The notes under the pieces: generated by a model
What the model was told of the DNA's origin: nothing
The model's input: the letters and a program-made list of their open reading frames with translations, nothing else
Databases searched by the model: none
Shown: positions 1 through 52,848 of the stretch, in pieces
Numbering within the stretch: the first letter of the stretch is position 1
Layout: each line of letters opens with the position of its first letter
From: Deltaproteobacteria bacterium
Lineage (GTDB): Bacteria; UBA10199; 2-02-FULL-44-16; JAAZCA01
DNA: 52,848 nt
Assembly (NCBI GenBank): GCA_018645265.1
Contig: JABGOS010000079.1
Location: forward strand, 11,924-64,771
Direction of reading: 5' to 3'
Translations under genes and position numbers: made by a program

Positions 1-127
1 CATCGCTTGAACCCTCAACGCCTTCGAGTGCTACGGGTATGTCGGCTGGAGGTGATGACACCCCTCCACAGCGATAAATTAGTGTGGCCGATAATAGAAT
101 CAGCACTGTAGTAAATAATTTCTTCAT
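1..127 (-). CDS. Partial (runs off window start) lipoprotein, tandem paralog of 155..1312
   Basis: ATG at 127 preceded by GGAG; translates MKKLFTTVLILLSATLIYRCGGVSSPPADIPVALEGVEGSSD; lipoprotein-like signal ending in Cys; nt 1-55 identical to 1183-1237. Confidence 0.85.
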   Translation of the reverse strand, partial: MKKLFTTVLILLSATLIYRCGGVSSPPADIPVALEGVEGSSD

Positions 128-154
128 AATAACTCCCAATCCCTTCAAAATACT

Positions 155-1312
155 CTACTCTAAATCGATATTGCAATAGCCACCTGCTGAGAGTTCACAG
201 ACGGCTGATACACCATTGGTATTACAGGAGGATATATAGGCGCAGTCGTCGGTAAGATAGTCATCGTCGTAGTTGTTGAGTCTTACAAGACAATAGCCAC
301 TTTCAGTATAATTTATACGAAGATATAAATCGCCTAGGCTAGCTATGTATGAGTCTAAAGCGTCGTCGTCAGGTTCGTTATCAAAAGAAAAATCTGAGGT
401 GCCGCTTCCAGCTGAGAGGCAGTCATTCTCTGGTGATGTTGTGGACCATGTGTGATCAGCTAAGAATGAGATAGAGCTGATCTCGATACCGCAATCGCTA
501 GGACAAGCTTCGGCTGTTTCACCTTTTTCATATTCGCATATTCCATCTCCACACACAGCAGTGCTCCTGGTTAGAACTGCAGTACACGTATTCGGACTCG
601 TCATGCTCATCGTGAACTGTTCATCTGTATAGGAACAACCGATTGCGACATCTTCATCTTCAATATCTATTGCGATGGTACAGGTGGTGCTACCAGTCAT
701 TGTCAGTGTGCAGAATTCACAAAAACTGTATATATTTTCAGTAGAGCTTTCAGTGAAGGTGCTGTTAGACATGCATTCCGTGTTGTCACTCGTGTATACA
801 CCGGAAACATCAGGAATCGCTGCCTCGCCAGTAGTTGTAAATGTAAAGCTCACGCCTTCGAAGTTTCCTTCTGCATAGGCATTTCTGATAAAGATCGACC
901 AGCTTGCGGCATATTCGATGCTAGGTGAAACACATGCCGTGTACGATGTTCCTGTGGAGAGGTCGTTTGTGGGATCGAGTGTGCACTCGGTTACGGAATC
1001 ACAGCTTACCGATGATTCAAGCGCATTATCGACATCGCATATCGTATCGTCGTACTCCGCCTTAACCGGTGTGGCGAGGTTGCTGGATGTGGGTGTAGGT
1101 ACGATGAAGAAGGTCGAAGTATTTACGGTCGATGCAGTTACAGCTTGATCGAATTCATATGAGAATGAACTGTTTACTGCGACATCGCTTGAACCCTCAA
1201 CGCCTTCGAGTGCTACGGGTATGTCGGCTGGAGGTGAGGAGGCGGCGCCCCCACAATTGTAAGCGGATACGACCGCTAGCGACATAATCAGTATAATAAG
1301 AAAATTTTTCAT
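155..1312 (-). CDS. Cys-rich acidic surface lipoprotein with Ig-like (Big_5/SbsA-type) domain and a CGDG cysteine-rich repeat
   Basis: Signal peptide ending AYNC; Ig-like pattern DV..NS.F...FD..V...TV...FTFTT; CGDGICEYEKGETAEACPSDC motif. Confidence 0.7.
   Translation of the reverse strand: MKNFLIILIMSLAVVSAYNCGGAASSPPADIPVALEGVEGSSDVAVNSSFSYEFDQAVTASTVNTSTFFIVPTPTSSNLATPVKAEYDDTICDVDNALESSVSCDSVTECTLDPTNDLSTGTSYTACVSPSIEYAASWSIFIRNAYAEGNFEGVSFTFTTTGEAAIPDVSGVYTSDNTECMSNSTFTESSTENIYSFCEFCTLTMTGSTTCTIAIDIEDEDVAIGCSYTDEQFTMSMTSPNTCTAVLTRSTAVCGDGICEYEKGETAEACPSDCGIEISSISFLADHTWSTTSPENDCLSAGSGTSDFSFDNEPDDDALDSYIASLGDLYLRINYTESGYCLVRLNNYDDDYLTDDCAYISSCNTNGVSAVCELSAGGYCNIDLE
1183..1237. repeat. 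55-bp exact direct repeat shared with 1-55 (paralogous lipoprotein genes)
   Basis: catcgcttgaaccctcaacg...ggctggaggtga occurs at 1-55 and 1183-1237. Confidence 0.95.
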
Positions 1313-1395
1313 GCCCCCCCCTCCCGATCATTGCAGATGGTATTCTTCTACTCTTTTGCAAGATTTGTTCCTTTTTTAAATGTGGCTACTGCATG

Positions 1396-1408
1396 CAACT
1401 GGTTGATA
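1396..1408. promoter_or_regulatory. IHF-consensus site
   Basis: CAACTGGTTGATA matches the reverse complement of WATCAANNNNTTR exactly; intergenic. Confidence 0.4.
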
Positions 1409-1665
1409 TTTAAGAACTATTCTACAAACCCCTAACGGGGGGTTCATCATCAGGTAATAATTCACCCAGGATTACGGTGGAAAAACGTAACCTATTAATA
1501 TTATTAGTAATATAGGTGACGCCCCCGTCAGTCTTTTGGCGGAAGTGATAGGGTGTAATGTATTGATTGTTAGGGCGGTTTTCCCTTGATATTCCAGGAT
1601 CAACTTGGCAGATTACCGCCTCCAAAATCATACGTATAATTTCGCTGCAATGTATGATTTCTGAT

Positions 1666-1738
1666 GGGCGCTTAGCTCAGCTGGAAGAGCATCGCCTTTA
1701 CACGGCGGGGGTCACAGGTTCGAGCCCTGTAGCGCCCA
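1666..1738 (+). tRNA. tRNA-Val(TAC)
   Basis: GGGCGCT/AGCGCCC acceptor stem, AGCTCAG D-arm, anticodon loop TTTACAC, GGTTCGAGCC T-arm; CCA not encoded. Confidence 0.96.
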
Positions 1739-1817
1739 CAAAATAGTTGGAAAAGGGCTTGATCTTAGGTAGCTTAAGCCTTATATCCAGCCATCAAAAT
1801 TTGGGAGTGAGTCCAGC

Positions 1818-1896
1818 GGGGCCGTAGTTCAGTTGGTTAGAACGCCTGCCTGTCACGCAGGAGGCCGTCCCGCCAGTTGGGCGGGAAGTCTCGTCG
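1818..1896 (+). pseudogene. Pseudo-tRNA-Asp: T-arm segment replaced by a palindrome, 3' acceptor strand truncated
   Basis: 1818-1867 identical to the first 50 nt of the tRNA-Asp at 1931; CGAGTTCG replaced by TCCCGCCAGTTGGGCGGGA; AGTCTCGTCG resumes, GCCCCG absent. Confidence 0.9.
1868..1886. repeat. REP-like GC-rich palindrome TCCCGCC-AGTTG-GGCGGGA
   Basis: Perfect 7-bp inverted repeat with 5-nt loop inside the pseudo-tRNA. Confidence 0.85.
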
Positions 1897-1930
1897 ATGG
1901 ATGTTTGAAAATTTAGTTTAGCAGTTCAGC

Positions 1931-2004
1931 GGGGCCGTAGTTCAGTTGGTTAGAACGCCTGCCTGTCACGCAGGAGGCCGCGAGTTCGAGTCTCGTCGGC
2001 CCCG
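1931..2004 (+). tRNA. tRNA-Asp(GTC)
   Basis: GGGGCCG/CGGCCCC acceptor stem, CCTGC-CTGTCAC-GCAGG anticodon arm, GCGAG-TTCGAGT-CTCGT T-arm. Confidence 0.96.
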
Positions 2005-2031
2005 CTGAATTGCCGAGCTATCCATTCTGAG

Positions 2032-2310
2032 ATGTCAAAATATTATACCTACATTATCTATAGTGAAAGACTCGACAAATTCTATACGGGTTCCACGACA
2101 AGTCTTAAATGGCGTCTTGAGCGACACAATCAGGGGTGGTCACGTTCGACTAAAGGCGGTATACCCTGGAAAGTTGTTTACAGTGAGACATTTAGCAATA
2201 AGCCCGATGCAATACTGAGGGAGCTATATATCAAGAAGCGTAAAAGCAGAGAATTTATTAAAAGGCTAATATCTCAAAGGGAAAATCAACTAATCCATTG
2301 CGAGGGGTAA
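2032..2310 (+). CDS. Small stand-alone GIY-YIG nuclease (UPF0213/SLX1-like)
   Basis: YTYIIYS...FYTGST...RLERHN...STK..PW.VVYSE.F....A..RE..IK signature. Confidence 0.9.
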   Translation: MSKYYTYIIYSERLDKFYTGSTTSLKWRLERHNQGWSRSTKGGIPWKVVYSETFSNKPDAILRELYIKKRKSREFIKRLISQRENQLIHCEG

Positions 2311-3156
2311 ATGTCAGATCTATCCATTATTGAGGCAGTTGTTCTAGGTGCCCTTCAGGGTGCGACGGAATTTCTACCGGTTTCCAGTTCTGGTCATCTC
2401 GTAATCGCACAGGATCTTTTGGGCGTTCAGCTTGAAGGCGCGAGCCTTCTCGCTTTCGATGTTTGTCTTCACTTTGGAACGCTTGCCGCAGTAATTGCGG
2501 TTTTCTGGCGGGATATAATTCAAATCGTATTTGGTTTTTTTGGAAAGCGCTACGGAAGTTTCGCATCGGCCGACGTTCAATCGCCGTCGGAGTCTAGAAA
2601 GCTCGGTTGGATGTTGATCCTTGGAACTATCCCAGCTGTTATAGCCGTATTGTTGTTTGGCGACTTCTTCGAATCTTTGGTTTCAGATCCGTTGGCAGCG
2701 GCTTTTATGCTCCTGGTTACAGGAACCATTCTGTGGCTTACGCGTTTTTCAAAGGTGAGTAGAACGAATTCCGGACTCGGTTGGTTGAAAACTATTGTGA
2801 TAGGATGTGCACAGGCCGCAGCGATTGTTCCTGGTATATCACGTTCAGGTTCTACTATATCGGCGGGACTCTTCTTCGGAATTGATAGGTCGCTCGCCGC
2901 GAAATTTTCATTCCTGCTCGCTGTTCCCGCTATTCTAGGTGCTACTGTTTTACAGTTGGGTGAACTGTCGGCACTCTCAAGTGACATACTTTTATCTGTA
3001 GCATTAGGAACTTTGGTCGCTGCTATAGTGGGTTTTATATGTATAAAGTGGTTGCTCGCACTAATAAAAAGAGGACGTTTTTCCATCTTTGCATATTATT
3101 GCTGGGCGGCTGGACTGGCCACTATTGTTTACAAACTCTTCATTCATAACTCTTAA
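2311..3156 (+). CDS. uppP: Undecaprenyl-diphosphate phosphatase
   Basis: QGATEFLPVSSSGHL and PGISRSGSTI motifs; polytopic membrane protein. Confidence 0.96.
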   Translation: MSDLSIIEAVVLGALQGATEFLPVSSSGHLVIAQDLLGVQLEGASLLAFDVCLHFGTLAAVIAVFWRDIIQIVFGFFGKRYGSFASADVQSPSESRKLGWMLILGTIPAVIAVLLFGDFFESLVSDPLAAAFMLLVTGTILWLTRFSKVSRTNSGLGWLKTIVIGCAQAAAIVPGISRSGSTISAGLFFGIDRSLAAKFSFLLAVPAILGATVLQLGELSALSSDILLSVALGTLVAAIVGFICIKWLLALIKRGRFSIFAYYCWAAGLATIVYKLFIHNS

Positions 3157-3162
3157 TTTATT

Positions 3163-4098
3163 ATGTCGATTTCAAAGATACGTATCTGGTTTCGCGCTAT
3201 TCGTCCGTTTGCCTATCCGGCGTCCATAGTTCCGGTGATGCTCGGCATAACAGTAGCTTGGTCTGAGGGATTCACTCTAAATTATCGGATGGCTATTTTG
3301 ACTATTATTGGAACGCTGTTTGCTCACACCGGCGGCAATTTAATCTCCGATTACTTTGATTTTAAACGCGGGATCGATCGTGACGGCGCGCTCGGTGGCA
3401 GTGGAGTTCTTCTGGAAAAGCTCCTTTCACCTCGCGATATATTGATAGCTTCAGCAGTCTCATTTTTTATCGCTGGAGTTGTAGCTCATTATATCATCCT
3501 GCAAATTGGCATAAAATTAGTGTGGCTCGTTGCTGGAGGATTTATAGCTGGGCTCTTATATTCGGTGCCGCCGTTTGGCTTCAAGTACGGTGCTCTGGGG
3601 GAGCTTCTCGTATTTGTTACGTTCGGCGTCGGCATTACCGTTGGATCATACGTAGTGCAAGCAGGAGGATATTCGTTATTGCCAGTTTGGTATTCAATTC
3701 CGTTTGGACTTTTGGTTGCAGCGATACTTCACGTGAATAACATCAGGGATGTTGAAACAGATGTGCAGGTTGGGGTGACAACGTTGGCGGGAATGATAGG
3801 GCCCGATCGCTCTAGAATTATTTATGCCGGATTTGTCATATTTGCTTATGTGTCGCTTCTCTTCTTCATAATTTCCGGAAAGATTGTAGTTGGTTCAATT
3901 GCTGCCATCTTCACATTGCCGATGGCGATCGGCTTAGTGCTCAAAGTGTGGCAGGAACCTCATCTCAGCGGTGAAGAATGTCTATTGATGGATGCAAAGA
4001 CTGCGAAGCTTGCGCTTCTATTCGGTTTATTTATGATAGTTGGAATCGTTGTATGGGAGTACCTATTTTTTAGATCTCCAATTCTTGAGTCTCTCTGA
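3163..4098 (+). CDS. menA: 1,4-dihydroxy-2-naphthoate polyprenyltransferase (UbiA family)
   Basis: IRP..YPAS..PV, N...DYFDFKRGID and NNIRDVETD...G..TLA motifs. Confidence 0.85.
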   Translation: MSISKIRIWFRAIRPFAYPASIVPVMLGITVAWSEGFTLNYRMAILTIIGTLFAHTGGNLISDYFDFKRGIDRDGALGGSGVLLEKLLSPRDILIASAVSFFIAGVVAHYIILQIGIKLVWLVAGGFIAGLLYSVPPFGFKYGALGELLVFVTFGVGITVGSYVVQAGGYSLLPVWYSIPFGLLVAAILHVNNIRDVETDVQVGVTTLAGMIGPDRSRIIYAGFVIFAYVSLLFFIISGKIVVGSIAAIFTLPMAIGLVLKVWQEPHLSGEECLLMDAKTAKLALLFGLFMIVGIVVWEYLFFRSPILESL

Positions 4099-5370
4099 TA
4101 TTATTTTTTCATAACCATTCTCGGTAGGACGATAGTATCTCTTACCTTTGAGTCTGTCGGGAAGGTAGACTTCATCGGGCACAAAATGTCCTTCAAAGTC
4201 GTGAGCGTATTTGTAGTCCTTTCCGTAATCCAATTCCTTCATGAGTTTTGTAGGTGCGTTTCTAATATGTTTAGGAGTAGGGAGCGTTCCCTGCTCATGA
4301 ATATCATGTAGGGCCCTCTTATATGATGCGTAGCTGGCATTACTCTTCGGCGCACTTGCGAGATAGGTCGCACATTGTGCAAGTGGAATCCAACCTTCAG
4401 GCATTCCCACGAAATCATACGATTGCATGCACGATATCGCTACTTGCACAGCGTGTGGATCAGCGTTTCCGACATCCTCACTTGCGAAGATCACCATGCG
4501 ACGTGCGACAAACAGGGGGTCCTCACCAGCGTCGAGCATTCTTGCGAGATAGTAGACAGCTGCGTCCGGATCGGAGCCGCGCATACTCTTTATAAAAGCA
4601 CTTATAACATTATAATGTTCTTCGCCCTTCTTATCGTAAAGGAGGCTCTTCTTCTGGATGGCATCTTCGATCGTCTTGATGGTGCTTTTCTTTTTAGGTC
4701 TGCTTCTTCGCCCTAAGTCGGCAGCAATTTCCAAGGTATTTAAAGCGCGTCTTGCGTCGCCATCGGCGGAGGAGGCGATGAAGTTCAGCGCTTCATCGTC
4801 GATTTTAAATTTCTCCTTACCGAAACCACGTCCCGGTTCCTCAAGGGCTCGTTGTATTAGATTTTTGATCTCACTCTCTTCAATTCTTTCCAGGACGTAG
4901 ACTTTTGTGCGGGATAGCAGTGGGCTGATAATCTCGAAAGATGGATTCTCCGTGGTTGAACCGATGAGCGTGATAGTTCCATCCTCCACGTGGGGGAGGA
5001 GTGCGTCCTGCTGCGCCTTATTCCAGCGATGGATCTCATCTATGAAGAGAATACTCAGGCGGGCGCCGGAATTTCTGTCCGCTCTAGCCTTTTTTATAAT
5101 CTCCCTGAGATCGCCTACGCCCGATAGAACCGCCGACAGGTGATGAAAGTTTGCCTTAGTGGTGCCTGCTACTATTCGTGCTAGGGTAGTCTTGCCGGTT
5201 CCGGGTGGTCCCCAAAAAATAATTGATGGAACAGAATCCGCTTCGATGAGTGCTGTGAGGGGTTTCCCTTTGCCCACTAAATGCTTCTGTCCCACAATTT
5301 CTGCGAGTATTTTTGGGCGCATGCGTTCAGCTAGGGGCTTCTTTGCCAAATTTTCGAATAGCTCTGTCAT
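4063..5370 (-). CDS. rarA: Replication-associated recombination protein A (MgsA/RarA)
   Basis: PLAERMRP, GPPGTGKTT, DEIHRWNKAQQD, HYNVISAFIKSMRGSDPDAA. Confidence 0.96.
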   Translation of the reverse strand: MTELFENLAKKPLAERMRPKILAEIVGQKHLVGKGKPLTALIEADSVPSIIFWGPPGTGKTTLARIVAGTTKANFHHLSAVLSGVGDLREIIKKARADRNSGARLSILFIDEIHRWNKAQQDALLPHVEDGTITLIGSTTENPSFEIISPLLSRTKVYVLERIEESEIKNLIQRALEEPGRGFGKEKFKIDDEALNFIASSADGDARRALNTLEIAADLGRRSRPKKKSTIKTIEDAIQKKSLLYDKKGEEHYNVISAFIKSMRGSDPDAAVYYLARMLDAGEDPLFVARRMVIFASEDVGNADPHAVQVAISCMQSYDFVGMPEGWIPLAQCATYLASAPKSNASYASYKRALHDIHEQGTLPTPKHIRNAPTKLMKELDYGKDYKYAHDFEGHFVPDEVYLPDRLKGKRYYRPTENGYEKIISERLKNWRSKK

Positions 5371-5484
5371 AGTAATGATGACAACTAATCACGATACACG
5401 TTTACATTACAAGTGTTAAACGAGGGGGCGTTGTTGGGTGTCTATCTACATGTAAGCCGTTAATATATAGCTGTGTATTCTGAA

Positions 5485-5504
5485 GTGTATACCCCGGTAT
5501 ACGG
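5485..5504. promoter_or_regulatory. Palindromic operator-like site GTATACC-CC-GGTATAC
   Basis: AAGTGTATACCCCGGTATAC (5483-5502) matches AAGTGTATACCATGGTATAC (32635-32654) at 18 of 20 nt. Confidence 0.6.
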
Positions 5505-5600
5505 ATTTAGTTAATATCGCTTCACTTTTTATCCTCCGAGACGATTCTATGCCACAAGATTATGAAGGTGGCCTCATTCAATAGATAGTAATTTCGGAGG

Positions 5601-6533
5601 ATGGTTATGAGTATAACATGCGGATCACAGATGGTAGCCGGTTTAACGGTGCCACGAATTCCACTGGTTTTGATTGAAGGTGGAACTTATCAACTTGGAA
5701 GGTGTAGTAGTATAGCTTTGTCAACTTTTCGAATGGCTATTACTCCTACAACGAATGCGCAGTATTCATCTGTTGTGCAACAGCTTGGCACGGCACGCTA
5801 CTTCATGGAAACGACCGATCCCGTAAATGGCAGATCGTTCGTAGTGGCAAGGGGTGATGATCCGGAGGAGATAAGAAACGCAGATGAGCTGGAAGTTCAG
5901 GGGTGGTTTCGCGAAGCTGGATATCCCGACTTGGCGGATGATCACGATGGACGGGGTGCGCTAAATGTAATTTCTGTTGGGGAGTTCGATCCAAAGACGG
6001 GCTTTGACACGCGCGGGCAACCCGCCGTGGAGGTTACGTGGTATGGAGCTCTTATTTTCGCAGAAATGATGAGGCTGGTAACTGGTAATGATTATGCTCT
6101 GCCTACGGAATATCAGTGGGGATGGGCTGCGAAGGATGGCAATGCTGGTTTGGGTTATGCTACAGACACGGGTCAGCTAAGTCCGAAATCGGCTCATTAC
6201 GATCACGACTATCCTGAGGAAGCAGACCCAAACGTTCCCGCAATAACTACGGTTCATGTTTATGATCCCCGTTATCCTGAGATGGGGAATGGACTTCGTC
6301 ATATGACCGGTAATGTGTGGGAGTGGACGAGTACGTGGGATGGTAAATTACCTAAAGGCCTACTTGAGGATCCTGTCGGTCCAAAGGCCGGTTCTTGGAA
6401 AAGTCATTGCGGTGGATCCTGGAGGGAGTTCATGTCTGACTCACTTAATTCCAGTGCGTTGCATCACGCTTTGCAAACTTACAGCTCCAGTGATCTTGGT
6501 TTTCGTCTCGTGATTAATGGGGGTGGGGTATGA
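5601..6533 (+). CDS. Formylglycine-generating-enzyme (FGE/SUMF1) fold protein, no signal peptide
   Basis: P.TNAQY, QPAVEVTWY.A..F, LPTEYQW.WAA, GLRHMTGNVWEWT, GGSW, DLGFRL. Confidence 0.88.
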   Translation: MVMSITCGSQMVAGLTVPRIPLVLIEGGTYQLGRCSSIALSTFRMAITPTTNAQYSSVVQQLGTARYFMETTDPVNGRSFVVARGDDPEEIRNADELEVQGWFREAGYPDLADDHDGRGALNVISVGEFDPKTGFDTRGQPAVEVTWYGALIFAEMMRLVTGNDYALPTEYQWGWAAKDGNAGLGYATDTGQLSPKSAHYDHDYPEEADPNVPAITTVHVYDPRYPEMGNGLRHMTGNVWEWTSTWDGKLPKGLLEDPVGPKAGSWKSHCGGSWREFMSDSLNSSALHHALQTYSSSDLGFRLVINGGGV

Positions 6534-7459
6534 GTATAGCATATGGGGCAAAAATGGTGGTGGGTTTAACGGCACCTGTGATTCCAATGGTTCCTATAGA
6601 AGCTGGAAGATATCAAATGGGCGCTGGTGGCGGCATGCATTCCATCTCCAGTTTTCAGATGGGGGTGCACCCGGTGACGAACGGGGAGTATGGCCATGTT
6701 GTGAATCAGCTTGGTGCGGAAAGATATTTTGCAATTGCGACCGATCCCAGAAGTCATCGACCTGTCTTGGGTGCAAGGGGAGATGAGGGTATATTTGATA
6801 TTGCCTCACACGAATTACTGAGTGCAATATACTATATGGGTAGTTCTGTTAGCGTTAGTGACTTGCCAAGGTTCGCAGGCAGTATACAATTTGTAAAATT
6901 AGAAGAACGCCACTTGGTTGGCCTGGAGAGGTTCTATGGACCTAAACAACCTGTGGTCGATGTCGCCTGGTTTGAAGCGGTTATATTTGCAGAGATCATG
7001 AGGATGATAACTGGAATCGACTATCGTTTACCAACCGAAAAAGAGTGGGAGTGGGCAGCGAGGGGTGGTGATCTTGCTTTGGAATATGGAACGAGCACAG
7101 GTCGGATTGATCGAAGTATGGCTCATTACTGCCGTGGTGGTGATGTAAATAATACTATTGATGTTGATGATGCCCGTTATCCTTCAATGCCAAGTGGACT
7201 TCGTCACATGGCCGGGAACGTGCGTGAGTGGACGTTAAACTGGTATGCGGATGATCCAAGCGAATCTCCCATCTATTTGTTCGATTCTGGAAGAAGTGTG
7301 GGTAAGGTGACACGCGGAGGAAGCTGGATGGATGACACCACTTCCTCCTTGAGTGTAGAAAACAGATATCACCATCGTGTTGATGGATATGGTATGGATC
7401 TTGGTTTTAGACTTATGGCACTTACTCCTTTTGGGGATAACCAGCGAATCACCCCATAA
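6530..7459 (+). CDS. FGE/SUMF1-fold protein, tandem paralog of 5601..6533
   Basis: PVTNGEY, QPVVDVAW, RLPTEKEWEWAARGG, GLRHMAGNVREWT, RGGSW, DLGFRL; ATGA overlap with upstream gene. Confidence 0.9.
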   Translation: MSIAYGAKMVVGLTAPVIPMVPIEAGRYQMGAGGGMHSISSFQMGVHPVTNGEYGHVVNQLGAERYFAIATDPRSHRPVLGARGDEGIFDIASHELLSAIYYMGSSVSVSDLPRFAGSIQFVKLEERHLVGLERFYGPKQPVVDVAWFEAVIFAEIMRMITGIDYRLPTEKEWEWAARGGDLALEYGTSTGRIDRSMAHYCRGGDVNNTIDVDDARYPSMPSGLRHMAGNVREWTLNWYADDPSESPIYLFDSGRSVGKVTRGGSWMDDTTSSLSVENRYHHRVDGYGMDLGFRLMALTPFGDNQRITP

Positions 7460-7504
7460 ATTGAACCTATTGCATAGCCCTCCTCCCCATGATAAGCAGC
7501 TTCA

Positions 7505-9187
7505 ATGCTGCAATCCCTGCATATAAAGGACTTTGCGATCATAGATGAGCTCGAAGTCGAGTTTGCACCAGGCCTCAATATCATGACCGGAGAGACCGGT
7601 GCAGGCAAGACGATCATCATCGAAGCCCTGAACTTGGTGATGGGGTCGCGTGCACAAACCGATCTCATAAGGTCTGGCAGAGAGAAGGCCTATGTAACAG
7701 CGACCTTTGACGGCGCTAGGATCTCACCTGAGCTCAAGGATCATCTGGACCGAGCTGGCATCGAGTGTCAGGATGATCTGATAGTCCACAGGATTATAGG
7801 TAGCGCGGGTAAAGGCAGGATTTCAGTAAATGGCGTGCCGGTTACCGGCTCCTCCCTTAGAGAGATAGCTGAGAGACTCGTCGATGTTTCAAGTCAACAT
7901 GAGCACCAACTTCTCCTCGACCGTTCAAATCACGTGAGCGTTTTGGATTTCTACGCAGGTCACGACGATCTCGTCAGGGGATATAGGGGTATCCATCAGA
8001 AGTATGTCGAACTAAATTGCGAAATAAAACATCTGGAGAATAACGAGCGTGAGGCGAAGGAGAAGCTCGAGTTCCTCAAGTTTCAATTCGACGAAATCAA
8101 ATCTGCAGATTTGAGCCCAGGTGAAGATGCGGAGATTGAAAATAAGAGGTCACGACTCAAACACTCTGCGGCGCTCGAGGAGAAGAGTCGTTCCGTAGAG
8201 GCTATGCTTTATGGGGATTCGGGGTCCGCTATTGAAGTTCTCGACAATTCTTCTCGACTTCTCTCTGAAGGGTCAAGATTTGATGTGGAGCTTCAGAAGA
8301 TGTCTCAGGGGTTGGAGAGAGCGAGATCAGAAATCGAGGATGTCGCCAGGGAGATTTCACGTTACGCGGATGCATTGGATTCCGATCCTGCTACCCTCGA
8401 GGCCCTGGAGGAACGTTGGCATCTGATGCGGGGGTTGATCAGAAAACACGGTGGCTCTATAGAATCGTGTTTATCCAAGGCGGATGAACTCTCTCATGAA
8501 ATTGATAGTATCGCGAATTATGATGAAATTCTTGCACAGAAGAGAATCGATCTGGAAAATTTAGCACTCGATAGAAGGAGTATTGCAAAGGAACTTGGCA
8601 AATCGAGAAATCAAGCGGCTACGAAGATGTCCGGCGCTGTAGCATCTAATCTTTCAGATCTAGGTATGGGAAAGACGAGTTTTTCGATTCAGATCGAGGA
8701 CCTTTCTGAAGATTGCTGGGATGAGAGCGGACCCAGCTCAGTCGAGTTTATGTTAGCTCCAAACGTTGGTGAACCTGCACTTCCCCTTGTAAAAATTGCA
8801 TCCGGAGGAGAACTCTCCCGTATCATGTTGGTTCTTAAAAGCGCTCTTTCAGATAAAGCGAATTTGGCGAGCACTTCGATATTCGACGAGGTAGACAGCG
8901 GTATAGGAGGTGCTGTTGCTGAGGTCGTAGGTAAAAAACTCAAGCAGGTTTCAAAATCAAAACAAATCATATGTATCACCCATCTGCCTCAGGTTGCTGT
9001 CTATGGCGATAGCCATATAAAGATATTAAAACAGATCAAGGCGGGTAGAACGGTTACGAAGCTCAATAGACTTCCGGCAGATGACAGGGTTGACGAGATA
9101 GCGAGGATGCTCGGCGGTGAAAAAATTACGGATGCCACGAGGGCTCACGCGGTGGAGATGATCGAAAATGCTCGGAAGGGTGAATAG
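7505..9187 (+). CDS. recN: DNA repair protein RecN
   Basis: TGETGAGK Walker A, ASGGELSR, IFDEVDSGIGG, CITHLPQVA, EIARMLGG. Confidence 0.97.
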   Translation: MLQSLHIKDFAIIDELEVEFAPGLNIMTGETGAGKTIIIEALNLVMGSRAQTDLIRSGREKAYVTATFDGARISPELKDHLDRAGIECQDDLIVHRIIGSAGKGRISVNGVPVTGSSLREIAERLVDVSSQHEHQLLLDRSNHVSVLDFYAGHDDLVRGYRGIHQKYVELNCEIKHLENNEREAKEKLEFLKFQFDEIKSADLSPGEDAEIENKRSRLKHSAALEEKSRSVEAMLYGDSGSAIEVLDNSSRLLSEGSRFDVELQKMSQGLERARSEIEDVAREISRYADALDSDPATLEALEERWHLMRGLIRKHGGSIESCLSKADELSHEIDSIANYDEILAQKRIDLENLALDRRSIAKELGKSRNQAATKMSGAVASNLSDLGMGKTSFSIQIEDLSEDCWDESGPSSVEFMLAPNVGEPALPLVKIASGGELSRIMLVLKSALSDKANLASTSIFDEVDSGIGGAVAEVVGKKLKQVSKSKQIICITHLPQVAVYGDSHIKILKQIKAGRTVTKLNRLPADDRVDEIARMLGGEKITDATRAHAVEMIENARKGE

Positions 9188-9197
9188 TAGGGGGAAT

Positions 9198-10535
9198 ATG
9201 GAATTAGATGCGGCGGTTCAAAATACGGTAAAAAAACTTGAAGGCGAAGATGTGGATATGTTTGAGGTCTTTGGAATGTCGAAGAGTTCGCTGAGTATTG
9301 AGGCGAAACGGCAGATGATACATATGTATCGACGCTCGACCAGCAGGGGTATCGCTGTACGTGTAGTCGCAGATGGCAGGATAGGTTGGTCGGCGACCAC
9401 AGATATATCTGCAAAGGAGGTAGCGAAGACGGTTTCGCATGCCATCGCATCCCTCAAAGTTTCTTCCTCATCAGATGAAGCAGTTATAGTAAAACCGCAG
9501 GAGCCCGAAGGGGGATTCTACGAACGAGTGGGAAGATCCTACTCTGAGATATCCGATGATGAGAAGATGCAGATGGCCTTGAAACTTGAAAGTGAGGCGA
9601 TAGCATCGGACAAGAGGCTGGCACGAGTGAGAAGCCCTATTTATGAGGAGGAGACTGTTCAGTTTTCAATCGTGAATTCGAACGGTGTATTTCTCAACGC
9701 CAAGCGAGGGCTTGTCTCAGCTATGCTTTTGGCGATTGCTACCGAAGAGGGTGTATCTGAGAGCGAATTTGATTTCGTATTTACGCCAAGGTTCGAAGAT
9801 CTGGATGTTCAGAGTATAGCTAGAAATGCCGCGGAGCGGGCTGTGGCAAAGCTAGGTGCTACATCGATGGAAGGTGGACAGTATCCGGTCATTTTCGAAA
9901 ATAGGGCGGCATCCTCTATGCTTAAGATTTTGTCCCCATCGTTCTTTGCCGACAACGTTCAGAGATCGAAATCGAGACTGGCCGGGCAGGTGGGCGAAGA
10001 GGTCTACAGTCCCTTGGTTACGATAATAGATGATGGACTCCTGCCGGATGGTTTTGGATCGTTTGCCTTCGATGGTGAAGGGGTTCCGTCTCAGAGAAAT
10101 ATTTTAGTTAGCAGTGGTAAAATCAACTCCTTTCTCTACGATGGACCGCGGGCTAATAAGGATGGTGTGCCATCCACCGGCAATTGTATGAGAGCTGATG
10201 TAAACGACATTCCATCTATAGGTGTAACGAATTTTTTCTTAAAAGCAGGGACGACTAAGGCTGGAGATCTCATGTCGGATGTTAGCAAGGGACTGTTCGT
10301 TACCAATCTCTTGGGTATTCATACGGCAAACCCGATCAGTGGCGATTTTTCATTCGGGGCTGAGGGCTTTCTCATTAAGGATGGTAGGAAGGATAGGCCG
10401 GTAAGGGGTGTCACGATTGCTGGAAATACGCATGATCTTTTTAAGGATATTGTTGCTGTTGCGGATGATCTTACCTTCAGAAGTCAGTGTGGGTCCCCTT
10501 CATTTAGGGTGGATGGACTTATGGTAGCCAGCTAG
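9198..10535 (+). CDS. pmbA: TldD/PmbA family protein (PmbA-like)
   Basis: FDGEGVP, STGN, HTANPISGDFS, TIAGN motifs; no HExxH; ATG at 9198 after GGGGG RBS preferred over 9168. Confidence 0.85.
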   Translation: MELDAAVQNTVKKLEGEDVDMFEVFGMSKSSLSIEAKRQMIHMYRRSTSRGIAVRVVADGRIGWSATTDISAKEVAKTVSHAIASLKVSSSSDEAVIVKPQEPEGGFYERVGRSYSEISDDEKMQMALKLESEAIASDKRLARVRSPIYEEETVQFSIVNSNGVFLNAKRGLVSAMLLAIATEEGVSESEFDFVFTPRFEDLDVQSIARNAAERAVAKLGATSMEGGQYPVIFENRAASSMLKILSPSFFADNVQRSKSRLAGQVGEEVYSPLVTIIDDGLLPDGFGSFAFDGEGVPSQRNILVSSGKINSFLYDGPRANKDGVPSTGNCMRADVNDIPSIGVTNFFLKAGTTKAGDLMSDVSKGLFVTNLLGIHTANPISGDFSFGAEGFLIKDGRKDRPVRGVTIAGNTHDLFKDIVAVADDLTFRSQCGSPSFRVDGLMVAS

Positions 10536-10564
10536 AATTTACGGATGATTATTATCGATCTTTT

Positions 10565-10605
10565 TTCGGTCCTTGATGAAGGGGCCGAAGGGATTGATTT
10601 TTTTT
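10565..10605 (+). terminator. Probable intrinsic terminator after pmbA
   Basis: TTCGGTCCTT-GATG-AAGGGGCCGAA hairpin with T tracts nearby. Confidence 0.55.
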
Positions 10606-10696
10606 GCTTTTCAAGGCATAAAAGTCAAATTAGGATGAAGAAAGCGGTGTAGTTTGTATGAGTATTAACTTAGATAATCTAAATTAAAGGTGGCGG

Positions 10697-11539
10697 ATGA
10701 AGGTTAAATCCTTTGGCATCTCCGATGTGGGTAAACGGCGCGAAAAGAACGAGGATAGCTTCCTGGCGAATCAGGAGCATATGCTCTTTGCTGTGGCTGA
10801 TGGTATGGGAGGGCATCTCGGAGGTGATATCGCCAGTAAATTAGCGGCCGAGACGATTGGAGAGGTAATATCTTCCCTGGAGACAGATCCTGATATGACG
10901 CTTCAGGAGGGTGGAATATCCGTCAAACCTGGCGAGTTTCAGAGCTATCTTCGTTATGCAATCAGACTTGCCAGTAAGAGAATTTTTGAAAAAGCTGATG
11001 GTGATGCCTCTCTTCGAGGAATGGGTACTACCACCGTCGCACTTCTACTGCGCAATGACAAAGCTTACATCGCCAACGTCGGGGACTCTCGCGTTTACAG
11101 GATTAGGGGAAATCAGATACTTCAGATCACGAAGGACCATTCCCTTGTAGCAGAGCAGATGAGGGCCGGCATTCTCTCCGAGAAGGATGCTAGAGTGCAC
11201 CGCTTTCGGAATATCATTACGCGCTCTGTTGGTTTTCAGGAGGATGTTGAAGCTGATGTAGACATAAGGGTTGTTCGTGAGGGGGATCGCTTCGTACTTT
11301 GCTCGGATGGACTCAGTAATATGATTAGGGATGATGAGATCAGGGACGTGATAGCCAATACCGATGTTGAACCTGGCTGCACGCGTTTGATCGATATTGC
11401 CAATGAGCGTGGTGGTGATGATAATATTACGGTAGTTGCGGTAGAGGTTGTGAGTGTGGAGGGTGATGGAGAGGTCTGTGATGATGAGGGTGATGATGAG
11501 GATGAATCTTGCCCTGACGAACAGACGATTGATATATAA
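10697..11539 (+). CDS. PP2C-family Ser/Thr phosphatase (Stp1/PrpC-like) with acidic tail
   Basis: SDVG..R..NED, VADGMGG, MGTT, NVGDSR, LCSDGL, GGDDNIT. Confidence 0.95.
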   Translation: MKVKSFGISDVGKRREKNEDSFLANQEHMLFAVADGMGGHLGGDIASKLAAETIGEVISSLETDPDMTLQEGGISVKPGEFQSYLRYAIRLASKRIFEKADGDASLRGMGTTTVALLLRNDKAYIANVGDSRVYRIRGNQILQITKDHSLVAEQMRAGILSEKDARVHRFRNIITRSVGFQEDVEADVDIRVVREGDRFVLCSDGLSNMIRDDEIRDVIANTDVEPGCTRLIDIANERGGDDNITVVAVEVVSVEGDGEVCDDEGDDEDESCPDEQTIDI

Positions 11540-11612
11540 AGCTTTTAATGATAGGTAGTTAGAGTGATATTGACACGATATTAGGGTTGTGTTACGAGGT
11601 TGATATAATTGT

Positions 11613-11625
11613 TAACATATTGATT
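11613..11625. promoter_or_regulatory. IHF-consensus site
   Basis: TAACATATTGATT is an exact reverse complement of WATCAANNNNTTR. Confidence 0.35.
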
Positions 11626-11659
11626 CTACTAATAAAATCCATAGACGAGAGAGATTCAT

Positions 11660-12649
11660 TTGAAGAGAACCGATACCAGAAGGAAACCGGCAAAGCACTT
11701 CAGTATCATGGTTGTTCCGCGCGGTTCCGCTAAGATAAGGCGCTTTGAAGTTTCGCGCAGAAAACTTAGGTGCGCATTTACTGCTGCAGCTACTTTTGGA
11801 ATTGTCGTTCTCATCGGAACAGTTTCGCTCTTCGTTTATCGTCATTCATATCTCAAGACGGAGGATGTTCGGGTTCAGTCAGCAGAGTTTATGATTGAGA
11901 AGGCTGAGCTTCTGAATCGCATCGCAGAGCTTGAAGGTTCTTTAAGTCGAATGGAGCGATTTGCATCGAAGATCGAAAGGGCGATGGATGTTTCTTCCAG
12001 CGCAGGTTCCCGTATTAAATCGATTGCAGGTCGTGGTCCCGTAGATGAGGAGTCTTGGTTGCCAGTTCCTGATAATTCATCTGCGAACTCTATCGCTGGT
12101 CTTGGTGCAAGTACATGGCGCTCTCCATTTTCAAAGAACTTGGGCAAGGGGTTGAAGCTCTCCCTGGATAAACTTTCAGATCGCATCGATAGAACTGAGG
12201 GAAAGGTTCATTCCGTATTTGCTCTTCAGAGGGATAAGCTGCATTTTTGGGCCTCCCTTCCTACGATATGGCCAACCAATGGATGGATTACATCTGAATT
12301 TGGTGCTGCACGCGGCTGGGGTGGTAACGGCAGAAGAAGACATGAGGGTGTCGATGTAGCTGGCCCCCGCGGCACCCCGATTATCGCGCCGGGTTCTGGT
12401 GTAGTTACTTTTACTGGATATAGACGGGGTTATGGTAAGACGGTAATGGTCGACCATGGATATGGGATAGCAACGCTCTATGGACATTGTCAGTCGCTCC
12501 TCGTGGATGAGGGGCAGCCGGTTAAGAGAGGAATGGTAATAGCGACGATCGGAAATACAGGTAGAAGCACAGGTCCACATCTTCATTACGAAGTGCAGGT
12601 TGAGGGTGTTCCGGTTAATCCTATGCTGTACATCATGAATGATCTTTAG
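11660..12649 (+). CDS. M23 family peptidoglycan endopeptidase (TM + coiled coil + LytM domain)
   Basis: HEGVD, TLYGH and STGPHLHYEV zinc motifs; start codon uncertain. Confidence 0.92.
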   Translation: MKRTDTRRKPAKHFSIMVVPRGSAKIRRFEVSRRKLRCAFTAAATFGIVVLIGTVSLFVYRHSYLKTEDVRVQSAEFMIEKAELLNRIAELEGSLSRMERFASKIERAMDVSSSAGSRIKSIAGRGPVDEESWLPVPDNSSANSIAGLGASTWRSPFSKNLGKGLKLSLDKLSDRIDRTEGKVHSVFALQRDKLHFWASLPTIWPTNGWITSEFGAARGWGGNGRRRHEGVDVAGPRGTPIIAPGSGVVTFTGYRRGYGKTVMVDHGYGIATLYGHCQSLLVDEGQPVKRGMVIATIGNTGRSTGPHLHYEVQVEGVPVNPMLYIMNDL

Positions 12650-12687
12650 TTCCGATTTGGTCTCCTATTTCTATATAAACACTTCAG

Positions 12688-15369
12688 ATGATTTCATTTT
12701 TCTTAAAAAAAATCTTCGGTACGAAGAATGAACGTGAGCTTAAACGAGTTCTGCCAATCGTCGAGAGCATAAACCTGCTCGAAGCGGATATTAAGAAGCT
12801 TACGGACGATCAACTAAAAGCAAAGACCGATGAATTTAAGGGGCGGGTAGAGGCTGGTGAGTCCTTGGAGGATTTATTGCCTGAGGCCTTTGCGGTTGTT
12901 CGTGAGGCCAGTATTCGCACCTTGGGTATGCGTCACTTCGATGTGCAGCTTTTCGGTGGCGTTGTGCTTCATGAGGGCAAAATTGCCGAGATGAAGACGG
13001 GAGAGGGCAAAACCCTCGTCGCAACGCTAGCGGTTTATCTCAACTCGCTCAGTGGAAAGGGTGTTCATGTTATTACAGTCAATGACTATCTCGCGAAGCG
13101 TGATTCAGACTGGATGGGACAGGTTTATAGGTTTCTAGGGCTTTCAGTAGGCGTGATCGTTCATGGTCTCGATGATGAGGAGAGGCAGGAAGCCTACAAC
13201 GCGGATGTAACATATGGAACCAACAATGAGTTCGGTTTCGACTATCTTCGCGACAACATGAAGTTCGACTCCACACAGTTTGTTCAAAGACCTCTCAATT
13301 TTTGCATCGTTGATGAGGTTGACTCAGCGCTTATAGATGAAGCTAGGACTCCGTTGATCATTTCAGGTCCGGCAGAACAATCCACGGAGCTGTATTATGT
13401 CATCAACGGTATAGTGCCCTACCTCAAGAATGAGAAGCACTATAATGTTGATGAAAAAGCGAAGTCGGCAGTCTTAACAGAGGAGGGAGTTGCTGAGGTT
13501 GAAAAACGTCTGAACATATCCAATCTCTACGATCCGCAGAATATAAATCTTCTTCATCACGTCAACCAGGCCCTAAGGGCACATTCACTCTATACGCGAG
13601 ATGTCGATTACGTGATCAACGATGGCAAGATTGTGATAGTTGATGAATTTACGGGAAGGTTGATGCCCGGCAGAAGATGGAGTGATGGGCTTCATCAGGC
13701 TATTGAGGCTAGGGAAAATGTAAGGATTGAAAATGAGAACCAGACTTTGGCTACGATTACATTCCAGAACTTTTTCAGAATGTACAATAAGCTGTCTGGA
13801 ATGACTGGTACTGCGGACACTGAAGCCGAGGAGTTCGCCAAAATTTATAATCTCGATGTTATCGTTGTTCCTACTCATATGCCGTTAGTCAGAAAGGATA
13901 ATGCGGATAAGATCTATAAGACGGAAGAGTCCAAATGCAAAGCTGTGGTCGAACACGTTAAAGAGATGAGTGCACGCGGCCAGCCAGTTCTTGTAGGTAC
14001 AATATCTATTGATAAGTCTGAGAAACTTTCAAAAATGCTCAAGCGTTATGGTGTTCCACATCATGTGCTGAATGCAAAGCATCATGATAGGGAGGCGGAG
14101 ATCGTCGCCCAGGCAGGGAGAAAGGGTGCTGTAACCATATCTACGAATATGGCTGGTCGAGGAACTGATATTCTTCTCGGTGGTAACCCGGATTTTTTGG
14201 CAAAGAGCAGGGTGGGTCTCGACTCCCCTCCGGATGTCTTTGAGTCCGTTCTATCTGAGTGTAAAGAGATCTGTGCAGCTGAGAAGGACCATGTGTTAAA
14301 AGCTGGGGGGCTTTATATTCTCGGGACGGAGCGTCATGAAAGTAGGCGAATTGACAACCAGCTCCGAGGTAGGGCTGCCCGTCAGGGTGATCCCGGTGAA
14401 TCCTGTTTCTTTCTCTCCCTCCAGGACGATCTTCTTAGGGTGTTCGGTGGTGAGCGTATATCGGGCTTGATGGATAGGATTGGTATGGAGGAGGATGAGG
14501 AAATCCAGCATCCGTGGCTTTCCAGAGCTATTGAAAATGCACAGCGTAAGGTTGAGGGCCACAACTTTCTGATTCGTAAAAACCTCCTTGAGTTCGATGA
14601 TGTGATGAATCAGCAGAGAACGACCGTATATGGAAGGCGTCGTGAAATTCTTCAAAACGCCAGCAGTAAAGATATGGTTTTGGATATGGTCGACCAGTTG
14701 GTGACTGAGGTCGTTGAAAGTAGCGTCCCCGAGAAAATAGATGCGAATTTTGATCCTTCACTTCTTGAGGAGAGGGTTACGACGCGCTTCAATATGTCAT
14801 TCTCATTTAGCGAGATATCTCAGGATATCAAGAACCAGCAGGATTTTGGTTCCGACCTTTTCGATCGTGTCTGCGCCTATTATAATGAGCGTGAAGAAGC
14901 CAATGGTGTAGAAATGATGCGCCGAATTGAGACCATATTGCTTCTTCAAACCCTAGATTCTCTCTGGAAGGACCATCTCCTCTCGATGGATCATCTGAAG
15001 GAGGGAATAGGGCTTCGGAGCTATGGGCAGAAGGATCCATTGCTTGAGTACAAAAAAGAAGGATATATTCTGTTTAGAAATATGATGGATCGCTTCGTAT
15101 CCGACGTCACAGAAAAATTATTCAGGGTGCAGGTGACCACCGAGGATAGCGTGGCAAAGGCTGCAGAGGCTGGAAAGGCAAAGCAGCCAGTGAGGGTTGA
15201 ACACGCGGAAGCTAGAGCGTTTGATTCGAACGCCCTCGCTCCTGATGAATCCAAGGGGGGTAGGGGCAGAAAGCAGGAGACTGTAAAGCGTGATGCCCCT
15301 AAAGTTGGTAGAAATGACCCATGCCCATGTGGCAGCGGCAAGAAGCATAAGAAGTGCTGTGGTGCTTGA
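12688..15369 (+). CDS. secA: Preprotein translocase ATPase SecA
   Basis: [39 protein letters not shown]-terminal [18 protein letters not shown]. Confidence 0.99.
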
Positions 15370-15373
15370 TAGG

Positions 15374-15455
15374 CCGTTATTCGTGGTTTGATTCTCGTTA
15401 TTCATGGAGTCTGTATCTTAAACAATGAGAATCGAACGACGAATAACGGTTTTTT
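15374..15455 (+). terminator. Long imperfect inverted repeat (29-bp arms) followed by T6
   Basis: 15374-15402 pairs with 15421-15449 (25/29 Watson-Crick plus 2 G-U), 18-nt loop, TTTTTT follows. Confidence 0.65.
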
Positions 15456-15494
15456 CGTTGGAATTATTCATTAAACTGATAAAATGATTTTCCT

Positions 15495-17672
15495 ATGGCG
15501 ACGAATCCTTCACAAATTCCAGGCTCTCAAGGTGGCGATGGTCGTAACTCGGGGGCTGTGAATGATATAATCGCTAAGTACAGTGATGTCCTTCTGGCAG
15601 CTCTTGTCGTTGCAGTCATAGGAATGATCGTCATTCCTCTGCCCACCTGGCTGGTAGATATTCTCCTCACCATACAGATCACGATAGCGATTATAATATT
15701 GCTTGTAGCGCTCTATATCAGCGATGCCCTTAAATTTGCCTCCTTTCCGACGATTCTGCTGATAGCTACGCTGTATAGGCTGTCTTTGAATATATCGACA
15801 ACACGTTTGATTCTGGCCAGGGCTGATGCTGGTGAAGTAGTCAGGGCATTTGGTACATTCGTTGTCCAGGGAAACTACGTCGTTGGTGGAATTCTCTTTA
15901 TCATCGTGACGCTCGTCAACTTCATCGTTATCGCGAAGGGTGCAGAGCGTGTTTCCGAGGTCGGAGCCAGGTTTACATTGGACGCGATGCCTGGAAAGCA
16001 GATGTCTATCGATGCTGATCTTCGTGCCGGCATTATTAATATGGAGCAGGCGGTCGAAAGAAGAAAGACCCTTCATCGTGAAAGTCAGATGTACGGAGCT
16101 ATGGACGGTGCGATGAAGTTTGTTAAGGGAGATGCGATTGCCGGCATGATCGTTACCCTTATCAATATTATAGGTGGTTTGATCATCGGTGCAACATTTC
16201 GTGGAATGCCTTTGCTAGAAGCAGTGAAAACGTACTCCCTTCTAACAATCGGTGATGGTTTGGTGCAGCAGATACCAGCGCTAGTTATATCGGTTTCAGC
16301 TGGTATCGTCGTGACCCGAGTTGCATCGGAGAGCGAGGGCTCAAACCTCGGTAGGGATATAGTCACGCAGGTCACGGCATATCCAAAAGCTATGATAATC
16401 GCAGCGGTAATATTGCTGATCATGGCCATCGTACCAGGCCTTCCCAAGATACCGTTTATAATCTTAGGAGTAGTCGTCGGTGGTATTGCCCTCTACCTCA
16501 TAAAGTCCAGGGCGAATGTTGTTAGGGAAATTTCTGAGACGCCGAAGCAGGAGGCGGTCAAAAGGGCAGTCAAGAAGCATGGAGATGTTTTGCCGTTCAT
16601 CATGCCCAGCCCAATTTCCTTGGAAGTTGGAAGCGGTCTTATTCCATTCGTTGATGATTCACAGGATGGCGGGCGGTTTATAAACGAGCTGATTCCGCTG
16701 CTGAGGCACGGACTTTACTATGAGCTTGGTGTTAACTTTCCAGGTATACAGGTGCGTGGTCAGACTGTGGATATGGAAACCGAGGCGTATGTTATCAATA
16801 TAAATGAAGTGCCGGTTGCTCAGGGTAAAATCGTACAGGGACATATACTCGTCGGTGAGCCGTTAGAACAGTTACAGCTCTTTAATATAGTTGGCACAGA
16901 GACGATACACCCTATCGATGGTTCCGTCGTTACCTGGATTTCGGAGGAGTATAAGGATGTTGCCACGCAGGCTGGTTTTAGAATGTGGGACCCAGCTGAG
17001 TACTTGATACTTCATCTTTCCTACATACTGAGAAAGTACGCGCATGAATTTTTAGGAGTGCAGGAAGTGCAAACTATGCTTACTGAGCTTGAGAAGAGCC
17101 ACCCAGCGCTTATTCGCGAGCTGATCCCCAAGGTAGTAACCCTGCTTCAGCTTTCCGAAATTTTTCAGAGGCTCGTGCAAGAGGACATCGCTATCAGGGA
17201 TTTGAAGAGTGTGTTCTCCACGCTCGCTCAGTGGGGTGAGATAGAGCGCGACACTCTAATGCTGACAGAGCATGTGAGGGCGGGGTTGAAGAGGTATATC
17301 ACTCATAAGTTTGCTGGAAGTGCGAATACCTTAGCCGTCTATCTGTTAGATCCGGATATCGAGGACCTCGTAAAGAACTCAATAAGAAGAACTGAGAAGG
17401 GTAACTATCTGGCACTGGAACCGGAAATTACGCAGGAGATAGTTGAGGCGGTTGGAAAGGAGATTGCGAGTCATCCATTTCCACCTGGTGCAAGGCCTCC
17501 TGTGATTCTCACGACAGCCGAGATACGTCGTTATTTTAGGAAAATAGTCGAACTTGAATTTCCACAATTATCAGTATTATCCTACCAGGAATTGTCGGAA
17601 AATTTAAGGATTCAACCCATCGCAAGGGTTAGTTTGCCTGAGGGTGTATTCGAGACGGCTGCAGCTGTCTAA
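15495..17672 (+). CDS. sctV: Type III secretion export gate, FHIPEP family (SctV/FlhA)
   Basis: FPTILL..TL.RL.LNISTTR, KGAERVSEVGARFTLDAMPGKQMSIDADL, GAMDGAMKFVKGDAIAG, LLTIGDGLV.QIP; SctV versus FlhA not resolved by eye. Confidence 0.85.
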   Translation: MATNPSQIPGSQGGDGRNSGAVNDIIAKYSDVLLAALVVAVIGMIVIPLPTWLVDILLTIQITIAIIILLVALYISDALKFASFPTILLIATLYRLSLNISTTRLILARADAGEVVRAFGTFVVQGNYVVGGILFIIVTLVNFIVIAKGAERVSEVGARFTLDAMPGKQMSIDADLRAGIINMEQAVERRKTLHRESQMYGAMDGAMKFVKGDAIAGMIVTLINIIGGLIIGATFRGMPLLEAVKTYSLLTIGDGLVQQIPALVISVSAGIVVTRVASESEGSNLGRDIVTQVTAYPKAMIIAAVILLIMAIVPGLPKIPFIILGVVVGGIALYLIKSRANVVREISETPKQEAVKRAVKKHGDVLPFIMPSPISLEVGSGLIPFVDDSQDGGRFINELIPLLRHGLYYELGVNFPGIQVRGQTVDMETEAYVININEVPVAQGKIVQGHILVGEPLEQLQLFNIVGTETIHPIDGSVVTWISEEYKDVATQAGFRMWDPAEYLILHLSYILRKYAHEFLGVQEVQTMLTELEKSHPALIRELIPKVVTLLQLSEIFQRLVQEDIAIRDLKSVFSTLAQWGEIERDTLMLTEHVRAGLKRYITHKFAGSANTLAVYLLDPDIEDLVKNSIRRTEKGNYLALEPEITQEIVEAVGKEIASHPFPPGARPPVILTTAEIRRYFRKIVELEFPQLSVLSYQELSENLRIQPIARVSLPEGVFETAAAV

Positions 17673-17745
17673 GGCCTTATAAAACAGTTCTTAGAATTCC
17701 ATAAATATTGTATAATATTAAATAAAGGAGTATAATATCCTGAAT

Positions 17746-18162
17746 GTGGGAGAATTTATGACTCAAGAGATAGGGTGTAGGCGCAAGCTACTGATAATCG
17801 ATGATGAAGTTGATATTTTGGAATTATTGAAGGTTCGTTTTGAGGCAGTCGGTTATGATGTTTCAATAGCTATGAGCGGGCGGAGTGGAATCGATATAGC
17901 GATGGCGAAGCAGCCCGATGTAATCATACTCGATATTATGATGCCGGGAATGGATGGTTTTGAAGTGTTGAAAAGACTGAAGGACGGGGCTTCTCCTGTG
18001 AATAATATTCCGGTTATTATTCTATCCTGTTCCGCGGAGGAGAAGAAGTCGGAAAAAATTTGTAGGAAGATCGGTGCTGTAGATTATATGGTCAAACCAT
18101 GCGATGCGATAAAACTCATAGATAGGATAGATAAGATTGTCGACCATCAGGATTGTGTTTAG
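17746..18162 (+). CDS. Single-domain response regulator
   Basis: LIIDDE, PDVIILDIMMPGMDG, GAVDYMVKP; start probably ATG 17758. Confidence 0.92.
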   Translation: MGEFMTQEIGCRRKLLIIDDEVDILELLKVRFEAVGYDVSIAMSGRSGIDIAMAKQPDVIILDIMMPGMDGFEVLKRLKDGASPVNNIPVIILSCSAEEKKSEKICRKIGAVDYMVKPCDAIKLIDRIDKIVDHQDCV

Positions 18163-18201
18163 TAAATTCCAAGATCGTCAGTATTAAGATATCAATTGGA
18201 T

Positions 18202-37223: not shown

Positions 37224-39158
37224 ATGGGCAAGAATCTGGTTCAGAAAATCTTGGAAGCGCACCTGAAAGAGGGAGAGTTAAAGGTTGGCGAGGAGGTCGG
37301 TATTCGTATCGATCAGACGCTAACGCAGGATGCAACAGGAACTATGGCCTATCTGCAGTTTGAGGCGATGGGGCTCACCGAGGTCAAAACGGATCTTTCC
37401 GTTTCATACGTAGATCACAATACGGTGCAGGTGGGTTTTGAAAACGCTGATGATCATGCCTATTTACAGAGTGTAGCAGCAAAATATGGCATCGTCTTTT
37501 CAAGGCCTGGAAATGGCATATGTCATCAGGTGCATTTGGAGCGATTTGGAAAGCCCGGAACTACGATGATTGGAAGCGATTCACATACGCCTACCGGCGG
37601 AGGAATTGGCCAGATAGCGATCGGTGCAGGTGGTTTGGATGTTGCTGTGGCTATGGGAGGAGGATTCTTCTATCTCCCAGCTCCGAAAGTTTACAAGGTT
37701 AACCTGACTGGTGAATTGAAACCGTGGATTACTGCCAAGGATGTTATTCTCGAGATGCTTGAGACCCTTAGTACGAAGGGTAATGTTGGCGTTATATTGG
37801 AATATGGTGGTCCAGGTATGGCGACGCTTACGGTTCCAGAGAGAGCGACCATTACGAATATGGGTGCTGAGATGGGTGTTACCACATCTATCTTTCCATC
37901 GGATGACGAAACCAGAAAATTCCTCAAGGCTCAGGGTCGCGAGGGGGATTGGGTTGAGTTAGGCCCGGATGGGGATGCTACATATGATCGTCAGATAGAT
38001 ATCAATCTTTCAGAAATTGAGCCGCTGACGGCAGCGCCCCATAGCCCAGGCAATATAAAGAAGGTATCCGAGCTTGCTGGAATGAAGGTTGATCAGGTCC
38101 TGATAGGTTCCTGTACTAACTCTTCTTATAAAGACCTCGTTACGGCTGCAAAAATTTTAAAGGGCAGGAAGGTTCATCCCAAAGTGAGTCTGGGAGTTGC
38201 TCCCGGTTCGCGCCAGGTGATGCAGATGCTCGCCAAGGAAGGATATCTTGCCGATCTTATCGAATCAGGTGCTAGAATTTTGGAGAGCGCCTGCGGTTTC
38301 TGTATTGGAAATTCAGTATCACCAGGATCTGGAAAGGTATCGATCAGAACCAGCAATAGGAACTTTGAAGGCAGAAGCGGCACGAAGGATGCTCAGGTCT
38401 ACCTGACGAGTTGCGAGGTGGCTGCTGCTGCTGCAATCGAAGGCGAATTTGCAGATCCTCGGAAGCTGGGTTTGGAATATCCGAGCATAATGATGCCGGA
38501 ACAATATGTTATAGATGACAGCATGTTTATCTTTCCGGCGCCGAAGCTCAAGGATGCCGTCATTGTTCGTGGTCCGAATATCGGTGAGCCTCCCAGAAAT
38601 GAAAAGCTTCCTCAGGATCTAAAAGGTGAGGTGATGTTGAAGGTTGGGGATAAGATTACTACAGATCACATCATGCCGGCTGGTCCGCGTCTAAAATACC
38701 GTTCTAATGTGAAGAAATATTCCACGTTCGTCTTTGAAAATGTAGATTCGGCATTTCACGAGCGTTGTTCAAAAAATAGAGATTCCGGAATCCATAATAT
38801 CATAGTAGCTGGTGAATCTTACGGGCAGGGGTCGAGCCGTGAACATGCGGCGCTGTGTCCTATGTATCTTGGAGTGAAGGCTGTGGTTGCAAGGTCTCTC
38901 GAAAGGATCCATGCCGCCAACTTAGTCAACTTTGGGATCGTGCCTCTGACTTTCAAAAACCCGGCTGATCATGATGTTATCTCCCAGGGAGATTCCCTTG
39001 AAGTTGTGAATTTGCGCGGTGCTATTGAGAAGGGCGAAGTGGTGAAACTCATGGATAAGACGAATGGAAAGACCATTGAATGTGATGCGAATCTGTCGGA
39101 GAGGCAAAGAGGAATTGTTCTTGCCGGTGGGCTCTTAAACTATACCAATTCGAATTAG
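37224..39158 (+). CDS. acnA: Aconitate hydratase (short ~640-aa type)
   Basis: TQDATGT, DHN, GICHQVH, SDSHT, IGSCTN, CGFCIG, NRNFEGR, TTDHI.PAG, YGQGSSREHAA. Confidence 0.9.
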   Translation: MGKNLVQKILEAHLKEGELKVGEEVGIRIDQTLTQDATGTMAYLQFEAMGLTEVKTDLSVSYVDHNTVQVGFENADDHAYLQSVAAKYGIVFSRPGNGICHQVHLERFGKPGTTMIGSDSHTPTGGGIGQIAIGAGGLDVAVAMGGGFFYLPAPKVYKVNLTGELKPWITAKDVILEMLETLSTKGNVGVILEYGGPGMATLTVPERATITNMGAEMGVTTSIFPSDDETRKFLKAQGREGDWVELGPDGDATYDRQIDINLSEIEPLTAAPHSPGNIKKVSELAGMKVDQVLIGSCTNSSYKDLVTAAKILKGRKVHPKVSLGVAPGSRQVMQMLAKEGYLADLIESGARILESACGFCIGNSVSPGSGKVSIRTSNRNFEGRSGTKDAQVYLTSCEVAAAAAIEGEFADPRKLGLEYPSIMMPEQYVIDDSMFIFPAPKLKDAVIVRGPNIGEPPRNEKLPQDLKGEVMLKVGDKITTDHIMPAGPRLKYRSNVKKYSTFVFENVDSAFHERCSKNRDSGIHNIIVAGESYGQGSSREHAALCPMYLGVKAVVARSLERIHAANLVNFGIVPLTFKNPADHDVISQGDSLEVVNLRGAIEKGEVVKLMDKTNGKTIECDANLSERQRGIVLAGGLLNYTNSN

Positions 39159-39198
39159 ATTTTATAGTTCAAAAACTGGAAGATAATTTGTAGTTTTT

Positions 39199-39230
39199 AA
39201 CGCATAACGTACAGCGCATAGCGCAATGCG
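39199..39230. repeat. Degenerate heptamer tandem repeat
   Basis: AACGCAT AACGTAC AGCGCAT AGCGCAA TGCG abutting the aclB RBS. Confidence 0.6.
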
Positions 39231-39238
39231 GAGGTTTT

Positions 39239-40504
39239 ATGGCAATAAAAGGTATTCGAGAATATGATGCGAAGAGGATGCTTGCCGATTTTTTGAAGGC
39301 CGGCTCCGTGGGGAAATGCAGTTATGATGGTAAGGTTGCTCTCATAACTCCTGAAACTGACTTCGGTTCCCTTGAAAAGGTTAACCCATGGTTGGCTGAG
39401 GAGAAGCTCGTCGCGAAGCCAGATCAACTCTTCGGAAAACGCGGAAAACATGGCCTCCTTCTGATCGATGCTGACTGGAAAGGCGTTCAGAAGTGGGTGA
39501 AGGAACGCATGAATAAAGGAACGAAGGTTGGTGAGATAGAGGGCATGCTCACTCATTTTCTGGTCGAACCTTTTACGCCTCATGCTGAGGATGAGGAGTG
39601 GTATGTCGCCATCCGTGATGAGCGTGAGAATGATGTTATTTATTTTTCGACGAAGGGTGGAATCTTTGTTGAGGAAAATTGGGATAAGGTGAAGCATATA
39701 AAGGTCCCGATTCTAGGCGGTATAGATAAAGTCGATTTGGATTCGGAACTTGCTGATGTAGGCTCAAAAAAGTCGGAAGTTGTAGCCTTCGTAAAGGCCC
39801 TCTACAATTTCTATGCTGAAAATGGTTTCTCCTATCTTGAGATAAATCCATTTACGTTCGATAAGAGCGGCGGAATTGTACCTCTGGATATGGTGGCGAA
39901 GGTTGATGATACTGCGGCGTTCGATTGCAGAAACACGTGGAGTGGGCTTGAGTTTCCAAAGGCTTTCGGCTCAACATCATCAAAAGAGGAAGAATACGTA
40001 AAGTACCTTGATGAACAGAGCGGCGCTTCGTTAAAGCTTACGATTTTGAATCCCACGGGTCGCGTTTGGACGATGGTTGCGGGTGGCGGTGCCTCTGTAA
40101 TATATTCCGATACCGTTTGCGATATAGGGTTTTCAAAGGAACTCGCTAATTACGGTGAATACTCCGGGGATCCATCGAGAGAACTTACTTACGAGTATGC
40201 GAAGACACTTTTGGATCTTATGACTCGTGAAAAAGATCCAAATGGTAAGTTTTTATTGATAGGTGGTGGTATAGCGAATTTTACCGATGTGGCGAAGACC
40301 TTCACCGGAATTATTCAAGCCCTTACCGAATACAAGAAGAAGCTTATCGATCACAACATTAAGATATATGTTCGCCGTGGTGGTCCAAACTACAAGGAGG
40401 GGCTCACCAAAATGCGTGCATTAGGCGATACGTTGGGCCTTCCAATTGAGGTTTATGGACCCGAGACACACATGACTAAGATTGTTTCCTTGGCGCTGAA
40501 ATAA
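39239..40504 (+). CDS. aclB: ATP citrate lyase beta subunit
   Basis: IREYDAK, VAKPDQLFGKRGK, LEINP, MVAGGGASV, NYGEYSG, GGGIANFTDVA, RRGGPNY. Confidence 0.95.
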   Translation: MAIKGIREYDAKRMLADFLKAGSVGKCSYDGKVALITPETDFGSLEKVNPWLAEEKLVAKPDQLFGKRGKHGLLLIDADWKGVQKWVKERMNKGTKVGEIEGMLTHFLVEPFTPHAEDEEWYVAIRDERENDVIYFSTKGGIFVEENWDKVKHIKVPILGGIDKVDLDSELADVGSKKSEVVAFVKALYNFYAENGFSYLEINPFTFDKSGGIVPLDMVAKVDDTAAFDCRNTWSGLEFPKAFGSTSSKEEEYVKYLDEQSGASLKLTILNPTGRVWTMVAGGGASVIYSDTVCDIGFSKELANYGEYSGDPSRELTYEYAKTLLDLMTREKDPNGKFLLIGGGIANFTDVAKTFTGIIQALTEYKKKLIDHNIKIYVRRGGPNYKEGLTKMRALGDTLGLPIEVYGPETHMTKIVSLALK

Positions 40505-40517
40505 TTACGGAGGAGTT

Positions 40518-42353
40518 ATGAATCCCGCAGAAATATTTTCGAAAGATACTGTATCAATAGTCTATGGTTATCAGCAGAATGCCATCCAGAGGATGTTGGA
40601 CTTCGATGCTGCATGTGGTCGCGAAAGGCCATCGGTCGCTGCTATAGTAAATCCGTCACGTGCGGGTTTGCATAAGGTCTTTTTTGGAAGGAATGAGATA
40701 CTCCTCCCGATGTATAAGACTCTCAAAGAGGCAACGGAGAAACATTCCGACGCGGATGTGATCGTGAACTTCTCATCCCAAAGGAGTGCCTTTCCAACTA
40801 CGATGGAAGCGTTGGAGAATCCGAACATAAGAACGGTTGCGGTTATAGCGGAGGGTGTGCCTGAGAGAAAGGCTCGTATTCTGGCAGCGACAGCAAAATC
40901 TAAGGGCAAGTGGATTATAGGACCAGCCACAGTCGGTGGTCTTAAGGCAGGTTGCTTTAAGATTGGAAATACGGCGGGAACGATCGATAATATAATCGAA
41001 TCAAAGCTTCATCGTCCGGGTAGCGTGGGTTTCGTTTCAAAGTCAGGTGGTCTTTCGAATGAGTGTTACAATATCATCGCCCGTAATACTGATGGCCTAT
41101 ATGAGGGGATTGCGATAGGTGGCGATTCCTATCCTGGTTCCACACTCCTGGAACATATCCTTAGATATGAGCAGATTCCAGAGGTCAAGATGATCGCGGC
41201 TCTAGGTGAAATCGGTGGAACCGAGGAATTGAAAATCGTAGATGCTCTCAAAGAGGGTAAAATTAAAAAACCTTTGGTGATCTGGGTGACGGGAACCTGT
41301 TCGAAGATGTTTCCTGCGGGTGTTCAGTTCGGACATGCTGGCGCCAAGGCGGATTCCGCTTTGGAAACTGCTGATGCGAAGAATGAGGCTCTCAATAAAG
41401 CTGGGGCCGTGGTGCCAGAGTCGTTTGATGACTACGGAGCTGCGATCAAAGGAGCCTATGATAAGCTGGTTACTGATGGAGTTATTAAGCCAGCTGAGGA
41501 AATTTCTGTTCCTAATTTTCCAATGGATTACAATCAGGCCGTTAAGGAGGGAAGGATAAGAAAGCCCTCCCAGTTTATCTGTACAATTTCAAACGAGAAG
41601 GGTGAGGAGCTCCTATATAATGGTGTTCCAATCTCCGAGGTTATAAATGAAGGCTATGGAATAGGTGGGGTGATCGGACTTCTCTGGTTTAAGAAAAATC
41701 TTCCCGATTTTGCCAGGAAATTTCTCGATATCGTCCTGATGCTTACCGCCGATCATGGTCCCGCAGTCTCTGGCGCGCATAACGCCATTGTGGCTGCGAG
41801 GGCGAACAAGGATATTATATCGTCACTCGTATCAGGCCTTCTCACAATTGGACCTCGCTTTGGCGGTGCCATCGATGGTGCGGCACAGGGATTCAAGGCC
41901 GCTGTGGAATCGGGTATGACTCCTGAGGAGTATATCGTTTCGATGAAGAAGAAAGGTGTTAATATCCAAGGTATCGGCCATAGGGTCAAAAGCGTTACAA
42001 ATCCTGATATGCGAGTTACCCTTCTCAAGAAGTTCGTCAAAGAAACATTCAAGGAAACTAAACTGTTGGATTATGCCCTCGAGGTTGAGGCTATAACAAC
42101 TCAGAAGAAGGGTAATTTAATTCTCAATGTCGATGGCTGTATAGGCATTACCTTTGTCGATCTACTTTGGTCTCTCCCAGATCTGTTTTCGAAAAAGGAG
42201 GTGGACGAGATTATCGATATGGGGTGCTTGAACGCTCTCTTCGTCGTCGGGCGTTCCATGGGTATTTTCGGCCACATTTTCGACCAGAAGAGACTTAAAC
42301 AACCTCTGTATAGAACGCCATATGATGAAATAGCTTATATGTCTGACGAGTAA
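40518..42353 (+). CDS. aclA: ATP citrate lyase alpha subunit
   Basis: IIGPATVGG, SKSGG, QFGHAGA phospho-His, ADHGPAVSGAHN, GIGHRVKS, LILNVDG. Confidence 0.95.
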   Translation: MNPAEIFSKDTVSIVYGYQQNAIQRMLDFDAACGRERPSVAAIVNPSRAGLHKVFFGRNEILLPMYKTLKEATEKHSDADVIVNFSSQRSAFPTTMEALENPNIRTVAVIAEGVPERKARILAATAKSKGKWIIGPATVGGLKAGCFKIGNTAGTIDNIIESKLHRPGSVGFVSKSGGLSNECYNIIARNTDGLYEGIAIGGDSYPGSTLLEHILRYEQIPEVKMIAALGEIGGTEELKIVDALKEGKIKKPLVIWVTGTCSKMFPAGVQFGHAGAKADSALETADAKNEALNKAGAVVPESFDDYGAAIKGAYDKLVTDGVIKPAEEISVPNFPMDYNQAVKEGRIRKPSQFICTISNEKGEELLYNGVPISEVINEGYGIGGVIGLLWFKKNLPDFARKFLDIVLMLTADHGPAVSGAHNAIVAARANKDIISSLVSGLLTIGPRFGGAIDGAAQGFKAAVESGMTPEEYIVSMKKKGVNIQGIGHRVKSVTNPDMRVTLLKKFVKETFKETKLLDYALEVEAITTQKKGNLILNVDGCIGITFVDLLWSLPDLFSKKEVDEIIDMGCLNALFVVGRSMGIFGHIFDQKRLKQPLYRTPYDEIAYMSDE

Positions 42354-42364
42354 AATAATACGAT

Positions 42365-42397
42365 GGGCCGCGGGATAGTAACCGCGGCCCTTTTTTT
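42365..42397 (+). terminator. Intrinsic terminator after aclA
   Basis: GGGCCGCGG-GATAGTAA-CCGCGGCCC followed by T7. Confidence 0.9.
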
Positions 42398-42404
42398 ATT
42401 CAAA

Positions 42405-43166
42405 ATGTTGCTAAAACGACTTAGTGAATTATCCAGATATACAAAATGGATTTTCCTCTTTGGATTATTTCTATTCGCCATATCGTATTTCATGAAGGAT
42501 GGCCTACCTGGGCAGAATGAAATTGATTCACGACTTCTTCTAAAACCCATTCAAAAGGAAACTGCCAAGGAGCCATTTGGCGTGAAGTTCGATGATAAGC
42601 TCTATTCTATAAAACCGAAATACCGTTACGATCTTTATGGCCTTATCGTCAGTGCGCGCGATCTCAATAAGACGTGGTACAATATCGATTATGAGAATGA
42701 TCCATTTAATATCAAAGATCTCTGCGTGATTTGGGGAGGTAATCTCGCCAGCTCAGATTTTAGGAGGATCGAATACAGTTCCGGATTATGGACCTGTTAT
42801 ATCAGGTATCCTGCCGGTGTGACATTCGTGGAGGATGCACTGTCCAATAACCATCTCCTGCCAAGCACGCCTGAAATATCCAAAAAGTTGAGCAAGGCGG
42901 GAATAGGGGATCAAATCCACTTTAGAGGATATCTCGTTGACTATCTGGTTGAGGGTAGTTTTGGGGAGAGAAGATCGAGCACTAATAGGCATGATAGGGG
43001 TAACGGTGCTTGTGAAGTTGTTTACGTGGAAGATTTTCAAATCATAAAAAACGGAAATGTAGTTTGGGAGTTCTTATACTCATTATCGAAATATATTATT
43101 TTGTTTGCTATAGTTGTTTGGGTCTATTTTAATCTCATGAATACGCCGACACACTTGAGGAGGTAG
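42405..43166 (+). CDS. Hypothetical membrane-anchored protein
   Basis: N- and C-terminal TM segments; DLCVIWG, SNNHL and R.D.GNGACE look like conserved motifs; start moved past the terminator. Confidence 0.7.
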   Translation: MLLKRLSELSRYTKWIFLFGLFLFAISYFMKDGLPGQNEIDSRLLLKPIQKETAKEPFGVKFDDKLYSIKPKYRYDLYGLIVSARDLNKTWYNIDYENDPFNIKDLCVIWGGNLASSDFRRIEYSSGLWTCYIRYPAGVTFVEDALSNNHLLPSTPEISKKLSKAGIGDQIHFRGYLVDYLVEGSFGERRSSTNRHDRGNGACEVVYVEDFQIIKNGNVVWEFLYSLSKYIILFAIVVWVYFNLMNTPTHLRR

Positions 43167-43171
43167 ATAAT

Positions 43172-43882
43172 ATGAGAGCTTTGATACTGGACAATGCTAT
43201 CGATCACGATGTCTACAAACCAATCGGCCATTGGAAAAAATTTCTCAAGATGCCATTTGATTCATTTCATGCATCAGCGGGAGAGCTCCCTGGCGATATC
43301 TCTCAGTATACGCACATCATAATTACTGGCTCTGAGGATTCTATCACAGAGGAGAGGGGATGGATCGGTGCGGAGGAGCTGCTTGTAAAAAAGGCGGTTG
43401 AGGATGGCAAGGCTGTGCTGGGTAGCTGCTATGGGCATCAGCTCTTAGCGAAGTCGCTCTTTGGAAAGAAGGTTGTTGGTAAGAGCGAAACTCCCGAGCT
43501 CGGTTGGGATTATCTGGAGGTCATTCGAAATGATCAACTCTTTGGCGATGCGGGAAACTTGCTGCCGGCACTTTTAATTCATTTTGATGAGGTGAAGGAT
43601 TTGCCCGAGGATTACGTTGATGTCATATCCACAACGAAGGGATGCCGAATACAGGCCTTTAAATTAAAGGGTTTGCCAGTGTGGGGCGTTCAATCTCATC
43701 CTGAAATAGATGTGAAGGAGGGGCAGGCTACTTTTGAGCGCATGATCGCAAAGGCTGAAAAGGAGAATTCACCTCGTCTGAATCTTTTTCTTAAAGCACG
43801 TGATTCAGTTCCAAAGGAAGCTGGTTGGTTTGATGGTTTTATGAAGAAGTTTCAGGAGATCAGCGTCTCCATCTCCTCTTGA
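43172..43882 (+). CDS. Class I glutamine amidotransferase (GMP-synthase-like, stand-alone)
   Basis: IIITGS, LGSCYGHQL, GVQSHPE. Confidence 0.9.
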   Translation: MRALILDNAIDHDVYKPIGHWKKFLKMPFDSFHASAGELPGDISQYTHIIITGSEDSITEERGWIGAEELLVKKAVEDGKAVLGSCYGHQLLAKSLFGKKVVGKSETPELGWDYLEVIRNDQLFGDAGNLLPALLIHFDEVKDLPEDYVDVISTTKGCRIQAFKLKGLPVWGVQSHPEIDVKEGQATFERMIAKAEKENSPRLNLFLKARDSVPKEAGWFDGFMKKFQEISVSISS

Positions 43883-44222
43883 TGATATCCCTCATCTTGC
43901 GATGTCGGGTGATGCCTTCGCAGCCGAAAACTTTTCTACATTCATGTGGTTTGACCGGGTGGATGTCGCACTCCCCCTTTTTGTTAAAGAAGATGCATTC
44001 GGTAGTACCTACCTTCTGTGCGGGTGATAGGGCGTAGGTGTTGTCCTCGAGGTGCTCATTGCAGTATTTATTGATAAATTCAGGTTCTGTGAGACTAAAA
44101 AAAGCTGCTGCGGTTGCAATTTCATCCGGCATGAACCACCCCGGCTCGCGCTTGCAGCATTCCTTGCACTTGTCACATGTGCAGCCCTGCCTCTTCTGCT
44201 TTCTAACGAGTTTCTTTTCCAT
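43860..44222 (-). CDS. YkgJ family cysteine-cluster protein
   Basis: C..C..CC, CIF.....C.IH..KP.EC. Confidence 0.88.
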   Translation of the reverse strand: MEKKLVRKQKRQGCTCDKCKECCKREPGWFMPDEIATAAAFFSLTEPEFINKYCNEHLEDNTYALSPAQKVGTTECIFFNKKGECDIHPVKPHECRKVFGCEGITRHRKMRDIIKRRWRR

Positions 44223-44906
44223 TTATTCTCTTTCTCCAAAAATTGCCGTTCCAACGCGCACGATAGTAGCTCCCTCTTCAATTGCCACCTCAAAGTCGTG
44301 GCTCATTCCCATTGAAAGTTCGGAATAACGAGTTGCTGGGCTCAACTCTTTATTTAAGACCATCAGCAGGTGGTTCAATTTTAGGAAATATGGCCTGCTC
44401 TTCTCTGGGTCAGGATTGTATGGTGGAATAGTCATCAGTCCACGAAGCCTTAGGTTCGGAAGGGATTCAATATGTCTGGCAATATCTACGAGGTTGTTCT
44501 CATCGGTGCCGGATTTGGAAAGCTCCCCTCCAACATTAACTTCGATTAGGCAATCGATGGGGGCGGGTGCACGCTTATTTAGGGTGTCGGCGAGTTCAAC
44601 GGAATCTACTGATTCAACGAGGTTTACAGTAGGTGCAACATATTTTGCCTTATTCTTCTGAAGGTGCCCGATAAAGTGCCAGTTTATCTCTAACTCATTG
44701 AGATCATTAGACTTCTCTTTGAGTTCCTGAGCATAATTTTCACCAAATGTGCGCTGTCCAGCCTCATAAGCCTCTCGAATGAGGGATGATGGCTTGAACT
44801 TCGATACCGCAACTAGTGTTACAGATCTTGAATCCCTGCCATGCTGGTCACAGCGTTCCTTAATTCGTTTGCGTATCTCCCTGAGATTTTTGGCTATATC
44901 AGTCAT
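44223..44906 (-). CDS. yggS: PLP homeostasis protein
   Basis: LVAVSK, FGENYAQE, WHFIGHLQ.NK, LSMGMS.DFE.AIEEGAT.VRVGTAIFG. Confidence 0.96.
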   Translation of the reverse strand: MTDIAKNLREIRKRIKERCDQHGRDSRSVTLVAVSKFKPSSLIREAYEAGQRTFGENYAQELKEKSNDLNELEINWHFIGHLQKNKAKYVAPTVNLVESVDSVELADTLNKRAPAPIDCLIEVNVGGELSKSGTDENNLVDIARHIESLPNLRLRGLMTIPPYNPDPEKSRPYFLKLNHLLMVLNKELSPATRYSELSMGMSHDFEVAIEEGATIVRVGTAIFGERE

Positions 44907-44969
44907 AGGTCATCATTTAAACACGGGTAACTCCTTGTCAACAGTGAAGAAGATCAGTATATTGGAAAC

Positions 44970-45503
44970 ATGTTAATCAGGGGGAAGATAGTCATTATTT
45001 TGACGTTCGTTGCTTTATTTTTCACAACATGTGTTTTTGGCCCCAATCGTTCCACCGGAGTAGTCTCATACCGAGATGATCGTGTCTATCTGAGGAATTT
45101 GGATCATTTTCAGGTTGGGCAGTTGCCAGGGGGCTGGGAGCGTATGAGGACTCGCGTCAGAACCATCACTTTTTATAACGAGGGTTTGGGATCTACGATA
45201 TCTACGGATGCTTATTGTGGCAAGAACGTTGAAGCGCGGCTGCTTGATTCCTTGAGCGGCGATATCCTCAACGCCTTCGATAAAAAACAGGTCATAAGTG
45301 AGAAGGAATTTGATTTGGATGGGCGGGGAGCTGTGCGTCAGCTAATTGCAGGTGAGTTGGATGGAGTAGCTGTGACCGTTGATTTGGTGATAGTCAGAAA
45401 GAATGAATGCGTTTTTGATTTCTATTCCGTATCTGAAGGTGGAATTTCACCGGAGACTACCAATGCCTTTGAGCTTTTTTTCGAAGGTTTTCACTACGAA
45501 TAA
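44970..45503 (+). CDS. Putative lipoprotein preceding mlaEFD
   Basis: Hydrophobic N-terminus ending TTC; first gene of operon. Confidence 0.65.
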   Translation: MLIRGKIVIILTFVALFFTTCVFGPNRSTGVVSYRDDRVYLRNLDHFQVGQLPGGWERMRTRVRTITFYNEGLGSTISTDAYCGKNVEARLLDSLSGDILNAFDKKQVISEKEFDLDGRGAVRQLIAGELDGVAVTVDLVIVRKNECVFDFYSVSEGGISPETTNAFELFFEGFHYE

Positions 45504-45517
45504 TTTACATTTAAACT

Positions 45518-46330
45518 ATGGCATCAAGTGCTGATAAAATTAATTCAAGGTTGCACCTTACCTTTCTGGAACTGACGGGGCGTCGTATTCTCTCGATGTT
45601 GAGGATTGTCGGTGGCGTATCGTCATTGGCTATAAACTCCGTCAGGGTTCTCTTTACTTATAAACTTGCGGGCAATGAGGTTGTTCAGCAGTTCGTGGCC
45701 ATCGGAAATAAGTCTTTTTCTATCGTTACGCTGATATCCTTTTTTACGGGTCTCGTTGTGGCCCTTCAGCTCTCAGTAGGTTTGGGCCGTTTCGGACTTA
45801 AGCTCTATGTAGGTACCATAGTGGGGCTTTCGATCTTCCGTGAACTTGGTCCAGTGCTAACCTCCATTATGATTGCTGCAAGGGTGGGAAGTGGTATCGC
45901 CGCTGAACTAGGTTCTATGGTCGTTACTGAACAGGTGCTGGCTATCGAAGCGATGGGTGCGAATCCGATTCAGAAACTCGTGCTCCCTCGTGTCATTGCG
46001 ACGACAGTTGCAGCACCGATCCTTACCACCATGGCAAATGCTGTAGGAGTTTTGGGGGGGATGCTTATCAGCGTTAGTGAATCTGGGGTAACCCCTAAGT
46101 TCTATTTGGATCAAGTTTCGAAATCGTTGATCCTTGAGGACTATACGAGCGGTATCATCAAGGCTGCATTTTTCGGTTTTTTTATCTCAATCATCTCCTG
46201 TTATGAGGGACTAAATACCTACGGTGGTACGGAGGGTGTTGGTAGACAGACCACCAAAGCGGTTGTTTATTCATCGATAACTATTTTTGTGTCAGATTTC
46301 TTTCTGACAAAATTGATACTGTACTTCTAG
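45518..46330 (+). CDS. mlaE: MlaE family ABC permease
   Basis: RELGPVLT, R.GSGIAAELG.M..TEQ..A, GVG..TT.AVV. Confidence 0.93.
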   Translation: MASSADKINSRLHLTFLELTGRRILSMLRIVGGVSSLAINSVRVLFTYKLAGNEVVQQFVAIGNKSFSIVTLISFFTGLVVALQLSVGLGRFGLKLYVGTIVGLSIFRELGPVLTSIMIAARVGSGIAAELGSMVVTEQVLAIEAMGANPIQKLVLPRVIATTVAAPILTTMANAVGVLGGMLISVSESGVTPKFYLDQVSKSLILEDYTSGIIKAAFFGFFISIISCYEGLNTYGGTEGVGRQTTKAVVYSSITIFVSDFFLTKLILYF

Positions 46331-46338
46331 AGGGTTGA

Positions 46339-47088
46339 ATGAAGGCAATTGTTGAATTTAAACAGATTAGGAAGACCTTTGGCGATAAAGTGGTCTTGGA
46401 GGGTGCTGATCTCGCCATTTATAAAGGTGAGACTATCACCATTATCGGCGGGTCCGGTATGGGAAAGAGCGTTTTTTTGAAACTACTTTTGGGTGTGTTC
46501 AAGCCTGATTTAGGCGATGTACTTTTCGATGGTCAGAAGATAAGCGATATGGGCGAACGCAGGTTATCCCGGATGCGAAGAAGAATAGGTATGCTGTTCC
46601 AGGGCGCGGCGCTTTTTGATTCGCTGACGGTGAGAGAGAATATAGCGTATCCTCTTCGTGAGCATTTCGAATACTCAGAGGATGAGATAAGTGAAATCGT
46701 TCGGAGTAAACTGGAGATGGTGGGGCTGCCAGGTACTGAGGAGATGATGCCTGCCGACTTGTCAGGGGGAATGAAAAAAAGAGTTGGTCTTGCACGGGCT
46801 ATAGCAACAGATCCAGACGTTATACTTTATGATGAACCAACCACAGGGTTGGATCCCGCGAATACTAAGAGAATTTGCAACCTCATACTCGAGATGCAAA
46901 AGAGGCTTAATGTTACCTCGGTTGTCGTGACGCACGATATGGATGCTGCTTTCTCGGTCACGAATAGACTTGCTATGCTCTACGACAGGAAATTTGGTTT
47001 TGTGGGTACGAGCGATGAAGCAAGGTCTTCCAAGGAACCGATCGTTCAGAATTTCATCCGCGGTGAGATGGAAACGGGTGATGGCTGA
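46339..47088 (+). CDS. mlaF: MlaF family ABC ATPase
   Basis: GGSGMGKS, LFQGAALFDS, LSGGMKKRVGLARA, YDEPTTGLDP. Confidence 0.93.
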   Translation: MKAIVEFKQIRKTFGDKVVLEGADLAIYKGETITIIGGSGMGKSVFLKLLLGVFKPDLGDVLFDGQKISDMGERRLSRMRRRIGMLFQGAALFDSLTVRENIAYPLREHFEYSEDEISEIVRSKLEMVGLPGTEEMMPADLSGGMKKRVGLARAIATDPDVILYDEPTTGLDPANTKRICNLILEMQKRLNVTSVVVTHDMDAAFSVTNRLAMLYDRKFGFVGTSDEARSSKEPIVQNFIRGEMETGDG

Positions 47089-47107
47089 TATTTGAGACGG
47101 AGGATAT

Positions 47108-48031
47108 ATGCCACGTAAGAAGTTGGATGAATTTAAAGTAGGGCTTTTCGTCACTGCGGGCCTTGTAGTGGCTATGATTATAGTCTTTATGGTTGGTAGT
47201 GAGAGCCAGTTCTTCGAAAGGCGCTACACCCTATACACAAACTTCGCTACGATATCAGGTCTTCGCGTAGGCGCCCCAGTACAGCTCGCAGGTCTTAAGG
47301 TTGGATTTGTGGATGATATTCGTTTCCCAGAAGATCCAACCACAAAGGATATGTCGGTCGTCTTGAAGATTAACAGGGAGTTTCAAAAACGCATACGTTC
47401 GGACAGTATAGCGACAATTGAAACACAGGGTCTCCTGGGGGATAAATTCGTCTACATATCCGTGGGTAGTGAATCCCAGTCAGTGATACCTGATAAGGGT
47501 ATTTTGCCTGCGAAAGATGTGACGTCGATCTTCTCATTGGCCGAGAAGGCTGGTGAGATTATGGATGACATAGGCGCAGCCTCAAAGAAAGTGAATGAGA
47601 TGCTGGGATCAGTCAGTGGAAAGGGTGAGGGTGATCTGAAGGCTATTGTTTCCTCAATAAGGAAGACGGTTGAACAGATTGAAAAGGGTAAGGGACTTGC
47701 TCATGCTATTATTTACGATCCTAAGGGTGGGAAGGTAATAGCTAACCTAGCTGACACCATGAAATCTGTTAAGGGAATTATGGCCGGTGCAGAGGAGGAA
47801 TCCAAAGGTAATCTTGGGGGGCTGATCGTTAATTTAAGACACGCCTCTGATGATTTGAGAAAGATTCTGGGATCGGTTAGGAGGGGTGAGGGAACCCTTG
47901 GAAAGCTGATCATGGATCCCGCCCTCTATGATGAGCTAAGAGCTCTTTTTGGAAGAGCAAATAGAAATAAGTTGCTTCGTGCCGTGATTCGTTCAACTAT
48001 GAAGGAAAATGATAAGCGCATGTTGAAATAG
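47108..48031 (+). CDS. mlaD: MCE/MlaD family protein
   Basis: VGLFV TM, GL.VGAPV.LAG..VG.V, GLLGDK, G.GTLGKL. Confidence 0.9.
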   Translation: MPRKKLDEFKVGLFVTAGLVVAMIIVFMVGSESQFFERRYTLYTNFATISGLRVGAPVQLAGLKVGFVDDIRFPEDPTTKDMSVVLKINREFQKRIRSDSIATIETQGLLGDKFVYISVGSESQSVIPDKGILPAKDVTSIFSLAEKAGEIMDDIGAASKKVNEMLGSVSGKGEGDLKAIVSSIRKTVEQIEKGKGLAHAIIYDPKGGKVIANLADTMKSVKGIMAGAEEESKGNLGGLIVNLRHASDDLRKILGSVRRGEGTLGKLIMDPALYDELRALFGRANRNKLLRAVIRSTMKENDKRMLK

Positions 48032-48120
48032 TGACGCTTCTTTGATATCATATTCGCGAATGAAAATGACTGCAAATATACGTAAGGTTCGAGCTTGCAG
48101 CTGACAAAGAGAGGGAGGTA

Positions 48121-50220
48121 GTGATGTCGACAGAACAGAAGAATAAAAATGATTTGATGCAGATGATTGCATCTCTTCACGATGTCAAATCCTATCAGGA
48201 ACTTAGTTGGGAAGGAAGTTTCGCTGACTATCTTAAGATAGTACAAAAGAATCCCAAAGTTGCGGATACGGCATTCAAAAGATTGTACGACATGATCCTC
48301 ACCTATGGTTTTGAGGAGTATACTGAGTATAAGAAGAAGATTACTCATTATAAATTTTTCGAGGACCCCATAGATGGAGGCAAGGATGCTCTGTATGGTT
48401 TGGATCTTCCTCTTATGAAGCTCGTAAATGTTTTTCGATCAGCTGCAATGAGGTATGGAACAGAAAAACGTATTCTTCTCCTGCACGGCCCTGTTGGTGG
48501 TGCGAAATCTACGATCGTCAGGTTACTCAAGAAAGGACTCGAATCTTATTCTAAAACTCCAGATGGAGCGCTGTACGCTTTTATATGGGATAAAGGTGCC
48601 CTTGAGGATAAAGGGCTGATCTTTGGTTCAGCACAGGAGATTCCATGTCCGGTTCACGAGGACCCACTTCATCTGATTCCTTTCGAGTTGAGAAGTAAGA
48701 TTTTGCATGAGATCAACGTCAATCTCTCAGTAGAACAACGTGTCATGATAGAGGGTGATCTCTGTCCAAGCTGCAGGTATATCTACAAAGAGCTCGTGAA
48801 GCATTACCATGGTGATTGGACCAAAATAATAGATCATGTGAAGGTTAGAAGGGTGATCCTTTCTGAAAAGGATAGAGTTGGTATAGGTACCTTCCAGCCT
48901 AAGGATGAGAAGAATCAGGATTCTACTGAGCTGACTGGAGATATCAACTACAGGAAGATCGCGGAATATGGTTCCGATTCCGATCCACGCGCATTTAACT
49001 TCGATGGTGAGTTTAATATAGCTAACCGCGGTATGATCGAATTTGTCGAAGTTCTCAAGTTGGATGTGGCGTTTCTCTATGATCTTCTTGGCGCCTCCCA
49101 GGAACATAAGGTGAAACCTAAGAAATTTGCTCAGACCGACATTGATGAAGTTATAATCGGCCACACTAATGAAGCAGAATATAATAAACTCCTGAGCAAT
49201 GAGTATATGGAAGCGCTTAGGGATCGTACCGTAAAGATCGATGTTCCTTATATTACCAAGCTTCACGAGGAAGTGAAGGTGTACGAAAAGGATTACGGTC
49301 CGCATCGTGTGAGCGGAAAACATATAGCTCCACATACAATCGAGATGGCAGCGATGTGGGCAATTCTTACGAGGCTTGAGGAACCTAAAAAGGCCAACCT
49401 CACGCTCATGCAGAAATTGAAGCTGTATGATGGCAAAACATTACCCGGTTTTACCGAGGATAATGTTAAGGAACTGCGTAAAGAGGCGAGAAGAGAAGGT
49501 CTGGAAGGTATATCTCCTAGATATATACAGGATAAAGTGTCTAATGCGCTCGTATCCGATATTGCGGGCGGTTGCGTAAATCCTTTCATGGTCATCAATG
49601 AATTGGAATCCGGTTTAAAACATCACTCCCTTATCAAGAATGAGGAACAGAAAAAGCATTACAGGGAACTGCTCGCTTTGGTGAAGGAGGAGTATGAGGA
49701 TGTTGTTAAGAATGAAGTTCAGCGAGCTATTTCAGCTGATGAGGAAGCAATTTCAAGGCTGTGTGCAAACTACGTCGATAATCTCAAGGCCTATACCCAG
49801 AAGGAGAAGGTGAAAAATCCTTACACGGGTCAGTATGAAGAGCCTGACGAGAGGTTGATGCGTTCTATAGAGGAGAAGATAGATATCCCAGAGAGCAGGA
49901 AGGATGATTTTAGACGCGAGATAATGAACTACATAGGTGCGCTGTCGATCGATGGAAAGAAATTCGATTATAGAACCAATGAACGCCTACATAAGGCGCT
50001 GGAGTTGAAACTATTCGAGGATCAGAAGGATTCTATCAAACTTACAAGTCTCGTTTCGAGCGTTGTTGATAAGGATACCCAGGAAAAGATAGATGTTGTG
50101 AAGAGTAGGTTGATCAAGAACTATGGGTATTGTGAAACCTGCGCTACGGATGTGTTGAACTTCGTGGCTTCGATCTTCGCGAGGGGTGATATCAAAGAGA
50201 AAAGGCAACCCCAGAACTAG
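48121..50220 (+). CDS. prkA: PrkA/YeaG family AAA+ serine kinase
   Basis: [45 protein letters not shown]. Confidence 0.93.
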
Positions 50221-50307
50221 TGAGTAGCTAAGTATAGAAAGCTTGGAGTTGATATTTTTGTTATCGCTCCTCACTTTAGGCGTAGAACTCCGAACCTAAG
50301 GACTGCA

Positions 50308-51405
50308 ATGGCTCAAAAAATTGACCAGGATGTTGGGCGCTTTAAACAGATCATAAGGGGTCGAGTTAAGAAGGAACTGCGCAAGTTTATCTCGAGTGGT
50401 GAGTTGATCGGAAAGAAGGGGAAGGATCTTGTCAGTATTCCGATACCTCGCATTGATATTCCTCATTTCGTATATGGCGATAGGGAAAAGGGCGGCGTCG
50501 GCAAGGGCGATGGAGATGTCGGAAATGGTGTGCAGCCAGGAGAGGGTGATGCTCAAGCTGGCAATGCTCCCGGTGAACATATCCTAGAAGTCGACATAAC
50601 CTTCGAGGAGCTCGCGGAGCTTCTTGGTGAGGAACTTGAGCTTCCAAGGATTGAACCTAAGGGCGTTAAGGATCTCGATACTAAGAATATCAAGTATACC
50701 GGCATGTCCTCTGCAGGTCCCGAAAGTTTACGTCATTTCAAACGCACCTATAGGAAAGCTCTCAGACGACAGATAATAAGCGGTACTTATGATCCGAAAT
50801 GTCCCGTCATAATTCCCATACATGAGGATAGGGTTTATAGGACGTGGAAGGAGATCAAGGATCCGAAGAGTCGTGCGCTTATCGTGTATATGATGGATGT
50901 TTCAGGTTCTATGGGCGATGAGCAGAAGGAGATAGTGCGGCTCGAATGTTTCTGGATTGATACTTGGATTCGTTCCCAGTACGAGGGGCTTGATGTTAAA
51001 TACATCATTCACGATGCTGTCGCACGTGAGGTGGATAAGGATACTTTTTTTCATACTCGCGAGAGCGGTGGTACGATCATCTCTTCAGCCTATAAGCTAT
51101 TTTTAAAGATCGTAGAAGAGAACTATGACGTCAGTGAGTGGAATATTTACCCCTTTCATTTCTCAGATGGCGACAACTGGTCGGGTAATGACACCGAGGA
51201 ATGTTTGAAGTTGCTTAAAACGGATATTCTGCCGATATCGAATGTATTCTGCTATGGTCAGGTTGAGAGCGAATACGGAAGCGGTCAGTTTTTAAAGGAT
51301 CTGGAGGAGAGGTTTAAGGATGACGAGCTCCTGTTAACATCCAAGATACCCAATAGGGACGAAATTGTGAATTCGATAAAGACTTTTTTGGGTAAGGGTA
51401 AATAA
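50308..51405 (+). CDS. DUF444 family protein (YeaH/YhbH, vWA-like)
   Basis: [30 protein letters not shown]. Confidence 0.92.
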
Positions 51406-51414
51406 TAAGACGCT

Positions 51415-52848
51415 ATGAAAAAGCAAAGTTCAAATAAGAGCAGGTCATCAAAATATCAGACGCATCTTCCAGCTGATCTTGAGAAGGTCAGGAAACGGAT
51501 TGAAGGCTATGCGAAGGATTTCGGATTAGATTTCTTCGATGTTATATATGAAGTCCTTGATTGGAATCAGATCAACGAGGTAGCCTCCTATGGTGGTTTT
51601 CCCAATCGCTATCCACACTGGCGCTTCGGTATGGAGTATGAACAGCTTGCGAAGAGCTATTCGTATGGCTTATCTAAGATCTATGAGATGGTGATCAATA
51701 ATGATCCTTGCTTCGCCTATCTTCTCTATTCGAACAGTATGGTTGATCAGAAACTTGTCATGGCGCATGTCTATGCCCATTGCGATTTTTTCAAGAACAA
51801 TCTCTACTTTGCCCATACCAACCGTAAGATGATGGATGAGATGGCAAACCATAAGACGCGCATCATGAGGTATATCGACGAACATGGGCAGGATAAGGTT
51901 GAGAGTTTTATAGATTCCTGTTTGGCGATTGAGAATCTTATTGATTATCACGCACCTGCTATAAAGAGAACGAGAGCTCCTGGCGGTGATATAGGAGCGA
52001 GAAGGCCAGTCAGAAAGCTCAGGGCTGATCGGCAGTATATGGACAAGTATATCAATCCCAGTAAGTTTATGGATGAACAGCAGGAGCAGATCGATAAGGA
52101 AGTGCAGATGGAGAAACAGTTCCCAGAACATCCTCAGAAGGATGTGCTGCTCTTTCTGCTCGAATATTCTCCGCTGGATAATTGGGAGAGGGATATCCTG
52201 TCAATAATTCGCGAAGAGGCCTATTATTTTGCCCCTCAGGGGCAGACGAAGATAATGAATGAGGGTTGGGCTAGTTACTGGCATTCAAAGATTATGACTC
52301 AGAAGGTGCTCACCGATGCTGAGATTATCGATTATGCCGACCATCACTCAGGCACTGTAGCTATGGGGCCAACGAGGATCAATCCCTATAAGATAGGTTT
52401 GGAACTCATGAGGGATATTGAGGAGCGTTGGAATACCGGGCGTTTTGGCAAGGAGTATGATGAATGTGATAATATGGTTGAAAAGGCTCACTGGGATAAG
52501 AAGCTTGGCCTAGGTCGTGAGAAGATATTCGAAATTAGAAGGCTGTATAATGACATCATGTTTATCGATGAATTTCTAACGCCGGAGTTCTGTGCGAAGC
52601 ATAACCTGTTCATTTATGCCTATAACGTATCGTCAGAACAGTATGAAGTTGCGAGCCGTGAATTCGAAAAAATTAAGAAACAGTTCTTATTTCAATTAAC
52701 GAATTTTGGTCAACCTATCATTAACGTTGTCGATGGCAACTTTAGGAATAGGGGAGAACTTCTTATTAAGCATACCCACGAGGGTGTTGATCTGAAATAT
52801 AGCTATGCCTGTGAAACGCTTAAGATGCTATATCAGATATGGCGACGT
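51415..52848 (+). CDS. spoVR: SpoVR/YcgB family protein, partial (runs off window end; missing from ORF track)
   Basis: ATG 51415; encodes GGFPNRYPHWRFGMEY, KIYEMVINNDP, AHVYAHCDFFKNN, YFAPQGQTKIMNEGWASYWH; follows prkA-yeaH. Confidence 0.93.
   Translation, partial: MKKQSSNKSRSSKYQTHLPADLEKVRKRIEGYAKDFGLDFFDVIYEVLDWNQINEVASYGGFPNRYPHWRFGMEYEQLAKSYSYGLSKIYEMVINNDPCFAYLLYSNSMVDQKLVMAHVYAHCDFFKNNLYFAHTNRKMMDEMANHKTRIMRYIDEHGQDKVESFIDSCLAIENLIDYHAPAIKRTRAPGGDIGARRPVRKLRADRQYMDKYINPSKFMDEQQEQIDKEVQMEKQFPEHPQKDVLLFLLEYSPLDNWERDILSIIREEAYYFAPQGQTKIMNEGWASYWHSKIMTQKVLTDAEIIDYADHHSGTVAMGPTRINPYKIGLELMRDIEERWNTGRFGKEYDECDNMVEKAHWDKKLGLGREKIFEIRRLYNDIMFIDEFLTPEFCAKHNLFIYAYNVSSEQYEVASREFEKIKKQFLFQLTNFGQPIINVVDGNFRNRGELLIKHTHEGVDLKYSYACETLKMLYQIWRR

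Follow-up and report, generated by a model that had tools for sequence, protein, structure and literature searches.

The question raised by this locus is why a bacterial chromosome should carry, just upstream of an intact tRNA-Asp gene, a second copy in which part of one arm has given way to a perfect hairpin, and just downstream of it a gene for a very small GIY-YIG nuclease. The window, by which we mean the whole stretch of 52,848 nucleotides analysed here, comes from the 2.24-Mb genome of a marine deltaproteobacterium, assembled into 161 contigs; the features of the locus are collected in the table. A repeat search of the window returned a 58-nt direct repeat (1810–1867 and 1923–1980, 98% identical, 113-nt spacing) that begins 8 nt upstream of tRNA-Asp (AGTCCAGC and AGTTCAGC). 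The preliminary description of this DNA was thus right about the 113-bp period of the duplication, but the repeat reaches eight rather than four nucleotides upstream of the tRNA. In the upstream copy, tRNA-Asp positions 1–49 (1818–1867) are followed by the hairpin and then by positions 58–67, after which the two copies diverge. As already described, the exchange is clean: the T-arm nucleotides at positions 50–57 (CGAGTTCG) are replaced by TCCCGCC-AGTTG-GGCGGGA, and ten nucleotides of tRNA sequence resume behind it (1868–1896). This pseudo-tRNA is still recognized by the Rfam tRNA model, yet is not called by ARAGORN; it has no 3′ acceptor strand and therefore cannot be a tRNA. Of the 39 tRNA genes that were found in the genome, the intact gene alone is for tRNA-Asp, and it is 100% identical to the tRNA-Asp of two relatives (G009 and G010). 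The spacer that separates the pseudo-tRNA from the second leader bears no significant likeness to the one before the first copy (393 of 2000 shuffles scored equally well or better), and an older, larger duplication was rejected on this ground.

Table. Features of the tRNA-Asp locus, in coordinates of the window
Feature	Position	Strand	Evidence or remark
tRNA-Val(TAC)	1666..1739	+	ARAGORN; Rfam 64.8 bits; Val-Asp order same in relatives
5′ part of pseudo-tRNA (8-nt leader and tRNA-Asp positions 1–49)	1810..1867	+	Direct repeat; Rfam 37.3 bits
Hairpin TCCCGCC-AGTTG-GGCGGGA, proposed recognition hairpin of the nuclease, SRM/NTS type	1868..1886	+	Core shared with NTS; recurrent junctions
Right flank of hairpin, tRNA-Asp positions 58–67 (AGTCTCGTCG)	1887..1896	+	Identical to 1989..1998
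Unique spacer, pseudo-tRNA to second leader	1897..1922	+	
Intact tRNA-Asp(GTC)	1931..2005	+	ARAGORN; Rfam 73.4 bits
Degenerate copy of first uppP codons	2008..2026	+	79% identical to 2310..2328
Gene for 92-aa single-domain GIY-YIG nuclease, Ssn-like	2032..2310	+	Pfam PF01541, E 2.4e-14
uppP (BacA), native downstream neighbour	2311..3156	+	Pfam BacA, E 1.1e-80

The gene behind the intact tRNA encodes the 92-aa GIY-YIG nuclease that it had been taken for. GIY-YIG is the only Pfam family in the product, where it spans residues 3–73; nothing in NCBIfam scored above the cut-off (TIGR01453, 14.8 versus 56 bits), and a PDB sequence search returned only the UPF0213 proteins 1zg2 and 1ywl. The open reading frame begins 26 nt past tRNA-Asp, and its stop codon abuts the start codon of uppP. 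A scan of the interval between tRNA-Val and uppP gave neither promoter-like nor terminator-like sites, and for this reason a single transcription unit running from tRNA-Val to uppP appears likely. Downstream, the open reading frames of the window belong to housekeeping genes as far as 15 kb out. Equally, the earlier remark that neither integrase nor transposase lies nearby was confirmed for the window contig: matches to Phage_integrase (PF00589) occur in the genome on C104, C75, C11 and C5 only, and the three matches to the Y1 transposase (PF01797) lie on C39, C81 and C104, none on C152.

The pairing of such a nuclease with a hairpin is not new; it was published in 2025 as Ssn/NTS (PMC11893778). 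According to that description, the Ssn family (cd10448) consists of single-domain GIY-YIG proteins of less than 150 aa, among them the 94-aa SsnA of Neisseria meningitidis, whose catalytic residues are Y6, Y17 and E64 (Chenal 2025, PMC11893778). For binding by SsnA, the hairpin repeat NTS (CGTCATTCCCGCGMAVGCGGGAATCYRG) has to be single-stranded DNA, and the cut lies a few bases upstream of it; in the published account single-stranded DNA is what is cut, and the enzyme does not act on RNA (PMC11893778). Hairpin repeats termed SRM flank the ssn genes and are often amplified, and an NTS-ssnA-NTS layout has been reported (PMC11893778). Supplementary Data 4 of the same paper includes species of Salinimicrobium, Psychroserpens and Chitinophaga that have SsnA and cd10448 homologues without SRM enrichment (PMC11893778); these three genera are also represented among the homologue loci of the window nuclease.

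The window locus resembles this system in several respects. Compared by description, its protein and SsnA are single-domain GIY-YIG proteins of nearly the same length, and Y7, Y18 and E64 of the window protein, conserved among the 40 homologues listed, may be set beside the catalytic residues of SsnA at their published positions. In both cases a short GC-rich hairpin lies beside the gene, with the core TCCCG..CGGGA in common. At one of the closest homologues, L074, hairpin modules lie on both sides of the gene, as in NTS-ssnA-NTS, and in some homologue-bearing genomes the hairpin has been amplified to dozens of copies. It differs in others: the degenerate SRM pattern as published does not match the window hairpin, whose 5′ flank lacks GTCWY; it is not amplified in the window genome; and it lies inside a tRNA copy with one arm replaced and an intact tRNA duplicate adjacent.

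We think it rather probable that an Ssn-like nuclease and its cognate hairpin are nested here at a tRNA gene, and that nicking drives the replacement, the duplications and the spread. The 92-aa enzyme would recognize the 1868–1886 hairpin as single-stranded DNA and would nick a few bases 5′ of it; nicking may in turn promote the replacement of a tRNA arm by the hairpin, local duplications and spread to conserved tRNA sequence. Gene and hairpin would be parts of one small cassette at the tRNA-Asp gene, acquired horizontally. Exchange of the eight T-arm bases would disable one tRNA-Asp copy, and the intact duplicate would keep the cell supplied with tRNA-Asp and the host viable. Placed between the intact tRNA-Asp and uppP, the nuclease gene is probably transcribed with the tRNA operon.

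The SRM pattern itself is not enriched in the window genome (9 matches versus 6–13 in 10 shuffles). Only one of these matches, C16:2277-2304, is a true hairpin; it is a near-canonical NTS, and a duplicate of the 3′ end and trailer of tRNA-His precedes it by about 40 nt. A second GIY-YIG paralogue of this genome lies at a contig end, on C24, where it leads into the 5′ end of tRNA-His. In the relative G013 a near-canonical NTS-type hairpin is found between tRNA-Val and tRNA-Asp. Across 215 kb of loci the SRM pattern has three matches, and the hairpins of the homologue loci fail the pattern too.

That the nuclease gene is an insert follows from the same locus in relatives. The order tRNA-Val, tRNA-Asp, uppP, ubiA recurs among 41 related genomes, and the empty arrangement that the preliminary description proposed to look for exists: the distance from tRNA-Asp to uppP is 22 nt in G004, 45 in G009, 23 in G014 and 6 in G015, as compared with 305 nt in the window. 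None of the DNA matches listed in 40 other genomes, which are all but four of the total, covers the nuclease open reading frame. The degenerate copy of the first uppP codons at 2008–2026 is suggestive, but no more than that, of a left boundary repeat of the insert (9 of 2000 shuffles score as well as its likeness to 2310–2328). The motif ATCCATT, considered as a mark of the cassette end, was rejected, being not common to other loci.

Small GIY-YIG genes are common in the class to which the window belongs, with a match at E <= 1e-5 in 67 of 93 genomes; the best identity to the window nuclease is 44% within the class and, in its own genus, 38%. The closest homologues lie elsewhere: L074, on an unassigned metagenome contig, at 60% identity, and L031, in a Bacteroidota MAG, at 59%. 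Metagenome contigs contained no near-identical relative (best 60% identity), and tblastn gave no match on plasmids. In a tree of 40 proteins the window nuclease pairs with L074 (support 97/79) inside a group of 15 rows (93/95), ten of them Bacteroidota, and the same-genus paralogue is placed elsewhere. Horizontal acquisition of the gene is likely, though unproven because the tree is unrooted and the protein short.

Alternatively, nuclease, hairpin and half tRNA may be inert leftovers of old events at a recombination-prone tRNA locus, the nuclease being a domesticated or idle host gene and the parts no longer mobile. In G001 and G017 the two tRNA genes have the opposite orientation with respect to uppP, and remnants of hairpins with the same stem, without a nuclease gene, persist at the same locus in two relatives: G010 has a 3′ fragment of tRNA-Asp together with TCCCGCC-GTAG-GCGGGA, the latter with a T run behind it, and in G001 half a hairpin is left. 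Given these remnants, the hairpin at this locus may be older than the nuclease gene. The single-copy state of the hairpin in the window genome points in the same direction, as does the finding of no cassette-free or pseudo-tRNA-free variant in the contigs of four public runs, contigs being a form of data that hides rare variants. We nevertheless regard such a relic as unlikely. The nuclease reading frame is intact and has kept the Tyr, Tyr, Arg and Glu positions common to its homologues; its closest relatives belong to another phylum or are unassigned, rather than to its own class; and the near-identity of the 5′ 58 nt of the pseudo-tRNA to the live copy, beside spacers that are unrelated, points to a recent event or to ongoing gene conversion.

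The proposal of an Ssn-like nuclease acting at tRNA sequence gains support from the two closest homologue loci. In L031 an intact tRNA-Asp is followed by the nuclease gene and then by a tRNA-Asp remnant in which TCCCGAT-TA-ATCGGGA stands in place of CGAGTTCG. In L074 a 37-nt module is present three times (GCAGGAGGTCG, TCCCGATCTATCGGGA and AGTCCCGTC(G)), once before the nuclease gene and twice after it, and an intact tRNA-Asp lies further upstream; the right flank of the window hairpin extends exactly as far as that of the first module. When the five modules (one from the window, one from L031, three from L074) are aligned, the junctions are identical, after position 49 and before position 58, and the flanks are those of the tRNA-Asp variant of the genome concerned (GGCCG...AGTCTCG in the window, GGTCG...AGTCCCG in L074). 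Since the junctions are the same and the flanks local, either the same replacement took place in three unrelated genomes or gene conversion keeps the flanks matched. The order of the parts differs, from pseudo-tRNA, intact tRNA, nuclease in the window to intact tRNA, nuclease, pseudo-tRNA in L031; a precedent for the former is L033, where hairpin-bearing copies lie upstream of the intact tRNA. A point against the Ssn-like reading is that the intact tRNA here separates hairpin and nuclease gene, unlike in L031 and L074.

The association extends to more distant homologues, and the tie to tRNA genes, partial tRNAs and hairpins that had been anticipated was borne out. In a set of 25 non-redundant homologue loci, a tRNA was present no more than 200 nt away in 15, and a perfect TCCCG..CGGGA hairpin no more than 350 nt away in 11. 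For the genome loci, a tRNA was found within 108 nt in 10 of 14, and partial copies of that tRNA in eight of these ten. The replaced arms belong to copies of tRNA-Met, tRNA-Ala and tRNA-Asp: a hairpin takes the place of the anticodon arm of tRNA-Met in L032 and L033, of tRNA-Ala in L038, and also of an anticodon arm in L039 and L088; in L036 it replaces part of the anticodon stem and the variable loop, and in L037 and L043 the T loop. In the window's own class a tRNA lies within 155 nt in 14 of 29 loci, and nine of 13 loci examined show a mirror layout, in which the 5′ stub of a tRNA comes first, then one or two GC hairpins and the nuclease open reading frame, and last an intact tRNA that abuts the nuclease stop codon.

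These data also bear on the idea that an ordinary terminator or stem-loop was caught in a local tandem duplication and that the nuclease gene was inserted independently. The pattern TCCCGCC-N3-7-GGCGGGA occurs once in the window (0 in 100 shuffles) and in two places in the genome, the second of which, on C75, resembles a terminator in having a T run behind it; the G010 remnant, with the same stem and a different loop, also has its T run, and a terminator origin is possible for the stem that it shares with the window hairpin. Failure of the exact SRM pattern fits such a coincidence as well. The window hairpin, in contrast, has no T run after it, and the terminator scan lists no site there; as single-stranded DNA, the segment 1856–1900 folds at −11.1 kcal/mol (z −2.84). 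Moreover, both junctions are found again next to the two closest homologues, whose genomes are unrelated, and the density of TCCCG..CGGGA hairpins is about 16-fold higher up to 350 nt from the homologous open reading frames than farther away (1.15 versus 0.07 per kb). Chance association is, in our judgement, improbable. For the Ssn-like reading, it should be kept in mind that the failed SRM pattern, the lack of amplification here, the same-stem hairpins of C75 and G010, which may be terminators, and the failure of the public contigs to show a variant free of cassette or pseudo-tRNA count against it.

Amplification was found in other genomes. The hairpin TCCCGAT-N2-6-ATCGGGA is present in 51, 15, 10, 3 and 2 copies in five homologue-bearing genomes, which carry 4, 3, 2, 1 and 1 homologous genes (the reversed control gave 0). 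By manual reading of the flanks of 48 sites in one genome (G094), nine are surrounded by sequence that is tRNA-like, and about 35 can be grouped into four families whose flanks are conserved and asymmetric, resembling REP or NTS; automated screening flagged only two of the 48 as terminator-like. In the window genome, TCCCG..CGGGA hairpins occupy four places, and TCCC-type perfect hairpins number 12, as compared with 7–25 for eleven control cores, so that REP-like expansion was rejected there. The preliminary description had proposed a REP-like spread of the palindrome and had named its uniqueness beforehand as an outcome that speaks against the idea; in this genome the palindrome is essentially unique. 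The broader analogy drawn at the time, that of a RAYT-REP system with a GIY-YIG enzyme, largely holds for the family, where one genome has 51 copies and conserved flanks, and fails for the genome in which it was conceived.

It is also conceivable that the half tRNA with its hairpin is co-transcribed as a functional RNA, whether as a decoy, as a signal for processing or in the regulation of tRNA-Asp or uppP. None of the public runs listed for this DNA was of RNA. The pseudo-tRNA does lie inside an apparent single transcription unit, and its tRNA part has been kept matching the live copy. With neither a 3′ acceptor strand nor a T arm, however, it cannot be a tRNA; SsnA, as published, does not act on RNA (PMC11893778); and different arms of different tRNAs are replaced from locus to locus, with no common RNA architecture. 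We consider a role of this kind very improbable. Finally, a duplication made by the metagenome assembler can be dismissed, even though the assembly has many contigs and no single public contig covers the 54-nt repeat end to end: Logan contigs from two studies match the window with 0 differences, X1 at 1709–1852 and X2 at 1737–1843, 1860–1956 (from the hairpin into the second copy) and 1952–2359 (tRNA, nuclease gene and into uppP), and thereby reproduce, for each of the two copies, its own left flank and its own right continuation.

Other mobile systems share single features with the Ssn-like cassette proposed here. SegB of phage T4 is a free-standing GIY-YIG homing endonuclease encoded in the T4 tRNA gene cluster (PMC2330249). 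As far as that system is described, the likeness lies in a GIY-YIG gene among tRNA genes that is present or absent between related genomes, and spread by cutting DNA near its own insertion site is plausible; the window gene has this homing-endonuclease feature, being absent from a conserved locus in the four relatives with the empty arrangement. Seg proteins are longer than 200 aa, have separate DNA-binding modules and cut double-stranded DNA. The window protein differs from Seg proteins and I-TevI in being a bare catalytic domain of 92 aa encoded on a bacterial chromosome, its gene accompanied by a hairpin and a duplicated, arm-swapped tRNA. REP/BIME-RAYT systems likewise combine a small enzyme gene with a short palindrome that is recognized as a single-strand hairpin and able to multiply; here, however, the enzyme is a GIY-YIG protein and not an HUH Y1 transposase of the IS200/IS605 type, repeat expansion is absent from the window genome, and hairpins replace tRNA arms. 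With integrase islands the locus has in common that a tRNA gene is the target and that a partial tRNA duplicate marks the site. It differs from them in that no recombinase lies in or near the insert, which measures only about 0.3–0.5 kb, and in that the partial copy is the 5′ part, placed upstream, rather than the 3′ tRNA repeat of attL/attR.

The tRNA context is thus what distinguishes the present locus from the published pairing. In the literature searched we found no description of nesting at a tRNA gene with precise replacement of an arm and a kept duplicate, nor any paper that places small GIY-YIG genes of bacteria in such a nest; the word tRNA has 0 occurrences in the main text of Chenal 2025 (PMC11893778), and the PDF supplements of that paper, which lay outside the search, may bear on hairpin contexts. 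It is tempting to speculate, and we do so tentatively, that Ssn-type nucleases and their hairpins constitute a hitherto undescribed class of minimal selfish elements, one that recognizes its tRNA-gene targets by structure. In a tRNA gene exposed as a single strand, the T-arm or anticodon-arm stem-loop would be swapped for the hairpin of the element, and the intact tRNA duplicate would be kept; this would open to the element near-universal tRNA sequences across phyla. The genome-wide families of NTS- or REP-like hairpins might then represent secondary spread from tRNA footholds. This wider proposal is somewhat doubtful, and we hold it at a clearly lower level of confidence than the Ssn-like reading of the locus itself.

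What the locus means for the family can be put as follows. Ssn nucleases were described only in 2025, and as regards their role and the spread of their hairpins, tRNA loci offer a concrete candidate for both a target site and a product. One branch of small GIY-YIG genes is tied to tRNA genes, and beside them hairpins swap single arms of duplicated copies; hairpin-bearing copies of this kind account for a class of partial-tRNA calls in genome annotation. This suggests that pairs of Ssn nuclease and hairpin are, or began as, tiny mobile elements landing on conserved tRNA sequence.

The gap between tRNA-Asp and uppP in G010, a relative from the same family, is devoid of the nuclease gene and holds a 3′ fragment of tRNA-Asp (23 nt) followed by TCCCGCC-GTAG-GCGGGA-TTT, a hairpin whose stem is identical to that of the hairpin in the window. 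No nuclease gene is present upstream of uppP in G001, a genome of the same genus, and GGCGGGAGTCT, corresponding to the right half of the hairpin with its flank, stands ~110 nt ahead of uppP. The tRNA-Val/tRNA-Asp pair of this genome, both members of which are interrupted by contig breaks, is apparently inverted relative to uppP, an order also found in G017, another of the genomes compared. As for the intact tRNA-Asp of the window, complementarity between its leader and trailer (24 nt, 83%) lengthens the acceptor stem; the comparable extension at the tRNA-Asp of G010 measures 9 nt.

Partial tRNA-Asp genes and NTS/SRM hairpins, the repeats of Ssn GIY-YIG nucleases (Chenal 2025, PMC11893778), occur at further loci. 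The 5′ partial tRNA-Asp of G033, from the window's class, breaks at the variable loop and is followed by a GC-rich insert of ~90 nt with many hairpins; the intact tRNA-Asp lies 195 nt downstream, and a search of this locus with the window nuclease as query found no homologue. The tRNA-Val/tRNA-Asp spacer of G013, from the same order, contains a canonical NTS/SRM hairpin.

The window's own genome encodes a second small GIY-YIG protein, 31% identical to the window nuclease. Its ORF extends into the 5′ end of tRNA-His, precisely where contig C24 ends, and the same tRNA-His opens contig C16; a repeat at this tRNA may have caused the break. On C16, the 3′ end of tRNA-His and ~60 nt of its trailer are duplicated 2.1 kb downstream of the gene, with a 581-aa ORF in between, and the near-canonical NTS hairpin TGTCATTCCCGCGAAAGCGGGAATCCAG follows ~40 nt past the duplicate.

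Features at tRNA genes in the window and in the genomes compared
Feature	Genome	Position
GIY-YIG paralogue	own	C24:7523-7819 (L005 1501-1797)
tRNA-His	own	C16:1-82 (L029)
tRNA-His 3′ end/trailer duplicate, NTS hairpin	own	C16:2160-2304 (L029)
Leader/trailer complementarity, tRNA-Asp	window	1914-1937 vs 1997-2020
tRNA-Asp 3′ fragment, hairpin	G010	L008 301-364
tRNA-Val/tRNA-Asp pair	G001	L007 (C40) 1884-2043 and L028 (C38) 1-60, with the half hairpin
5′ partial tRNA-Asp	G033	L022 1521-1788 (with the insert and the intact tRNA-Asp)
NTS/SRM hairpin	G013	L025 863-890
LAGLIDADG ORF	G026	L010 471-1256, minus strand
Tyrosine integrase gene	own	C11:7888-8648

The TCCCGAT hairpin of G094, a homologue-bearing Bacteroidota MAG, makes up dispersed repeats with conserved flanks, which fall into at least four families (L105-L144). 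One of these families (...CAGCCTG, hairpin, GCAAAGGATA) accounts for 17 of the 48 sites examined.

Other enzymes are also encoded at tRNA genes. A tyrosine integrase gene of the own genome (PF00589, E 1.3e-31), ~170 nt from tRNA-Met, represents an ordinary integrase-at-tRNA arrangement and is unrelated to the nuclease and hairpin of the window. A 261-aa LAGLIDADG endonuclease ORF (PF14528, E 3.9e-12) lies between tRNA-Asp and tRNA-Val in G026; the same tRNA pair is occupied there by an endonuclease gene of another kind.
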